Shown: positions 1 to 64,000 of the stretch, piece after piece
Position numbering within the stretch: position 1 is the first letter of the stretch
Layout of the letters: each line of letters opens with the position of its first letter
From: Escherichia phage vB_EcoM-G3F7
Sequence record: MZ234035.1
Direction: 5' to 3' (one strand)
DNA length: 64,000 nucleotides
Program-made: the position numbers and the translations under genes
Notes under the pieces: model-generated
What the model was told of the DNA's origin: nothing
The model's database searches: none
The model's input: the letters and a program-made list of their open reading frames with translations, nothing else

Positions 1-969
1 ATGAAAACTGTAACTATCAATAAGGGTATCTACTTCGGTAAAGAAATCTCTGGAACTTTTGAGCTCTTAGGTGAATGGTTCCCAGATAATGCTCCGGTAG
101 ATGCACAAGGAGATGGTAAAGTTTTTGTTGAAATTGACGGTAAGCGTCGCGGTGTTTGGGTTTACAAATCAGACATTTCATATGATGGTGTAAAAGTTGA
201 AGAAGTTAAAGAATCATATGAAGATATGAAAACCCGCATTAATAAAAGATTTAATGTTATGGGAATGATGACGAATGGTATTATTAACGGAAACATTCGT
301 TCATTAATTATCTCTGGTGCGGCGGGTATTGGTAAAACGTATTCTTTAGATAAAGCTTTGAATAAAGCAAATGATAATGGATACATTGAATATAAAAGCA
401 TTAACGGTAAAATCTCCGGTATCGGTCTTTATGAACAACTTTGGAATAATCGTGAAGAGAATTCTGTCCTTTTGATTGATGATGTGGATGTTTTCTCTGA
501 TATGGACATTCTTAATCTTCTGAAAGCTGCTCTGGACACTGGAGAGACCCGTAAAGTCTGCTGGAGCACCGCATCTTCTTACTTAGAAGAAAAAGGCATT
601 GAGCGTGAGTTTGAATTTAAAGGAACGATTGTTTTTATCACAAACGTTGACATTGACCGCGAATTAGACCGTGGTACTAAACTTGCTCCACATTTACAAG
701 CATTAGTGTCCCGCTCGGTTTATTTGGATTTGGGTGTTCACACTAATGAAGAAATTATGGTCAGGGTTGAAGATGTTATTCTTTCAACTGACATGATGCA
801 AAAGCGCGGTCTTTCTGATGAAGAAACTTATAAAGCATTATCATGGATGAAAGTTAATGTTAATCGTTTACGCAATGTTTCACTGCGTACTGCTCTTTAT
901 CTTGCTGACTTTATTATGACCGACAAAAACGGTTGGGAAGAAATTGCTGAGGTTACTCTTCTGAAATAA
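1..969 (+). CDS. P-loop NTPase (AAA-like), nrdC.11-like early protein
   Basis: 322-aa ORF; Walker A GAAGIGKT and Walker B LLIDDVD motifs. Confidence 0.7.
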   Translation: MKTVTINKGIYFGKEISGTFELLGEWFPDNAPVDAQGDGKVFVEIDGKRRGVWVYKSDISYDGVKVEEVKESYEDMKTRINKRFNVMGMMTNGIINGNIRSLIISGAAGIGKTYSLDKALNKANDNGYIEYKSINGKISGIGLYEQLWNNREENSVLLIDDVDVFSDMDILNLLKAALDTGETRKVCWSTASSYLEEKGIEREFEFKGTIVFITNVDIDRELDRGTKLAPHLQALVSRSVYLDLGVHTNEEIMVRVEDVILSTDMMQKRGLSDEETYKALSWMKVNVNRLRNVSLRTALYLADFIMTDKNGWEEIAEVTLLK

Positions 970-1058
970 TTCATAAGAGGACTTCTATGACAAAAAGGCA
1001 GTTCAGAAATAGATTATATGGACTGCCATTAAAAAGATGACTAGAATTAAACTGGTGA

Positions 1059-1373
1059 ATGGAGGTAATGATGTTATACTCAAAGGCTCGTGAAATTTAC
1101 GAAACTAAAATTAAAGAAGCAGTATTTAAGTTCGCAACGACAATGCGATGGACAAATGACTGGGAGTATTCAAAAAATCATAAGAAGCCCATGGTGACAA
1201 GAAAGGCTCATATGTTAGTGTTAATAGACCGTGAGCAGATTAAAGCCCGAGAAGCCCTCCAGAATCATAAAAAGGCTGCCTTTGAATGGTTTATGGATAA
1301 CACTGCTCCTGAGACTAAGAAAGCGGTAAGCGCATGGTTCAGTGGAAAAAATTGTGAAAGAAGTTTCTTTTAG
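1059..1373 (+). CDS. hypothetical protein
   Basis: 104-aa ORF; GGAGG RBS precedes internal ATG at 1071, so true start may be 1071. Confidence 0.45.
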   Translation: MEVMMLYSKAREIYETKIKEAVFKFATTMRWTNDWEYSKNHKKPMVTRKAHMLVLIDREQIKAREALQNHKKAAFEWFMDNTAPETKKAVSAWFSGKNCERSFF

Positions 1374-1375
1374 TG

Positions 1376-1405
1376 GTTTACAAGACTGTTCCTCTGTGGT
1401 ACTAT
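1376..1405 (+). promoter_or_regulatory. T4-type early promoter
   Basis: GTTTAC, 18-nt spacer with TGG, TACTAT. Confidence 0.6.
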
Positions 1406-1433
1406 ACAACTATCAACTACGGAGGAACACAAA

Positions 1434-1961
1434 ATGAACGCTAAAGATATTTTCAACCTGGTAAATTACAACGATGGTAAATTTAAATCTGAAGCACAAA
1501 GTAAGTTCTTTAATGACATCTCAATCGAAGGTGAAATCACGGTTGACGGAGGACAAATTTACAAATCTCGTTGGAATTGGATCGTTATTATCGATGAGAT
1601 TGGTATTGTAGAAATTTACAAGAATACGAATAAAAATCGTACATTACACTGGTCTCGTGATACTAACGAACAGTACAAAAAGGATAAAGCATCTAAATTA
1701 TCTCGTGTAACTCAAGAAGATATTGAGTTCATCAAGAAAGATATTTTGATGTATGATAACTTAATTGCTGAAGAGCAAGCTGTTATTGATAAATTTGATG
1801 AGATTAAAGCTTCTCGTGAAATTCCTGATTTTATGAAAGAATCAGTAAATGAACGATACACTCTCATTTCAGAGCGTATTGAAACTTACAAAAAGCAAAG
1901 AGCTGAACGCCAGAATACTCTTCGGAAGTTTGAAGAACGGTTAAAGACGGTACTCGCATAA
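1434..1961 (+). CDS. hypothetical early protein
   Basis: 175-aa ORF immediately downstream of early promoter 1376-1405 and GGAGG RBS. Confidence 0.55.
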   Translation: MNAKDIFNLVNYNDGKFKSEAQSKFFNDISIEGEITVDGGQIYKSRWNWIVIIDEIGIVEIYKNTNKNRTLHWSRDTNEQYKKDKASKLSRVTQEDIEFIKKDILMYDNLIAEEQAVIDKFDEIKASREIPDFMKESVNERYTLISERIETYKKQRAERQNTLRKFEERLKTVLA

Positions 1962-1962
1962 C

Positions 1963-1987
1963 CGCTTTATACCAAGGATGGTATAAT
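1963..1987 (+). promoter_or_regulatory. MotA-box-like middle promoter
   Basis: CGCTTTA box, 11-12-nt spacer, TATAAT. Confidence 0.4.
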
Positions 1988-2016
1988 GGTTCTAAGCCCT
2001 TTTAATTGAGATTATT

Positions 2017-2424
2017 ATGAAACAGTTGATAATTAAAAGATTGAATTTATTGATATGTTGTTTATGTATAGCAATTGCATATGGTTATTACGCAATTAAT
2101 GATTATATGCATTATAAAGATTATGATGTTACTGTAGTTAATACCATTACAGGAACACAAGGAAAAGGGTCTAGTTTATCGTTTATTGCCGTATATGAAC
2201 TCAAAGATGGTTATAGATTTAGTGAATATATTTCCCCAGAGATGTATTCATCAATAGAAAAAGGTGATAATATTACTGTAAGTTTACGTCCTTTCGACGT
2301 AAAACAGACATTGTTTGATAATATTGTTTGGTTCTTTGGAATGGTATTAGTTCAATCTGTGTGTGGTGCTTATATAGTCTGTTCCATCTTATTCTGTATA
2401 TTTAGTAAAATTGAAATTGAGTGA
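2017..2424 (+). CDS. hypothetical membrane protein
   Basis: 135-aa ORF with hydrophobic Cys-rich segments at both ends. Confidence 0.5.
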   Translation: MKQLIIKRLNLLICCLCIAIAYGYYAINDYMHYKDYDVTVVNTITGTQGKGSSLSFIAVYELKDGYRFSEYISPEMYSSIEKGDNITVSLRPFDVKQTLFDNIVWFFGMVLVQSVCGAYIVCSILFCIFSKIEIE

Positions 2425-2431
2425 GGAAAAT

Positions 2432-3319
2432 ATGTCAGTAGTAATTAATAATGTCAATGCAGTAATTAAATCTTTAGTTAATAAAAAATTAAATGAATGG
2501 ACTGTACTTCGTCGTGGAGAGCCAGATAAATTTTTTCATAGATTTAACCCAACTTTGGATTTGAATGTTATTGACAGAGATGTTCATGCTGAAATTTTAG
2601 ATAAATTTAAAGTTGATATTGGGTTTGGGTTAGATAAACATTTGCAACGAACAAACGGATCTGGAATGGGTTTATCTAATCGCATCATGAAAGCCCTTAA
2701 TAAAATTGGAGCGTTGTCTCGTATTAATGCGAGTGAAATCCTTCGCAATTATAATAAAGGATATGACCTTTATGGTCGACTAATGCCGAAATTATCATTT
2801 GACCAAATGATTGCGGATTTGTGGGAAAATCAACGACGATTATTAGCATTAGGCGCTCGATTAGCTAAAGGTCTAGATAAACAAATGATTTTTAAGACCA
2901 ATAATACAGAAGACCTTAAATGCTTTAAATTTAGTACTCGTGGAGATGATTATTACATCAGAGCTCGCTCTACAGATTATGTTAATATGGGGCATCATCT
3001 CTGTTTAGCTTTTGAAGTTTTAAAAGAAGCCGGAACATTAGAATATGTGTCTGGTGCTAAATGTCCGATTGGTTCAAATTGCATTTTAATTTATCGCCCA
3101 GATGAATCCAGTTCAACTAAATTACCTACAAAACCTGTACCAGTTCGCAGTAATGAAAAACATTCTGAACAAATTGCTTATTTTAATAAGCAGATTGAAG
3201 AGCTAAATATTTCTATTCAGCAATATGATGATGAAATTTTCAGACTATCTGGATTGAGTAGTAAAGCTAAATCTGAGCGTGAAAAATTAATTAAAATCGT
3301 TGATTTACTTAAATCTTAA
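2432..3319 (+). CDS. hypothetical protein with C-terminal coiled coil (paralog A)
   Basis: ATG at 2432 after GAGGA RBS; C-terminal heptad-rich tail. Confidence 0.55.
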   Translation: MSVVINNVNAVIKSLVNKKLNEWTVLRRGEPDKFFHRFNPTLDLNVIDRDVHAEILDKFKVDIGFGLDKHLQRTNGSGMGLSNRIMKALNKIGALSRINASEILRNYNKGYDLYGRLMPKLSFDQMIADLWENQRRLLALGARLAKGLDKQMIFKTNNTEDLKCFKFSTRGDDYYIRARSTDYVNMGHHLCLAFEVLKEAGTLEYVSGAKCPIGSNCILIYRPDESSSTKLPTKPVPVRSNEKHSEQIAYFNKQIEELNISIQQYDDEIFRLSGLSSKAKSEREKLIKIVDLLKS

Positions 3320-3327
3320 GGAACACC

Positions 3328-4356
3328 ATGAAAACTCGTTCTCAAATTGAAGATATGGTTCGTAATGCCAGCTATACTCGTGATGTTATGACATTTTTGT
3401 GTGAAAATAATTTAGACCCTGATAAAGTTAATCGTGTTATTCATCACTTTAAGTATACGAATAGCAGTGAATGGGTGCGTAATTTTAGTAAAGCAGGGTA
3501 TATTACACAAATGACTGCTCGTGAACAGCTCACCGATTTCTGTAAAACTATTGATTATAAAAATCCTTTGATTGTTCAAGGCGTTGGTCAAAGTAAGGTC
3601 GATTTATCATCTGGATTTTTCAATCCAAATCATTATCGTATTGAATGGAGATTTATTGCTCTATTCCGTAAACAATTAAAGCAAATTTTGTCTACTGCTA
3701 GTCGATTAAAAGGCTCTGATATTAACTTAAAGAACCTGAAATTTGATGGTTATACTCTTCAGATGGAAGTAAGACCGTTAAAAGAAAATAATAGAACTGC
3801 ACGAATTAGCTTTAAGCCTAATACTAAAAATTCTCTTTCAATTTGTGAATGTCTTAAATCACAGCTGACAGAAGCATTTAAGTATATGGATGTTGTTGCT
3901 GCTGTTCAATCTAAGATTTTACCTCGTTTTGAGCGAAATTGGGAACATACAACAACATATGAACTTGATATGATCGTTTCATTTAAATATGAATTTTTGA
4001 GAAAGGATGAAATTGTTCAAGAGAAAAAGCAGGAAGTGCAAGATACCTTAAATTTAAATTTATCCAATTACTTATCAAACGATCCTAAATTTTGGATGTA
4101 TAGCTCAAGCAATATAGATGCATGTAAACTTAATAAAGTGAGTTTTCTTCCTACTGAAAATTCAAATTTTAAACCTGTAGAAAAATGGCACGCTGACGCG
4201 ATTGAGAAGTCTCTTAAGGCAGTAGATGATGAACTCGTTAAAGCGACCAATGAAGTGCTAGAAGCTGAAAAGGCGTTAGAACAAGCTCAGTCAAGGGTTC
4301 AAAATCTGACAAAGCAACGTTCTAAACTGAACAATGCACTAAATGCACTGAACTAG
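3328..4356 (+). CDS. hypothetical protein with C-terminal coiled coil (paralog B)
   Basis: 342-aa ORF; tail ...LEAEKALEQAQSRVQNLTKQRSKLNNALNALN; core resembles next two ORFs. Confidence 0.6.
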   Translation: MKTRSQIEDMVRNASYTRDVMTFLCENNLDPDKVNRVIHHFKYTNSSEWVRNFSKAGYITQMTAREQLTDFCKTIDYKNPLIVQGVGQSKVDLSSGFFNPNHYRIEWRFIALFRKQLKQILSTASRLKGSDINLKNLKFDGYTLQMEVRPLKENNRTARISFKPNTKNSLSICECLKSQLTEAFKYMDVVAAVQSKILPRFERNWEHTTTYELDMIVSFKYEFLRKDEIVQEKKQEVQDTLNLNLSNYLSNDPKFWMYSSSNIDACKLNKVSFLPTENSNFKPVEKWHADAIEKSLKAVDDELVKATNEVLEAEKALEQAQSRVQNLTKQRSKLNNALNALN

Positions 4357-4385
4357 TTTACTTTGCCACAAGGATGTGGTATAAT
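4356..4385 (+). promoter_or_regulatory. T4-type early promoter
   Basis: GTTTAC, 18-nt spacer, TATAAT. Confidence 0.6.
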
Positions 4386-4413
4386 GTTTTTACTTTCTAC
4401 TGAGGAGATTATT

Positions 4414-5415
4414 ATGACTCGTAACGAATATATCAAATCATTCAATAGCGTTATTGATGATAAAGCTATACCGATGTTTGGCCAAAATAGCGTTCTTTCT
4501 ATTATCAATCAATGGCTCAATAGTGTTGATGCAAGTATTGTTTCTTCTACTAAATTTATTCATGAAATTCGTAAAATTTCTAGCCGTGTAGATAAAGATG
4601 TTATCAAGAAAACCTTTAAAGAGTCTCGTCTTCTTTCATATTTGGTTAATCGGGATATTCTTGGTAATTTTGGGAAAGAAATTAAACGAACTAAAGATGT
4701 AGTAGGATACAATTGGTTCGGTGATGTTAATTCTTATCATCTTAATATTAAAGAAGACCCTGAGAATATTTTTACTCGTCGTTGGATCAGTAATTTCAGA
4801 CTTTTTAAGAAACAAATTCTAAAATCAGCTTCTAAATTATGTTATGGCGATTATCGTCAAATTCATCCTTTGGCTTCTGATATGATTATCATAAAAGAAT
4901 ATGAACTTGATAAAAATAAAGTATCTATTTTTGTGAATTATGGATTTTTTACACCAGAAACTAACCAAAAGAATATTAATAAATTTTTCTCAATTGCTAG
5001 CACTATAACTCGTCAATTAGAGACCGCATTACTTTGTATGGAAACAGTAGAAAATATTCATACATATCCTTTTAAGAATATATGCGGTTGGGAAGGATAT
5101 AAACTCGTAATTAGCCTTCGTGAAGTGAAATGTGCTTATTCACCTACTGATAAAGAAATTTACCAACAAAAATGTGATGAAATTGTGAATACTCCTAAAG
5201 AAGAAACTACCCTTGAGGAACTAATGGAATGTCTTGATGATTCACCTGAACCGATAGAAATTCGTCCAGAAGTTATTGCACTAGAAAAAGCTTATAAAGA
5301 AGTTCTAGAAATTTCTAATAAAGCGCAGAAAGAATATGAGCAGGCTAAAAGGATTTGGGAAGAATCTGTTAATCGTCTTGATCGTCTGGAACAAGCTTTA
5401 CAGTTAATTAAGTAA
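4414..5415 (+). CDS. hypothetical protein with C-terminal coiled coil (paralog C)
   Basis: ATG at 4414 after GAGGAG RBS; shares FKKQILKSASKL core with paralog B; heptad tail. Confidence 0.6.
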   Translation: MTRNEYIKSFNSVIDDKAIPMFGQNSVLSIINQWLNSVDASIVSSTKFIHEIRKISSRVDKDVIKKTFKESRLLSYLVNRDILGNFGKEIKRTKDVVGYNWFGDVNSYHLNIKEDPENIFTRRWISNFRLFKKQILKSASKLCYGDYRQIHPLASDMIIIKEYELDKNKVSIFVNYGFFTPETNQKNINKFFSIASTITRQLETALLCMETVENIHTYPFKNICGWEGYKLVISLREVKCAYSPTDKEIYQQKCDEIVNTPKEETTLEELMECLDDSPEPIEIRPEVIALEKAYKEVLEISNKAQKEYEQAKRIWEESVNRLDRLEQALQLIK

Positions 5416-5467
5416 TTTAAAGCCAAGGATGGCTCGGAGTATAAATCATTAACCAAGTGAGAAGAAC

Positions 5468-6394
5468 ATGAAAACTCGTAAACATTATATTGATTATTTT
5501 GACAGTCTTATTACTAAACATCGTAATTATCAGATAGGACACAGAGCAGTAATCAATAATATTCTTCGTGATTTTTTAGACTATATTGGATGGGAAAACC
5601 ATATTTGTAAAGATACACAAAATGCGTATTCACATTCTCTTGGTTCTTTGCTCGAGTGGTTCAAACGTTCCCGATTACTATCTTCTGTGATAGCTGTTAA
5701 TAATGTTAAAAAATTTATGTATCCAAGCTACATTGAGACTAATGTATCAAATGCTAGTGTTGTTACATTTAATATTATTAACGACGTGAAAAGAACTTAT
5801 TTAGAAGAATGGTTTTCTAAAGATAGTAAAGAAAAATTTGCTAGTGAATTTTCACACGAATTCAATAATAACGTGAATATGCTTTTTAAGCATTCTCGTA
5901 GACTGTTTTGTCATGGTGATAACCGTACTATTAATGTGAATGTAAAAGACTGGGTTACGGCTAAATTCACTCCATCGTCCCAGAATGGGCAATTTGAATT
6001 GTCAATTATCATTTGTGCTCCGCACGAGATATATAAAAACCTTCCGTATATGAAACCACGCGAAGCTAATAAACACAATGAAACTATTAGTTCTTTGGCT
6101 TATAATTTACGCGTGTTATTATCTGATATGGATGTAGTCAAATCCTTTGATGATAATACGAATTATGGTCTTTCGCTGTTTGAAACTAAATTTGTTATTA
6201 AATTAAAGGACCCTAGTGAATTTAAACCTACACCAAAATCCAATCATGGAAATGATACTATGAAAGAAGAACGCGAATATCTCAGTGCCCGTTTGATTGA
6301 AGTTGAAAAACAGATTGAAGAGCATACTAAAGTTCTTAAGGCTTTAACCGCCAAAGCAAATGGTTTACGTAATGCTATTGAGGTATTGAAATGA
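5468..6394 (+). CDS. hypothetical protein with C-terminal coiled coil (paralog D)
   Basis: 308-aa ORF; heptad tail ...[31 protein letters not shown]. Confidence 0.6.
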   Translation: MKTRKHYIDYFDSLITKHRNYQIGHRAVINNILRDFLDYIGWENHICKDTQNAYSHSLGSLLEWFKRSRLLSSVIAVNNVKKFMYPSYIETNVSNASVVTFNIINDVKRTYLEEWFSKDSKEKFASEFSHEFNNNVNMLFKHSRRLFCHGDNRTINVNVKDWVTAKFTPSSQNGQFELSIIICAPHEIYKNLPYMKPREANKHNETISSLAYNLRVLLSDMDVVKSFDDNTNYGLSLFETKFVIKLKDPSEFKPTPKSNHGNDTMKEEREYLSARLIEVEKQIEEHTKVLKALTAKANGLRNAIEVLK

Positions 6395-6780
6395 AAAAGC
6401 GTTTATTAGAAGACATTGCAGCTTCAAGTAATTCCAGTTTAATTAAAATTATTATGGCTGGTGAGGAAGATGATATGGAAATGCGTGGAAAGATTCACGG
6501 CTGCGACGATTTAGATTTTAAACCTCCAGCATGGGATGCTATTATGGCTATGGTTGAACGACGTGAAAGAGCTTCTAAAAACGTTCCTAATTGCCCTGAA
6601 TGCGGTACTGAACAAGTTCAATTGATTAACTGGCGTAAACCAGAGCTTGAATATAAATGCCGTCAATGTAAACATAAATTCAGTAAGCATGCTCCGGAAA
6701 TGGTTAAATTGCCTGACTCTACTGAGTTCTTTAAAGAACTTGTGAGTGTTCAACCAATGCCTAATAATATTTTGGATTAA
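6391..6780 (+). CDS. hypothetical zinc-ribbon protein
   Basis: 129-aa ORF; CPECG...CRQC motif; ATGA start/stop overlap with upstream ORF. Confidence 0.55.
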
Positions 6781-6782
6781 AA

Positions 6783-7025
6783 ATGACCAAGCGTAAAGAA
6801 TATATGGAGGCTGCTGAAAAGGCAGTCCGTGAATTAGCAATAGCTTATTATAATGAACATGGTAAATTTCCTGATAGATACAGCGTGCTTAAATCTGCTT
6901 TAACTCGTTCATATAAAAATATGCTATCAGAAGTAAGTGATATTATATACAAACATAAAGAACAAACGGGCCAAAGTCTTGATTACGACGAGACTTTTAA
7001 ACAAGTACTAGGAATTAAGGAATAA
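6783..7025 (+). CDS. hypothetical protein
   Basis: 80-aa ORF tightly packed between neighbours. Confidence 0.5.
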
Positions 7026-7026
7026 T

Positions 7027-7290
7027 ATGTTTAAAGTATATGGTTATGATAGCAACATTCATAAATGTGTGTATTGCGATAATGCAAAACGTCTTTTGAC
7101 CGTGAAGAAACAGCCGTTTGAATTTATCAACATTATGCCGGAAAAAGGTGTTTTTGATGATGAGAAAATTGCTGAGCTTCTGACTAAACTAGGTCGTGAT
7201 ACTCAAATCGGCTTGACAATGCCCCAGGTATTTGCTCCTGATGGAAGTCATATTGGTGGATTTGACCAACTGCGAGAATATTTTAAATGA
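7027..7290 (+). CDS. nrdC: thioredoxin/glutaredoxin NrdC
   Basis: 87 aa; CVYC redox motif; matches T4 NrdC length and sequence as recalled. Confidence 0.85.
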   Translation: MFKVYGYDSNIHKCVYCDNAKRLLTVKKQPFEFINIMPEKGVFDDEKIAELLTKLGRDTQIGLTMPQVFAPDGSHIGGFDQLREYFK

Positions 7291-7502
7291 TGCTCGAAGG
7301 AACTGACTATATTCATGATTACCGCGGAAGCGCGGTATATGTAGGTGATGAAGTTGCAGTTTATTATGGGTATAGAACTTTGATGACAGCCAAGGTTATT
7401 CAAATTAAAAATAATCGTGCTAAACTCGAAGTTTATTATTCTAATGGTGAAAAGTCTATTTCTAAGTGGAAATACGGCGATTGTATGGTTAAATTGGGGT
7501 AA
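7287..7502 (+). CDS. hypothetical protein
   Basis: 71-aa ORF; ATGA overlap with nrdC stop. Confidence 0.5.
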   Translation: MMLEGTDYIHDYRGSAVYVGDEVAVYYGYRTLMTAKVIQIKNNRAKLEVYYSNGEKSISKWKYGDCMVKLG

Positions 7503-7504
7503 AT

Positions 7505-7675
7505 ATGATTTACGATATTAATGTATCAAGAACTCCGTCAATGGTTACTATTCCAGCCGAAGAACTAGATCGTCTTCAGAAAATTGAAGAGCTTCTTTGG
7601 GAAATTGAATCTGATTTGCCATCAGGATTAGAATCCTGGATTGATTATGAAGAACTTAATAAGCTTCGGGGTTAA
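7505..7675 (+). CDS. hypothetical acidic protein
   Basis: 56-aa ORF; a +1-frame ORF (7647-7814) overlaps its 3' end. Confidence 0.4.
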   Translation: MIYDINVSRTPSMVTIPAEELDRLQKIEELLWEIESDLPSGLESWIDYEELNKLRG

Positions 7676-7797
7676 ACCTTGGTGGGCGGCTAGATGGGAA
7701 ACTGTAGAGCCAGAGCCGGAAGAACCGGTTTACATTGATGAAGAAACAGTATATAATGAACCAACGATAAATGACTTAATTGATATGGAGATGGGAC

Positions 7798-8283
7798 ATG
7801 ATTACAGTAGATAAGTGGTTTAGAATTAATCGTGTTGATACAGGGCTATGTAATTACTGGCCGGAACTTAGTGCAGGTACTGTCTTTAAAGTTCGTGAAC
7901 TTGCAAAAGAATGCGAAGATGATATAGAACCTGATACTGGAATTATTGAAATTGAACTTTCCGACGGAAAGATTATTAACATCTATGATAAGCCAATTAC
8001 ATACTGGTGTTTGTGGAATACTGAATCCGTTGAAAATGGCGAAATTGAAGAAGTTGTAGAGAGAACTAGCCAAGATGTTCAGAAGCCTAAAGCCGCTTTT
8101 CAAGGTGAACGTATTTCATACGCATTAGCTAAATTAGCTGCGCAAGAAAATAACGATGGCTATGAAGGTAACCTGATGCAAGCTGCCGCAGAGTACATTG
8201 AATGGCTTGAAACTCAAATTTCTTTTTCTGACCAAAAGATTCGGCAATATAAGCGATTGCATCAAATGTTTTACAATACTTGA
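7798..8283 (+). CDS. pin: Lon protease inhibitor Pin-like protein
   Basis: 161 aa from ATG 7798; position between nrdC and gene 49 as in T4. Confidence 0.5.
   Translation: MITVDKWFRINRVDTGLCNYWPELSAGTVFKVRELAKECEDDIEPDTGIIEIELSDGKIINIYDKPITYWCLWNTESVENGEIEEVVERTSQDVQKPKAAFQGERISYALAKLAAQENNDGYEGNLMQAAAEYIEWLETQISFSDQKIRQYKRLHQMFYNT
8236..8283 (+). repeat. direct repeat copy 1 (3' end of pin)
   Basis: About 46 nt highly similar to 8449-8496. Confidence 0.6.
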
Positions 8284-8319
8284 AAAAACTCAAAATTCTT
8301 TTTCTGACAGGACATTTTA

Positions 8320-8496
8320 ATGAAAACCGAATTGGTTTATACTGAAAAGTTAAATGGCGGTAAGGTTTGGAAACTTTTTATTAAAGGACATTCTACGGAC
8401 CCTCATATGACCACTTGCGTAGGAACCTATTCTCGTCCTACTAAAAAGATGATTCGACAGTATAAACGATTGCATCGAATGTTTTACAATACTTAA
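8320..8496 (+). CDS. small ORF sharing duplicated C-terminal tail with pin
   Basis: 58-aa ORF ending IRQYKRLHRMFYNT, near-identical to pin C-terminus. Confidence 0.35.
   Translation: MKTELVYTEKLNGGKVWKLFIKGHSTDPHMTTCVGTYSRPTKKMIRQYKRLHRMFYNT
8449..8496 (+). repeat. direct repeat copy 2 (3' end of small ORF)
   Basis: Near-identical to 8236-8283 with a 3-nt insertion and a few substitutions. Confidence 0.6.
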
Positions 8497-8539
8497 AAAT
8501 AATAAATACCCTTATCTATTTAAGGTAAGGGTATTTATT

Positions 8540-9013
8540 ATGTTATTGACTGGCAAATTATACAAAGAAGAAAAACAAAAATTTTATGATGCACAAAATG
8601 GTAAATGCTTAATTTGCCAACGAGAACTAAATCCTGACGTTCAAGCTAATCATCTTGATCATGACCATGAATTAAATGGACCAAAAGCAGGAAAGGTACG
8701 TGGATTGCTTTGTAATCTCTGCAATGCTGCAGAAGGTCAAATGAAGCACAAATTTAATCGTTCTGGCTTAAAGGGACAAGGTGTTGATTATCTTGAATGG
8801 TTAGAAAATTTACTTACTTATTTAAAATCCGATTACACCCAAAATAATATTCATCCTAACTTTGTTGGAGATAAATCAAAGGAATTTTCTCGTTTAGGAA
8901 AAGAGGAAATGATGGCCGAGATGCTTCAAAGAGGATTTGAATATAATGAATCTGACACCAAAACACAATTAATAGCTTCATTTAAGAAGCAGCTTAGAAA
9001 GAGTTTAAAATGA
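8540..9013 (+). CDS. 49: endonuclease VII (Holliday junction resolvase)
   Basis: 157 aa; Cys/His zinc-site pattern; matches T4 gp49 as recalled. Confidence 0.85.
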   Translation: MLLTGKLYKEEKQKFYDAQNGKCLICQRELNPDVQANHLDHDHELNGPKAGKVRGLLCNLCNAAEGQMKHKFNRSGLKGQGVDYLEWLENLLTYLKSDYTQNNIHPNFVGDKSKEFSRLGKEEMMAEMLQRGFEYNESDTKTQLIASFKKQLRKSLK

Positions 9014-10827
9014 CAATTGAAAAAGAAATTGAAGGATTGATTCATAAAACTAATAAAGACCTTTTAAACGAGAATGCTAATAAAGATTCTCGTGTTTTTC
9101 CAACTCAACGGGACCTTATGGCTGGTATTGTGTCTAAACACATTGCCAAAAATATGGTCCCGTCTTTTATTATGAAAGCGCATGAAAGCGGAATTATTCA
9201 TTTCCATGATATTGATTATTCCCCTGCTCTTCCATTTACTAATTGTTGTTTAGTAGATTTAAAAGGAATGCTTGAAAACGGATTTAAGCTTGGTAATGCA
9301 CAGATTGAAACTCCTAAATCAATTGGCGTTGCTACTGCAATTATGGCGCAAATTACTGCACAGGTTGCTTCTCACCAATACGGCGGAACGACTTTTGCTA
9401 ATGTAGATAAAGTACTTTCTCCTTATGTTAAACGCACCTATGCAAAACATATTGAGGATGCAGAAAAATGGCAAATCGCTGATGCGTTAAATTATGCTCA
9501 ATCTAAAACAGAAAAAGATGTATACGATGCATTCCAAGCTTATGAATATGAAGTAAATACTCTCTTTAGTTCAAACGGACAGACTCCTTTTGTAACAATT
9601 ACATTTGGTACGGGAACTGACTGGACTGAACGAATGATTCAGAAAGCAATTCTGAAAAATCGTATTAAAGGTCTCGGTCGTGATGGGATAACTCCTATTT
9701 TCCCTAAGCTTGTTATGTTCGTTGAAGAAGGCGTTAATCTTTATAAAGACGATCCGAACTATGATATTAAGCAGCTTGCTTTAGAGTGTGCAAGCAAAAG
9801 GATGTATCCTGATATTATTTCAGCTAAGAACAATAAAGCTATCACCGGCTCATCTATTCCTGTTTCTCCAATGGGTTGCCGCAGTTTCTTGAGCGCGTGG
9901 AAAGATTCAACCGGTAATGAAATTCTTGATGGACGTAATAATCTTGGTGTTGTAACACTGAATCTTCCTCGTATTGCGTTGGATTCTTATATTGGAACAC
10001 AGTTCAATGAACAGAAATTTACTGAATTGTTCAATGAGCGAATGGATTTATGTTTTGAAGCTTTGATGTGTAGAATTAGTTCCTTAAAAGGAGTTAAAGC
10101 GACTGTTGCTCCTATTCTTTACCAAGAAGGTGCATTCGGGGTTCGTCTTAAACCTGATGACGACATAATTGAGTTATTTAAAAACGGTAGAAGTTCAGTG
10201 TCTTTAGGATACATTGGTATTCATGAATTGAATATTCTTGTCGGTCGTGATATTGGACAAGAAATTTTAACTAAAATGAATGCTCGTCTTAAACAGTGGG
10301 CTGAAAGAACTGGGTTTGCTTTTAGTTTGTATTCGACTCCTGCTGAAAACCTTTGTTATCGCTTCTGTAAACTTGATACAGAAAAATATGGAAGTGTAAA
10401 AGATGTTACCGATAAAGGATGGTACACTAACAGTTTCCATGTTTCAGTAGAAGAAAATATTACTCCGTTTGAAAAGATTTCTCGCGAAGCCCCATATCAT
10501 TTCATTGCGACAGGTGGTCACATTTCTTATGTTGAACTTCCTGATATGAAAAATAACCTAAAAGGTCTTGAGGCTGTCTGGGATTATGCTGCACAACATT
10601 TAGATTATTTTGGTGTTAATATGCCAGTAGATAAGTGTTTTACATGCGGAAGTACCCATGAAATGACTCCTACTGAAAACGGATTTGTTTGTTCTATTTG
10701 TGGAGAAACTGATCCTAAAAAGATGAACACAATAAGAAGAACATGCGGCTATCTTGGAACTCCTAGCGTTGTTCCATGGAATTTAGGTAAAATGAAAGAA
10801 ATGGTAAAACGAGTAAAACATGCATAG
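9010..10827 (+). CDS. nrdD: anaerobic ribonucleoside-triphosphate reductase NrdD
   Basis: 605 aa uninterrupted; C-terminal glycyl-radical motif RRTCGYLG and CxxC...CxxC zinc ribbon. Confidence 0.92.
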   Translation: MTIEKEIEGLIHKTNKDLLNENANKDSRVFPTQRDLMAGIVSKHIAKNMVPSFIMKAHESGIIHFHDIDYSPALPFTNCCLVDLKGMLENGFKLGNAQIETPKSIGVATAIMAQITAQVASHQYGGTTFANVDKVLSPYVKRTYAKHIEDAEKWQIADALNYAQSKTEKDVYDAFQAYEYEVNTLFSSNGQTPFVTITFGTGTDWTERMIQKAILKNRIKGLGRDGITPIFPKLVMFVEEGVNLYKDDPNYDIKQLALECASKRMYPDIISAKNNKAITGSSIPVSPMGCRSFLSAWKDSTGNEILDGRNNLGVVTLNLPRIALDSYIGTQFNEQKFTELFNERMDLCFEALMCRISSLKGVKATVAPILYQEGAFGVRLKPDDDIIELFKNGRSSVSLGYIGIHELNILVGRDIGQEILTKMNARLKQWAERTGFAFSLYSTPAENLCYRFCKLDTEKYGSVKDVTDKGWYTNSFHVSVEENITPFEKISREAPYHFIATGGHISYVELPDMKNNLKGLEAVWDYAAQHLDYFGVNMPVDKCFTCGSTHEMTPTENGFVCSICGETDPKKMNTIRRTCGYLGTPSVVPWNLGKMKEMVKRVKHA

Positions 10828-11650
10828 GTATTATATAATTTATAAAATAACAAATATAATTAATTCAAAGGAATATATCGGTGCGCATAGCACCGATAAC
10901 ATAAATGACGGTTATATGGGGTCAGGAACATTGATTCGTGCCGCTTTATTAAAATATGGTAGAAAAAATTTTAATAAAGAAATTTTACATGTTTTTGATA
11001 ATGAAAAACAAATGTATGATAAAGAAGCTGAACTTGTAACCGAAGAGTATTGTCTAAAAGAAAATACATATAATATTAAACCTGGTGGAAAAGGTGGAAC
11101 TGCTTATGAACAGACACTTGAACATCGCCACAAAAATAGTTTAGCAAATAAAGGTAAAAAGAAAACAGCAGAAACTAAAATAGCTATTTCACGTGCTTTA
11201 AAGAAATATAAACGTACACCAGAGCATCAAGCAAATTTAAATAAAGCTGTAAGCATAGCTATGAAGCGAAAAGATGTTAGAAGTAAATTAGTTGGAGAGC
11301 GGTCTGAGAAAGATAAATTATCTATATCAAACGGTGTTAAAAAATATTACAATTCTTTGAGCGAAGAAGAACGCGAACTTCATCGCAAGCGAATTATTGA
11401 AGGTAAAAAGAATTCTCCCATGTCATTGGAATCTAGACAAAAGCTTTCAAAAGCTTTAAAAGGACTTCAAGTTGGTTCAAAAAATCCAATGTATGGAAAA
11501 ATTTCTCCAACTAGTAAAACCGTTTCAGTTGACGGTATTAAATATGATTCAATTAAAAAGTGCTCAAATGCCATAAAAGTTTCTAGACATCTTATACTGA
11601 AACGCTGTAATTCTACTGATGAAGCTTGGAAAAATTGGATATTATTATGA
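10820..11650 (+). CDS. free-standing GIY-YIG homing endonuclease (Seg-like)
   Basis: 276 aa; N-terminal IIY...(10 aa)...YIG motif; basic C-terminal half; overlaps nrdD stop and nrdG start. Confidence 0.8.
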   Translation: MHRYYIIYKITNIINSKEYIGAHSTDNINDGYMGSGTLIRAALLKYGRKNFNKEILHVFDNEKQMYDKEAELVTEEYCLKENTYNIKPGGKGGTAYEQTLEHRHKNSLANKGKKKTAETKIAISRALKKYKRTPEHQANLNKAVSIAMKRKDVRSKLVGERSEKDKLSISNGVKKYYNSLSEEERELHRKRIIEGKKNSPMSLESRQKLSKALKGLQVGSKNPMYGKISPTSKTVSVDGIKYDSIKKCSNAIKVSRHLILKRCNSTDEAWKNWILL

Positions 11651-12118
11651 ACTATGACAGAATATACCCGTGCTGCTTTGTGAATGGTCCTGGATGCAGG
11701 ACCGTTCTTTTCGTTACAGGTTGTTTGCATAAATGCGAAGGGTGTTATAATAAATCAACATGGAATGCTAGAAATGGTATTCCATTCACTGGTGAAACAC
11801 TAGAACAATTAATTGAATGTTTGAATAATGATTATATAGAAGGATTAACTATAACCGGAGGTGACCCTCTTTATCCTGATAACAGAGACGTGATTCATTG
11901 CATCGTTCAAACAGTAAAAAAATCTTTATCCCAATAAAAGCATTTGGTTGTGGACAGGATATAAGTTTGAAGATATTAAACAACTAGAAATGCTTAAATA
12001 TGTTGATGTTATTATTGATGGAAAGTATGAGAAAAATCTTCCGACTAAAAAGCTGTGGCGAGGATCAGATAATCAGCGACTTTGGTCAAATACCTATGGG
12101 GTGTGGAAACATGATTAA
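11647..12118 (+). CDS. nrdG: anaerobic RNR activating protein NrdG, apparent +1 frameshift
   Basis: Radical-SAM CxxxCxxC (GCLHKCEGC) part stops at 11935-11937; conserved C-terminal part continues in +1 frame to 12118. Confidence 0.8.
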
Positions 12119-12238
12119 ATTGAATTATATTATATTATGGATACTATAAATGATATGATTTTTCATTTTGGTCCAGAATTTTATTCCCAATATAGTTTAG
12201 TGCTTATCAATGCTTGGTTAATTAATTAAGGGTAAAAT

Positions 12239-12454
12239 ATGTATAAATTTCGTAAAGGTTTAGCTGATTTTCTTACAACTGTAACATTCTTTCTGTTTAT
12301 GGCAGTTGGAGCTATTTTCCTTATTCCTTTTATTGCTATATTTTTCGTGATTAGTTTAATTTCTCCAGAAAAGGGCTTATCTTCTAGTGAGTTTAATGAG
12401 CGTCTGGATAAAATTACTAACAAGCTGAATGCTGTTCTTGATAAAAAGGCTTAA
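12239..12454 (+). CDS. hypothetical membrane protein
   Basis: 71-aa ORF with one long hydrophobic helix. Confidence 0.45.
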   Translation: MYKFRKGLADFLTTVTFFLFMAVGAIFLIPFIAIFFVISLISPEKGLSSSEFNERLDKITNKLNAVLDKKA

Positions 12455-12456
12455 TT

Positions 12457-12768
12457 ATGATTAGTTTTGAGCGGTATGTAGTAGAGAGTTGGAATGGTTT
12501 TGATATGTTCGGTAATGACTATTATTTCTATGAATGTAGTCTGAACCCAAGCTTCTGGGCTGGACGTGAACAAGACCTCGAAGAAATCAACGCTCGTGCC
12601 GATTTGTTAGGTGAACTGCCTACTACTTATTTCACCTTTGATGAATCCGGCTTCGTTATCCAGGTTTATTTTCCTGAAGAAAACTCTGGTGAGGATTCTG
12701 TTAATCCTCCTTATTGGGCTTACCAAGGAATTATTTCTCGTGGAACAAAACTCGAACTTAAAGAATAA
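12457..12768 (+). CDS. hypothetical protein
   Basis: 103-aa ORF, acidic. Confidence 0.5.
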   Translation: MISFERYVVESWNGFDMFGNDYYFYECSLNPSFWAGREQDLEEINARADLLGELPTTYFTFDESGFVIQVYFPEENSGEDSVNPPYWAYQGIISRGTKLELKE

Positions 12769-13063
12769 GATTGAAGTCTATGGAATTCCAGATGAAGTAG
12801 GTCGTTGTCCTGGATGTCAATCAGTTACAAAACTTCTAAAGGAGCTCAATGCTCCTTTTACTTTCTATAAAGTTCTTACAAATAATGGTAAGATTGAGTA
12901 TGATCGTCCACTGATTGTATCTCTTGCTAAACGCGCTGGATTCACATCTCTTAGCATTCGTTATCCAGTCATTTTCATTAATGATTCTAGACAAAAGAAC
13001 ATTAAACACTTCAAAGAAACTCTCATTTCACTTGGATATGATAGAGATATCATAGAAGACTAA
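12740..13063 (+). CDS. nrdH: glutaredoxin-like protein NrdH
   Basis: CPGC redox motif; start uncertain (GTG 12740 after AAGGA, no in-frame ATG near N-terminus). Confidence 0.55.
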   Translation: MEQNSNLKNKIEVYGIPDEVGRCPGCQSVTKLLKELNAPFTFYKVLTNNGKIEYDRPLIVSLAKRAGFTSLSIRYPVIFINDSRQKNIKHFKETLISLGYDRDIIED

Positions 13064-13066
13064 GAC

Positions 13067-13090
13067 GGGCCCTCTGGGCCTTTCTTTCTC
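13067..13090 (+). terminator. intrinsic terminator after nrdH
   Basis: GGCCC-TCT-GGGCC hairpin followed by TTTCTTTCTC. Confidence 0.55.
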
Positions 13091-13160
13091 ACATTCTGTA
13101 TATTACCATTCTAAGCTATCGTTCCCTTCTTATCATTCCCTAAAATAATTTCACAAAGTT

Positions 13161-13190
13161 GTTTACAACAAGTTCAAACTGTGGTATTAT
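13161..13190 (+). promoter_or_regulatory. T4-type early promoter
   Basis: GTTTAC, 18-nt spacer, TATTAT; A/T-rich upstream element. Confidence 0.6.
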
Positions 13191-13220
13191 TAACATATGA
13201 ATTGCCTTTGAGGATTTGAT

Positions 13221-13403
13221 ATGGTTGTGGTTGATAAAGAGATTAAAAAGGGACAATATTATTTTATTAATGGTAATGTTGTTCGTGTTACTTATGTAAA
13301 CGGTTTTGAAGTTTATTATCTTATACTCAAGTTACATAAACAGATGATTTGTGATCGTGCTGTATTTAGTTCAGTTGCTAAGGAAATTAAACTCCATGGG
13401 TAA
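13221..13403 (+). CDS. hypothetical protein
   Basis: 60-aa ORF downstream of early promoter 13161-13190. Confidence 0.35.
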   Translation: MVVVDKEIKKGQYYFINGNVVRVTYVNGFEVYYLILKLHKQMICDRAVFSSVAKEIKLHG

Positions 13404-13689
13404 AACGTATCGTCGTAAAGATTTAAAAGTACGTGATTATGACTATTTCGGAAAGCGTAAAGCTCCTGATGGTGTAAGTCATAAAGATATGGTTGAAAAC
13501 ATTTTTCGCTCTGATAAATGGCGTAGAATGAAAGGCATTGATTCAGAAGTTAAAGATGAGCTAAATCGTCAATTACGTAGTGAAGTAAGAAAGTTGAAAA
13601 AATCAGTTTACATTGACGATGATTTTGATTACAATACTTCTCAACGAGTTGCTAAGCGCAAATCAAACGAGTGTTATCGTTATAGCTGA
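13396..13689 (+). CDS. hypothetical basic protein
   Basis: ATG at 13396; about 97 aa, Arg/Lys-rich. Confidence 0.45.
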   Translation: MGKTYRRKDLKVRDYDYFGKRKAPDGVSHKDMVENIFRSDKWRRMKGIDSEVKDELNRQLRSEVRKLKKSVYIDDDFDYNTSQRVAKRKSNECYRYS

Positions 13690-13828
13690 GGAAAATATGA
13701 ATATCAAACGCATGCTTTTTAAGCAAGGGCTATATACTTTAAATGCTACTCCAAAAGGAGATACAACTAAGTGGTTAGTAAATGACTGGATTAAATTTAT
13801 TGATGAAAATGGTAATTGGGAAATTTAA

Positions 13829-14029
13829 ATGAATCCTGAATCTAAATTATCGCAGCGAATTGCTGAAGAACGCGCCAAATTTTTCCAGAACATGAAACAC
13901 AATGGTATTGAGGATGAAGTTTTTCTAAATTGGTTCTGGAATAATAAGTATGCAGCATGCGAAGGAGCTTTGTCATTGTCAGTCGCAATGATGTACGAAG
14001 GCTGGAAGGGTGCCAAAAAGTTTAGCTAA
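13829..14029 (+). CDS. hypothetical protein
   Basis: 66-aa ORF ending at terminator hairpin 14029-14047. Confidence 0.45.
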   Translation: MNPESKLSQRIAEERAKFFQNMKHNGIEDEVFLNWFWNNKYAACEGALSLSVAMMYEGWKGAKKFS

Positions 14030-14047
14030 GGGCTTCGGCCCTTTTTG
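14029..14047 (+). terminator. intrinsic terminator (UUCG tetraloop)
   Basis: AGGGC-TTCG-GCCCT followed by TTTTT. Confidence 0.7.
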
Positions 14048-14081
14048 GATAATAAAATTTTAATGCAATTGAGGATAATGT

Positions 14082-14408
14082 ATGACTATTCAAATTAAAA
14101 ACGCCATCAATTCTTACGCATATGATAAAGTAGTTTCTCTGCTAGAAAAAGGCGATATTGTAACTCCTCAAATTTTGGATAAATGGGAAAAAGAGCTTCA
14201 TCAGACGATGAAACAGAATGATCAGAAGATTGGACGCAATACTGTCCGTGAATTGTTGGTTCAATATATCTTGTCAGAATTTGATGTTAAAGCTTTTGGT
14301 GTAGAATCTAAAGCTTATCAAAAGCATGAAATTTCCGATAAAACTATTCGTCGTATGAAAAATCAACGCAAGAAAAAATTTGCAGACCTGAAAATTACTA
14401 AGGTATAA
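14082..14408 (+). CDS. hypothetical protein
   Basis: 108-aa ORF with RBS. Confidence 0.5.
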   Translation: MTIQIKNAINSYAYDKVVSLLEKGDIVTPQILDKWEKELHQTMKQNDQKIGRNTVRELLVQYILSEFDVKAFGVESKAYQKHEISDKTIRRMKNQRKKKFADLKITKV

Positions 14409-14410
14409 TT

Positions 14411-14626
14411 ATGAACGAAGCTCTTATTAACGATTTGCGTCTTGCCGGATATGAAGTAAATACAAATGGCATTGGTTTAACTCAAATTGAAGGAAACGGA
14501 TTCATCCTTGAGTATGAATTTAGCCAATGGTGGTTATATGCCAATTACGGCGAATTGATTGAATATGTTGACCAATTTGATTCACTAGATGCAGCTCTTG
14601 AAGCGGCTAAGTTGATGAATGTATGA
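14411..14626 (+). CDS. hypothetical protein
   Basis: 71-aa ORF. Confidence 0.5.
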   Translation: MNEALINDLRLAGYEVNTNGIGLTQIEGNGFILEYEFSQWWLYANYGELIEYVDQFDSLDAALEAAKLMNV

Positions 14627-14892
14627 AATTAATTAATATTTCTATTGCTATTGAAAATTTTGGTATTTTCTATGTTGACCAATACATGAAAATTTCATTT
14701 TTCCCAAATAAAACTGGTGTTGGATATTGGGAAAGCCATGTTTCTGAATTAAATGAAAGTGAATATGTTAGTACACATAAAAAGTTTTTAGACTTTTTAT
14801 ATCGCGCTGATATTAATGATCATTACATAGATATTCATGAATTTAAAAAGATGATGGAGAAAGTGTTCCAAGCATACTGCTTACTTAGATAA
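14623..14892 (+). CDS. hypothetical protein
   Basis: 89-aa ORF; ATGA overlap with upstream ORF. Confidence 0.5.
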   Translation: MKLINISIAIENFGIFYVDQYMKISFFPNKTGVGYWESHVSELNESEYVSTHKKFLDFLYRADINDHYIDIHEFKKMMEKVFQAYCLLR

Positions 14893-14970
14893 CTGATATC
14901 CTCTATGCTTTAAGATAGATCTTCAAATATTATGATATAATAGATCTATGAATTGAGCTAAGAGGTGAAA

Positions 14971-15528
14971 ATGTCAGAAACTAAGCCTAAATATAATTAC
15001 GTAAACAATAAAGAGCTTTTACAAGCTATTATTGATTGGAAAACAGAATTAGCAAATAATAAAGACCCAAATAAAGTAGTTCGTCAGAATGATACTATCG
15101 GATTAGCCATTATGCTTATTGCAGAAGGCTTATCTAAACGTTTCAACTTTTCAGGATACACCCAGTCTTGGAAACAAGAAATGATTGCAGATGGTATAGA
15201 AGCTTCTATTAAGGGGCTTCACAATTTTGATGAAACGAAATATAAAAACCCACATGCGTATATAACTCAAGCTTGTTTTAATGCATTTGTCCAACGTATT
15301 AAAAAAGAACGTAAGGAAGTTGCAAAGAAATATAGTTACTTCGTTCACAATGTCTATGACAGTCGTGACGACGATATGGTTGCGTTAGTAGATGAAACTT
15401 TTATTCAAGACATCTACGATAAAATGACGCATTACGAAGAATCAACCTATAGAACACCGGGGGCTGAAAAGAAAAGTGTTGTAGACGATTCTCCTAGTTT
15501 GGATTTTTTATATGAGGCTAACGATTAA
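14971..15528 (+). CDS. 55: late-transcription sigma factor gp55
   Basis: 185 aa from ATG 14971 ([23 protein letters not shown]...), matches T4 gp55 as recalled. Confidence 0.9.
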
Positions 15529-15730
15529 CCTCTCCGGATTCTTGGAAGAAATACCTGAAGTTGAAGCTATTCCCTATTTACTTAAAATGTATCTCAGGGA
15601 AGTTTTAGCTCTTGACATTGATATTGATCCAGAAAATCCGTATGATACCGCTTTTAAATCTAATGGTGTAGAATTAAACTATCGGTATCATTTAACAGAT
15701 GATGATTTTTATTTTATATTAGAGAAATAA
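15512..15730 (+). CDS. hypothetical protein
   Basis: 72-aa ORF overlapping gp55 3' end. Confidence 0.45.
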
Positions 15731-15731
15731 T

Positions 15732-16049
15732 ATGACTGATAAACCCGAAATTAATGATGAAGTGGAAAAGCTTATTTCTTCTATTGAAGAAAAGAACCGT
15801 CTTGAAGCAGAAAGAAAAGCAAATAAGTTATTGTCTAAAAACAAACGCGAACTGAATCGTCTTTATAAGCACGCTCAGATCGCAGCTGAAAACAATAATT
15901 TTGCTCAATACGAATATGCTATCAAGAAAAGTCGGGATATTCTGAAACAGCCATATAACGATGAACTCATCAGTATTCTTTGGAAGACTACTAGATCGCA
16001 GATTGAGGATATGATTGATGCTTACACACGTAAAATTCAAGCGTCTTAA
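15732..16049 (+). CDS. hypothetical protein
   Basis: 105-aa ORF. Confidence 0.5.
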   Translation: MTDKPEINDEVEKLISSIEEKNRLEAERKANKLLSKNKRELNRLYKHAQIAAENNNFAQYEYAIKKSRDILKQPYNDELISILWKTTRSQIEDMIDAYTRKIQAS

Positions 16050-16221
16050 AATTAATGCAGGATTTACTGAATCTTTGAATGGTCATCTTTGTGTGAAAAT
16101 TTCTGAAAAAGAATACCATGATAGTTCAATTAAAGAAGTTAATCCTCCTATTGTAAGAGCAGACCCCAATATGAAAGTGTGGGTTGATTCTTATCAAGTC
16201 AAAAAATGGTGGCAGTTATGA
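16015..16221 (+). CDS. hypothetical protein
   Basis: 68-aa ORF. Confidence 0.4.
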   Translation: MMLTHVKFKRLKINAGFTESLNGHLCVKISEKEYHDSSIKEVNPPIVRADPNMKVWVDSYQVKKWWQL

Positions 16222-16396
16222 AAGATGAACACCCAGACTTCTGAAATAGATTATAATAAAATTCGTTCCTCTAAAGAGGAAATGATGAGACGCTTTAAAG
16301 AGTCTCATGATAAAGCTAAAGCAGAAGGAACTATAAAATATAAGCGCATAAAATTTAAAAGTTCTAACGAGCCTCTGTATGGCGTATTATGTGGAT

Positions 16397-16420
16397 AGGA
16401 GCTTCGGCTCCTATATTGCT
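16397..16420 (+). terminator. terminator-like hairpin
   Basis: AGGAGC-TTCG-GCTCCT; weak T-run. Confidence 0.45.
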
Positions 16421-16440
16421 TTATAAATTTTTGGTAAAAT
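16416..16440 (+). promoter_or_regulatory. MotA-box middle promoter upstream of agt
   Basis: TTGCTTTA box, 11-nt spacer, TAAAAT. Confidence 0.5.
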
Positions 16441-16464
16441 AAACCAAAACAAAGAGGATATTAA

Positions 16465-17667
16465 ATGAAAGTATGTATTTTTATGGCTCGAGGTCTTGAA
16501 GGTTGCGGTGTAACTAAATTTTCTCTTGAGCAGCGTGATTGGTTTATTAAAAATGGTCATGAAGTAACTTTGGTTTATGCTAAAGATAAATCATTTACTC
16601 GTAATTGTGCGCATGATTATAAATCATTTTCAATTCCGGTTTTATTAGCAAAAGAATACGATAAAACACTTAAGCTGGTAAATGATTGTGATATTCTAAT
16701 TATCAATTCAGTTCCTGCTACTTCGGTTGAAGAAGACACTATTAATAACTATAAAAAAATTATTGATAACATTAAACCTTCTGTTCGTGTTGTAGTTTAT
16801 CAACATGACCATTCTTCTCTTTCTTTGCGCCGAAATTTGGGATTAGAAGAAACTGTTCGTCGAGCTGATGTTATTTTTAGCCATTCTGATAATGGTGATT
16901 TTAATAAAGTTCTGATGAAAGAATGGTATCCTGAAACAGTTTCTCTGTTTGATGATATTGAAGAAGCACCGACAGTATATAACTTTCAGCCTCCTATGGA
17001 TATTGCGAAGGTTCGGTCAACCTACTGGAAAGATGTTTCTGAAATTAACATGAATATCAACCGTTGGATTGGTCGTACGACTACATGGAAAGGTTTTTAT
17101 CAGATGTTTGATTTTCATGAAAAACATCTTAAACCTGCAGGACTAAGTACTATTATGGAAGGTCTGGAACGTTCTCCAGCGTTCATTCCTATTAAAGAAA
17201 AAGGAATTCCATACGAGTATTATCGTCTTCATCAAGTAGACCAAATTAAAATTGCTCCTAATTTGCCAACGCAAATTCTTGACCGTTATGTAAATAGCGA
17301 AATGCTTGAACGCATGAGTAAATCCGGATTTGGTTATCAGCTGAGTAAGTTGGACAAAAAATATCTACAACGTTCTTTAGAATATACTCATCTCGAGCTT
17401 GGTGCATGTGGAACAATTCCTGTTTTCTGGAAATCTACTGGCGAAAATTTAAAATTCCGTGTTGATAATACTCCTTTGACCTCACATGATAGCGGTATCA
17501 TTTGGTTTGATGAAAATGACATGGAATCAACATTCGAGCGTATTAAAGAATTGTCATCTGACCGAGCTCTTTATGACCGTGAGCGAGAAAAAGCATATGA
17601 ATTTTTGTATCAGCATCAAGATTCAAGCTTCTGTTTTAAAGAACAGTTTGACATTATTACAAAATAA
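16465..17667 (+). CDS. agt: DNA alpha-glucosyltransferase
   Basis: 400 aa; N-terminus MKVCIFMARGLEGCGVTKF...; length matches T4 alpha-gt. Confidence 0.85.
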   Translation: MKVCIFMARGLEGCGVTKFSLEQRDWFIKNGHEVTLVYAKDKSFTRNCAHDYKSFSIPVLLAKEYDKTLKLVNDCDILIINSVPATSVEEDTINNYKKIIDNIKPSVRVVVYQHDHSSLSLRRNLGLEETVRRADVIFSHSDNGDFNKVLMKEWYPETVSLFDDIEEAPTVYNFQPPMDIAKVRSTYWKDVSEINMNINRWIGRTTTWKGFYQMFDFHEKHLKPAGLSTIMEGLERSPAFIPIKEKGIPYEYYRLHQVDQIKIAPNLPTQILDRYVNSEMLERMSKSGFGYQLSKLDKKYLQRSLEYTHLELGACGTIPVFWKSTGENLKFRVDNTPLTSHDSGIIWFDENDMESTFERIKELSSDRALYDREREKAYEFLYQHQDSSFCFKEQFDIITK

Positions 17668-17690
17668 AGGGCTTCGGCCCTTTAGCTTTA
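17668..17690 (+). terminator. intrinsic terminator after agt
   Basis: AGGGC-TTCG-GCCCT followed by TTAGCTTT. Confidence 0.6.
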
Positions 17691-17709
17691 TACGGAGTTT
17701 GATATAATG
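17684..17709 (+). promoter_or_regulatory. MotA-box-like middle promoter upstream of gene 47
   Basis: AGCTTTA box, 12-nt spacer, TATAAT. Confidence 0.45.
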
Positions 17710-17843
17710 ATATTTCTTGGATATGTGATACTTTTTCTTGCATTTTATCTATTCACTAGAGCATGTTGGATTGGGTTCTTTAGCACTCCAGATGGATTTA
17801 TTTCAATAATTTTATTTTGCATTTCAATGACGGTTCTTGATAT

Positions 17844-18863
17844 ATGAAAATTTTAAATTTAGGTGATTGGCATTTAGGCGTTAAAGCCGATGATGAGTGG
17901 GTTCAATCTATTCAGTTGGATGGAATTAAACAAGCAATAGAATATTCTAAGAAAAATGGAATTACTACATGGATTCAATATGGCGATATTTTTGATGTGC
18001 GAAAAGCAATCACACATAAAACTATGGAGTTCGCCCGTGAAATAGTTCAAATGCTTGATGATGCTGGTATTACCCTACATACTGTTGTAGGAAACCATGA
18101 TATGCACTTTAAAAATACTTTAACCCCAAATGCTTCTACTGAGCTTTTGGCTAAATATCCTAATGTTAAAGTATATGATAAGCCTACTACAGTAGATTTT
18201 GACGGATGTTTGATTGATTTAATTCCTTGGATGTGTGAAGAAAATACTGGTGAAATTCTTGAGCATATCAAAACTTCATCTGCTTCTTTTTGTGTTGGTC
18301 ACTGGGAACTGAATGGATTTTATTTTTATAAAGGAATGAAATCTCATGGTCTTGAACCTGATTTCCTTAAGACTTATAAAGAGGTGTGGTCTGGTCACTT
18401 CCATACTATTTCTGAGGCTGCTAACGTCAGATATATTGGGACACCATGGACACTAACTGCAGGTGACGAGAATGACCCTCGTGGGTTCTGGATGTTTGAC
18501 ACAGAAACAGAACGAATGGAATTTATTCCAAACAATACTACCTGGCATCGTAGAATTCATTATCCATTTAAAGGAAAAATTGACTATAAAGATTTTACAA
18601 ATCTATCAGTACGTGTTATAGTAACTGAAGTAGACAAAAATCTGACGAAGTTCGAATCTGAACTAGAAAAAGTTGTGCATTCATTACGAGTTGTGTCAAA
18701 GATTGATAACTCTGTCGAGTCAGATGACAGTGAAGAAGTTGAAGTTCAATCTCTTCAGACGTTGATGGAAGAGTATATTAATGCAATTCCAGACATCACT
18801 GATTCTGACCGTGAAGCACTTATTCAATATGCAAATCAGCTATATGTAGAGGCAACACAATGA
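17844..18863 (+). CDS. 47: recombination nuclease subunit gp47 (Mre11-like)
   Basis: 339 aa; phosphoesterase motifs GDWH, GDIFD, GNHD. Confidence 0.9.
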   Translation: MKILNLGDWHLGVKADDEWVQSIQLDGIKQAIEYSKKNGITTWIQYGDIFDVRKAITHKTMEFAREIVQMLDDAGITLHTVVGNHDMHFKNTLTPNASTELLAKYPNVKVYDKPTTVDFDGCLIDLIPWMCEENTGEILEHIKTSSASFCVGHWELNGFYFYKGMKSHGLEPDFLKTYKEVWSGHFHTISEAANVRYIGTPWTLTAGDENDPRGFWMFDTETERMEFIPNNTTWHRRIHYPFKGKIDYKDFTNLSVRVIVTEVDKNLTKFESELEKVVHSLRVVSKIDNSVESDDSEEVEVQSLQTLMEEYINAIPDITDSDREALIQYANQLYVEATQ

Positions 18864-19123
18864 CTTTTGATGAATTTAAAAATGTTATGATGAGTCAGCA
18901 TTTTGAATGCGAAGTAAAAGATGATATTGGGCATAAAGAAATTATTGAATATTGGTTTGAACCGTTAGAGGTTGAAGATAATTGTATTAAAAAGGTTACA
19001 GTCTGCACTGACTGGGCTGTATCTTTTAACTTCAACATTTTAGATAATGACACACCTAAATCATTACGAGATATGGCTGTATCTTGTATTAAGGATGCAT
19101 ACTGTGAAGTTTTCGACATTTGA
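18860..19123 (+). CDS. hypothetical protein (46.2 position)
   Basis: 87-aa ORF; ATGA overlap with gene 47 stop. Confidence 0.5.
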   Translation: MTFDEFKNVMMSQHFECEVKDDIGHKEIIEYWFEPLEVEDNCIKKVTVCTDWAVSFNFNILDNDTPKSLRDMAVSCIKDAYCEVFDI

Positions 19124-19310
19124 CATTAATGATGAATTCATAGCAAATATTGATTACACCGAAGAAGATTCTAGATATGTTGGAATAATTTATATCACAT
19201 CAAAAGCAGCACAAGGTGTTGTTTGCATGGCTGAATTTGATGAATACTTTTTAGATTATGATGATATGATAGAATGGTCTAAAAGATACATTAAAAGGAA
19301 TCTTTTGTGA
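19095..19310 (+). CDS. hypothetical protein (46.1 position)
   Basis: ORF with internal ATG at 19095; start uncertain. Confidence 0.4.
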   Translation: MHTVKFSTFDINDEFIANIDYTEEDSRYVGIIYITSKAAQGVVCMAEFDEYFLDYDDMIEWSKRYIKRNLL

Positions 19311-20989
19311 AGAATTTTAAACTAAACCGAGTTAGGTATCAAAATATAATGTCAGTAGGTGGAAATCCTATTGACATTCAACTAGATAAGGTTCAAAAAA
19401 CTCTTATTACTGGACGAAATGGTGGTGGTAAGTCTACTATGTTAGAAGCCATCACATTTGGGCTTTTTGGCAAGCCATTTCGTGATGTAAAGAAAGGTCA
19501 ATTAATAAACAGCACAAATAAGAAAGAACTTTTAGTTGAACTGTGGATGGAATATGATGAGAAAAAGTACTATATCAAAAGAGGACAAAAACCGAACGTT
19601 TTCGAAATCACCGTTAACGGTACACGTCTTAATGAATCTGCCAGCAGTAAAGATTTCCAAGCAGAATTTGAACAGCTTATCGGAATGTCATATGCCAGTT
19701 TCAAGCAGATTGTTGTCCTTGGTACAGCAGGGTATACCCCTTTCATGGGTTTGTCGACCCCTGCGCGAAGAAAGCTTGTGGAAGACCTGCTTGAGGTAGG
19801 AACATTAGCTGAAATGGATAAGCTTAATAAAGCACTAATACGTGAATTAAATTCACAAAACCAAGTGCTTGATGTTAAAAAAGATAGTATTATCCAACAA
19901 ATTAAAATATATAATGATAACGTTGAACGCCAGAAAAAATTAACGGGTGACAACCTTACTCGTCTTCAAAATATGTATGATGATTTGGCAAAAGAAGCTA
20001 GAACGCTAAAATCGGAAATAGAAGAAGCTAATGAAAGATTAGTTAATATTGTTTTAGATGAAGACCCGACTGATGCATTTAATAAAATCGGTCAAGAAGC
20101 AGTTTTAATTAAATCAAAAATTGACTCGTATAATAAAGTCATTAATATGTATCACGAAGGTGGATTATGTCCAACCTGCTTGTCACAATTAAGTTCCGGT
20201 GATAAAGTTGTTTCTAAAATTAAAGATAAAGTTTCTGAATGTACGCATTCGTTTGAACAGCTTTCAACACACCGTGATAATTTAAAAGTTCTTGTTGATG
20301 AATACCGAGATAATATTAAAACCCAACAGTCGTTGGCAAATGATATTCGCAATAAAAAGCAATCTCTAATCACGACGGTAGATAAAGCTAAAAAAGTTAA
20401 AGCGGCTATAGAAAAAGCATCTTCTGAGTTTATTGACCATGCTGATGAAATAGCACTGCTTCAAGAAGAACTTGATAAAATTGTTAAGACAAAAACTAAT
20501 TTAGTAATGGAAAAATACCACCGAGGAATTTTGACTGATATGCTCAAAGATTCTGGTATTAAAGGTGCTATTATTAAAAAGTACATTCCATTATTTAATA
20601 AGCAGATTAACCATTATCTTAAAATAATGGAAGCGGATTATGTGTTTACATTAGATGAAGAATTTAATGAGACAATTAAATCCCGTGGTCGCGAAGATTT
20701 TAGTTATGCTTCATTTAGTGAAGGTGAAAAAGCAAGAATTGATATTGCTCTTTTATTTACTTGGCGTGATATTGCTTCTATTGTATCTGGTGTTAGTATT
20801 AGTACATTAATACTCGATGAAGTGTTTGATGGGTCATTTGATGCCGAAGGTATTAAAGGTGTAGCTAATATTATAAATTCAATGAAAAACACTAATGTTT
20901 TTATAATTTCGCATAAAGACCATGACCCGCAAGAATATGGTCAGCATCTTCAAATGAAGAAAGTTGGTCGATTTACTGTAATGGTTTAA
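19307..20989 (+). CDS. 46: recombination nuclease ATPase subunit gp46 (Rad50-like)
   Basis: 560 aa; Walker A GRNGGGKST; CPTC zinc hook; apparent GTG start. Confidence 0.9.
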   Translation: MKNFKLNRVRYQNIMSVGGNPIDIQLDKVQKTLITGRNGGGKSTMLEAITFGLFGKPFRDVKKGQLINSTNKKELLVELWMEYDEKKYYIKRGQKPNVFEITVNGTRLNESASSKDFQAEFEQLIGMSYASFKQIVVLGTAGYTPFMGLSTPARRKLVEDLLEVGTLAEMDKLNKALIRELNSQNQVLDVKKDSIIQQIKIYNDNVERQKKLTGDNLTRLQNMYDDLAKEARTLKSEIEEANERLVNIVLDEDPTDAFNKIGQEAVLIKSKIDSYNKVINMYHEGGLCPTCLSQLSSGDKVVSKIKDKVSECTHSFEQLSTHRDNLKVLVDEYRDNIKTQQSLANDIRNKKQSLITTVDKAKKVKAAIEKASSEFIDHADEIALLQEELDKIVKTKTNLVMEKYHRGILTDMLKDSGIKGAIIKKYIPLFNKQINHYLKIMEADYVFTLDEEFNETIKSRGREDFSYASFSEGEKARIDIALLFTWRDIASIVSGVSISTLILDEVFDGSFDAEGIKGVANIINSMKNTNVFIISHKDHDPQEYGQHLQMKKVGRFTVMV

Positions 20990-21003
20990 TTTATAAGAGA
21001 TTA

Positions 21004-21027
21004 TGCTTTAATTTATTAGAGTATAAT
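21004..21027 (+). promoter_or_regulatory. MotA-box middle promoter
   Basis: TGCTTTA box, 11-nt spacer, TATAAT. Confidence 0.5.
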
Positions 21028-21044
21028 CTCTATGGAGGAAAAAC

Positions 21045-21233
21045 ATGGAATATTCAACTGGACAGCATCTATTAACTATTCCTGAAATAAAACGATATAT
21101 TCTGAGAAATAATTTTTCTAATGAAGAGCATATAGTTACTGAATCTATGCTTAGGAATGCATTTAAAGCAGAATATACAAAAATAATGTCCAATAGAAAT
21201 GAAGCTTGGACTGTTACTGATTATTATGACTAA
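21045..21233 (+). CDS. hypothetical protein
   Basis: 62-aa ORF after MotA-box promoter 21004-21027. Confidence 0.4.
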   Translation: MEYSTGQHLLTIPEIKRYILRNNFSNEEHIVTESMLRNAFKAEYTKIMSNRNEAWTVTDYYD

Positions 21234-21242
21234 AGGTGTATT

Positions 21243-21632
21243 ATGACTAAAATTACTGTGAATTATAACGTTGATGTAAAAGATATTCAGCCAAAACACG
21301 TGCGTTCTGAATCAAATCCACAAAACCAAAATAAAATTCGTCGAGCATGGGTTTTGTCTCTTTCTGATAACGCAATGGAAGTTATTCAGAACAAAATTAA
21401 ATCTGCACCTGCTCGTCATGCGTATTATGAAGCTATCGATCGTGAAGTAAGTAATAAATGGATTGAACTAATGCGCAAACATACTACAGAATCCCTAAAC
21501 GCCGGTGCTAAATTTATTATGACTTCATGTGGTGAACGTCTTGAAGATGATTATTGCGGTAATGCAGATGAACGTCTAATTGTTGCTGCTCAAATTGTTG
21601 CGGAAACAATTGCGGCTGATTTTAATCGTTAA
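21243..21632 (+). CDS. rpbA: RNA polymerase-binding protein RpbA
   Basis: 129 aa, position upstream of gene 45, length matches T4 RpbA. Confidence 0.6.
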
Positions 21633-21687
21633 TTGCTTTATTAAATTAGTTATAAAATTAAATCTCATTTGAATTGAAGGAAATTAC

Positions 21688-22374
21688 ATGAAACTGTCTA
21701 AAGATACACTGAATATTTTGAAAAATTTCGCTACTATTAACTCTGGCATTATGCTTAAATCCGGTCAATTTATTATGACTCGCGCAGTTAATGGTACAAC
21801 TTATGCGGAAGCAAATATTTCTGACGTTATTGATTTTGATGTAGCAATTTACGATTTGAACGGTTTTCTCGGTATTCTGTCTCTAGTTAATGATGATGCA
21901 GAAATTTCCCAGTCAGAAGATGGAAATATTAAAATTGCTGATGCTCGTTCAACAATTTTTTGGCCAGCAGCCGATCCGAGTACAGTAGTTGCTCCTAATA
22001 AACCAATTCCATTCCCGGTAGCATCTGTTGTTACTGAAATTAAAGCTGAAGACCTTCAACAACTGTTGCGTGTATCTCGTGGTCTGCAAATTGATACAAT
22101 TGCTATCACGGTAAAAGAAGGTAAAATCGTAATTAACGGTTTTAATAAAGTAGAAGATTCTGCTCTGACCCGTGTTAAATATTCTTTGACTCTTGGTGAT
22201 TATGATGGTGAAAATACATTTAATTTCATTATCAATATGGCAAATATGAAAATGCAACCAGGAAATTATAAACTTCTGCTCTGGGCAAAAGGTAAACAAG
22301 GTGCTGCTAAATTTGAAGGTGAACACGCGAATTATGTAGTAGCTCTTGAAGCTGATTCTACCCACGATTTTTAA
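21688..22374 (+). CDS. 45: sliding clamp gp45
   Basis: 228 aa; matches T4 gp45 length; followed by terminator hairpin. Confidence 0.9.
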   Translation: MKLSKDTLNILKNFATINSGIMLKSGQFIMTRAVNGTTYAEANISDVIDFDVAIYDLNGFLGILSLVNDDAEISQSEDGNIKIADARSTIFWPAADPSTVVAPNKPIPFPVASVVTEIKAEDLQQLLRVSRGLQIDTIAITVKEGKIVINGFNKVEDSALTRVKYSLTLGDYDGENTFNFIINMANMKMQPGNYKLLLWAKGKQGAAKFEGEHANYVVALEADSTHDF

Positions 22375-22377
22375 TAG

Positions 22378-22396
22378 AGGGCTTCGGCCCTTTATA
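22378..22396 (+). terminator. intrinsic terminator after gene 45
   Basis: AGGGC-TTCG-GCCCT followed by TTTAT. Confidence 0.65.
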
Positions 22397-22425
22397 ATTT
22401 ACACTAAAACTTGAATGAGGAAATT

Positions 22426-23385
22426 ATGATTACCGTAAATGAAAAAGAACACATTCTTGAACAGAAATATCGTCCATCTACTATCGATGAATGTATTCTT
22501 CCCGCCTTTGATAAAGAAACCTTTAAATCTATTACAAGTAAAGGTAAGATTCCACATATTATTCTTCATTCTCCTTCTCCAGGAACAGGTAAAACAACTG
22601 TAGCAAAAGCATTGTGTCATGATGTAAATGCTGATATGATGTTTGTAAATGGATCAGACTGTAAAATTGATTTCGTTCGCGGTCCTTTGACTAATTTTGC
22701 CAGTGCAGCTTCATTTGATGGTCGTCAAAAAGTAATCGTTATTGATGAATTTGACCGTTCAGGGCTAGCAGAGTCTCAGCGACATCTTCGTTCATTTATG
22801 GAAGCTTATAGTTCAAACTGTAGTATTATTATTACTGCTAACAATATTGATGGTATTATTAAACCACTTCAGTCACGCTGCCGAGTTATTACATTCGGTC
22901 AACCGACCGATGAAGATAAAATTGAAATGATGAAGCAGATGATTCGTCGATTGACTGAAATCTGTAAGCATGAAGGAATTGCTATAGCTGATATGAAAGT
23001 TGTAGCAGCTTTGGTTAAAAAGAATTTTCCTGATTTTCGTAAAACTATTGGCGAGCTCGATAGTTATTCATCTAAAGGTGTTTTGGATGCTGGTATTTTA
23101 TCACTGGTTACTAACGATCGTGGTGCTATTGATGATGTTCTTGAGTCTCTCAAAAATAAAGATGTTAAACAACTCAGAGCTTTAGCACCAAAATATGCAG
23201 CTGATTATTCGTGGTTCGTGGGTAAACTTGCCGAAGAAATCTATACACGCGTAACTCCGCAAAGTATTATTCGTATGTATGAAATTATTGGTGAAAATAA
23301 CCAGTATCATGGTATTGCAGCTAATACTGAATTGCATCTAGCTTATCTTTTCATTCAGTTAGCATGTGAAATGCAGTGGAAGTGA
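22426..23385 (+). CDS. 44: clamp loader large subunit gp44
   Basis: 319 aa from ATG 22426; Walker [11 protein letters not shown]. Confidence 0.9.
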
Positions 23386-23386
23386 T

Positions 23387-23950
23387 ATGAGCTTATTTGA
23401 AGATGATATTCAATTAAACGAGCATCAAGTTGCTTGGTATTCAAAAGATTGGACAGCTGTCCAATCCGCTGCTGATTCTTTTAAAGAAAAAGCTGAAAAT
23501 GAATTTTTTGAAATAATTGGAGCTATTAATAATAAAACTAAATGCTCTATTGCTCAAAAAGATTATTCAAAATACATGGTTGAGAATGCATTATCACAAT
23601 TTCCTGAATGCATGCCAGCTGTATATGCTATGAATTTAATTGGATCAGGTTTAAGTGATGAAGCTCATTTTAATTATCTGATGGCTGCAGTTCCTCGTGG
23701 TAAAAGATATGGTAAATGGGCAAAACTGGTTGAAGATTCCACCGAAGTATTGATTATTAAGTTACTTGCTAAACGGTATCAAGTTAATACAAATGATGCA
23801 ATTAACTATAAATCAATTCTTACTAAAAATGGAAAACTTCCTTTAGTATTAAAAGAACTAAAAGGTTTAGTCACGGATGATTTTTTGAAAGAAGTGACTA
23901 AGAACGTAAAAGAACAGAAACAACTCAAAAAACTAGTATTGGAATGGTAA
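23387..23950 (+). CDS. 62: clamp loader small subunit gp62
   Basis: 187 aa from ATG 23387; position between 44 and regA. Confidence 0.8.
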
Positions 23951-23951
23951 A

Positions 23952-24320
23952 ATGATTGAAATTACTCTTAAAAAACCTGAAGATTTTCTGAAAGTAAAAG
24001 AAACTTTGACTCGTATGGGAATTGCTAATAATAAAGATAAAGTTCTGTATCAGTCCTGTCATATTCTTCAGAAAAAAGGACTATACTATATCGTTCATTT
24101 TAAAGAAATGCTTCGTATGGATGGTCGCCAAGTTGAAATGACAGAAGAAGATGAAGTTCGTCGTGATTCGATTGCATGGCTGTTAGAAGATTGGGGACTG
24201 ATTGAAATCGTTCCTGGTCAAAGAACTTTTATGAAAGATTTAACTAATAACTTCCGAGTTATTTCTTTTAAACAAAAACATGAATGGAAGCTCGTTCCTA
24301 AATATACGATTGGTAATTAA
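23952..24320 (+). CDS. regA: translational repressor RegA
   Basis: 122 aa; matches T4 RegA length and position. Confidence 0.85.
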   Translation: MIEITLKKPEDFLKVKETLTRMGIANNKDKVLYQSCHILQKKGLYYIVHFKEMLRMDGRQVEMTEEDEVRRDSIAWLLEDWGLIEIVPGQRTFMKDLTNNFRVISFKQKHEWKLVPKYTIGN

Positions 24321-24321
24321 T

Positions 24322-24543
24322 ATGACTGCTATAACTCCGCAAGAATACATGGCGTCTCTTAAAGAAAAATATAATCTTTCTGCAACAGAAACACTTTTTG
24401 ATTTACCAGAAAACCTTCAACTAAAATTTCAGGTAGAATTTCAAAAATTAATTCATCCAGAACAAAAACACTTTACCGCAGTCGTTAAGTCAATTAATGC
24501 AGATGGAATGACAATTTTTCACCGACAAATAGTACTAATTTAA
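24322..24543 (+). CDS. hypothetical protein
   Basis: 73-aa ORF from ATG 24322 ending at terminator hairpin. Confidence 0.4.
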   Translation: MTAITPQEYMASLKEKYNLSATETLFDLPENLQLKFQVEFQKLIHPEQKHFTAVVKSINADGMTIFHRQIVLI

Positions 24544-24545
24544 GC

Positions 24546-24568
24546 AAGGGGCTTCGGCCCCTTATTTG
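24546..24568 (+). terminator. intrinsic terminator upstream of gene 43
   Basis: AAGGGGC-TTCG-GCCCCTT followed by ATTT. Confidence 0.6.
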
Positions 24569-24585
24569 GAGTATAATATATCAAG

Positions 24586-24621
24586 AGCCTAATAACTCGG
24601 GCTATAAACTAAGGAATATCT
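24586..24621 (+). promoter_or_regulatory. gene 43 translational operator hairpin
   Basis: AGCCU-AAUAACUC-GGGCU stem-loop just 5' of gene 43 RBS and ATG. Confidence 0.55.
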
Positions 24622-27318
24622 ATGAAAGAATTTTATATCTCTATTGAAACAGTCGGAAATAACATCGTTGAACGTTATATTGATGAAAACGGAAAGGAAC
24701 GTACTCGTGAAGTAGAATATCTTCCGACTATGTTTAGGCATTGTAAGGAAGAGTCAAAGTACAAAGACATCTATGGTAAAAACTGCGCTCCTCAAAAATT
24801 TCCATCAATGAAAGATGCTCGAGATTGGATGAAACGAATGGAAGACATCGGTCTCGAAGCTCTCGGTATGAACGATTTTAAACTCGCTTATATCAGTGAT
24901 ACATATGGTTCAGAAATTGTTTATGACCGAAAATTTGTTCGTGTAGCTAACTGTGACATTGAGGTTACTGGTGATAAATTTCCTGACCCAATGAAAGCTG
25001 AATATGAAATTGATGCTATCACTCATTATGATTCAATTGACGATCGTTTTTACGTCTTTGATTTGTTGAATTCAATGTACGGTTCAGTATCAAAATGGGA
25101 TGCAAAGTTAGCTGCTAAGCTTGACTGTGAAGGTGGTGATGAAGTTCCTCAAGAAATTCTTGACCGAGTAATTTATATGCCATTCGATAATGAGCGTGAT
25201 ATGCTCATGGAATATATCAATCTTTGGGAACAGAAACGACCTGCTATTTTTACTGGTTGGAATATTGAGGGATTTGACGTTCCGTATATCATGAATCGCG
25301 TTAAAATGGTTCTCGGTGAACGCAGTATGAAACGTTTCTCTCCAATCGGTCGAGTAAAATCTAAACTAATTCAAAATGTGTACGGTAGCAAAGAAATTTA
25401 TTCTATTGATGGCGTATCTATTCTTGATTATTTAGATTTGTATAAGAAATTCGCATTTACTAATTTGCCGTCATTCTCTTTGGAATCAGTTGCTCAACAT
25501 GAAACCAAAAAAGGTAAATTACCATACGACGGTCCTATTAATAAACTTCGTGAGACTAATCATCAACGATACATTAGTTATAACATCATTGACGTAGAAT
25601 CAGTTCAAGCAATTGATAAAATTCGCGGGTTTATCGATCTAGTTTTAAGTATGTCTTATTATGCTAAAATGCCTTTTTCTGGTGTAATGAGTCCTATTAA
25701 AACTTGGGATGCTATTATTTTTAACTCATTGAAAGGTGAACATAAGGTTATTCCTCAACAGGGTTCGCACGTTAAACAGAGTTTTCCGGGTGCATTTGTG
25801 TTTGAACCTAAACCAATTGCTCGTCGATATATTATGAGTTTTGACTTGACGTCTCTGTATCCGAGCATTATTCGTCAGGTTAACATTAGTCCTGAAACTA
25901 TTCGTGGTCAGTTTAAAGTTCATCCAATTCATGAATATATCGCAGGAACAGCTCCTAAACCAAGTGATGAATATTCTTGTTCTCCGAATGGATGGATGTA
26001 TGATAAGCATCAAGAAGGTATCATTCCAAAGGAAATCGCTAAAGTATTTTTCCAGCGTAAAGATTGGAAAAAGAAAATGTTCGCTGAAGAAATGAATGCC
26101 GAAGCTATTAAAAAGATTATTATGAAAGGCGCAGGGTCTTGTTCAACTAAACCAGAAGTTGAACGATATGTTAAGTTCAGTGATGATTTCTTAAATGAAC
26201 TATCGAATTACACCGAATCCGTTCTCAATAGTCTGATTGAGGAATGTGAAAAAGCAGCTACACTTGCTAACACAAATCAGCTGAACCGTAAAATTCTTAT
26301 TAACAGTCTTTATGGTGCTCTTGGTAATATTCATTTCCGTTACTATGATTTGCGAAATGCTACTGCTATCACAATTTTCGGTCAAGTCGGTATTCAGTGG
26401 ATTGCTCGTAAAATTAATGAATATCTAAATAAAGTATGTGGAACTGATGGTGAAGATTTCATTGCCGCGGGTGATACTGATTCGGTATATGTTTGTGTAG
26501 ATAAAGTAATTGAAAAAGTAGGTCTTGACCGCTTTAAAGAACAAAATGATTTAGTTGAATTCATGAATCAGTTTGGTAAGAAAAAGATGGAACCTATGAT
26601 TGATGTTGCATATCGTGAGTTATGTGATTATATGAATAATCGCGAGCATCTGATGCATATGGACCGTGAAGCTATTTCTTGCCCTCCACTTGGTTCAAAG
26701 GGCGTTGGTGGATTTTGGAAAGCGAAAAAGCGTTATGCTCTGAACGTTTATGATATGGAAGATAAACGATTTGCTGAACCGCATCTAAAAATCATGGGTA
26801 TGGAAACTCAACAGAGTTCAACACCAAAAGCAGTGCAAGAAGCTCTCGAAGAAAGTATTCGTCGTATTCTTCAGGAAGGTGAAGAGTCTGTCCAAGAATA
26901 TTACAAAAACTTCGAGAAAGAATATCGTCAGCTTGACTATAAAGTTATTGCTGAAGTAAAAACTGCGAACGATATAGCGAAATATGATGATAAAGGTTGG
27001 CCAGGATTTAAATGTCCGTTCCATATTCGCGGTGTGCTAACTTATCGTCGAGCTGTTAGTGGTCTGGGTGTAGCTCCAATTTTGGATGGAAATAAAGTAA
27101 TGGTTCTTCCATTGCGTGAAGGAAATCCATTTGGTGACAAGTGCATTGCTTGGCCGTCGGGCACAGAACTTCCAAAAGAAATTCGTTCTGATGTACTATC
27201 TTGGATTGACTACTCAACTTTGTTCCAAAAATCGTTTGTTAAACCGCTTGCGGGCATGTGTGAATCGGCTGGTATGGACTATGAAGAAAAAGCTTCGTTA
27301 GACTTCCTGTTTGGCTGA
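24622..27318 (+). CDS. 43: DNA polymerase gp43 (family B)
   Basis: 898 aa; exonuclease DIE and polymerase DTDS motifs. Confidence 0.95.
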   Translation: MKEFYISIETVGNNIVERYIDENGKERTREVEYLPTMFRHCKEESKYKDIYGKNCAPQKFPSMKDARDWMKRMEDIGLEALGMNDFKLAYISDTYGSEIVYDRKFVRVANCDIEVTGDKFPDPMKAEYEIDAITHYDSIDDRFYVFDLLNSMYGSVSKWDAKLAAKLDCEGGDEVPQEILDRVIYMPFDNERDMLMEYINLWEQKRPAIFTGWNIEGFDVPYIMNRVKMVLGERSMKRFSPIGRVKSKLIQNVYGSKEIYSIDGVSILDYLDLYKKFAFTNLPSFSLESVAQHETKKGKLPYDGPINKLRETNHQRYISYNIIDVESVQAIDKIRGFIDLVLSMSYYAKMPFSGVMSPIKTWDAIIFNSLKGEHKVIPQQGSHVKQSFPGAFVFEPKPIARRYIMSFDLTSLYPSIIRQVNISPETIRGQFKVHPIHEYIAGTAPKPSDEYSCSPNGWMYDKHQEGIIPKEIAKVFFQRKDWKKKMFAEEMNAEAIKKIIMKGAGSCSTKPEVERYVKFSDDFLNELSNYTESVLNSLIEECEKAATLANTNQLNRKILINSLYGALGNIHFRYYDLRNATAITIFGQVGIQWIARKINEYLNKVCGTDGEDFIAAGDTDSVYVCVDKVIEKVGLDRFKEQNDLVEFMNQFGKKKMEPMIDVAYRELCDYMNNREHLMHMDREAISCPPLGSKGVGGFWKAKKRYALNVYDMEDKRFAEPHLKIMGMETQQSSTPKAVQEALEESIRRILQEGEESVQEYYKNFEKEYRQLDYKVIAEVKTANDIAKYDDKGWPGFKCPFHIRGVLTYRRAVSGLGVAPILDGNKVMVLPLREGNPFGDKCIAWPSGTELPKEIRSDVLSWIDYSTLFQKSFVKPLAGMCESAGMDYEEKASLDFLFG

Positions 27319-27330
27319 TAGAATAAATCT

Positions 27331-27355
27331 AGGGACCTCCGGGTCCCTTTTTCAT
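27331..27355 (+). terminator. intrinsic terminator after gene 43
   Basis: AGGGACC-TCCG-GGTCCCT followed by TTTTC. Confidence 0.7.
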
Positions 27356-27435
27356 ACAAGTAATATAAATCTATACTTAGGAAAAATAGATGATTCTAGG
27401 TCCTGTAAATTCATTAAAAATTTTTTCACAAAACT

Positions 27436-27465
27436 GTTTACAAGACTGTTCCTCTGTGGTACTAT
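27436..27465 (+). promoter_or_regulatory. T4-type early promoter (repeat cassette)
   Basis: GTTTACAAGACTGTTCCTCTGTGGTACTAT, near-identical to 1376-1405. Confidence 0.6.
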
Positions 27466-27499
27466 ACAATTATCAACTAATACGGATTTGGAGAATAAA

Positions 27500-27736
27500 A
27501 TGAAAATTGTTATGGGATGCTTAGCAGTTTGTTTAGTTGCATTAGCAGCAGTTCCATTTGTTAGTGTTGAAAATGATACTCAACCTGTGATTGAATCTAG
27601 CACCGTTATTCACACTAATGGTAAAATATCAGTTAAAATTGATGATAATCTTCATGTGAATACTAATGGAACGCTGGGTGTTCAATTAGGTAATATCTGT
27701 GTAAGCACTACTGGAGTAATTACTACTTGTATTTGA
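27500..27736 (+). CDS. hypothetical secreted protein
   Basis: 78 aa from ATG 27500; N-terminal signal-like hydrophobic segment; downstream of early promoter. Confidence 0.45.
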   Translation: MKIVMGCLAVCLVALAAVPFVSVENDTQPVIESSTVIHTNGKISVKIDDNLHVNTNGTLGVQLGNICVSTTGVITTCI

Positions 27737-27746
27737 GGAAATTATT

Positions 27747-28127
27747 ATGAAAATCGCTATTTTGGTTATTGCATTAGGTCTTACTGGTTGTGTAGCTCAA
27801 GGACCGGTAGTAAATCAGTCTGATGCAGGAAAAATTGTAAACTGTTCAAGCAAATTTTATAATCCTAATGTCAAGTGTTATAAAGAAGCTCCAAAGCAAA
27901 CAGTCGAACAAATGCAGGCGAATTTTGACGAAGCTATTCGTCCAGATGAATCTGCTCAAGCATATCGTAATTCTGATGTAATTACACGCGAAGAAAAAAT
28001 TGAAAACTACTGCGCCGAAATTTGGGCTAATTGGGCTAATAATTACCAATGGCGTACTGGTAAAAATGCTCCGATGGAGTATGTAGTGAATTCTTATAAT
28101 TCATGCGTAAAAAATTTGACTAAGTGA
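27747..28127 (+). CDS. hypothetical lipoprotein
   Basis: 126 aa; lipobox-like LTGC after hydrophobic leader. Confidence 0.5.
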   Translation: MKIAILVIALGLTGCVAQGPVVNQSDAGKIVNCSSKFYNPNVKCYKEAPKQTVEQMQANFDEAIRPDESAQAYRNSDVITREEKIENYCAEIWANWANNYQWRTGKNAPMEYVVNSYNSCVKNLTK

Positions 28128-28134
28128 GGAAAAC

Positions 28135-28386
28135 ATGGAAACTTTAGTAGCAGGTTCAATTTTTATGGTTTTAGTATCAGGCGTGTTGGCTATTATTATA
28201 TACATGCTTCCATGGTTTATCGCCTTGATGCGTGGGTCAAAATCGACAGTAGGAATCTTTTTCACATCTTTACTGTTTAACTGGTCAATTATTGGTTGGT
28301 TTATTACATTTATTTGGTCAATTGTAGGTGAAACTAAAAAGTCTGCGCAGCCAAATCAGGTAATTATCATCAGAGAGAAGGAATGA
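28135..28386 (+). CDS. imm: superinfection immunity membrane protein Imm
   Basis: 83 aa, two hydrophobic helices; matches T4 Imm as recalled. Confidence 0.85.
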   Translation: METLVAGSIFMVLVSGVLAIIIYMLPWFIALMRGSKSTVGIFFTSLLFNWSIIGWFITFIWSIVGETKKSAQPNQVIIIREKE

Positions 28387-28532
28387 AAAGCAAAATTATA
28401 GCAGTGTTGCTTTTAATCTTGATGGTTATAATAAGTATATACTATAGTGTAACGGTTCCTCTTATGATTCCAACTATTATTTTAGGTTGGAGTTTATTAC
28501 TGTTACAAATTAAATATGAATGCATCAATTGA
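28383..28532 (+). CDS. small hydrophobic protein
   Basis: 49-aa ORF; ATGA overlap with imm stop. Confidence 0.35.
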   Translation: MKSKIIAVLLLILMVIISIYYSVTVPLMIPTIILGWSLLLLQIKYECIN

Positions 28533-28539
28533 GGTTTAA

Positions 28540-29280
28540 ATGATTAACGATTATATGACAGTTGAAGAAATCCGTCTTGATTTGGGTCTTGCATTAAAGG
28601 AAAAAGATTTCGTAATTGATAAAACCGGGGTTAAAACTATTGAAATTATTGGTGCATCATTTGTAGCAGATGAACCTTTTATTTTTGGCGCTCTTAATGA
28701 TGAATACATTCAGCGTGAACTTGAATGGTATAAATCTAAGAGCTTGTTCGTTAAAGATATTCCAGGTGAAACACCGAAGATTTGGCAGCAGGTAGCATCT
28801 TCTAAAGGCGAAATTAACTCGAATTATGGTTGGGCTATCTGGTCAGAAGATAACTATGCTCAGTATGATATGTGTTTAGCTGAACTTGGTCAAAATCCTG
28901 ATTCTCGACGTGGTATCATGATTTATACTCGTCCATCCATGCAATTTGACTACAATAAAGATGGTATGTCAGATTTCATGTGTACGAATACAGTACAGTA
29001 CCTGATTCGTGATAAGAAAGTCAATGCAGTAGTAAGCATGCGCTCAAATGACGTGGTCTTCGGATTCCGTAATGATTATGCATGGCAAAAATACGTATTA
29101 GATAAATTAGTATCTGATTTGAATGCAGGCGATTCAACTCGTCAGTATAAAGCAGGTTCTATTATATGGAATGTTGGAAGTCTTCATGTATATTCTCGTC
29201 ATTTTTACTTGGTTGATCATTGGTGGAATACTGGCGAAACTCATATTGTGAAAAAAGATTATAACGGTGAGTGGAAATGA
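28540..29280 (+). CDS. 42: dCMP hydroxymethylase gp42
   Basis: 246 aa; thymidylate-synthase-like fold; matches T4 gp42 length. Confidence 0.9.
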   Translation: MINDYMTVEEIRLDLGLALKEKDFVIDKTGVKTIEIIGASFVADEPFIFGALNDEYIQRELEWYKSKSLFVKDIPGETPKIWQQVASSKGEINSNYGWAIWSEDNYAQYDMCLAELGQNPDSRRGIMIYTRPSMQFDYNKDGMSDFMCTNTVQYLIRDKKVNAVVSMRSNDVVFGFRNDYAWQKYVLDKLVSDLNAGDSTRQYKAGSIIWNVGSLHVYSRHFYLVDHWWNTGETHIVKKDYNGEWK

Positions 29281-30119
29281 TTCAATTCGTAATTCCAAGC
29301 TATCAACGCGTAGGGGCAGTTTCTGCCCTTGATATGTTTCCGACTGATTATGAACCACATATTGTAGTGCGTGAACACGAAGAAAAAGCTTATTATGATG
29401 CTTATGGGTCTAGAGCTAAAATTGTAACTATTCCTGATGATGTTAATGGAATTGCCGGTACTCGTAAAGCAATTACTGATATGTATGCAGGTCAACGAAT
29501 CTGGATGATTGATGATGATACTACTATTCGTATGAGTTCAATACGAAAGAGAGACGATAAACGGCGCGTAGATAAAATTAATCAATTAACTCGTGAACAG
29601 TTCTATGAATTAATTCAATACGTTGAGGATGCTATGGATTGCGGGTATTATCACGGTCATGCTCGTCTACCAATTTTTAAAATTACTTCATCTTGGGGTA
29701 ATTATCGTGAAAACTCATATGGATTCACGAATACATGGTATGACCTCGGAAAACTTACGACAGAACAAATTGGGTATGGAAAAATTGATTTATGTGAAGA
29801 TATGTACGCATTTCTCAATTTAATTAATCAAGGTTATCCGCATTTGGCCTTGTTCAAATATCTAGTTGTATCTGGAAAATCACACGCTCCCGGCGGGTGC
29901 AGTTCAATTCGTAGTAATTCTAAACATAATAGAGCGCTTGAACAAATCAATAGAGAGTTTCCAGAGCAAGCTCGTTGGAAAACTTCTAATATTGAAAAAC
30001 GAAAATCGTTGGGTGAAGAAGACGAGCCATTAAAGGTTCTTCGCATGTGTGTTTCTCGTAAAGAAAAATCAGAAGCATTTCATAAGTTTAATGCTATTCA
30101 TCCAATAGCAGTTGATTAA
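29277..30119 (+). CDS. putative GT-A glycosyltransferase at the beta-gt locus
   Basis: 280 aa from ATG 29277; DxD-like IWMIDDDTT motif; unlike T4 beta-gt sequence. Confidence 0.55.
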   Translation: MIQFVIPSYQRVGAVSALDMFPTDYEPHIVVREHEEKAYYDAYGSRAKIVTIPDDVNGIAGTRKAITDMYAGQRIWMIDDDTTIRMSSIRKRDDKRRVDKINQLTREQFYELIQYVEDAMDCGYYHGHARLPIFKITSSWGNYRENSYGFTNTWYDLGKLTTEQIGYGKIDLCEDMYAFLNLINQGYPHLALFKYLVVSGKSHAPGGCSSIRSNSKHNRALEQINREFPEQARWKTSNIEKRKSLGEEDEPLKVLRMCVSRKEKSEAFHKFNAIHPIAVD

Positions 30120-30196
30120 TGCCTAAATTTATTGTGTTATAATTACTCTATCTTTAACCAGTGAGGAAAATATAATGATGCCTATGGAAAAAATGA

Positions 30197-31378
30197 ATGT
30201 CTATTGCAGATTTAAAATCCCGTTTGATTAAAGCTTCCACTTCTAAAATGACTGCTGAGCTGACTACATCTAAATTCTTTAATGAAAAGGATGTAATTCG
30301 TACAAAAATTCCAATGCTTAATATTGCTATTTCTGGTGCGATTGATGGTGGTATGCAGTCTGGTTTAACTATTTTCGCAGGGCCTTCTAAACACTTTAAA
30401 TCAAATATGTCTTTGACTATGGTTGCGGCGTATTTGAACAAATATCCTGACGCGGTTTGTCTATTCTATGATAGCGAATTTGGTATTACTTCAGCTTATT
30501 TGCGATCCATGGGAGTTGATCCGGAACGTGTAATTCATACACCAATCCAGTCAGTTGAACAGCTGAAAATTGATATGGTGAATCAGCTTGAAGCTATTGA
30601 GCGTGGTGAAAAAGTTATTGTATTCATCGACTCAATTGGTAATATGGCTTCTAAGAAAGAAACGGAAGATGCCTTGAATGAAAAATCTGTGGCAGATATG
30701 ACTCGTGCTAAATCACTGAAGTCATTATTCCGTATTGTTACTCCTTATTTTAGTATTAAAAACATTCCATGTGTTGCGGTTAACCACACAATTGAAACAA
30801 TTGAAATGTTTAGTAAGACCGTGATGACAGGTGGTACAGGCGTAATGTATTCGGCTGATACTGTATTCATTATCGGTAAGCGTCAGATTAAAGATGGTTC
30901 TGATCTTCAGGGGTATCAATTTGTTCTAAATGTAGAAAAATCTCGTACCGTTAAAGAAAAAAGTAAATTCTTTATTGATGTTAAATTTGACGGTGGCATC
31001 GATCCTTATTCTGGATTGTTAGATATGGCTCTAGAATTAGGATTTGTAGTAAAACCTAAGAATGGTTGGTATGCTCGTGAATTTCTTGACGAAGAAACCG
31101 GTGAGATGATTCGCGAAGAAAAATCTTGGCGTGCAAAAGATACCAACTGCACTACATTCTGGGGTCCTTTATTTAAGCATCAACCATTCCGAGATGCTAT
31201 TAAACGTGCTTATCAGTTAGGTGCTATTGATAGTAATGAAATTGTTGAAGCTGAAGTTGATGAATTGATTAACTCAAAGGTTGAAAAATTTAAATCTCTA
31301 GAAAGTAAAAGTAAATCAGCTGCTGATTTAGAAACTGACCTCGAGCAGTTAAGTGATATGGAAGAATTTAATGAATAA
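30197..31378 (+). CDS. uvsX: recombinase UvsX (RecA-like)
   Basis: 393 aa; Walker A GPSKHFKS; near-identical to T4 UvsX as recalled. Confidence 0.95.
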   Translation: MSIADLKSRLIKASTSKMTAELTTSKFFNEKDVIRTKIPMLNIAISGAIDGGMQSGLTIFAGPSKHFKSNMSLTMVAAYLNKYPDAVCLFYDSEFGITSAYLRSMGVDPERVIHTPIQSVEQLKIDMVNQLEAIERGEKVIVFIDSIGNMASKKETEDALNEKSVADMTRAKSLKSLFRIVTPYFSIKNIPCVAVNHTIETIEMFSKTVMTGGTGVMYSADTVFIIGKRQIKDGSDLQGYQFVLNVEKSRTVKEKSKFFIDVKFDGGIDPYSGLLDMALELGFVVKPKNGWYAREFLDEETGEMIREEKSWRAKDTNCTTFWGPLFKHQPFRDAIKRAYQLGAIDSNEIVEAEVDELINSKVEKFKSLESKSKSAADLETDLEQLSDMEEFNE

Positions 31379-31715
31379 AGATGATTTAGACTTAGATCTA
31401 GAAATTATCGATGAATCCCCCTCTTCGGAGGGGGAAGAAGAAAGAAAAGAACGTCTTTTTAATGAGTCTCTTAAGATAATTAAATCTGCTATGGAAAATG
31501 TTATCCAGGAGATTGTCATTAAACTAGAAGATGGTTCTACACATATAGTGTATGTAACTAAACTGGATTGGGTTGATGGAAAGGTTGTAATGGACTTTGC
31601 TGTTCTTGACCAAGAAAGAAAAGCTGAGTTAGCTCCTCATGTAGAAAAATGTATTACAATGCAACTGCAAGATGCATTTAATAAAAGGTCAAAGAAAAAA
31701 TTTAAATTCTTTTAA
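31353..31715 (+). CDS. 40: gp40-like protein
   Basis: 120-aa acidic ORF between uvsX and 41. Confidence 0.55.
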   Translation: MIWKNLMNKDDLDLDLEIIDESPSSEGEEERKERLFNESLKIIKSAMENVIQEIVIKLEDGSTHIVYVTKLDWVDGKVVMDFAVLDQERKAELAPHVEKCITMQLQDAFNKRSKKKFKFF

Positions 31716-31724
31716 GGAGTAAGT

Positions 31725-33152
31725 GTGGTAGAAATTATTCTTTCTCATCTCATATTTGATCAAGCTTATTTTTCAAAAGTTTGGCCATATATGGATTCAG
31801 AATATTTTGAAAGTGGTCCAGCTAAAAATACATTCAAATTAATTAAATCTCATGTCAATGAGTATCATAGCGTTCCATCTATTAATGCGTTAAATGTTGC
31901 ATTAGAAAATAGTTCATTTACTGAAACAGAATATTCTGGTGTAAAAACACTTATTTCAAAACTAGCTGATTCTCCGGAAGACCACAGCTGGTTAGTAAAA
32001 GAAACAGAAAAATATGTTCAGCAAAGGGCGATGTTTAATGCTACGTCTAAAATAATCGAAATTCAAACTAATGCTGAGCTTCCTCCGGAAAAACGAAATA
32101 AGAAAATGCCAGATGTAGGTGCTATTCCTGACATCATGCGCCAAGCATTATCAATTTCATTTGATAGTTACGTTGGTCATGATTGGATGGATGACTACGA
32201 AGCACGCTGGCTATCTTATATGAATAAAGCTCGTAAAGTTCCATTTAAACTCAGAATTCTAAACAAAATTACGAAAGGCGGAGCTGAAACTGGAACACTG
32301 AACGTTTTAATGGCTGGCGTTAACGTTGGTAAGTCATTAGGTCTGTGTTCATTGGCAGCAGATTATTTGCAGCTCGGACATAATGTTCTTTACATTTCCA
32401 TGGAAATGGCAGAAGAAGTCTGTGCTAAGCGTATTGACGCTAACATGCTTGATGTTTCTCTTGATGACATTGATGATGGGCATATTTCTTACGCTGAGTA
32501 TAAAGGAAAAATGGAAAAATGGCGTGAGAAATCTACTCTCGGCCGTTTAATCGTTAAACAGTATCCTACTGGTGGAGCAGATGCTAATACATTTCGGTCG
32601 CTTTTAAATGAATTAAAGCTCAAGAAGAATTTTGTTCCAACAATCATTATTGTTGACTATCTAGGTATTTGTAAATCTTGCCGCATTAGAGTTTATTCAG
32701 AAAATAGTTACACAACTGTTAAAGCCATCGCAGAAGAATTGCGTGCTCTGGCTGTTGAAACTGAAACTGTTCTTTGGACTGCAGCACAGGTTGGTAAACA
32801 AGCTTGGGACTCTTCCGATGTTAACATGAGTGATATCGCAGAATCTGCTGGTCTTCCAGCGACAGCTGATTTTATGCTTGCGGTCATTGAAACCGAGGAG
32901 TTAGCAGCTGCTGAACAACAACTCATTAAGCAAATCAAATCACGATATGGTGATAAGAATAAATGGAATAAGTTTTTGATGGGTGTTCAAAAAGGAAATC
33001 AGAAATGGGTAGAAATTGAACAAGATTCTACTCCAACTGAAGTGAACGAAGTAGCAGGTTCACAACAGATTCAGGCTGAACAGAATCGCTATCAAAGAAA
33101 CGAATCGACTCGAGCTCAGTTAGATGCTTTGGCGAATGAATTAAAATTTTAG
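31725..33152 (+). CDS. 41: replicative helicase gp41 (DnaB-like)
   Basis: 475 aa; Walker A GVNVGKS; apparent GTG start. Confidence 0.95.
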   Translation: MVEIILSHLIFDQAYFSKVWPYMDSEYFESGPAKNTFKLIKSHVNEYHSVPSINALNVALENSSFTETEYSGVKTLISKLADSPEDHSWLVKETEKYVQQRAMFNATSKIIEIQTNAELPPEKRNKKMPDVGAIPDIMRQALSISFDSYVGHDWMDDYEARWLSYMNKARKVPFKLRILNKITKGGAETGTLNVLMAGVNVGKSLGLCSLAADYLQLGHNVLYISMEMAEEVCAKRIDANMLDVSLDDIDDGHISYAEYKGKMEKWREKSTLGRLIVKQYPTGGADANTFRSLLNELKLKKNFVPTIIIVDYLGICKSCRIRVYSENSYTTVKAIAEELRALAVETETVLWTAAQVGKQAWDSSDVNMSDIAESAGLPATADFMLAVIETEELAAAEQQLIKQIKSRYGDKNKWNKFLMGVQKGNQKWVEIEQDSTPTEVNEVAGSQQIQAEQNRYQRNESTRAQLDALANELKF

Positions 33153-33181
33153 TTTACAAGCTGACAAGACTATGGTATAGT
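33153..33181 (+). promoter_or_regulatory. T4-type early promoter upstream of dmd
   Basis: GTTTAC, 17-nt spacer, TATAGT. Confidence 0.5.
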
Positions 33182-33210
33182 AGTCTTGTTGGTTAAATGA
33201 GGAGATTGTT

Positions 33211-33393
33211 ATGGAATTGGTAAAGGTAGTTTTTATGGGGTGGTTTAAGAATGAAAGCACGTTTACTAAAGAAACCACAATGATGAAAGATGACGTTCAA
33301 TGGGCTACTACTCAGTATGCTGAAGTTAATAAAGCATTAGTTAAAGCTTTCATTGATGACAAGAAAGTATGTGAAGTGGATTGCCGAGGATAA
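33211..33393 (+). CDS. dmd: Dmd-like antitoxin
   Basis: 60 aa, directly downstream of gene 41 and an early promoter; size and position match T4 dmd. Confidence 0.6.
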   Translation: MELVKVVFMGWFKNESTFTKETTMMKDDVQWATTQYAEVNKALVKAFIDDKKVCEVDCRG

Positions 33394-33394
33394 T

Positions 33395-33652
33395 ATGCAT
33401 ATTGTTTTATTTAAACCTACTCCGTATAACGTCAGGAAAAATACACAATTCAAAGCACTTATTGCCGATACGTGGGAATTGGTGTTAGATATTCCAGCAG
33501 AAGAAAGTCCTCCATTTGGTCGAGTGGAATTTATTAAGTTTGCTGTTCGCCCTACGAAGCGGCAGATTCGTCAGTGTAAAAGGTATTTTCGTAAGATCGT
33601 TAAGCTAGAGAAACAGTTTGTAACATGTGATTACGCAAAAGTTTTAAAATAA
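33395..33652 (+). CDS. hypothetical basic protein (61.4 position)
   Basis: 85 aa from ATG 33395; Lys/Arg-rich. Confidence 0.45.
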   Translation: MHIVLFKPTPYNVRKNTQFKALIADTWELVLDIPAEESPPFGRVEFIKFAVRPTKRQIRQCKRYFRKIVKLEKQFVTCDYAKVLK

Positions 33653-33710
33653 CTGTTTACTTTTATTGGAAATTGAGATACTATAAACATAAACTACTGA
33701 GGAGATTATC

Positions 33711-34004
33711 ATGAAAAAATTTATCTTTGCTACAATTTTTGCTTTAGCTTCTTGTGCTGCTCAGCCTGCTATGGCAGGTTATGATAAAGATTTGTGCGAA
33801 TGGTCTATGACTGCGGATCAGACTGAGGTTGAAACTCAAATTGAAGCAGATATTATGAATATCGTTGAGCGTGATCGTCCTGAAATGAAAGCTGAAGTGC
33901 AAAAACAGCTTAAGTCTGGTGGTGTAATGCAGTATAATTACGTTCTGTATTGTGATAAAAACTTTAATAATAAAAATATCATCGCTGAAGTGGTAGGTGA
34001 ATAA
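33711..34004 (+). CDS. sp: Spackle-like periplasmic protein
   Basis: 97 aa with N-terminal signal peptide; size and position match T4 sp. Confidence 0.6.
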   Translation: MKKFIFATIFALASCAAQPAMAGYDKDLCEWSMTADQTEVETQIEADIMNIVERDRPEMKAEVQKQLKSGGVMQYNYVLYCDKNFNNKNIIAEVVGE

Positions 34005-34017
34005 TTAGAGGCTAATA

Positions 34018-34182
34018 TGAAAACGTTTAAAGAATTTATCAAAGAAGATATGGTCGCTGGAGATTCAGGTGGTAGTCCTGAAAATATCTCTACTGGAACA
34101 ACGTCAGGCGCTGTAGTAAATAAAGGTCCTGAACAGATTCCTAAAAAGAAAAAAGAGGAATCTAAAGAAAAAGAAGAGTAAA
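34018..34182 (+). CDS. small hypothetical protein
   Basis: 54-aa Lys/Glu-rich ORF between sp and 61. Confidence 0.35.
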
Positions 34183-34183
34183 A

Positions 34184-35212
34184 ATGTCATCAATACCTTG
34201 GATTGATAATGAGTTTGCATACCGTGCATTAGCTCATTTACCTAAATTCACACAAGTAAATAATAGTTCAACTTTTAAATTACGGTTTAGATGCCCAGTT
34301 TGTGGAGATTCAAAAACCGACCAGAATAAAGCCCGTGGATGGTATTATGGTGATAATAATGAAGGAAATATTCATTGTTATAACTGTAACTATCATGCAC
34401 CAATCGGAATATATTTAAAGGAGTTTGAACCTGATTTATATCGTGAGTATATCTTTGAAATAAGAAAAGAAAAAGGTAAAAGTCGTCCAGTAGAAAAACC
34501 TAAAGAACTTCCTAAACAACCTGAGAAGAAAATAATTAAATCTCTTCCGTCATGTGTTAGATTAGATAAACTGGCGGAAGACCATCCAATTATAAAATAT
34601 GTAAAAGCTCGTTGTATTCCAAAGGATAAATGGAAATATCTTTGGTTTACAACCGAATGGCCTAAATTAGTTAATAGCATAGCACCGGGAACATATAAAA
34701 AGGAAATTTCTGAGCCTCGTCTTGTTATTCCAATTTATAATGCTAATGGAAAAGCTGAGTCTTTTCAAGGACGCGCATTAAAGAAAGATGCTCCTCAAAA
34801 ATATATCACCATCAAAGCTTATCCTGAAGCAACAAAAATTTATGGAGTCGAACGAGTTAAAGATGGTGATGTATATGTTCTAGAAGGACCTATAGATTCA
34901 CTTTTTATTGAAAATGGTATAGCTATTACGGGTGGTCAATTAGACCTAGAAGTTGTTCCATTTAAAGATAGACGAGTGTGGGTTTTAGATAATGAACCTC
35001 GTCACCCTGACACTATTAAACGAATGACTAAATTAGTTGATGCAGGAGAAAGGGTTATGTTTTGGGATAAATCTCCCTGGAAATCAAAAGATGTTAATGA
35101 TATGATTAGAAAGGAAGGTGCAACCACTGAACAAATTATGGAATATATGAAAAATAATATTGCCCAGGGGTTAATGGCTAAAATGCGGCTATCTAAATAT
35201 GCTAAGATTTAA
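34184..35212 (+). CDS. 61: DNA primase gp61
   Basis: 342 aa; N-terminal zinc ribbon CPVCGD...CYNC; Toprim-like region. Confidence 0.9.
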   Translation: MSSIPWIDNEFAYRALAHLPKFTQVNNSSTFKLRFRCPVCGDSKTDQNKARGWYYGDNNEGNIHCYNCNYHAPIGIYLKEFEPDLYREYIFEIRKEKGKSRPVEKPKELPKQPEKKIIKSLPSCVRLDKLAEDHPIIKYVKARCIPKDKWKYLWFTTEWPKLVNSIAPGTYKKEISEPRLVIPIYNANGKAESFQGRALKKDAPQKYITIKAYPEATKIYGVERVKDGDVYVLEGPIDSLFIENGIAITGGQLDLEVVPFKDRRVWVLDNEPRHPDTIKRMTKLVDAGERVMFWDKSPWKSKDVNDMIRKEGATTEQIMEYMKNNIAQGLMAKMRLSKYAKI

Positions 35213-35409
35213 ATTAACCCAACTAAAGCAAATGCTAAATCTACGAATGTATCAAGAGTAACTACTGGAATACTAACGCCATGAGCAATAGCAACTGGCG
35301 ATAAAACAAAATTCCAAAGTAAAATTCCTATCATAGCAGTAATAGTAAAAGCTATACGTTTCTTATTACCTTTTATGGCATTAACAAGTGCCATTAATTT
35401 TTGTACCAT
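35209..35409 (-). CDS. small hydrophobic membrane protein, antisense to flanking genes
   Basis: 66-aa ORF; AAGGAGGA RBS 3 nt before ATG; two hydrophobic helices. Confidence 0.45.
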   Translation of the reverse strand: MVQKLMALVNAIKGNKKRIAFTITAMIGILLWNFVLSPVAIAHGVSIPVVTLDTFVDLAFALVGLI

Positions 35410-35422
35410 ATGTCCTCCTTAT

Positions 35423-35446
35423 TGCTTTATATATTTATTGTATAAT
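35423..35446 (+). promoter_or_regulatory. MotA-box middle promoter upstream of gene 56
   Basis: TTGCTTTA box, 11-nt spacer, TATAAT. Confidence 0.55.
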
Positions 35447-35482
35447 TAATCTACTAACCCATGAATTGAAAGGAAAAATAAC

Positions 35483-35998
35483 ATGCCACATTTCAACGAA
35501 TGTAGTCAACTGATCGAAGGCGCTGATAAAGCTCAAAATGAATATTGGGATATTCTCGGTGATGAAAAAGACCCGCTGCAGGTAATGCTTGATATGCAGA
35601 AATCTTTACAGATTCGTTTAGCAAATGACCGCGAATACTGTTATCATCCAGATAAATTAGAAACTGCCGGTGATGTTGTTTCTTGGATGCGTGAACAAAA
35701 AGACTGTATTGATGATGAATTCCGCGAACTTCTGACTTCTCTTGGTGAAATGTCACGTGGTGAAAAAGATGCATCGGCAGTTTGGAAAAAATGGAAAGCA
35801 CGTTATATTGAAGCGCAAGAAAAACGCATTGATGAAATGTCCCCAGAAGATCAGCTCGAAATTAAATTTGAGCTTGTGGATATATTTCATTTCGTATTAA
35901 ATATGTTTGCTGGCCTTGGAATGAATGCGGAAGAAATCTTTAAACTTTATTATTTGAAAAATAAACATAATTTTGAACGTCAAGATAATGGGTATTAA
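35483..35998 (+). CDS. 56: dCTP pyrophosphatase gp56 (MazG-like)
   Basis: 171 aa; matches T4 gp56 length; MotA-box promoter upstream. Confidence 0.85.
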   Translation: MPHFNECSQLIEGADKAQNEYWDILGDEKDPLQVMLDMQKSLQIRLANDREYCYHPDKLETAGDVVSWMREQKDCIDDEFRELLTSLGEMSRGEKDASAVWKKWKARYIEAQEKRIDEMSPEDQLEIKFELVDIFHFVLNMFAGLGMNAEEIFKLYYLKNKHNFERQDNGY

Positions 35999-36662
35999 AC
36001 AAAAATTTTATAGAACATATATCGTAAAAGTTAGGACGCCGAAAGGCGTCTTTTGGTACGCTGGGAAACATGAATCATTTATTGTAAATCCATATGATGA
36101 TAAATATCCGGGGTCAGGCAAAATACTATGGAACATATATCGTAAGTATGGTTTTAATTATAAAATACGTTGGTCAAAATGCCATGGTTCTAGAGAAAAA
36201 TCATATGAAGTTGAACGCGAGCTAATATCTGCATTAAAACGTAAACACCCAGATACTTGCATTAATATTTCTCCTGGTGGTCAGGGTGGAGAAGGAAGAA
36301 AATGGACTGAGCAACAACGATTAGAACATAAACTTAGATTAAACAATCCTGAAACAAAAACTCGGATGAAGAATTCACAACGTATAGCCCAAAATAGAGC
36401 AGAACGAAAAGCTCGGCAATCTGAAGTAATGAAAAAGTTTTATTCGAATGGCGGAAATAAAAAGATTTCAGAAGGAACTTCAAGGGCGCAAAGAAAAGCG
36501 CCGCATTGGCATGAACCGCTTAAAAGCGAAATACATGAGTTATGGGTTTCTTTAGGTAAACCAGCAACAGGCCCGGTTGTAAAGGCGCTTAAAGGAAAAT
36601 ATGATGTAACAAGTTCAGCTCTTAAGAATTTAATTTACTTATTCAGAAAAGAAGATGTATAA
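35988..36662 (+). CDS. segF: GIY-YIG homing endonuclease SegF
   Basis: 224 aa from ATG 35988; GIY-YIG-like N-terminus; between 56 and soc as in T4. Confidence 0.8.
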   Translation: MGIKQKFYRTYIVKVRTPKGVFWYAGKHESFIVNPYDDKYPGSGKILWNIYRKYGFNYKIRWSKCHGSREKSYEVERELISALKRKHPDTCINISPGGQGGEGRKWTEQQRLEHKLRLNNPETKTRMKNSQRIAQNRAERKARQSEVMKKFYSNGGNKKISEGTSRAQRKAPHWHEPLKSEIHELWVSLGKPATGPVVKALKGKYDVTSSALKNLIYLFRKEDV

Positions 36663-36665
36663 ATA
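36658..36665 (+). promoter_or_regulatory. late promoter motif for soc
   Basis: Exact TATAAATA about 30 nt upstream of soc ATG, overlapping segF stop. Confidence 0.55.
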
Positions 36666-36695
36666 ATCATGTAATTTAAATAAAAGGAGAATTAC

Positions 36696-36941
36696 ATGGC
36701 TAGTACTCGCGGTTATGTTAATATTAAAACATTTGAGCAGAAATTAGATGGAAATAAGAAAATTGAAGGAAAGGAAATTTCTGTAGCTTTCCCTCTTTAT
36801 TCTGACGTTCACAAAATTTCTGGTGCTCATTACCAGACGTTCCCTTCAGAAAAAGCAGCATATACTACTGTATATGAAGAAAATCAGCGTACTGAATGGA
36901 TTGCTGCAAACGAAGATTTGTGGAAAGTAACTGGTGGTTAA
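36696..36941 (+). CDS. soc: small outer capsid protein Soc
   Basis: 81 aa; matches T4 Soc; late promoter TATAAATA at 36658-36665. Confidence 0.85.
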   Translation: MASTRGYVNIKTFEQKLDGNKKIEGKEISVAFPLYSDVHKISGAHYQTFPSEKAAYTTVYEENQRTEWIAANEDLWKVTGG

Positions 36942-36947
36942 TAATTC

Positions 36948-36975
36948 AAGGACTCCTTCGGGAGTCCTTTTTTCA
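36948..36975 (+). terminator. intrinsic terminator after soc
   Basis: AAGGACTCC-TTCG-GGAGTCCTT followed by TTTTTC. Confidence 0.75.
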
Positions 36976-36983
36976 TTTAAATG

Positions 36984-37013
36984 GTTTACTTTCCAAAATG
37001 AGTATGGTATAAT
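36984..37013 (+). promoter_or_regulatory. T4-type early promoter
   Basis: GTTTAC, 18-nt spacer, TATAAT. Confidence 0.55.
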
Positions 37014-37039
37014 AGAATTATCTTATAGAGGAGAGCGCT

Positions 37040-37246
37040 ATGTTAAATCGTTGGATTAAACCGAATGAAGATTTAGATATTATCATTTCACGACACGTAA
37101 TGAAGAAATATGAATTGCAACCATGGTCTACAGAAGTTGTTGTGCATTCATTTATGATGTACGCAGATGGTTCTGTTGAATTTAATGCAGAGATTCGATA
37201 CGATTATGGCGAGAAGCAAGTTGAATTCAAAAGAGGCTTTTTGTAA
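37040..37246 (+). CDS. hypothetical protein
   Basis: 68-aa ORF downstream of early promoter 36984-37013. Confidence 0.45.
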   Translation: MLNRWIKPNEDLDIIISRHVMKKYELQPWSTEVVVHSFMMYADGSVEFNAEIRYDYGEKQVEFKRGFL

Positions 37247-37587
37247 TGTTTATCTTTAATTGGTTTAAAAATTTCTTTACGGATTTTTTCTCTACAGTTC
37301 CTGGGGAAGGTGTAGTTCCTATTTCAAATGACGACCTTCCTTTAACTGTAGTTGAGTATGTTTATATGGGAGATGGAACAGTAGAAGCAGTCACTATGAC
37401 TTATGAAGAAGCCCAAGAATATTATAAAAATCCTTGGCGCTGGTCAGTACCTACTACATCATCTAATGCACAGAATACACAGTCTAGTTCTGATTCATAT
37501 GATACTAATGTTCCTGTTCATGTATGGACGGGCGATTCATGTGGAAGTTCTTGTGATTCTAGTTGTTCATCTACATCTTGTGATTGA
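37246..37587 (+). CDS. hypothetical protein with Cys/Ser-rich C-terminus
   Basis: 113-aa ORF ending [17 protein letters not shown]. Confidence 0.45.
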
Positions 37588-38081
37588 GGAAAATTATGGA
37601 AGCAATTTTGTTTGAAATGTCTATCAATAGTATTAGTATGGCGTTTGTCAAGGATGTTCCAATTACCGTAGCAGTAATGATTGATAAAAGATATGACAAT
37701 GACATGTATCTAGTAGAAGATTTTATTTCAATGCCAGTTCCAGAAGATGTTGAAATAAAACTTAAAAAGATCGGAATTATTGAAACTGTACAAAATTCTC
37801 CATTTATGGCAATTCAAGCATTTACTAAATCTAACTATATTGATGTTGCTGAAGCATACTATAATAATAAACCGTTATCCTTCTATTCATATGATTCAAT
37901 ATATGACTGGAAAATTGATAAGGGAAATAAATTTATAATTACGGACGAAAGTGCGCTATCATATTTTATTACCTCTTTATGGAATAATTTAAATCCTAAT
38001 TTGCTAAAAATTCATGAATTTGACGGTGTCCATACTATTGTTTTAGGTAAAATAAATGAAAGCTCTCAAGAAGATTCTTGA
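37584..38081 (+). CDS. hypothetical protein (mrh region)
   Basis: 165-aa ORF; ATGA overlap with upstream ORF. Confidence 0.5.
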
Positions 38082-38259
38082 ATGGTTCAATAGACCAAAC
38101 TCAATGTACATTGATGATGGTTGGGTTGAACAAGCAAATAAAGAAATGCAGAACGAATCAGAAGAATGGATGAAATCAATGATTAGTGCTGAGAAAGAAA
38201 AGAAATTAGAACGCTCAGCGCTTAAATTAATGAGAGACATCTATGGGGATAAATCGTGA
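38056..38259 (+). CDS. hypothetical protein
   Basis: 67-aa ORF. Confidence 0.4.
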
Positions 38260-38412
38260 ACAAAGATATGACGTTAGAAGAGGCTAAAGCAAAAGCAAAT
38301 GAAGCATTGGATTTGCTTCTTAAAATTGGCAGTAAAATGATGGAAGAAAATGAGAAATATATCCAGGAAAACAAAATTCCTGACGGCCCATTAGTAGGCA
38401 AGAGGAAATCAC

Positions 38413-38883
38413 ATGATTGAAGTAGCAAAACATTATTCAATAGAATTTATGTCTAAAGAAGGTAAATCAGTAAATACACTTGACAAAAAGTGCTCGTTAA
38501 TTATTCCTTTAGCAGAAAATCCGGATATTTTAATTAAAGATATAAAAGAAAGAAAATACCCAGAAAATGTTATTCTAATTATAAAGCATACTGAAGATAT
38601 TTTGCAGAATACTGATTCACCGTTTTCTTCTTCTGAAGCTTTAACTATTAAAGGCTATAAAAGAGCTCATGAATATGGTCTTTTTGACCTGTTTGAAGAC
38701 GATAAAGTTAAATTAGCGAGTCAACCTTCTAAAAGTAAAACATTCATTATTGAAGATATTAAAGATATAAATGCATTCGTTAAGATGGTCTGGGCTCATT
38801 TTGATGTTGGACTACGCTGGAGAATGTCCGAAGAAGAAAGAAAGATTATTGAAGCTAATCGTCAATTTGGTTTTTATCGCTAG
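38413..38883 (+). CDS. hypothetical protein
   Basis: 156-aa ORF. Confidence 0.5.
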
Positions 38884-38891
38884 GAATTAAT

Positions 38892-39074
38892 ATGGATTTA
38901 TTTGAGATGTTAGAAGATAATCATTCTACGAATATCCAGAATGATTCTAGTGATTATAAGAAAGAGTACCGTATAGTATTACAGAATTATGGAATTGAAG
39001 CCCCAGATGCTCTTCTAGAAGAACTAGCTTCATACCATCTTGACCCTCCGCCTTGGGCTCCTTGGGCAAAATAA
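38892..39074 (+). CDS. hypothetical acidic protein
   Basis: 60-aa ORF. Confidence 0.4.
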   Translation: MDLFEMLEDNHSTNIQNDSSDYKKEYRIVLQNYGIEAPDALLEELASYHLDPPPWAPWAK

Positions 39075-39085
39075 TTCAAAAAGTT

Positions 39086-39115
39086 GTTTACTTTCCTTTC
39101 TAACGATGATATGAT
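39086..39115 (+). promoter_or_regulatory. T4-type early promoter upstream of modB
   Basis: GTTTAC, 18-nt spacer, TATGAT. Confidence 0.45.
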
Positions 39116-39141
39116 AGCTTCTGAAGTATACGGAGGCTATC

Positions 39142-39765
39142 ATGATTATTAATCTTGCAGATGTTGAACAGTTATCTATAAAAGCTGAAAGCGTTGATTT
39201 TCAATATGATATGTATAAAAAGGTCTGTGAAAAATTTACTGACTTTGAGCAGTCTGTTCTTTGGCAATGTATGGAAGCTAAAAAGAATGAAGAGCTTCAT
39301 CGGCAATTGAATAAAATCATTAAAAAGCATTTAACTAAATCGCCTTATCAGTTATATCGTGGTATATCAAAATCGACAAAAGAACTTATTAAAGATTTAC
39401 AAGTTGGAGAAGTGTTTTCAACGAACAGGGTAGATTCATTTACTACTAGTTTGCATACAGCGTGTTCTTTTTCTTATGCTGAATATTTTACTAAAATAAT
39501 ACTTCGTTTAAAAACTAATAAAGCTTTTAATTATTCTGACCATATCAGCGATATTATACTTTCTTCTCCTAATACTGAGTTTAAGTACACGTATGAAGAT
39601 ACTGATGGGCTAGATTCAGAGCGTACTGATAACTTAATGATGATTGTGCGTGAACAAGAATGGATGATTCCAATTGGAAAGTATAGAATAACTTCTATTT
39701 CAAAAGAAAAATTACACGATTCATTTGGAACATTTAAAGTTTATGATATTGAGGTAGTTGAATGA
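39142..39765 (+). CDS. modB: ADP-ribosyltransferase ModB-like
   Basis: 207 aa; R...STN...E-x-E-like motifs (YRGIS, EQEWMIP). Confidence 0.6.
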   Translation: MIINLADVEQLSIKAESVDFQYDMYKKVCEKFTDFEQSVLWQCMEAKKNEELHRQLNKIIKKHLTKSPYQLYRGISKSTKELIKDLQVGEVFSTNRVDSFTTSLHTACSFSYAEYFTKIILRLKTNKAFNYSDHISDIILSSPNTEFKYTYEDTDGLDSERTDNLMMIVREQEWMIPIGKYRITSISKEKLHDSFGTFKVYDIEVVE

Positions 39766-40364
39766 AATACTCAGTAATGCAACTAAAAGATTTTAAAATA
39801 AAATCAATGGATGCATCGGTGCGTGCTTCTATTCGTGAAGAATTACTTTCTGAAGGGTTTAATTTATCTGAAATTGAACTTTTAATTCATTGTATTACTA
39901 ATAAGCCAGATGACCATACTTGGTTAAATGAAATAATCAAATCTCGTTTGGTTCCAAACGATAAACCTCTTTGGAGAGGTGTTCCAGCTGAGACTAAACA
40001 AGTATTAAATCAAGGAATTGATATTATTACATTTGATAAAGTCGTATCAGCTTCATATGATAAAAATATAGCTCTACATTTTGCTTCCGGTTTAGAGTAT
40101 AACACACAAGTTATTTTTGAATTCAAAGCTCCTATGGTATTCAATTTCCAGGAGTATGCTATAAAAGCTCTGCGCTGTAAAGAATACAATCCAAACTTTA
40201 AGTTTCCGGATAGCCATCGTTATCGTAATATGGAATTAGTTTCAGATGAACAAGAAGTAATGATACCAGCTGGAAGTGTATTTAGAATTGCAGATAGATA
40301 TGAGTATAAAAAGTATTCAACATACACTATCTATACTCTTGATTTTGAAGGATTTAATCTATAA
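39762..40364 (+). CDS. modA: ADP-ribosyltransferase ModA-like
   Basis: 200 aa; paralog of upstream ORF (WRGV, EQEVMIP). Confidence 0.6.
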   Translation: MKYSVMQLKDFKIKSMDASVRASIREELLSEGFNLSEIELLIHCITNKPDDHTWLNEIIKSRLVPNDKPLWRGVPAETKQVLNQGIDIITFDKVVSASYDKNIALHFASGLEYNTQVIFEFKAPMVFNFQEYAIKALRCKEYNPNFKFPDSHRYRNMELVSDEQEVMIPAGSVFRIADRYEYKKYSTYTIYTLDFEGFNL

Positions 40365-40420
40365 TGGAAGGACTTAGATTCATTATACCATGAAATTTTT
40401 GAAGCATTTTTCATAAAATT

Positions 40421-40450
40421 GTTTACAAGCCAAGGTAAAAATGTTATAGT
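40421..40450 (+). promoter_or_regulatory. T4-type early promoter
   Basis: GTTTAC, 18-nt spacer, TATAGT. Confidence 0.5.
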
Positions 40451-40485
40451 ATAGTAGTCAATCGTCCGTAAGATGTGAGAAAAAT

Positions 40486-41232
40486 ATGAAACTGTCTAAT
40501 AATCAAATTCGTAAAATTAAACGTCGTTTAGAGCACACTCAGGCATCTGCAAAAAGACGTTCTAAAGATTTTAACTTAGACTTCAATTACATTAAGAATA
40601 TTTTAGATCAAAAAGTTTGTGCCTATTCAGGAGAACCTTTTGATAATCGTATTGAAGGAGAGAAATTATCATTAGAACGTTTTGATAATAACATTGGATA
40701 CATTAAAGGGAATGTTATTGCAGTAAAGAAAAAGTATAATACATTTCGTTCTGATTATACTTTAGAAGAGTTGATTGAAAAACGGGATTTATTTGCTTTG
40801 CGAATTGGTCGTTCATCTGCGAAAAAAGTTCATAAACTAAATTTAGATGAAAAGAAATGGGCTAAAATCAAAAAGACTTATAATCAAATTAAAGCTATAC
40901 AGAAAAAGCGTGAAAATCGAATTGAACACATTTCTCAGCTTTCTAAATCAAAACAGACCTCTGACATTAAGCTAAGAATTATAGCACTTAAAGCTCGTAT
41001 TGATGGTTCTCGCATAGCAGAAGGCGCTGAAGTTGTTAAACTGAACGTTCTTCTTAAAGGCTCGGATTGGAAAATTGTGAAAAAGTTGTCAGAAGCAGAA
41101 ATGCAATATGATGTGTGTGATAAAATTATTCAAGGTGTAGAGCGGTATCAAAACTTGTCTTTTATTGATAAACTTAAACTGAAAAGAGGATACCCGCTAA
41201 ATTGTTCAATTTTTAAACTTATCCGAGGATAA
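40486..41232 (+). CDS. srd: hypothetical protein, Srd-like by position
   Basis: 248-aa basic ORF between modA and dda; identity by synteny only. Confidence 0.35.
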   Translation: MKLSNNQIRKIKRRLEHTQASAKRRSKDFNLDFNYIKNILDQKVCAYSGEPFDNRIEGEKLSLERFDNNIGYIKGNVIAVKKKYNTFRSDYTLEELIEKRDLFALRIGRSSAKKVHKLNLDEKKWAKIKKTYNQIKAIQKKRENRIEHISQLSKSKQTSDIKLRIIALKARIDGSRIAEGAEVVKLNVLLKGSDWKIVKKLSEAEMQYDVCDKIIQGVERYQNLSFIDKLKLKRGYPLNCSIFKLIRG

Positions 41233-41233
41233 T

Positions 41234-41545
41234 ATGGTTTATGTATATGCGATAGTTTACCGAGACAAAGACGGATTTACGGCGCCAGTTCCACTTGATG
41301 AACATCGTCCTGCTGTGTTTTTTGAAAGAGAGATTGCTGATAGAGTTTTTACTACTCTCAAAGACCAATATAAACTAGCTTTAGGTATGGGAATTCCAAG
41401 ACTAGTTGAGACTCCACGCAAGTTTTGGTTTAATAAAATAGAAGTTAAACATGTTAAGCCTGATGTAGATACACAAAGATTATATCAACGAATTCTAGAT
41501 ACTGGGCGTATTGTTAGTATTCCAATTGCAGGGACTTTCCGATGA
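41234..41545 (+). CDS. hypothetical protein (dda.1 position)
   Basis: 103-aa ORF. Confidence 0.5.
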   Translation: MVYVYAIVYRDKDGFTAPVPLDEHRPAVFFEREIADRVFTTLKDQYKLALGMGIPRLVETPRKFWFNKIEVKHVKPDVDTQRLYQRILDTGRIVSIPIAGTFR

Positions 41546-42861
41546 CATTTGATGATTTGACAGAAGGCCAGAAAAATGCCTTTAACATCGTTATGAGGGC
41601 TATTAAAGAAAAGAAACATCATGTAACTATTAATGGACCTGCTGGTACTGGTAAGACTACTCTTACTAAGTTCATCATTGAAGCTTTAATATCTACGGGT
41701 GAAACTGGTATTATTTTAGCAGCTCCTACACATGCAGCTAAAAAGATTCTTTCAAAACTGTCGGGGAAAGAAGCGAGTACTATTCACAGTATTCTTAAAA
41801 TTAACCCAGTTACGTATGAAGAAAACGTTCTTTTTGAACAGAAGGAAGTACCAGATTTAGCTAAATGCAGGGTATTAATCTGCGACGAAGCGTCAATGTA
41901 TGATAGAAAGCTATTTAAAATTCTGCTTTCAACTATTCCACCTTGGTGTACTATAATTGGAATAGGTGATAATAAGCAAATTAGACCTGTTGATCCAGGA
42001 GAAAATACTGCTTATATCAGTCCATTCTTTACACATAAAGATTTTTATCAGTGTGAACTCACTGAAGTTAAACGCAGTAATGCTCCTATTATTGATGTAG
42101 CTACTGACGTTCGTAACGGTAAGTGGATTTATGATAAAGTTGTTGACGGGCATGGAGTACGTGGATTTACTGGTGATACCGCTTTACGCGATTTTATGGT
42201 AAATTATTTTTCAATCGTCAAATCTCTAGATGATTTGTTTGAAAATCGCGTAATGGCATTTACGAATAAATCTGTTGACAAGTTAAATAGCATTATTCGT
42301 AAAAAGATTTTTGAAACTGATAAAGATTTTATTGTCGGTGAAATTATTGTAATGCAGGAACCATTAATTAAAACATATAAAATTGATGGAAAGCCTGTGT
42401 CAGAAATTATTTTTAATAACGGACAATTAGTTCGTATTATAGAAGCAGAGTATACATCAACATTTGTTAAAGCTCGTGGTGTTTCTGGAGAATACTTAAT
42501 TCGTCATTGGGATTTAACAGTAGAAACTTACGGCGATGATGAATATTATCGTGAAAAGATTAAAATAATTTCATCTGATGAAGAGCTATATAAGTTTAAC
42601 CTATTTTTAGGTAAAACAGCAGAAACTTATAAAAACTGGAATAAGGGTGGAAAAGCTCCATGGAGTGATTTTTGGGATGCTAAATCACAGTTTAGTAAAG
42701 TGAAAGCACTTCCTGCATCAACATTCCATAAAGCGCAGGGTATGTCTGTAGACCGTGCTTTCATCTATACACCTTGTATTCATTATGCAGATGCTGAATT
42801 GGCTCAACAACTTCTTTATGTTGGTGTTACCCGTGGTCGTTATGACGTATTTTATGTGTGA
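41542..42861 (+). CDS. dda: DNA helicase Dda (SF1)
   Basis: 439 aa; Walker A GPAGTGKTT. Confidence 0.9.
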   Translation: MTFDDLTEGQKNAFNIVMRAIKEKKHHVTINGPAGTGKTTLTKFIIEALISTGETGIILAAPTHAAKKILSKLSGKEASTIHSILKINPVTYEENVLFEQKEVPDLAKCRVLICDEASMYDRKLFKILLSTIPPWCTIIGIGDNKQIRPVDPGENTAYISPFFTHKDFYQCELTEVKRSNAPIIDVATDVRNGKWIYDKVVDGHGVRGFTGDTALRDFMVNYFSIVKSLDDLFENRVMAFTNKSVDKLNSIIRKKIFETDKDFIVGEIIVMQEPLIKTYKIDGKPVSEIIFNNGQLVRIIEAEYTSTFVKARGVSGEYLIRHWDLTVETYGDDEYYREKIKIISSDEELYKFNLFLGKTAETYKNWNKGGKAPWSDFWDAKSQFSKVKALPASTFHKAQGMSVDRAFIYTPCIHYADAELAQQLLYVGVTRGRYDVFYV

Positions 42862-42867
42862 GGATAT

Positions 42868-43128
42868 ATGATTAACATCAATTCAAAATATTTAAATCGT
42901 CTAATAGATTGTATAAGGAAGCATACTAATAAGCAAGATAATCTCGATGTTATGGTAACAGGAGCTGAGCTCCTTCATAAGCTTTATCTTATAAGTGATA
43001 CTATATTAGCAATTAAACGAATTGAAAAACAATCATATCACAGTAATACAGATACGGTAATTACACTAGATGAAAGTGTCTGTAAATTACTAATTAAATT
43101 TGAGGAAGCTATTCGTGGAAATAACTAA
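42868..43128 (+). CDS. small hypothetical protein, paralog 1 of 3
   Basis: 86-aa ORF. Confidence 0.45.
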   Translation: MININSKYLNRLIDCIRKHTNKQDNLDVMVTGAELLHKLYLISDTILAIKRIEKQSYHSNTDTVITLDESVCKLLIKFEEAIRGNN

Positions 43129-43360
43129 AGACCAGTTTTATCTGCTTCAAGATAAAGTGAGCGAAATTTATGAAATAGCTTATAGTAAAAATCGTGAAAC
43201 TGTAAAAATTGAATCTAGTAAGTTGATGCTTCAATTAGAAGAAATTGAACGAGATTTAATTGCGTTAGAATTCTTTTGTGGTGAAGTGAAAACTGTCACA
43301 ATCAGTGATTATGTTTTAGGTGAAATTAGCTATCTTTATAAGGCGATTATTAATGATTGA
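43100..43360 (+). CDS. small hypothetical protein, paralog 2 of 3
   Basis: 86-aa ORF; tail TVTISDYVLGEISYLYKAI resembles next ORF. Confidence 0.45.
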   Translation: MRKLFVEITKDQFYLLQDKVSEIYEIAYSKNRETVKIESSKLMLQLEEIERDLIALEFFCGEVKTVTISDYVLGEISYLYKAIIND

Positions 43361-43595
43361 ATTAAGTTGGTGTCAGTTTAAATCTCTTATGACAAATGTT
43401 AAAGCTGTCATTGAGAAAAATTCTGGTCCTGAAAATATTACTATTCGCGAAAAAGCTTTAAAGATAATATACAGTCTTGAAGAGATGCAAAAAGATATTG
43501 AATCTATGGCAAAATTTATTGATGAACCTATTAATAAAGTTTATATTCAAGACTATACTGTAGGCCAAATTCGCGATTTAGCGAGGAAAATTTAA
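43320..43595 (+). CDS. small hypothetical protein, paralog 3 of 3
   Basis: 91-aa ORF; tail KVYIQDYTVGQIRDLARKI. Confidence 0.45.
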   Translation: MKLAIFIRRLLMIELSWCQFKSLMTNVKAVIEKNSGPENITIREKALKIIYSLEEMQKDIESMAKFIDEPINKVYIQDYTVGQIRDLARKI

Positions 43596-44278
43596 TGTTT
43601 GATTTTATTATAGATTTTGAAACAATGGGAAGTGGTGAAAAAGCAGCTGTTATTGATTTAGCTGTAATTGCTTTTGACCCTAACCCAGAAGTAGTTGAAA
43701 CATTTGATGAATTAGTTTCACGCGGCATTAAAATCAAATTTGATTTAAAAAGCCAAAAAGGACATCGTCTTTTTACTAAAAGCACTATCGAATGGTGGAA
43801 AAATCAGTCTCCTGAAGCTCGAAAAAATATTGCACCGTCCGATGAAGATGTAAGCACTATCGACGGTATTGCGAAATTTAATGATTACATCAATGCACAT
43901 AATATCGATCCTTGGAAATCTCAAGGCTGGTGCCGTGGAATGTCGTTTGATTTTCCAATTTTAGTCGATCTCATTCGTGATATTCAACGTCTTAATGGTG
44001 TTTCTGAGAATGAACTTGACACATTTAAGTTAGAACCATGTAAATTCTGGAATCAGCGTGATATTCGTACCAGAATTGAAGCACTTCTGCTTGTTCGTGA
44101 TATGACCACGTGTCCTCTTCCAAAAGGAACTTTAGATGGATTCGTTGCGCATGATTCTATTCATGACTGCGCGAAAGACATCCTGATGATGAAGTACGCT
44201 TTGCGATATGCTATGGGTCTTGAAGATGCTCCATCAGAGGAAGATTGCGATCCTCTATCTCTTCCAACAAAACGATAA
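43595..44278 (+). CDS. dexA: exonuclease A DexA
   Basis: 227 aa; DEDD-like exonuclease; matches T4 DexA length. Confidence 0.8.
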   Translation: MFDFIIDFETMGSGEKAAVIDLAVIAFDPNPEVVETFDELVSRGIKIKFDLKSQKGHRLFTKSTIEWWKNQSPEARKNIAPSDEDVSTIDGIAKFNDYINAHNIDPWKSQGWCRGMSFDFPILVDLIRDIQRLNGVSENELDTFKLEPCKFWNQRDIRTRIEALLLVRDMTTCPLPKGTLDGFVAHDSIHDCAKDILMMKYALRYAMGLEDAPSEEDCDPLSLPTKR

Positions 44279-44284
44279 AAAGTT

Positions 44285-44314
44285 GTTTACTTCCTCGGTT
44301 AGTTGTGGTATTAT
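44285..44314 (+). promoter_or_regulatory. T4-type early promoter
   Basis: GTTTAC, 18-nt spacer with TGG, TATTAT. Confidence 0.55.
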
Positions 44315-44341
44315 AACACCATAGCTACTGAGGATAATAAA

Positions 44342-44842
44342 ATGAAAATTTATCGTGTTGAATCATCGTTTAGTATTCTTGATTATGAAGATGCTATAAC
44401 AATACGTCGAAATCTTTGTGTTCAAATAACGCCGTACAGGAGTATAATAGATTCATGGAGCGAAGAGTGGCTATTACACGTAGGTTATGACAGACCTAAT
44501 TTTATGCATCATAGCGATAATAATAAAAGAATTCCTTTACCACACGAAGATAAACTATTAGTTAAAAACGCTAATATAGTAATTAATACTAAGTTCAAGA
44601 AAGATTATGTTGGAGTAGAATATCATATTCCAGGATGGTTTATAGCTCTTTATCATTTTGCTTTCGCTAGCGAATATGATATGATGAGATGGTTCACACG
44701 AGAAGAGCGTGAAGAATTAGCTTCGAAAGGATTTTATCTTGCTGTATACGAAGTACCAGATGACCAAGTTATCGTTGGCGGGCATCAAGTAATGTTCCGT
44801 AAATCCCATGCTGAACTTGTAGATTTTATTGAAATGAGATAA
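44342..44842 (+). CDS. hypothetical protein
   Basis: 166 aa from ATG 44342 downstream of early promoter 44285-44314. Confidence 0.5.
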   Translation: MKIYRVESSFSILDYEDAITIRRNLCVQITPYRSIIDSWSEEWLLHVGYDRPNFMHHSDNNKRIPLPHEDKLLVKNANIVINTKFKKDYVGVEYHIPGWFIALYHFAFASEYDMMRWFTREEREELASKGFYLAVYEVPDDQVIVGGHQVMFRKSHAELVDFIEMR

Positions 44843-44844
44843 TT

Positions 44845-45390
44845 ATGAAATTTAATTATAATCCTGAATACACACCGAATCCGGCAGCTAAACTGATTGA
44901 TTTTGACGTTGTAAGTACTTATGTATGCCCTGTTAAACCACTGGAAATTAAGGAACCTACTATGACTACCGCTATTGAAATCGGCAAAACCTACAAACTG
45001 GTTGAACCTAAAATTAAAACTAATGCCTTGATTTCTGGTCATAAAACTCTGACTGATGTTTTTGGCGAAGGCGAATTTATTGTTGAAGAATTTGCCAAAA
45101 GTGAGTGGTTTGACAAATCTTACGTCATCCACGGTCGCCGGTTAGATAATAACAAAATAAAGAAAAACCTGGTTTATGAAGATGAGTTCATCCTGTTCCA
45201 AGAAGTTGAAGAACAAGACCCTACAGACCTGTTGTGTGCTGCTGTGTCTATCCGTCGTCCTTTTGATAATCCTATCTGTGGTTGGGTAACAGACCAGTGG
45301 ATTGAAGATGGTGTTGAGCTTCTGAACGTTGTCCATGCAGGAGATTTTAGTGTAGTACCTCGTAGTGCGGTGGTAGCTATTTTGAATTAA
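44845..45390 (+). CDS. MotB-family paralog
   Basis: 181-aa ORF; C-terminus WIEDGVELLNVVHAGDFSVVP resembles next ORF. Confidence 0.5.
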   Translation: MKFNYNPEYTPNPAAKLIDFDVVSTYVCPVKPLEIKEPTMTTAIEIGKTYKLVEPKIKTNALISGHKTLTDVFGEGEFIVEEFAKSEWFDKSYVIHGRRLDNNKIKKNLVYEDEFILFQEVEEQDPTDLLCAAVSIRRPFDNPICGWVTDQWIEDGVELLNVVHAGDFSVVPRSAVVAILN

Positions 45391-45392
45391 TA

Positions 45393-45422
45393 GTTTACAA
45401 ACTCTTGGGACCAGAGTATAAT
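45393..45422 (+). promoter_or_regulatory. T4-type early promoter upstream of motB
   Basis: GTTTAC, 18-nt spacer, TATAAT. Confidence 0.55.
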
Positions 45423-45466
45423 GGTCCTGTGGAGTATAAAATCTTTTTAACAAGTGAGAGATAACT

Positions 45467-45955
45467 ATGATTATTAATATTGGTGAAATTGCTCGTGTAT
45501 CTGATAAATCCCGTTCTAAAGCAGCAGGAAAATTGGTCGAAGTTGTAAGCATTCAGCTTAAACACGGTGTTAAAGATGAAGATTCTGAAGTAAAAGTACG
45601 TATCATTGCTAAAGATGGAATGTCTAAGCCCCAGTTTGGTTATGTTCGATGGAAATTTCTTGAGCCTGCGTTTTTGAAAGCTGTTCCTGCTAAAGGAATT
45701 GAAACGATTGATACTTCGCATGTAGGTGTAGACTTTAAGTGGAAACTCGGTCAAGCTATCAAGTTCATTGCTCCTTGTGAATTTAAATTTATCAAAGATG
45801 ATGGAAAGGCTGTTTATACTCGCGCTATGTGTGGATACATTACCGATCAATGGGTAGAAGATGGCGTTAAGTTGTACAACGTGGTATTTTTAGGAACATA
45901 TAAAGTCATTCCTGAAAGTTGGATTAAACACTACAGCAATGCTCTCTATGCATAA
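45467..45955 (+). CDS. motB: MotB-like protein
   Basis: 162 aa as T4 MotB; position upstream of the gene 39 cluster. Confidence 0.5.
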   Translation: MIINIGEIARVSDKSRSKAAGKLVEVVSIQLKHGVKDEDSEVKVRIIAKDGMSKPQFGYVRWKFLEPAFLKAVPAKGIETIDTSHVGVDFKWKLGQAIKFIAPCEFKFIKDDGKAVYTRAMCGYITDQWVEDGVKLYNVVFLGTYKVIPESWIKHYSNALYA

Positions 45956-46126
45956 AGTTTAAAATTTTTTCATAAAACTATATACATCAGTAGTTGATTA
46001 TGGTACTATATCAATATCAACTACTGATACAGAAAACAACTTGGAGAATAAAATGGATAATTCGTTAAAGGTGCGCTGATACTCTTCTGAAACGCATCGC
46101 TCCAATGTTCAATTAATGAGGAAATT

Positions 46127-46345
46127 ATGATGAAACGTAAAATTGTTCAGAATTGCACTAATGATGAATTTGAAGATGTATTATTCGATCCAGATTTGGT
46201 AGTAGTTCAAAAGGAACACACTATCAAGTTTACTCACTTGACTTCGGTTTATGTGTATGAAAAGGTTGGGGATAAACAACCAATTTACGGTGTATTTCGT
46301 GAAATCACTGAAGATGGTACAACTTACTGGAAGGAAATTTATTAA
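46127..46345 (+). CDS. hypothetical protein
   Basis: 72-aa ORF. Confidence 0.45.
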
Positions 46346-46758
46346 TGGCTATTAAATTTGAAGTTAATAAATGGTATCAATTTAAAAATAAACAAGCTCA
46401 AGAAAATTTTATTAAAGACCATACTGATAACGGAATCTATGCACGCCGTTTAGGTATGCATCCTTTTAAAATTTTAGATGTGGATGCTCTTGGGCGTCCT
46501 ATTAAAATTATGTCATTTGCTGGAAATTTAGTACTATCTTCTGGTAAAGATATTTTGGATGAAGATTTTATTTGGCTTTCATCGAATGAAGCTGAATTCT
46601 TTAATGAAGTTGAAAATCCATACCAGGCAGCTGAAGAGCAGGAAGAATCTGCACCGATAACTGATCAATCTAAATTCCCTGTAATGAAAGTTACTATTGA
46701 AAATGATGAACAGGCATGGTCCTTGTATCAGATGTTGAAAGCTCACTTTAAGGAATAA
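46345..46758 (+). CDS. hypothetical acidic protein
   Basis: 137-aa ORF; TAATG overlap with upstream ORF. Confidence 0.5.
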
Positions 46759-46760
46759 TT

Positions 46761-46937
46761 ATGCCGCTTTATGATTATAAATGTCAATCAAAAGACTGCG
46801 CAAAAGAATACGAAAAAATCAAGAAAATTTCTGAAAGAGATACTGATGTATGTCCTGATTGTCATCGGATTGCTATTCGGTTAGTCTCTGCCCCTAAGCA
46901 TGTGAATGGCGGATTTTACGACTTACTTAAAGGGTAA
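46761..46937 (+). CDS. FmdB-like zinc-ribbon protein
   Basis: 58-aa ORF, not in track; YDYKCQ...C...CPDC pattern. Confidence 0.4.
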   Translation: MPLYDYKCQSKDCAKEYEKIKKISERDTDVCPDCHRIAIRLVSAPKHVNGGFYDLLKG

Positions 46938-46939
46938 TT

Positions 46940-47311
46940 ATGTTTAAAATCGGTAAGAAATATCGCATTCGCGAAGGTGAAGAAAAGAAATATCTATTTT
47001 CTGCTATTTATAGGAATGGTTCTATTAATGCTGTAATATCTACAAGCGAATTTATCGTTGAAGATATGAAAGGTAATAATGTTACAATGATTAGTACAGC
47101 ATCTGGAAATGACGGAAAAATTCTTCACAGTTTTCAGAGTAATGTTCTAATTTATGATGAAGAATTTGACTTCTTCGAAGAAGTTCCCGAAGGTTTTGCT
47201 TTTGAATGCACTATCACTATGAAATCTGGTGACCCTCTTTCTTTTACAGTTAAAGATGAAGGAAGTCGCTTGAGAATTATTAGTCTTCTTCAAGCCATTA
47301 AATTTAAGTGA
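46940..47311 (+). CDS. hypothetical protein
   Basis: 123-aa ORF. Confidence 0.45.
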   Translation: MFKIGKKYRIREGEEKKYLFSAIYRNGSINAVISTSEFIVEDMKGNNVTMISTASGNDGKILHSFQSNVLIYDEEFDFFEEVPEGFAFECTITMKSGDPLSFTVKDEGSRLRIISLLQAIKFK

Positions 47312-47577
47312 AAATTATGAAATATATTAATCGTTCTATCGCGGCATTAGTATTAGCAGTGTCTTTAGTAGGATGTACTGATGCTGATAATGCAACCAAA
47401 GTTTTGTCTTCAAGCGGTTTTACTAATATTGAAATCACTGGATATAACTGGTTCGGTTGTTCTGAAAATGATTTCCAACATACTGGATTTCGTGCTATTG
47501 GACCTACTGGGCAGAAAGTAGAAGGAACAGTATGTTCTGGGCTGTTCTTTAAGGATTCAACTATTCGTTTTAAATAA
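47308..47577 (+). CDS. hypothetical lipoprotein
   Basis: 89 aa; signal peptide with LVGC lipobox; followed by terminator. Confidence 0.45.
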   Translation: MKIMKYINRSIAALVLAVSLVGCTDADNATKVLSSSGFTNIEITGYNWFGCSENDFQHTGFRAIGPTGQKVEGTVCSGLFFKDSTIRFK

Positions 47578-47597
47578 AAGGCCTTCGGGCCTTTAGC
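47577..47597 (+). terminator. intrinsic terminator upstream of gene 39
   Basis: AAAGGCC-TTCG-GGCCTTT. Confidence 0.6.
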
Positions 47598-47619
47598 TTT
47601 ATGATTACCGGAGTATAAT
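47594..47619 (+). promoter_or_regulatory. MotA-box-like middle promoter upstream of gene 39
   Basis: AGCTTTA box, 12-nt spacer, TATAAT. Confidence 0.45.
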
Positions 47620-47643
47620 ATTCCCGAAACCAAACGAGGATAA

Positions 47644-49464
47644 GTGATGATTAAGAATGAAATTAAAATTCTGAGCGATATTGAACATATCAAAAAGCGT
47701 AGCGGCATGTACATTGGCTCTTCTGCTAATGAAATGCATGAGCGCTTTCTGTTTGGTAAATGGGAAAGTGTTCAGTATGTACCTGGTCTTGTTAAGCTTA
47801 TTGATGAAATTATCGATAACTCAGTAGATGAAGGTATTCGTACTAAGTTTAAATTCGCAAATAAAATTAATGTTACTATTAAAAACAATCAAGTAACAGT
47901 TGAAGATAACGGTCGTGGTATTCCACAAGCGATGGTTAAAACACCTACCGGTGAAGAAATTCCTGGTCCAGTTGCTGCATGGACTATTCCAAAAGCGGGT
48001 GGTAACTTCGGTGATGATAAAGAACGCGTCACCGGCGGTATGAATGGTGTTGGTTCTAGTTTGACAAACATTTTTTCTGTGATGTTTGTCGGTGAAACTG
48101 GTGATGGTCAAAATAATATTGTAGTTCGTTGTTCAAATGGCATGGAAAATAAATCATGGGAAGATATTCCTGGAAAATGGAAAGGAACTCGTGTTACTTT
48201 CATTCCAGATTTTATGTCATTTGAAACTAATGAATTATCTCAAGTTTATCTTGACATTACACTAGATCGTCTCCAGACACTTGCTGTTGTTTATCCTGAT
48301 ATTCAATTTACCTTTAATGGTAAAAAGGTTCAGGGCAATTTTAAGAAATATGCACGACAGTATGATGAACATGCTATCGTTCAAGAACAAGAAAATTGTT
48401 CTATTGCGGTTGGTCGTTCACCCGACGGTTTTCGTCAATTAACATACGTCAATAACATTCATACTAAGAATGGTGGCCATCACATTGACTGTGTTATGGA
48501 TGATATTTGTGAAGACCTTATTCCACAAATCAAACGCAAGTTCAAAATTGATGTAACTAAAGCACGCGTTAAAGAATGTTTGACTATCGTTATGTTTGTT
48601 CGTGATATGAAAAACATGCGATTTGATTCTCAAACTAAAGAGCGTTTGACTTCTCCATTTGGTGAAATCCGTAGTCATATTCAGCTTGATGCTAAAAAGA
48701 TTTCACGTGCTATTTTGAATAATGAAGCAATTCTGATGCCAATTATTGAAGCTGCTTTGGCTCGTAAATTGGCGGCAGAAAAAGCAGCAGAAACTAAAGC
48801 AGCTAAAAAGGCATCTAAAGCTAAGGTTCATAAACATATCAAAGCGAATCTTTGTGGTAAAGATGCTGATACTACATTGTTCTTGACTGAGGGTGATTCT
48901 GCTATCGGATATCTTATTGATGTTCGTAATAAAGAACTTCATGGTGGTTATCCATTACGTGGTAAAGTTCTCAACAGTTGGGGTATGTCATATGCTGATA
49001 TGCTTAAAAACAAAGAACTATTTGATATTTGCGCAATCACTGGATTAGTTCTTGGTGAAAAAGCTGAAAACTTGAATTATCATAATATTGCTATTATGAC
49101 TGATGCTGACCATGATGGTCTAGGAAGCATTTATCCTTCTCTGCTTGGATTTTTTAGTAATTGGCCAGAACTGTTTGAGCAAGGAAGAATTCGCTTCGTC
49201 AAAACTCCTGTAATCATCGCTCAGGTCGGTAAAAAACAAGAATGGTTTTATACAGTCGCTGAATATGAGAGTGCCAAAGATGCTCTACCTAAACATAGCA
49301 TCCGTTATATTAAAGGACTTGGCTCTTTGGAAAAATCTGAATATCGTGAGATGATTCAAAACCCAGTATATGATGTTGTTAAACTTCCTGAGAACTGGAA
49401 AGAGCTTTTTGAAATGCTCATGGGAGATAATGCTGACCTTCGTAAAGAATGGATGAGCCAGTAG
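47644..49464 (+). CDS. 39: topoisomerase II large subunit gp39 (GyrB-like), unsplit
   Basis: 606 aa continuous; ATPase motif EIIDNSVDE; no gene 60 split or mobA insert. Confidence 0.9.
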   Translation: MMIKNEIKILSDIEHIKKRSGMYIGSSANEMHERFLFGKWESVQYVPGLVKLIDEIIDNSVDEGIRTKFKFANKINVTIKNNQVTVEDNGRGIPQAMVKTPTGEEIPGPVAAWTIPKAGGNFGDDKERVTGGMNGVGSSLTNIFSVMFVGETGDGQNNIVVRCSNGMENKSWEDIPGKWKGTRVTFIPDFMSFETNELSQVYLDITLDRLQTLAVVYPDIQFTFNGKKVQGNFKKYARQYDEHAIVQEQENCSIAVGRSPDGFRQLTYVNNIHTKNGGHHIDCVMDDICEDLIPQIKRKFKIDVTKARVKECLTIVMFVRDMKNMRFDSQTKERLTSPFGEIRSHIQLDAKKISRAILNNEAILMPIIEAALARKLAAEKAAETKAAKKASKAKVHKHIKANLCGKDADTTLFLTEGDSAIGYLIDVRNKELHGGYPLRGKVLNSWGMSYADMLKNKELFDICAITGLVLGEKAENLNYHNIAIMTDADHDGLGSIYPSLLGFFSNWPELFEQGRIRFVKTPVIIAQVGKKQEWFYTVAEYESAKDALPKHSIRYIKGLGSLEKSEYREMIQNPVYDVVKLPENWKELFEMLMGDNADLRKEWMSQ

Positions 49465-49493
49465 TTTACTTTACCACAAGGATGTGGTATAAT
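49464..49493 (+). promoter_or_regulatory. T4-type early promoter upstream of rIIA region
   Basis: GTTTAC, 18-nt spacer with TGG, TATAAT; overlaps gene 39 stop. Confidence 0.6.
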
Positions 49494-49518
49494 TAATTGG
49501 GCAAATGAGGATATTGAA

Positions 49519-49722
49519 ATGAAATCATATAAAGTAAATTTAGAACTTTTTGATAAAGCAGTTCATCGAGAATATAGAATCATTCAACGCTTTTTCGATA
49601 TGGGAGAAGCTGAAGAGTTTAAAAACCGCTTTAAGGATATTAGAGATAAAATTCAATCCGACACCGCAACTAAAGATGAACTACTAGAAGTTGCTGAAGT
49701 TATTAAACGCAATATGAATTAA
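49519..49722 (+). CDS. hypothetical protein (rIIA.1 position)
   Basis: 67-aa ORF between 39 and rIIA after early promoter. Confidence 0.5.
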
Positions 49723-49732
49723 TGAGGAAATT

Positions 49733-51910
49733 ATGATTATCACCACTGAAAAAGAAACAATTCTTGGTAATGGTTCTAAATCAAAAGCATTTAGCATCAC
49801 AGCATCTCCTAAAGTATTTAAAATTCTATCATCTGATTTGTACACAAACAAGATTCGCGCAGTAGTCCGTGAATTGATTACCAACATGATTGATGCCCAT
49901 GCTCTCAATGGAAATCCTGAAAAATTTATCATTCAAGTTCCTGGACGTTTAGACCCACGATTTGTTTGTCGAGATTTTGGTCCGGGTATGAGTGATTTTG
50001 ATATTCAGGGTGATGATAATTCTCCTGGGTTGTATAATTCATACTTCAGTTCATCTAAAGCTGAATCTAATGACTTTATTGGCGGATTTGGTTTAGGTTC
50101 TAAATCTCCGTTTAGTTATACTGATACGTTTAGTATTACTTCGTATCATAAAGGTGAAATTCGTGGTTATGTAGCTTACATGGATGGTGATGGCCCACAG
50201 ATTAAACCTACATTCGTAAAAGAAATGGGTCCAGATGATAAAACTGGTATTGAAATCGTAGTTCCAGTTGAAGAAAAAGACTTTAGAAACTTTGCTTATG
50301 AAGTTTCTTATATCATGCGACCATTCAAAGATTTGGCTATCATTAATGGTCTTGACCGCGAAATTGATTATTTTCCGGATTTTGATGATTATTACGGCAT
50401 AAATCCAGAAAGATACTGGCCTGATCGTGGTGGATTATATGCTATCTATGGCGGTATTGTTTATCCTATCGATGGTGTTATTAAAGACCGTAACTGGCTA
50501 AGCATTCGTAATGAAGTGAATTACATTAAGTTTCCAATGGGTTCGCTTGATATTGCTCCATCACGCGAAGCTCTTTCACTAGATGATCGTACTCGTAAAA
50601 ATATTATTGAACGAGTTAAAGAACTCAGTGAGAAAGCATTTAATGAAGATGTAAAACGATTTAAAGAATCTACATCTCCTCGTCACACATATCGTGAATT
50701 GATGAAGATGGGATATTCTGCTCGAGATTATATGATTAGTAATTCAGTCAAATTCACGACTAAAAATCTGTCATATAAAAAGATGCAGAGCATGTTTGAA
50801 CCTGACAATAAGTTATGTAATGCAGGAGTTGTGTATGAAGTAAATCTTGATCCTCGACTGAAGCGCATTAAGCAAAGTCATGAAACTTCAGCCGTTGCAT
50901 CAAGTTATCGTCTGTTTGGTATTAATACAACAAAAATTAATATCGTTATTGATAATATTAAAAATCGTGTTAATATTGTTCGTGGATTAGCACGAGCGTT
51001 AGATGATAGTGAATTTAATAACACTTTGAATATTCATCATAATGAGCGTCTTCTGTTTATTAATCCAGAAGTAGAATCGCAGATTGATTTGCTTCCTGAT
51101 ATTATGGCGATGTTTGAAAGTGATGAAGTTAACATTCATTATTTGTCAGAAATTGAAGCTTTAGTTAAAAGCTATATTCCAAAGGTAGTTAAAAGTAAAG
51201 CTCCTCGTCCTAAAGCTGCTACAGCATTTAAGTTTGAAATTAAAGACGGGCGCTGGGAAAAAGAGGAATTATTTACGCTCACATCAGAAGCAGATGAAAT
51301 TACTGGGTATGTAGCGTATATGCATCGTTCTGATATTTTCTCTATGGATGGTACTACATCTCTTTGTCATCCATCTATGAATATTTTGATTCGTATGGCT
51401 AATCTTATTGGCATTAATGAGTTTTATGTTATTCGTCCGCTTTTGCAGAAAAAGGTAAAAGAACTCGGTCAGTGCCAATGTATTTTTGAAACTCTGCGTG
51501 ATTTATATGTAGATGCTTTTGATGATGTAGATTATGATAAGTACGTAGGTTATTCAAGTTCAGCTCAACGATATATTGATAAAATTATCAAGTATCCTGA
51601 ACTAGATTTTATGATGAAGTACTTCAGTACAGATGAAGTTTCTGAAGAATATACACGACTCGCTAATATAGTTAGTTCATTGCGCGGTGTATATTTTAAT
51701 GGTGGAAAAGATACCATCGGTCATGATATCTGGACAGTAACTAATCTTTTTGATGTATTATCAAATAATGCTTCAAAAAACAGTGATAAAATGGTTGCTG
51801 AGTTTACCAAGAAATTCCGTATTGTTTCCGACTTCATCGGATATCGCAACTCTTTAAGTGATGATGAAGTTTCCCAAATCGCTAAAACTATGAAGGCCCT
51901 TGCGGCCTAA
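49733..51910 (+). CDS. rIIA: rIIA protein
   Basis: 725 aa; N-terminus [20 protein letters not shown]...; matches T4 rIIA. Confidence 0.95.
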
Positions 51911-51921
51911 TAAGGAAAATT

Positions 51922-52860
51922 ATGTACAATATTAAATGCCTGACCAAAAACGAACAAGCTGAAATTGTTAAACTGTATTCAAGTGGTAATTACACCCAGC
52001 AGGAATTGGCTGATTGGCAAGGTGTATCGGTTGACACAATCCGTCGTGTTTTGAAAAATGCTGAAGAAGCAGAACGCTCTAAAGTTACTATTAGCGGTGA
52101 CATTACAGTTAAAGTTAATAGCGATGCAGTTATTGCTCCAGTTGCTAAATCTGACATTATTTGGAATGCATCTAAAAAATTCATTTCAATTACTGTTGAC
52201 GGTGTAACTTATAACGCAACTCCTAATACTCATTCAAACTTCCAGGAAATTCTTAATCTGCTTGTAGCGGATAAGTTGGAAGAAGCGGCACAAAAAATTA
52301 ATGTTCGTCGCGCTGTTGAAAAATATATTTCCGGCGATGTTCGAATTGAAGGTGGAAGCTTATTCTATCAAAATATTGAATTGCGGTCTGGTTTGGTTGA
52401 TCGTATTCTTGATTCGATGGAAAAAGGCGAAAACTTTGAATTTTATTTTCCGTTCTTGAAAAATCTGCTGGAAAACCCAAGCCAGAAAGCGGTATCTCGA
52501 CTCTTTGATTTCTTGGTAGCAAACGATATTGAAATTACAGAAGATGGTTACTTCTATGCTTGGAAAGTAGTTCGTAGCAATTACTTTGATTGTCACTCAA
52601 ACACTTTTGATAACAGTCCTGGTAAAGTAGTTAAAATGCCGCGTACTCGTGTGAATGACGATGATACGCAAACTTGTTCCCGCGGTTTGCATGTATGTTC
52701 TAAATCTTATATTCGTCACTTTGGCAGTTCAACCAGCCGAGTCGTAAAAGTTAAAGTACATCCGCGTGATGTAGTATCAATTCCGATTGATTACAACGAT
52801 GCTAAAATGCGTACCTGCCAATACGAAGTAGTTGAAGACGTTACTGAACAATTTAAATAA
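51922..52860 (+). CDS. rIIB: rIIB protein
   Basis: 312 aa; N-terminus MYNIKCLTKNEQAEIVKLYSSGNYTQQELADWQ; matches T4 rIIB. Confidence 0.95.
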   Translation: MYNIKCLTKNEQAEIVKLYSSGNYTQQELADWQGVSVDTIRRVLKNAEEAERSKVTISGDITVKVNSDAVIAPVAKSDIIWNASKKFISITVDGVTYNATPNTHSNFQEILNLLVADKLEEAAQKINVRRAVEKYISGDVRIEGGSLFYQNIELRSGLVDRILDSMEKGENFEFYFPFLKNLLENPSQKAVSRLFDFLVANDIEITEDGYFYAWKVVRSNYFDCHSNTFDNSPGKVVKMPRTRVNDDDTQTCSRGLHVCSKSYIRHFGSSTSRVVKVKVHPRDVVSIPIDYNDAKMRTCQYEVVEDVTEQFK

Positions 52861-52876
52861 GGGCTTCGGCCCTTAA
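52860..52876 (+). terminator. terminator-like hairpin after rIIB
   Basis: AGGGC-TTCG-GCCCT; short T-run. Confidence 0.5.
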
Positions 52877-52888
52877 CTAAGGAAAATT

Positions 52889-53083
52889 ATGTTAGGTTAT
52901 CAAGCACGAGTAAAAGAAGAATACGATCAATTAATGCTCAAAATTAATGCACTTAGCAATTTTTTAGAAAGCACAAAGTTTCTAACGGTTAGTGCAGTTG
53001 AGCAAGAATTGCTACTTTCGCAGTTTATCTCAATGAAATCTTACGCAGATTGTTTAGAAAAAAGAATTGCACAATTCAAATAA
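52889..53083 (+). CDS. hypothetical protein
   Basis: 64-aa ORF flanked by terminator hairpins. Confidence 0.45.
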   Translation: MLGYQARVKEEYDQLMLKINALSNFLESTKFLTVSAVEQELLLSQFISMKSYADCLEKRIAQFK

Positions 53084-53087
53084 AATA

Positions 53088-53110
53088 AGGGCTTCGGCCC
53101 TTTTGTTTTA
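53088..53110 (+). terminator. intrinsic terminator
   Basis: AGGGC-TTCG-GCCCT followed by TTTTGTTTT. Confidence 0.7.
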
Positions 53111-53146
53111 AGGGAAATTATGATTCCGACATAAAGGAAAGTTTAA

Positions 53147-53704
53147 ATGCAGAAAACGAATCCGGGTTTGCAGAGACTATTTCAGATTCCGTCATTTACC
53201 CTATCGAACAGTGACTTGACTAGTGAAATGAAGGTCAAAATTGCTGATACTGCAAGATACTCTTTAAAACAAAACCCGAACCAGGATAAAGCAGAAGTTA
53301 TCGAAAGATGTCGTATCGCTGTGTACGCAGAGTTTTTTGTGGCAGATTGGCTAAGAGGGTATGTTAACAAAGGCCAAGAGGATGTTAATGACCCGTATAC
53401 ATACGCATGGGATGTACTGGCGCATCCAAAATACTGCGGGCTTCGTGTAGAAGTTAAGACACATCAAACTGACTCACGTTGGATTTCGGTAACAACAGGA
53501 TGCAGCGGAGAGTATCCATATGGTTCTGGAATAAATCTAGGGCCCATTCTAAATCATCAAGTCGCTGACTGTATAATTATATTCAACACTAAAGAAATTC
53601 ATCCAGGTGTCATCCAGTACACTCCGAAGTTCATCGGTGACAGAGAAGACCTTCGTAAGGTTGTAAGAAAAAGCAACTACAATGGATGGTATCTTTCCAT
53701 TTAA
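53147..53704 (+). CDS. denB: endonuclease IV DenB-like
   Basis: 185 aa; size and position after rIIB match T4 denB. Confidence 0.7.
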   Translation: MQKTNPGLQRLFQIPSFTLSNSDLTSEMKVKIADTARYSLKQNPNQDKAEVIERCRIAVYAEFFVADWLRGYVNKGQEDVNDPYTYAWDVLAHPKYCGLRVEVKTHQTDSRWISVTTGCSGEYPYGSGINLGPILNHQVADCIIIFNTKEIHPGVIQYTPKFIGDREDLRKVVRKSNYNGWYLSI

Positions 53705-53720
53705 AAATTTTCACAAAACG

Positions 53721-53750
53721 GTTTACATACCACAAGGACTGTGGTACTAT
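53721..53750 (+). promoter_or_regulatory. T4-type early promoter (repeat cassette)
   Basis: GTTTAC, 18-nt spacer with TGG, TACTAT. Confidence 0.6.
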
Positions 53751-53777
53751 ACAACTATCAGCTACGGAGGAGTAAAA

Positions 53778-54041
53778 ATGAAATTTAAATTTTATTACGC
53801 TAAACATAAAATTACCGGTGAATTTATTGCATTTACGACTTCAACTACAGATGAAGGAGATATTTTTACTGCAGTATTTTTATCAAAATGGGAATCAGAT
53901 CAACCTTACTTATCATCACGTGAAGATCTCCAACGATTAGTTAATGGAGAATATAATGATTCATGGTCATATTTAGTCCATGATTGTGTTAAAAAGGCAA
54001 TAAAACAAAAACACTTGGAAATCGTTGAGATTGAACTATGA
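53778..54041 (+). CDS. hypothetical protein
   Basis: 87 aa from ATG 53778 downstream of early promoter 53721-53750. Confidence 0.45.
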   Translation: MKFKFYYAKHKITGEFIAFTTSTTDEGDIFTAVFLSKWESDQPYLSSREDLQRLVNGEYNDSWSYLVHDCVKKAIKQKHLEIVEIEL

Positions 54042-54226
54042 GTTCATTATGGTGGTGTTTCGTTTGGTTAATTAGTATTCCATTAATTTGTTTAACATTT
54101 ACTTTTGTGATGAGGTTATTATGAAAATTTTGAATTCTGTGCTTATTGCTTGTGCGTGGTGGGTTGCGCAAGTTTCAGCAGTAGTAGTTGGTATTCACAT
54201 TTATTACGAATATTTTTAAAAAAGTT

Positions 54227-54256
54227 GTTTACAAGACTGTTCTTCCGTGGTATTAT
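54227..54256 (+). promoter_or_regulatory. T4-type early promoter (repeat cassette)
   Basis: GTTTACAAGACTGTTCTTCCGTGGTATTAT. Confidence 0.6.
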
Positions 54257-54384
54257 TACCCTATCAACTACGGAGGAACAGAAAATGAAAAAGATTGTTA
54301 AAGCTATATGGAATGTAGTTATAATACTAATAGTTTTGAGTATATTCCCAATCGTTTTAATGATTGATGTATTAAACGCTTACT

Positions 54385-54603
54385 TTGGATTTATGTGAGG
54401 AAAATATGAAGCGTAAACGCAGTGCTTTTACATTTATTGAATGGTTTTTCGATAATATTTTTCCGGCTTTATTCATTTTCATGCTGATTTTTGCTTTAGG
54501 TTCAGTTGTAGTTGGAATCTATTTGATGACAGTAGTCGGAATTGATATTCATCAAAATGGTTTAAAATCCGTAGTTGAAACAATTTGGAACGGTGTAAAA
54601 TGA
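54385..54603 (+). CDS. hypothetical membrane protein
   Basis: 72-aa ORF with hydrophobic helices. Confidence 0.4.
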   Translation: MDLCEENMKRKRSAFTFIEWFFDNIFPALFIFMLIFALGSVVVGIYLMTVVGIDIHQNGLKSVVETIWNGVK

Positions 54604-54718
54604 TGAATTTGCTGAGCGGTTGGTTTTATATTCTTATGTTTTACATTGGCGCAAATTTTCCATATTGGATGGGATGGTCAACAACTGCGTTTGGATTTTA
54701 TACTCCTTGAGGTGAATT

Positions 54719-54934
54719 ATGAAAATCTTTAAAGATGTAAAAGTTGGTGAAATTTTCTGTTTAGATAACGGTGATCAGTTAATTCGTATTTCACCTCTTA
54801 AGAGCACTAGCGAGAAACCGACAGTTAACGCTACTTTAGCAAACAATAGTAATGAACGTTTCTGTATTGAAAATGATACTGAAACTTATACCGTAGAAGA
54901 GTTTTGGGAATTGAGCGTCGACTGCGACGATTAA
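54719..54934 (+). CDS. hypothetical protein
   Basis: 71-aa ORF. Confidence 0.45.
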   Translation: MKIFKDVKVGEIFCLDNGDQLIRISPLKSTSEKPTVNATLANNSNERFCIENDTETYTVEEFWELSVDCDD

Positions 54935-54994
54935 TTTAATGGCCGTGTGTATTCATGCGGCCTTGGAGTAGAAAATAATTTAGAGGAAATTAAT

Positions 54995-55453
54995 ATGAAA
55001 TACATGACTGTTACTGATCTGAATAATGCAGGCGCTACCGTTATTGGTACAATCAAGAACGGTGAATGGTTTTTGGGAGTTCCACATAAAGATATTTTAT
55101 CTAAACCTGGATTTTACTTTTTAGTAAGTAAATTAGATGGTCGTCCATTTAGTAATCCATGTGTGTCTGCACGATTTTATGTAGGTAATCAGCGTTCTAA
55201 GCAAGGATTTAGTGCGGTTCTAAGTCATATTCGTCAACGTCGGTCTCAGCTTGCGCGTACTATTGCAAATAACAATGTTCCATACACAGTATTTTATCTG
55301 CCTGCTTCTAAGATGAAACCTCTGACTACGGGATTTGGAAAAGGTCAGTTAGCTTTGGCGTTTATTCGTAATCATCATTCTGAGTATCAAACACTTGAAG
55401 AAATGAACCGTATGTTGGCTGATAACTTTAAATTCGTTTTGCAGGCATATTAA
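54995..55453 (+). CDS. ndd: nucleoid disruption protein Ndd-like
   Basis: 152 aa from ATG 54995 after GAGGAAA RBS; size and position match T4 ndd. Confidence 0.7.
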
Positions 55454-55533
55454 TGAGTAATTTCCACAACGAACATGTGATGCAGTTCTATCGTAATAAT
55501 TTTAAAACTAAAGGCGTCTTCGGACGCCAGTGA
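55453..55533 (+). CDS. stp: Stp peptide
   Basis: 26-aa [29 protein letters not shown], near-identical to T4 Stp as recalled; not in ORF track. Confidence 0.85.
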
Positions 55534-55540
55534 GGAAAAT

Positions 55541-55699
55541 ATAAATATTGCAAAATTATTAGGAGTTATTTCATTTATTTGTTGGATAGTAGCATGTGTT
55601 TTAACTATCTGTATTGATGTCAGCAGTGTGTTTTCGCAAGCTTTAGCTCAGGGTATGTGTGCATATTTAACATTTGTGTTGTTATCTACTAATGATTAA
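55541..55699 (+). CDS. ac: small hydrophobic protein, Ac-like by position, non-AUG start
   Basis: About 50 hydrophobic codons open from ATA/ATT after GAGGA; no in-frame ATG near start. Confidence 0.3.
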   Translation: MNIAKLLGVISFICWIVACVLTICIDVSSVFSQALAQGMCAYLTFVLLSTND

Positions 55700-55832
55700 G
55701 AAAATCTTGGGCTATTCATTAGCCCTTGCTATTTTATTGATAGCATTATATTACGGAATAATGTTCGGATTAATTCAAGTCGTGCTTTTCATTTCTGATG
55801 TTATTATGGCACTACATTCACTAGTATGGTAA
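55692..55832 (+). CDS. small hydrophobic membrane protein
   Basis: 46-aa ORF immediately upstream of gene 52. Confidence 0.35.
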   Translation: MIKKILGYSLALAILLIALYYGIMFGLIQVVLFISDVIMALHSLVW

Positions 55833-55836
55833 ATTT

Positions 55837-57165
55837 ATGCAACTGAATAATCGTGATTTAAAAAGTATCATTGATAATGAAGCATTGGCTTATGCTATGT
55901 ACACGGTTGAAAATCGTGCCATTCCAAATATGATTGACGGATTTAAGCCAGTTCAACGATTTGTTATTGCTCGAGCTCTTGATTTGGCACGAGGAAATAA
56001 AGATAAGTTTCACAAACTCGCTTCTATCGCAGGCGGTGTAGCGGACCTTGGATATCATCATGGTGAAAACTCTGCGCAAGACGCAGGTGCTTTGATGGCT
56101 AACACTTGGAATAATAACTTTCCTCTGTTAGACGGTCAAGGAAACTTTGGTTCTCGTACTGTCCAAAAGGCAGCAGCAAGTCGTTATATTTTTGCTCGTG
56201 TAAGTAAAAATTTCTATAACGTATATAAAGATACTGAATATGCTCCAGTACATCAAGATAAAGAACACATTCCGCCTGCTTTCTATTTGCCTATTATTCC
56301 TACTGTTCTTCTTAATGGCGTTTCCGGTATTGCAACTGGTTATGCAACTTACATTCTTCCTCATAGTGTTTCTTCTGTCAAGAAAGCTGTACTGCAAGCT
56401 CTTCAAGGAAAGAAAGTAACTAAACCGAAGGTAGAATTCCCAGAATTTCGTGGTGAAGTCGTTGAAATTGATGGGCAATATGAAATTCGTGGAACATATA
56501 AGTTTACTTCACGAACTCAAATGCATATCACTGAGATTCCATATAAGTATGATCGTGAAACTTATGTGAGTAAAATCTTAGACCCGCTTGAAGATAAAGG
56601 CTTCATTACATGGGATGATGCTTGTGGTGAGCATGGCTTTGGCTTCAAAGTTAAATTCCGAAAAGAATACTCTTTGAGCGATAATGAAGAAGAACGCCAT
56701 GCAAAAATTATGAAAGACTTCGGGTTGATTGAGCGTCGTTCCCAGAATATTACCGTCATTAATGAGAAAGGAAAGCTGCAAGTTTACGATAATGTAGTTG
56801 ATTTAATCAAAGACTTCGTTGAAGTTCGTAAAACTTATGTCCAAAAACGAATTGATAACAAAATCAAAGAAACTGAATCAGCATTTCGTTTAGCTTTTGC
56901 CAAGGCACATTTCATTAAGAAAGTAATTTCAGGTGAAATTGTTGTACAAGGTAAAACTCGCAAAGAACTGACCGAAGAACTTTCTAAAATTGATATGTAT
57001 TCTTCTTATGTTGATAAACTAGTTGGAATGAACATTTTTCATATGACTTCCGACGAAGCAAAGAAACTTGCTGAAGAAGCTAAAGCCAAAAAAGAAGAAA
57101 ACGAATATTGGAAAACTACTGATGTAGTTACAGAATACACCAAAGATTTAGAGGAAATCAAATGA
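55837..57165 (+). CDS. 52: topoisomerase II medium subunit gp52 (GyrA-like)
   Basis: 442 aa; matches T4 gp52 length and sequence as recalled. Confidence 0.9.
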   Translation: MQLNNRDLKSIIDNEALAYAMYTVENRAIPNMIDGFKPVQRFVIARALDLARGNKDKFHKLASIAGGVADLGYHHGENSAQDAGALMANTWNNNFPLLDGQGNFGSRTVQKAAASRYIFARVSKNFYNVYKDTEYAPVHQDKEHIPPAFYLPIIPTVLLNGVSGIATGYATYILPHSVSSVKKAVLQALQGKKVTKPKVEFPEFRGEVVEIDGQYEIRGTYKFTSRTQMHITEIPYKYDRETYVSKILDPLEDKGFITWDDACGEHGFGFKVKFRKEYSLSDNEEERHAKIMKDFGLIERRSQNITVINEKGKLQVYDNVVDLIKDFVEVRKTYVQKRIDNKIKETESAFRLAFAKAHFIKKVISGEIVVQGKTRKELTEELSKIDMYSSYVDKLVGMNIFHMTSDEAKKLAEEAKAKKEENEYWKTTDVVTEYTKDLEEIK

Positions 57166-57311
57166 GTCCATTCATTGGTATCACAAGCGCTGCATTAGTA
57201 TCTGGTGGCATTTTACTGGCGGGTTTAGGTGTTGTTCCTGCCGTAGCAGGAGGTCTTCTTGCGTTCGGAATTCAACGTGTTATCATGACAGTTATCACAG
57301 TCATGCAGTAA
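57162..57311 (+). CDS. small hydrophobic membrane protein
   Basis: 49-aa Gly/Ala/Val-rich ORF; ATGA overlap with gene 52 stop; followed by terminator. Confidence 0.35.
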   Translation: MSPFIGITSAALVSGGILLAGLGVVPAVAGGLLAFGIQRVIMTVITVMQ

Positions 57312-57315
57312 TTTT

Positions 57316-57346
57316 AGGGAGAGCCTCGGCTCTCCCTTTTTATTTC
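57316..57346 (+). terminator. intrinsic terminator after gene 52 cluster
   Basis: GGGAGAGC-CTCG-GCTCTCCC followed by TTTTTATTT. Confidence 0.75.
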
Positions 57347-57366
57347 AAAAATTTTTTCACAAAACG

Positions 57367-57396
57367 GTTTACAACCAAAGCATACTGTGGTACTAT
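57367..57396 (+). promoter_or_regulatory. T4-type early promoter (repeat cassette)
   Basis: GTTTAC, 18-nt spacer with TGG, TACTAT. Confidence 0.6.
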
Positions 57397-57445
57397 ACAA
57401 CTATCAAATAAATGAACTGAAACAAACAACCCGGAGATACAAAAA

Positions 57446-57673
57446 ATGAAATTTAAAATCGAAAACGAAATCGTTAAAGCTAAAAATGCTCTGACTGCTA
57501 ACAAACTGGTTGTAGATGGTATTGAATATGATATCTGTGGAGTTCGTGAAGAAAAACCTGGTGTTCTGACTTTCTTCACAATGATTTTTAAATTTAAAGG
57601 TGACACAGAATTCAAACAGTTTGATTTTGCCCATGAAGACGAAATCGAAGTTCGTAATCTGAACATTAAGTAA
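57446..57673 (+). CDS. hypothetical protein
   Basis: 75-aa ORF downstream of early promoter 57367-57396. Confidence 0.5.
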   Translation: MKFKIENEIVKAKNALTANKLVVDGIEYDICGVREEKPGVLTFFTMIFKFKGDTEFKQFDFAHEDEIEVRNLNIK

Positions 57674-57712
57674 GTACTTTATTAGAGCTCTTGAAAAAGA
57701 GTGCAAAAAAGT

Positions 57713-57741
57713 GTTTACTTCTGCTTTAAACATGATACTAT
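57713..57741 (+). promoter_or_regulatory. T4-type early promoter upstream of motA
   Basis: GTTTAC, 17-nt spacer, TACTAT. Confidence 0.55.
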
Positions 57742-57778
57742 AGACCTATCAAATAAATGAACTGAAACGGAGATTAAA

Positions 57779-58414
57779 ATGTCTAAAGTAACTTACATCA
57801 TCAAAGCTTCTAACGATATTCTGAATGAAAAAACTGCTGCGATTTTAATTACCATTGCTAAGAAAGATTTCATTACAGCTGCAGAAGTTCGTGAGGTGCA
57901 TCCAGATTTAGGCAATGCAGTAGTTAATAGTAATATTGGGGTATTGATTAAAAAAGGCCTGGTGGAGAAATCTGGTGATGGATTAATCATTACTGGTGAA
58001 GCTCAGGATATTATTTCAAATGCAGCAACTTTATACGCACAGGAAAACGCTCCGGAACTGCTGAAAAAACGAGCAACTCGTAAAGCTCGCGAAATTACTT
58101 CTGATATGGAAGAAGATAAAGACTTCATGTTAAAACTTTTAGATGAAAATGGATTTGTTCTTAAAAAGGTTGAAACTTACCGCAGTAACTATCTCGCTAT
58201 TTTAGAAAAACGCACTCACGGAATTCGTAATTTTGAAATTAACAACAATGGAAATATGCGAATTTTTGGATACAAAATGATGGAACATCATATTCAGAAA
58301 TTTACTGACATCGGAATGTCATGTAAAATCGCTAAAAACGGTAATGTGTATCTTGACATTAAACGTTCGGCAGAAAACATTGAAGCTGTAATCACTGTAG
58401 CATCTGAACTGTGA
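57779..58414 (+). CDS. motA: middle-transcription activator MotA
   Basis: 211 aa; N-terminus MSKVTYIIKASNDILNEKTAAILITIAKKDF; matches T4 MotA. Confidence 0.9.
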   Translation: MSKVTYIIKASNDILNEKTAAILITIAKKDFITAAEVREVHPDLGNAVVNSNIGVLIKKGLVEKSGDGLIITGEAQDIISNAATLYAQENAPELLKKRATRKAREITSDMEEDKDFMLKLLDENGFVLKKVETYRSNYLAILEKRTHGIRNFEINNNGNMRIFGYKMMEHHIQKFTDIGMSCKIAKNGNVYLDIKRSAENIEAVITVASEL

Positions 58415-58424
58415 GGAATAAATA

Positions 58425-58754
58425 ATGAACAAGTTAGAAATTGTCAATGAACTTCGTCGTTGTGTAGAACCTACTCAAGAGGGTTGGGACATCTGGTACC
58501 ATGGAGCTTATCTTGGAACTATCGTAAAGATTAAGACTGGCAAATACATGATTATTCGTGAAAGTAAAGATGCTCCAGTAGGTATTCGCAATAATTTCAT
58601 GGCAGCTATAAGTTCCTTTATGGATTCAGCTTACGAAATTTACCTTGCTGATTATAAAGAATTCCATGAATCTCAACCAGTTATTCGCTCAATTGGTGTT
58701 AACAAAGCTCAACAGAAAACTTTATGGCAACGTATTAAAGGATGGTTTAAATGA
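58425..58754 (+). CDS. hypothetical protein (motA.1 position)
   Basis: 109-aa ORF. Confidence 0.5.
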   Translation: MNKLEIVNELRRCVEPTQEGWDIWYHGAYLGTIVKIKTGKYMIIRESKDAPVGIRNNFMAAISSFMDSAYEIYLADYKEFHESQPVIRSIGVNKAQQKTLWQRIKGWFK

Positions 58755-58906
58755 AAACATTTAAAATTGTCGTAGAATTTTATAACGGCGAAGGTGTAGT
58801 CCATCTTAAAGCGGCCAACCAGTTTGATGCGGTAAGAGTATATTGTCAATGCTTTGAAAGTTCTAAACAAGCTATAAAAATTAAAAGTGTTGAGGAAACC
58901 AAATGA
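58751..58906 (+). CDS. small hypothetical protein
   Basis: 51-aa ORF; ATGA overlaps at both ends. Confidence 0.35.
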
Positions 58907-59370
58907 AAACCTTCAAAGAGCGTCTTGAATTATTAGACCTGGCTTTATTACGTGAAACTCCAGAAAGTCTAGCAGCTAAATTACAGGCCTATGGCGACTA
59001 CACCGAATATACGGAAGAGGATGTTTTAGAAGAGGTTCCTGAAATCTGTTGGCAAGTAGCTCATTGGAACAATAATGAAAAATATCAACGTCGAATTGTG
59101 TGTGCAGCCAACCGCTTTAAGTTAAAAGATGGTGGGACTCTGGTTATTCCTGGTGCTCGTCATTATTCTAAAGATATGGCTGAAGTTCTTGACCAGGTAA
59201 GTGATAAACTTGTATCAGACCATGTTTGTGGTGAAGACCAAGGATTTATTGACCAGTATAGCAATTACTGGACACGTGAAGAAGCAATGATTATTGCAAC
59301 TTACGCTGGACAAGTGCGTATTGAACGTGGTGGTAGTGAAAAAGAACTTTACTCTGAGGACCTTTACTAA
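58903..59370 (+). CDS. hypothetical protein
   Basis: 155-aa ORF; no motif recognised. Confidence 0.5.
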
Positions 59371-59666
59371 TGAATATTAAAAAGTTTCAAATTGATGGAA
59401 TTAAGAATCAAATCCAGGCGTTGGAATATGCCAATAAAATGATGTCAACTAATTGGGGAATTTATACAAATGAACCGGCATTTCAGTTCTGTGATATGGA
59501 ATTCACTAAAAAGCTCGTAGGAAAAGATTATGTATGCCCATTTAGTTTTCCGGTAAATGGAATGCTAAAACCTGCTTTACGCGATCTTTATATTGCGATG
59601 AACGAAGAAATGATAAAAGAATTAAAACGTCAACTGAAGGTGATTCAATTTGGCCAGGGAAATTAA
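59370..59666 (+). CDS. hypothetical protein
   Basis: 98-aa ORF; TAATG overlap with upstream ORF. Confidence 0.5.
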   Translation: MNIKKFQIDGIKNQIQALEYANKMMSTNWGIYTNEPAFQFCDMEFTKKLVGKDYVCPFSFPVNGMLKPALRDLYIAMNEEMIKELKRQLKVIQFGQGN

Positions 59667-59868
59667 TTCAAAATCTGATTATTTTAATTCTCTCAATGAT
59701 AAAGATAAAAATCTAATACGGCATTTTATTGTTGAGATGGGATATACTGATACACGTGATTTAAGAGAACATATATTTGAATGTGGTGTAGCTAAAAAGT
59801 TTTCATTCACATGCAAATGTTTAAGAGAGGTAATTCAGCATTATGAACAATTTAGTCGCAAAACATAA
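59650..59868 (+). CDS. hypothetical protein
   Basis: 72-aa ORF with non-ATG start in track. Confidence 0.4.
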   Translation: MAREINSKSDYFNSLNDKDKNLIRHFIVEMGYTDTRDLREHIFECGVAKKFSFTCKCLREVIQHYEQFSRKT

Positions 59869-59951
59869 TTTTAATAAAGCTTCTGTCCATAAAGATAAGA
59901 AGAAAGCGTTTAAAGAATCTAATCGCAAACAGAAACATAAGGGGAAGGTCT

Positions 59952-60230
59952 ATGATTATTGATTCTCAATCTGTGGTTCAATATACAATCAAAATTGATA
60001 TTCTAGAAAAGCTATATAAGTTTCTACCAAATTTATACCACTCAATTGTTAATGAATTAGTTGAAGAACTACATCTTGAGAATAATGATTTCTTGATTGG
60101 AACTTATAAAGACCTCTCAAAAGCAGGATATTTTTACGTAATTCCAGCTCCAGGAAAAAGTATTGATGATGTATTAAAAACTATAATGATTTATGTCCAT
60201 GATTATGAAATTGAAGATTATTTCGAATGA
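59952..60230 (+). CDS. arn: anti-restriction protein Arn-like
   Basis: 92-aa acidic ORF after GGGGAAGG RBS; size and position match T4 arn. Confidence 0.55.
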   Translation: MIIDSQSVVQYTIKIDILEKLYKFLPNLYHSIVNELVEELHLENNDFLIGTYKDLSKAGYFYVIPAPGKSIDDVLKTIMIYVHDYEIEDYFE

Positions 60231-60379
60231 GTTATAATCTTGAAATGGTAATCGAGCATAATGTAGCTCAGGAACGTGAGTCGTTCAAGGAATTCGTAGA
60301 AAAAATTTTTGAAGAAAATAACACAGACCAGTTTACAAATCAAACGTCTGATGATATTATAACAAAGTCAACTAATTGA
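60227..60379 (+). CDS. small hypothetical acidic protein
   Basis: 50-aa ORF; ATGA overlap with arn stop. Confidence 0.3.
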   Translation: MSYNLEMVIEHNVAQERESFKEFVEKIFEENNTDQFTNQTSDDIITKSTN

Positions 60380-60392
60380 GTGGTATAAGTTA

Positions 60393-60665
60393 ATGAATAA
60401 AAATATTGATACAGTTCGTGAAATTATTACTGTTGCGTCTATTTTGATTAAATTTTCCAGAGAAGATATTGTTGAGAATCGCGCTAATTTTATTGCATTT
60501 CTGAATGAGATTGGAGTAACGCATGAAGGTAGAAAGTTAAATCAGAATTCATTCCGTAAAATTGTTTCTGAATTAACTCAAGAAGATAAGAAAACCCTCA
60601 TCGACGAATTCAACGAGGGTTTTGAGGGTGTATATCGATATCTAGAGATGTATACGAACAAATAA
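60393..60665 (+). CDS. asiA: anti-sigma70 factor AsiA
   Basis: 90 aa; MNKNIDTVREIITVASILIKFSREDIVENRANFIAFLNEIG...; matches T4 AsiA. Confidence 0.9.
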   Translation: MNKNIDTVREIITVASILIKFSREDIVENRANFIAFLNEIGVTHEGRKLNQNSFRKIVSELTQEDKKTLIDEFNEGFEGVYRYLEMYTNK

Positions 60666-61322
60666 TTATTTAGCCCTTCCTAATATTCTGGCCGCCTGAG
60701 CACATATTGATTCAAGGCGGTCATTACTTATATGATCATTTCTATACCAGTACATGGTTATTGTTCCAGCATAGATATTATCCAAATTAAAATATGGACA
60801 ACTGTACATGTAGTTTATTTCGGGAGTAGGCTTTTTAGTTGGTAAAAAAGCAAATTTTGAGTCGGAATAATAATGACGTCCATTTAAATGAACTGTATAT
60901 TCATCCATAGTTTTATCAACAGGATATCCTCCAAGTGATTTTTCACTTATTGTTGAAGGTAATTTTCCTTCATATGCTATAATATCAACAAAATAGTTTA
61001 AGTTTTTAGGGCGGAAAGAATACACCGCACTAAAGTCTGCCTCAGATGATATATGAACTATCTGGAGTTGTTCCAGGGCGACAGATTCAAAGCGTGCATT
61101 TCTTTCCTTTTCAATAATTTCACTGTATGTTTCATACTTTGATTGCTTATAGTACTCAAAGAAACTATCTCCCCTATACCAAACAATCGCCATCATAAAT
61201 AAAAGAATTACGACAGCTACCCGGGAAGCAAGAACTTTCCCGGTAGCGTTATCTTTGAACAAGCGATCTAGAACACCAAACAGAATACCAGAGGGCGAAA
61301 ATGATATTCTAGGTGCTGCCAT
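60666..61322 (-). CDS. t: holin T
   Basis: 218 aa; N-terminal TM segment and large periplasmic domain; matches T4 holin. Confidence 0.9.
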   Translation of the reverse strand: MAAPRISFSPSGILFGVLDRLFKDNATGKVLASRVAVVILLFMMAIVWYRGDSFFEYYKQSKYETYSEIIEKERNARFESVALEQLQIVHISSEADFSAVYSFRPKNLNYFVDIIAYEGKLPSTISEKSLGGYPVDKTMDEYTVHLNGRHYYSDSKFAFLPTKKPTPEINYMYSCPYFNLDNIYAGTITMYWYRNDHISNDRLESICAQAARILGRAK

Positions 61323-61352
61323 AGACCCTCCTTTTAAGGGTATTTATTCACA

Positions 61353-62107
61353 TTATACTCTTGGACCATATATTGCTCCAACATTTTGCCATGTTGGAGC
61401 GGACCCTATGACAGCATAACCAGCAGCGCCGCCATTATATTCAGATCCTTGACCGCGAATATTGCATCTACCTCCCGCGGAACCTACTTCACCACCGTTT
61501 CCACCATTATAGATACCATTCACGGATCCTGAGCCAGGTGCAGAAATAGAATAGATCCTCCTGGCGCACCAAAAGGACGACCGCCACCACCACCAAAGGT
61601 CAATCTCATTCGTGAAAAAGGAGAATAATATCCGCCGCCGCCACCGCCGCCACCGCCTGCAATAGCTCCGCCATTATTAATTCTTAGTCTCCCACCAATA
61701 TCGTTTTGAATACAATGACCTCCAGCTGAGCCAGGACTATTGCTACCGCCATTACCTCCACGACCATACATCGTTACGCCATGTATATTTAACTGAACAT
61801 ATTCATTTGGTGTATCTCCGTACATGAAGAATAAAGGAACATCTTTAGAATAAGAAACGATATCACCAACAATATTGAATACAATAGGTGCACCGCCAGC
61901 TTCAAAGCATCTATCACGGAACCACTGACCATTAAAATTGTGGTTTGCTCCTACAGTATGAATAATTTCTCGTGAGCGACCTGCAAATTGACTCATCCAG
62001 CAAGGAACACCCAATCTTAATTGACCAGCCGCTTGACTCATCCAGCGCTGTCCTGTTTCATTTGCGGCTGAACTTCCAATCCAACCAGGAACACCAACTA
62101 CTGCCAT
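61353..62107 (-). CDS. 38: long tail fibre adhesin gp38 (T2-type, Gly-rich), apparent frameshift
   Basis: N-terminal 195 codons ([13 protein letters not shown]..., poly-Gly) stop at 61520; Gly-rich C-terminal part continues in another frame to stop 61353-61355. Confidence 0.8.
61632..61658 (-). repeat. GC-rich triplet repeat encoding poly-Gly in gp38
   Basis: CCGCCGCCGCCACCGCCGCCACCGCC tract in an AT-rich genome. Confidence 0.6.
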
Positions 62108-62122
62108 AATTTATACTCCAAA

Positions 62123-62137
62123 GGGGGCATTTCCCCC
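62123..62137 (-). other. GC stem-loop between genes 37 and 38
   Basis: GGGGG-5 nt-CCCCC in the 36-nt gap between gp37 stop and gp38 RBS. Confidence 0.4.
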
Positions 62138-62143
62138 TTGTTG

Positions 62144-64000
62144 TTAGAATTTAAAATATTTACTAATTTTGCGAGCAATTTTAGTAAAGAGAGGCGTTTT
62201 CAATTCTTTAATTTCTTCACTCATTTCCTGAATAGCCTTAATTAAAAGAGCATTCACAGCAGAGTTAGAAATTGTCAGAACATCAGATCCATCAACTTCA
62301 ACTTTAGATACAGCTTCCGGTAATTCCTTTTCAAGGTCCTGAGCAATAATACCAACTTCACGTTTAATAACACTACGGTCTTTAATAGACTTAACTTTAT
62401 CGTAAATATAAACTTTCAGTCGGCAAACTTTTTCGACTGCTCCATATTCTAATTCTTCTTTATTAATCTTGAGACGGGAGTCAGAACGAATATACACATC
62501 GCTAAAGCTACCATTTCCTGGTGTATAAAAGAATCCATCATGATGGAATTCAAACACAGCTTGTGGGTGTCCAGCATCAGGAGAAGCCTCCGTGGATCCG
62601 ACACGAATGATTGCTTGCCCCCACTGTGATGGAATACGACGCATACCAAAGTCAACAGCGGTGCTATATCCTTGATTGGTTATAACGCTTCTTGCTTTAA
62701 GAATAGGATAATAACTATCTTGACCAACATAACCATGATCAACGAATAATGGAGCTTCTACTCGCCATTGGTTGCCCCAATCACCCGGTTGTCTAGCAAT
62801 CCATCCAGAACCGTTAATGTGTACACGGTCACGGTTAACGTTAACCATTGCGGTATTTTGCGGGTTTAACGCAATCTCACCATTGTTTGTGATATGTACT
62901 GCCGCCTGAGAAGCATAGCTATAAAATGCTAGCGAATTATCAGCACCACCCTTGCCAATATACCAGTTACCAGTCCCGTCTATGTCACCGCGAATATGCA
63001 AAGAATTACTAGCAGTTGTTGATAATACAATAGAATCATTAGGTGCATTGATTGTTAACCGACCTGTCATCGTATCACCGCCTTTACCTAGGCGAGTATT
63101 CAAGGCAGCATCTAAATTGGTTGCATCGTTGTATTTCTTCCAGATTGAACCAGCAATGTTACCATCAGTGTTCAAGAATGCTGCGCCAGCATAAACTCGG
63201 CTTTGTGACATGAATCGGCCAGACGGCAAGAAACGCCATATAGCTAATTCAGTGGCTGTAGTTCCAGTAGCGGATAAATCACCCTGAGCAACGATACGAT
63301 ATTCTGAACTAGCAATATCCATACCAGAAGCCATAGTAATATTTGTTACAGTGTTTTTCTGTTTAACAATTGGCGCAAACTGGTTTTTATTTGAATCGTC
63401 AATAGCCTGATATAATGGCGCAATGGTAGTATTCTGATTTGCGTAAGTATTAGAACCAGAACCGCTAGCAGGGGCTTGAATATATGCTCCTGGAGCAAGT
63501 GAAATTTTCTGATTAGCACCAAGATTAACAGCAGCAGTGATATTCAGCAATCCCCTAAAGTTTTGTTGAGCAGTCCAAGTGTGTGATCCGTCTTCAAGAA
63601 CAACACGACGACAAGTATTAGTCCTACTTCCTGGATTACCAGCGATACGAACAACGAAATAACGATAGTTCGCCTGAGATACAGTACCGCGCCACACTTG
63701 AACAGTTCGACCCGTTCCGGTATGTTCGCTAGGACCGACAGAAAACATAACCAGGTTTCCATCAATCGTGCCCCAATCCATATTTGCTGGCATATTCTTT
63801 ATTTTGTTCAAAGGAACACTAAACATACTACCAGGGACAAAATCAAAGGTTTGCCAATCTAACTCCGCTAATTGAGCTTTAATACCACCCATACCCAAAG
63901 TAATTGGCAGAGAATAAGATGTATATACTTCGTTCCATGCACCCCACGCACCACCAGTATATGCACGCTCAAAAATACGATCGCGAGTAGTTGCACCCGT
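62144..64000 (-). CDS. 37: long tail fibre distal subunit gp37, 3' portion (5' end beyond window)
   Basis: Frame open from window edge to stop 62144-62146; Ser/Thr/Gly/Asn-rich fibre repeats; C-terminal chaperone-like domain. Confidence 0.85.
   Translation of the reverse strand, partial: TGATTRDRIFERAYTGGAWGAWNEVYTSYSLPITLGMGGIKAQLAELDWQTFDFVPGSMFSVPLNKIKNMPANMDWGTIDGNLVMFSVGPSEHTGTGRTVQVWRGTVSQANYRYFVVRIAGNPGSRTNTCRRVVLEDGSHTWTAQQNFRGLLNITAAVNLGANQKISLAPGAYIQAPASGSGSNTYANQNTTIAPLYQAIDDSNKNQFAPIVKQKNTVTNITMASGMDIASSEYRIVAQGDLSATGTTATELAIWRFLPSGRFMSQSRVYAGAAFLNTDGNIAGSIWKKYNDATNLDAALNTRLGKGGDTMTGRLTINAPNDSIVLSTTASNSLHIRGDIDGTGNWYIGKGGADNSLAFYSYASQAAVHITNNGEIALNPQNTAMVNVNRDRVHINGSGWIARQPGDWGNQWRVEAPLFVDHGYVGQDSYYPILKARSVITNQGYSTAVDFGMRRIPSQWGQAIIRVGSTEASPDAGHPQAVFEFHHDGFFYTPGNGSFSDVYIRSDSRLKINKEELEYGAVEKVCRLKVYIYDKVKSIKDRSVIKREVGIIAQDLEKELPEAVSKVEVDGSDVLTISNSAVNALLIKAIQEMSEEIKELKTPLFTKIARKISKYFKF

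Follow-up and report, generated by a model that had tools for sequence, protein, structure and literature searches.

Gene 38 adhesins of T2-type phages

Phages of the T2 type depend on the adhesin gp38 (PMC7917993, PMC12032242). In the gp38 of phage S16 (PDB entry 6F45), ten glycine-rich motifs form a three-layer sandwich of polyglycine-II helices. Helices 3–10 of this protein constitute a single excursion from a β-helix, to which the C-terminus returns and which it completes, while the distal loops are the hypervariable segments (HVS) that bind the receptor. In-frame insertions and deletions within these segments, found in host-range mutants, have been summarized previously (PMC12032242).

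We analysed a stretch of 64,000 nucleotides (the window) from the record of Escherichia phage vB_EcoM-G3F7 (MZ234035.1), in which gene 38 has the general character of the T2/T6/S16-type genes. [quoted passage not shown] The G3F7 gene differs from all of these in being interrupted, with a loss of 28 nt from hypervariable segment 3 and a shift of the reading frame.

Layout and identity of the split gene

The features of the region are as follows, in window coordinates.

62144..64000, minus strand: gp37, distal long-tail-fibre subunit, of which the window includes only the C-terminal ~618 codons
61520..62107, minus strand: gp38 5' ORF, 195 codons, with the Gp38_N attachment domain, the β-helix and polyglycine helices 1–5; deposited as QZI81804.1
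61610..61612, minus strand: gp38 codon 166, CGA (Arg), compared with CAA (Gln) in CHD94UKE2
61545..61554, minus strand: junction with tandem CTATT-CTATT, 28 nt being absent between 61549 and 61550
61353..61549, minus strand: gp38 3' part, native residues 197–260, in the −1 frame and ending in GAIYGPRV and a stop
61353..61523, minus strand: 56-codon ORF with a GTG start, as annotated in GenBank; deposited as QZI81803.1
60666..61322, minus strand: holin t, directly downstream of gp38; PF11031, E = 1.3e-116

A preliminary description of this DNA had reported that gene 38 is split over two reading frames, and the ORF coordinates and stops bear this out, with every position given there found to be correct. 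The 5' ORF opens with an ATG at 62107 (MAVVGVPGW) and closes with a TGA at 61520–61522; its residues 1–186 are native and its last nine codons (LFLHLAQDP) are out of frame. The glycine-rich remainder lies in the −1 frame, which is open from 61673 down to a stop at 61353–61355. The GTG that begins the annotated 56-codon ORF overlaps the TGA of the 5' ORF within a GTGA at 61520–61523. [quoted passage not shown] The truncated protein was found by exact-sequence search at NCBI only and was absent from the Logan and ENA read assemblies.

The assignment of the gene to the T2-type gp38 adhesins, and of its two halves to one gene, was also sound. The 195-residue piece matches PF21721 (Gp38_N) over residues 1–42 with 71.7 bits and PF05268 (GP38) over residues 47–185 with 180.9 bits, the latter covering profile positions 1–142 of 218; the 56-residue piece matches positions 166–218 of PF05268 with 49.8 bits. 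Each piece is above the Pfam gathering cut-off of 25 bits for the gp38 profiles. Some 23 profile positions (143–165) are lost between them, and two frames stand where there should be one continuous ORF. Such a single ORF is present in G3F10 (260 codons), CHD94UKE2, WilhelmHis and the other full-length relatives, and the intact sister allele aligns over residues 5–257 with known structures (PDB 9V85_A, E = 9.8e-76; 6F45_D, E = 1.3e-50). The order g37–g38–t is kept in the window. The gp37 ORF as listed has a Peptidase_S74 intramolecular chaperone domain at residues 472–530 and the cleavage motif DVYIR^SD (FSDVYIRSDSRLKI), which creates the docking tip for gp38 and has been described previously (PMC7917993). 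Judged by these matches and by its neighbours, the pair of ORFs is one T2-type gp38 adhesin gene.

The 28-nt gap

The lesion had been described as an indel of a single nucleotide or of one 5-mer, with the advice to align gp38 with that of T2, T6, K3 and Ox2. In our alignments with relatives, a small indel is not what emerges. A megablast search with positions 61300–62150 (851 nt) against 50,697 phage records returned 136 full-length matches. Among the best 40 of these, the 851-nt query aligns to 868–888 nt of the record, most often to 879 nt, and this includes the closest matches. Alignment with G3F10 and WilhelmHis gives one clean 28-nt gap and no other change. The window is identical to positions 1–64028 of the G3F10 record (MZ234038.1) once record positions 61550–61577 are removed, with zero other differences over 64,000 bases, and the genome lengths agree with this (167,839 bp for G3F7, which is the 167,867 bp of G3F10 less 28).

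The 28 nt that are missing relative to G3F10, CHD94UKE2 and WilhelmHis read GATATGCAATCAGGCGCGACTGGCGGTA on the coding strand. They encode Asp187 to Gly195 and the first base of Thr196, where hypervariable segment 3 begins. The minus-strand stretch GGAGGATCTATTCTATTTCTGCACC noted in the preliminary description is indeed present; its tandem 5-mer, which on the plus strand is AATAG at 61545–61549 followed by AATAG at 61550–61554, is the junction that the gap creates (GGATCTATTCTATTTCTGC). Of the two repairs proposed there, deleting one 5-mer does give a single ORF, of 249 codons, but the intact gene has 260 codons and not about 250; adding one nucleotide restores the frame but does not recover the true sequence.

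The gap is confined to the G3F7 record. All 136 full-length relatives encode gp38 as one ORF, and no other carrier of the 28-nt deletion junction (Δ28) was found in viral_contigs or among 522 matching phage records. The missing 28-mer was not found elsewhere in the window with up to three mismatches allowed, and we therefore rejected the reading that the segment had been moved. No compensatory change relative to G3F10 was found in the 64 kb; gp37, including its tip, is identical to that of G3F10 in the window and so has none.

Predicted consequence for the adhesin

By the motif pattern of the intact sequence, residues 187–197 would correspond to the distal loop between helices 5 and 6 together with helix 6, and the distal loop that joins helices 3 and 4 (HVS2) would contain Gln166. 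The 195-residue product lacks helices 6–10 and the conserved C-terminus and should therefore be non-functional, in keeping with the statement of the preliminary description that a real frameshift would abolish adsorption. Lacking also the C-terminal strands that complete the β-helix, such a product would not be usable by a plaque-forming T2-type phage.

Lineage and sister records

The MZ2340xx records come from the work of Loose et al. 2021 (PMC8614997), in which phages were bred by an Appelmans-type procedure on uropathogenic E. coli; the libraries were Nextera MiSeq, and the genomes were processed with SPAdes, Geneious map-to-reference and Prokka. Neither G3F7 nor G3F10 is mentioned in the text, tables or supplements of that paper. 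After removal of a 55-nt duplication, the CHD94UKE2 record differs from G3F10 by one base over 66 kb, which gives gp38 Q166R, and this is the sole substitution between CHD94UKE2 and G3F7 or G3F10 in the 64 kb. Within the window, G3F7 thus equals CHD94UKE2 plus Q166R plus the 28-nt gap, and we take it to be a laboratory descendant of CHD94UKE2. Q166R was reported as a new mutation in the bred phage PM123 (PMC8614997, section 2.5). The independently evolved HP3.1 also has Arg166, and HP3.2 has Gln. This pattern suggests that Q166R is an adaptive change that has recurred in the HVS2 distal loop.

Three records of the batch carry assembly scars in the form of exact tandem duplications whose periods, 55 and 127, are SPAdes k values. 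A k-mer overlap left untrimmed where the ends of a circular or circularly permuted contig meet is a known artefact of assembly with SPAdes. In CHD94UKE2 (MZ234031.1) an exact 55-nt tandem duplication at 11660–11769 splits nrdG and accounts for the 55-bp difference in length from G3F10. In G3G7 (MZ234040.1) a tandem duplication with a 127-nt period at 66463–66716 splits gp37 into two overlapping CDSs, while in G3G6 (168,522 bp, which is G3G7 less 127) gp37 is intact. With one copy removed, G3G7 differs from G3G6 at two positions in 8 kb, one of them being 66462, the base just before the scar; this is the pattern expected for a graph cycle cut at the exit of a SNP bubble with the k-mer overlap left untrimmed. 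In CHD16UKE1 (MZ234030.1), where gp38 is at 63367–64208, there is an exact 55-nt tandem duplication at record positions 63852–63961, and at this scar the record lacks 11 nt (TAGTATCATAT) found in G3G7, to which it is 99.5% identical. As a result of the duplication and the loss, gp38 of CHD16UKE1 is annotated as pieces of 83 and 183 residues. Slippage was considered as the source of the 11-nt loss and rejected, since a 12-nt deletion between ATT repeats, worked through by hand, fails to reproduce the record. CHD16UKE1 has been imaged by TEM and forms plaques on 42% of the test strains (PMC8614997). It is therefore viable, and the phage behind a record of this batch need not be defective because gp38 is broken in that record.

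Of the three scars, two are in gp37 or gp38, a pair of genes that accounts for ~2% of the genome, and this suggests that heterogeneity within lysates in the receptor-binding genes breaks contigs. G3F7 shares with the scarred records its laboratory, pipeline and GenBank batch, and in each case the lesion is limited to a single record and disrupts a gene. It differs from them in that 28 nt are lost with no k-length duplication. No tandem duplication of 55, 77, 99 or 127 nt was found in the G3F7 window or in the whole 167,867 bp of G3F10. A scar elsewhere in G3F10 would have placed the G3F7 join away from gp38; as none was found, a join within gp38 is tenable but unproven, and is inferred from the structure of the junction.

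Origin of the gap

The classical rII deletions of T4 are products of replication slippage between short direct repeats. The surroundings of the G3F7 gap resemble such sites, and also those of the host-range indels in gp38, in that two CTATT repeats 33 nt apart flank it and that the gene, which was under selection in this lineage (Q166R), is hit in a loop that contacts the receptor. The wild type reads GGAT-CTATT-[28 nt]-CTATT-TCTG. Slippage between the repeats would delete 33 nt in frame and leave one copy (Δ33, with the junction GGATCTATTTCTGC), removing residues 187–197. The G3F7 record, in contrast, has lost 28 nt, out of frame, and keeps both copies: the gap has no microhomology at its junction and removes exactly the stretch between the repeats. 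By our computation, only 0.19–0.32% of deletions with random boundaries would create such a tandem.

Assembly-graph logic can reproduce the junction, and of the two clonal records only that of G3F7 has the lesion. We simulated a circular de Bruijn graph of the wild-type and Δ33 genomes at every SPAdes k from 21 to 127. At each k, the path shared by the two genomes ends ...GGATCTATT and restarts CTATTTCTG...; when joined bluntly and rotated to the start of the record, this path is identical to the window at every base of the 64 kb, with a total length of 167,839 bp.

In our view, the most consistent interpretation, to which we assign a probability of roughly 0.6, is that the infectious phage does not have the 28-nt gap, which arose as an artefact in the finishing of the deposited G3F7 genome, at a site of heterogeneity in hypervariable segment 3. 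Most likely, the MiSeq/SPAdes contig was broken within this segment, and its ends would have been joined when the genome was rotated to the common start used for the batch. In the most specific version of this account, the DNA preparation would have held wild-type gp38 together with Δ33, or Δ33 in its place. The common path would have ended at ...GGATCTATT and resumed at CTATTTCTG..., and a blunt join of these ends would keep both CTATT copies and lose exactly the 28 nt between them. By another route, if Δ33 reads were mapped to a wild-type reference and their gaps over the repeat placed inconsistently, a per-column majority consensus would presumably yield the same string. The identity with G3F10, the exact gap, the simulated paths and the scars of the batch-mates are direct results of the computations described above; that the contig ended here, and that Δ33 existed, we infer. 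The repair by deletion of one 5-mer mentioned above corresponds to this in-frame slippage allele, a possible source of the record.

Several observations count against this interpretation. Illumina sequencing with SPAdes rarely invents a 28-nt deletion where there is no real heterogeneity. G3F7 has no k-length duplication at the proposed join, unlike its three batch-mates, and the phage is not described in the source paper (PMC8614997). Δ33 was not observed in any of the collections searched: a search of 15 billion sequences gave no match to its exact 249-residue proteins, and neither viral_contigs nor the 50,697 phage records contain its junction. The segment RPFG...GGEVG would have 22 residues in Δ33, compared with 29–38 in about 130 natural gp38 representatives, among which no precedent was found for an HVS3 shorter by 11 residues; this weakens Δ33 as a functional host-range variant. 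By the motif pattern, Δ33 would also take out one whole polyglycine helix and leave an odd number. With a segment too short and an odd number of helices, it would probably be a poor adhesin, and its rise to high frequency would need explaining.

The preliminary description had favoured an assembly or sequencing indel over a real frameshift. The preference for an artefact stands, but the error is not a small indel, 28 nt being absent relative to G3F10.

The strongest competitor to the finishing artefact, which we nevertheless consider unlikely, is a real 28-bp frameshifting deletion, an adhesin loss-of-function allele present in most genomes of the sequenced preparation. In established T-even genetics gp38 is known to act in trans, which allows for complementation: at high multiplicity, as in Appelmans-type passaging, co-infecting wild type could supply working fibres. 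Alternatively, non-adsorbing dead-end particles could accumulate that are not lost to cell debris. Short-read assemblies normally reflect their reads, and the gap is the only difference between G3F7 and G3F10, which is perhaps why both were deposited. The CHD16UKE1 contig runs through an 11-nt deletion in gp38, and HP3.2, a product of directed evolution, also has an 11-nt gp38 deletion, so such alleles may circulate in lysates. Against this, deletions with no microhomology whose ends fall against both copies of a 5-nt repeat would make up ~0.2–0.3% of random cases and have no known mechanism. A null adhesin cannot found a plaque and offers no obvious advantage, the 64 kb contains no compensatory change even at the gp37 tip, and artefacts at the level of the record are proven for these very genes within the batch.

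We regard as decidedly improbable the simpler possibility that the preparation was pure wild type, identical to G3F10, and that the contig ended in gp38 at a coverage gap, so that 28 nt were left unassembled, the ends were joined and the tandem is coincidental. The careless joining of ends in batch-mates, the loss of 11 nt at the join in CHD16UKE1 and the intact allele of G3F10 within the same series are consistent with it. It needs, however, the same coincidence of 0.2–0.3%; a hole of 28 nt is seldom left in a phage genome covered by 2×300 MiSeq reads, and the account offers no reason for a break exactly between the repeats.

More doubtful again is the idea that G3F7 particles truly carry the frameshifted gp38, either infecting without a complete adhesin or belonging to lysates in which non-adsorbing, trans-complemented genomes routinely build up to a large fraction. 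Under this idea, gp38 deletion alleles would recur in phages with T6-like gp38 grown on uropathogenic E. coli (28 nt in G3F7, 11 in CHD16UKE1, 11 in HP3.2 and 1 in HP3), which we hold to be just as doubtful.

Finally, a functional two-piece adhesin, made by programmed −1 ribosomal frameshifting or by termination–reinitiation at the GTGA (61520–61523), can be set aside with near certainty: the −1 frame is open for 51 codons ahead of the upstream stop, and the TGA overlaps the GTG of the second ORF with an AGGA 3 nt upstream, but the frame overlap (61520–61673) contains no X_XXY_YYZ heptamer, no 4-nt slippery A-site run and no homopolymer of six or more, on which ground we rejected recoding, helix 6 would be missing or garbled in any fusion product, and the two-frame arrangement is private to one record, with 136 of 136 full-length relatives encoding one ORF, so that nothing about it is conserved or evolved.

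Implications for the public records

An error in the GenBank record of vB_EcoM-G3F7 is the best reading of the split adhesin, which as such has little biological significance. In practice, G3F7 and CHD16UKE1 would be wrongly scored as devoid of an adhesin when host range or receptor is predicted from gp38 sequences, and both gp38 pieces can already be found in protein databases under the name 'receptor recognizing protein'. Corrections are needed in at least four T-even records of the batch (G3F7, CHD16UKE1, G3G7 and CHD94UKE2). As a diagnostic rule, a deletion that keeps both of its flanking repeats is a useful sign of a mis-rendered indel allele. If the 28-nt deletion were instead true and dominant, the matter of interest would be how adsorption-defective genomes persist in therapeutic phage lysates.

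Other records and annotations

Broken gp38 entries recur in public records of laboratory-passaged T-even phages. In HP3.2 (OP978391.1), a deletion of 11 nt (CACGCTTGGAG) shifts the frame of gp38 at codon ~51, near record position 64340; a literature search found no paper on HP3.2. In the RefSeq entry for HP3 (YP_010278715.1), gp38 has 187 residues owing to a frameshift in the GGN poly-Gly tract. The authors who derived HP3.1 from HP3 report only two SNPs, from which it follows that the HP3 frameshift is probably an error in the record; we accordingly rejected the step from HP3 to HP3.1 as proof of a viable phage with a frameshifted gp38.

We also note that nrdG, the anaerobic ribonucleotide reductase activase gene (window 11626–12118), is present as two ORFs owing to one extra nucleotide (486 nt compared with 485 nt in T6, ECO4 and F26), and that this split is common to G3F10, CHD94UKE2 and PM123. 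In the regions corresponding to window positions 1–7025 and 38268–39074, as annotated in G3F10, sibling records give the name 'thioredoxin' to ten consecutive unrelated CDSs and 'molybdenum ABC transporter' to several small ORFs. It looks as if the annotation pipeline had spread these product names by mistake.

Follow-up and report, generated by a model that had tools for sequence, protein, structure and literature searches.

Gene 37, gene 38 and the region between them

The window, that is, the whole 64,000-nucleotide stretch of DNA analysed here, belongs to a T-even phage with a tail fibre of the T2/T6/S16 type and is matched by 533 Tequatrovirus-like records. When compared with GenBank MZ234038.1 (Escherichia phage vB_EcoM-G3F10, species Tequatrovirus gee4498), it was found to be equal at every base except for one 28-bp deletion. 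Gene 37, encoding the distal subunit of the long tail fibre, lies on the minus strand and runs past the window end at position 64000, so that only residues 365 to 982 of the 982 residues of gp37 are held in the window. Its frame is open from position 64000 to a TAA stop codon at 62144-62146 on the same strand, and the encoded part is identical to the "tail fiber" coding sequence of MZ234038.1, which has 982 residues there. gp37 matched PHROG 1699 "long tail fiber protein distal subunit" (E = 3.8e-119), and its open reading frame also matched the Pfam model gp37_trimer (PF20744). On the same strand, 3' of gene 37, we found a gene for a gp38-type adhesin and a holin T gene (Phage_holin_T in Pfam, E = 1.3e-116). 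The features of the region are collected in Table 1.

Table 1. Features at the 3' end of gene 37 and in gene 38 (window coordinates)
Feature	Position	Strand	Remarks
Gene 37, 3' part (long tail fibre distal subunit)	62144..64000	minus	residues 365-982 and stop
D-V-Y-I-R codons, predicted end of mature gp37	62486..62500	minus	residues 865-869; conserved strand before the scissile bond
gp37 C-terminal intramolecular chaperone (IMC)	62147..62485	minus	last 113 residues; begins S-D-S-R-L-K
Ser870 codon, predicted catalytic and scissile-site serine	62483..62485	minus	PF13884 position 1
Lys875 codon, predicted general base of the Ser-x4-Lys dyad	62468..62470	minus	PF13884 position 6
Peptidase_S74 core match	62309..62485	minus	PF13884 profile positions 1-57 of 58
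Predicted long C-terminal alpha-helix of the IMC, likely trimeric coiled-coil core	62156..62266	minus	AlphaFold, low confidence
Cationic amphipathic tail PLFTKIARKISKYFKF	62147-62194	minus	end of the gp37 IMC
Hairpin AGGGGG-AAAUG-CCCCCU	62122..62138	minus	between gene 37 stop and gene 38 Shine-Dalgarno
Gene 38 Shine-Dalgarno GGAG	62116-62119	minus	
Gene 38 ATG	62105-62107	minus	
Gene 38 (adhesin), 5' portion	61520..62107	minus	186 native residues, then LFLHLAQDP and stop
Gene 38, 3' remnant, out of frame	61353..61523	minus	last 56 adhesin residues; GP38 positions 166-218, E = 5.2e-13

The 5' portion of gene 38 retains an intact N-terminal attachment domain (Gp38_N, PF21721, E = 4.8e-20), and it matches the Gly-rich GP38 domain (PF05268, E = 4e-53) over profile positions 1-142 of 218, with the first Gly-rich motifs intact. 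The 28-bp deletion relative to MZ234038.1, with its junction at 61549/61550, causes a frameshift behind residue 186 (of 260) and, as written, truncates the adhesin to a 195-residue product that lacks the last 74 residues of the Gly-rich receptor-binding domain. The out-of-frame remnant that follows shows no difference from the corresponding end of gp38 in G3F10. Therefore, the Gly-rich adhesin that the original prediction had placed next to gp37 is present as an adjacent gp38 gene with both of its domains recognizable and its attachment part whole, but it is not full-length in this sequence. The deletion was absent from all 71 phage records matching the junction, and over the 64 kb nothing else separates the window from MZ234038.1; it may therefore have arisen as an artefact or edit at the sequence level and not biologically.

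The RNA between the two genes folds into a hairpin (-17.3 kcal/mol, z = -2.0). We considered this hairpin as a coding-strand terminator, but the consensus scan gave no call there, as the stem is followed by only three U.

A Peptidase S74 domain at the C-terminus of gp37

Judged by its translated sequence, gene 37 encodes at its 3' end a Peptidase S74 intramolecular chaperone (CIMCD, IMC or ICA), with a likeness far beyond chance. The domain comprises the last 113 residues of gp37 (12.9 kDa and pI 8.9, computed) and sits, as an exchangeable module, at the extreme C-terminus of the fibre protein. The profile PF13884 (Peptidase_S74, "chaperone of endosialidase"), whose curated gathering cut-off is 22 bits, scored 40.8 bits on the 584-aa open reading frame (E = 2.8e-10) and 43.6 bits on the last 125 residues of gp37 (E = 3.6e-11), where the match begins exactly at the serine of Table 1. 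These scores bear out the original prediction, which had seen in the end of gp37 a likeness to the self-cleaving C-terminal chaperone domains of phage fibres and had proposed a search of this kind. The gp37 peptide that it quoted lies where it was placed, on the minus strand, and the interval that it marked (62144-62540) consists of the stop codon, the 113-residue domain, the 18 residues that end the mature fibre, and a single additional base.

The same domain was found in many other fibres and spikes. PF13884 is present in all but one of 22 database homologues, and a tblastn search with the domain recovered 1343 phage records, most of which cover at least 80% of it; those records range over T-even, T5-like and Klebsiella phages and the pneumococcal PblB. 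The 113 residues also match 29 PHROG families of fibres and spikes at their very C-terminal ends, in the last ~100 profile positions. NCBIfam holds no model for this domain or for gp37. A GFP-gp38 fusion (9V85) that appeared as the top PDB profile hit was discarded as spurious, the alignment having been contaminated by one gp38-gp37 chimeric protein call (P0019).

The predicted fold points, at low confidence, to the same family. AlphaFold monomer models were made for the last 185 residues (19-sequence alignment; mean pLDDT 42, unusable) and for the last 125 residues (mean pLDDT 53), the latter being used for Foldseek as a positive-hit test only. Both low-confidence models contain one long helix, residues 86-122 of the 125-aa fragment, in agreement with the downstream helical segment that had been predicted, and the monomer model would place it at the end of a helix, hairpin, helix, hairpin, long helix topology. 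Against 350,542 PDB chains, the top 11 hits of the low-confidence model were S74/ICA chaperones only (7DC3, 3GW6, 3GUD): the MyRF ICA 7DC3 came first (E = 1.6e-4, TM 0.53, 20% identity), the endoNF (K1F) chaperone 3GW6 had E = 0.016, the GA-1 chaperone 3GUD had E = 0.024, and T5 4UW8 stood at rank 14. MyRF, to which the GIIAQ...LPEAV motif also points by a weak sequence hit, is a eukaryotic membrane-bound transcription factor, in which cleavage releases a nuclear fragment and does not serve fibre maturation. Because both AlphaFold models are of low confidence, the fold hits are suggestive of S74/ICA membership.

It could be argued that the S74 likeness is a chance or low-complexity match and that these residues are no more than the end of the fibre shaft, for which the one point to be made is the shortness of the Pfam model (58 positions). 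However, E values of about 1e-10 to 1e-11 at scores above the curated threshold already refute this explanation, and both the 1343 phage records with their coverage of the domain and the independent fold hits go against it as well; we give it practically no credence.

The cationic tail that closes the IMC, PLFTKIARKISKYFKF, is amphipathic (hydrophobic moment 0.67, net charge +5). Of the 21 homologues in the alignment, only the closest (P0001) shares it, while the others finish in ...AELAELKATK or ...IEAKLG. The tail may merely lengthen the coiled coil. That the freed 12.9-kDa fragment has a second activity through it, e.g., membrane association or gp38 loading, seems to us very improbable.

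The Ser-Lys dyad and the predicted cleavage site

The S-D-x-R-x-K region to which the original prediction drew attention reads S-D-S-R-L-K in gp37 and places a Ser-x4-Lys dyad at the N-terminal edge of the domain. In order to compare the dyad with those of known members, we fetched three whose processing is documented in publications, namely T2 gene 37 (X04442), T5 ltf/pb1 (NC_005859) and the K1F gp17 endosialidase (NC_007456), whose C-termini score 61.3, 40.8 and 39.7 bits, respectively, with PF13884. Profile position 1 is occupied by Ser870 in the window, Ser1243 in T2 gp37 and Ser1264 in T5 pb1, and position 6 is occupied by Lys875, T2 Lys1248, T5 Lys1269 and K1F Lys916; K1F Ser911 falls on position 1 only by extrapolation, because the K1F match begins at position 5 (residue 915). 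In a MAFFT alignment, Ser870 and Lys875 share columns with T5 Ser1264/Lys1269 and K1F Ser911/Lys916, and the G(I/L/V)xAQ motif is lined up as well, as is the terminal helix. In the alignment of 21 homologues, Lys875 is invariant, Ser870 is at least 90% conserved, and the surrounding NDVYIR-SD-R-LKIN is almost invariant. When the homologue alignment was compared by hhalign with the single T5 pb1 and K1F C-termini, no significant match was obtained (probabilities below 1%), and for T5 the aligned stretch was SDxRLK only; what ties gp37 to T5 and K1F is the Pfam model, together with the multiple alignment and the fold hits. The gp37 tip upstream of DVYIR shows no sequence homology to T5 or K1F.

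The chemistry of this dyad has been described for T5 pb1, in which the bond cut is Thr1263-Ser1264, S1264A abolishes autoproteolysis, the serine is activated by Lys1269, and an arginine of the adjacent chain makes correct trimer folding a requirement for cleavage (PMC4690869). The upstream Arg (contributed by a neighbouring subunit) and Asp described for T5 and K1F as an oxyanion hole or "folding sensor" have no recognizable counterpart in gp37, whose tip is not homologous to theirs. By homology, the predicted cut in gp37 is Arg869/Ser870 (DVYIR/SDSRLK, the slash marking the bond), which would convert the precursor of 107.0 kDa and 982 residues into a mature gp37 of 94.1 kDa and 869 residues.

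A separate host or phage protease, instead of the protein's own Ser-Lys dyad, might also cut off the C-terminus of gp37. The work on T2, in the form in which it is cited in PMC3157838, established processing, and to that extent it is compatible with this alternative. However, T5 pb1 and the K1F endosialidase are cleaved when E. coli produces them in the absence of further phage proteins, and replacing one serine by alanine blocks the reaction (PMC4690869); the window gp37 has the identical Ser-x4-Lys in the identical profile register. We therefore regard a separate protease as extremely unlikely and keep to autoproteolysis by the Ser870/Lys875 dyad.

The relatives of this gp37 differ in how much they share with it. 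Among the closest ones are the fPS phages, which have the same gp37 subtype and for which the predicted site DVYIR/SDGRLKI differs by one residue from DVYIR/SDSRLKI of the window (Salem et al. 2021, PMC7917993); the cleavage site of this subtype had thus already been predicted by those authors. IMC sequences 100% identical to that of the window occur in phages a48 and PYps32T. Compared with the fPS phages, a48, PYps32T and MZ234038.1, gp37 has no substantive difference, and the window alone has the 28-bp deletion in gene 38.

Among solved structures, the best phmmer match was 6F45_A, the gp37 of S16 (E = 4.8e-4), aligned from the S/SDRRIK site to the C-terminus. Like the window protein, S16 gp37 (PDB 6F45; Dunne et al. 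2018) has a 113-residue C-terminal S74 domain, and the two share the Ser-Asp-x-Arg-x-Lys start, the G(I/L)IAQ motif, the terminal helix (a predicted one in the window) and a directly downstream gene for a Gly-rich gp38 adhesin with a conserved Trp-bearing N-terminal attachment domain. In PMC7917993, the S16 chaperone is given as the last 113 residues, autocleaved at DLNVS/SDRRIKK to expose the gp38 docking surface. The detectable similarity between S16 and the window is confined to the IMC, whereas the mature tips upstream of the last five residues are unrelated; the strand before the cut is DVYIR in the window and DLNVS in S16, and the cationic amphipathic tail of the window IMC is missing from the aligned S16 fragment.

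T2 gp37 (X04442) has the same arrangement, with a C-terminal PF13884 domain from Ser1243 (...NVYIR/SDIRLK) followed by an intergenic stem-loop and gene 38. Its domain is about 43% identical to that of the window, but it has 99 residues and lacks the basic tail. The element in the T2 record equivalent to the window's intergenic hairpin is annotated "stem-loop structure; pot. transcription terminator". The C-termini of T2 and T6 gp37 are proteolytically cleaved before gp38 caps the fibre (PMC3157838, citing Drexler, Riede and Henning 1986).

T5 pb1 and the K1F endosialidase belong to the same Pfam family, keep the Ser/Lys register and have the domain as the C-terminal part of a trimeric fibre or spike, although the domain has 133 residues in T5 and about 153 in K1F, compared with 113 in the window. 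In the place of the 50-Å beta-hairpin "tentacles" of T5 (an extra 20-40 residues), the window domain has a short hairpin in the predicted model. Their client domains also differ: one is a "bullet" that binds the receptor, the other an enzyme stalk, and a separate adhesin caps neither of them afterwards. The T4-type tip is built differently. There, the gp37 needle itself binds the receptor and has no IMC, gp38 is a lambda Tfa-like chaperone, and gp57A is a separate chaperone, an arrangement described as a replacement by lambda-derived sequences (PMC3157838). The gp37 of the window ends in an S74 domain and its gp38 is of the adhesin type. The S74 domain of gp37 is already known, with a mechanism established for S16, T2, T5 and K1F.

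Probable maturation of the fibre tip and docking of gp38

According to these homologues, three gp37 chains would associate via the helical core of the chaperone domain, and the chaperone trimer would nucleate and register the folding of the upstream intertwined, beta-structured tip. After correct trimer folding, the Ser870/Lys875 dyad would cut Arg869-Ser870 in each chain; the 113-residue fragment of 12.9 kDa would then dissociate, leaving an 869-residue gp37 (94 kDa) that ends in ...DVYIR. Eventually, one gp38 would cap the exposed threefold tip, attaching by the tryptophan "prongs" in its N-terminal helical bundle. We consider it very probable that this combination of an S74 chaperone, trimer-dependent autocleavage at Arg869-Ser870, fragment release and gp38 capping is the best joint explanation of the locus, the last three being what we infer from the homologues.

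The picture agrees with the tip architecture that the original prediction had deduced, namely a cleaved gp37 carrying gp38 as the adhesin, which is also the architecture given for S16, T2 and T6 in the literature (PMC7917993, PMC6851490, PMC3157838). The accompanying statement that the tip is the main host-range determinant could be followed in part. It holds for the gp38 hypervariable loops, which carry the specificity (PMC3157838), and for the fit of the gp37 tip with the gp38 N-terminus, from which fibre-adhesin compatibility results (PMC3157838), but not for the chaperone, which would be discarded and is no determinant itself. Overall, the interpretation of the gp37 end as a self-cleaving chaperone is supported by our analysis. 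Because gene 38 is frameshifted in the window, capping by gp38 may give no functional adhesin for this exact sequence. If the deletion is real, a gp38 cut short behind residue 186 would be expected to lack function, seeing that T6 amber mutants in the Gly-rich motifs were isolated by their dependence on a suppressor host (PMC3157838).

The S74 homologue might instead stay uncleaved in this phage and remain on the virion as the permanent end of gp37, e.g., as a platform for gp38. The co-variation of gp37 C-terminal subtypes with gp38 N-terminal subtypes, together with the older lock-and-key reading of it (PMC3157838), would suit such a platform. Against it, both dyad residues are conserved, S16 gp37 loses its 113-residue domain and receives gp38 on the surface thus laid bare (PMC7917993, PMC6851490), T2 and T6 gp37 are processed (PMC3157838), and the uncleaved form of T5 is inactive in competition assays (PMC4690869). 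A permanently retained domain thus appears quite improbable, and we retain cleavage followed by gp38 docking as the preferred explanation.

The strand directly before the predicted cut may serve in this docking. DVYIR, which aligns with DLNVS of S16, is almost invariant in the 21 homologues, although the parts that precede it change in a modular way; in the homologue alignment, the conserved DVYIR-plus-chaperone module follows at least three unrelated tip types. We propose the DVYIR strand as the gp38 docking face, a role taken from PMC7917993. In S16, crystallography of the cleaved gp37 trimer bound to gp38 showed that three conserved tryptophans of the gp38 N-terminal bundle enter pockets in the gp37 base that are related by symmetry (PMC6851490). 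Salem et al. (2021, PMC7917993) noted that the domain preceding DVYIR has no relation to the tip domain of S16, so the mosaic junction would pass through the DVYIR strand.

From this analysis, the Arg869/Ser870 site, if cut as predicted, would mark where the mature fibre actually ends distally, and the DVYIR strand would be the mosaic junction between varying tip domains and one shared chaperone and gp38-docking module. For recombinant tips and host-range engineering, the 113-residue chaperone would consequently be needed in the construct for folding, while it would be absent from the product.

Deletion in the adhesin gene

Comparison of window bases 1-64000 with bases 1-64028 of MZ234038.1 (Escherichia phage vB_EcoM-G3F10) revealed no mismatches, and the sole difference between them is a 28-bp deletion in gene 38, which encodes the adhesin. 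On the coding strand, the bases absent from the window read GATATGCAATCAGGCGCGACTGGCGGTA. The deletion shifts the reading frame past residue 186 of 260, leaving a truncated product of 195 aa and an out-of-frame remnant of 56 aa, the GTG of which overlaps the new TGA of the truncated frame. Because both copies of the CTATT flanking the deletion are still present, a microhomology origin does not look likely. None of the 71 matching phage records carried this deletion, and the phage collection searched held no entry equal to the exact window sequence.

Some of the product names in the MZ234038.1 GenBank record are unreliable: ten unrelated genes in a row are called "thioredoxin," small open reading frames are labeled "molybdenum ABC transporter," and gp37 is named just "tail fiber," with no mention of its chaperone domain.

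Features of the gene 37/38 region
Feature	Position	Strand	Remark
Gene 38, deletion-bearing adhesin gene	61353-62107		Junction 61549/61550
G/C-rich hairpin AGGGGG-AAAUG-CCCCCU	62122-62138	minus	Between gene 37 stop and gene 38 Shine-Dalgarno
Final 16 gp37 residues, PLFTKIARKISKYFKF	62147-62194	minus	Predicted helix

C-terminal tail of gp37

The predicted helix that ends gp37 is strongly amphipathic with a charge of +5, and it is specific to this chaperone subtype, being missing from most of the other aligned gp37 subtypes. One profile search was contaminated by P0019, a gp38-gp37 chimeric call. This 303-aa predicted protein comes from a 25.7-kb contig of an "Escherichia coli" assembly and may represent a recombinant, a misassembly, or a gene-calling artifact.

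Hairpin between genes 37 and 38

The 66-nt region enclosing the intergenic hairpin (62095-62160) has a folding energy of -17.3 kcal/mol, and the counterpart of this hairpin in T2 is annotated as a "potential terminator." We speculate that the hairpin may act as a partial terminator or a translational brake, which would fit the 3:1 stoichiometry of gp37 to gp38.
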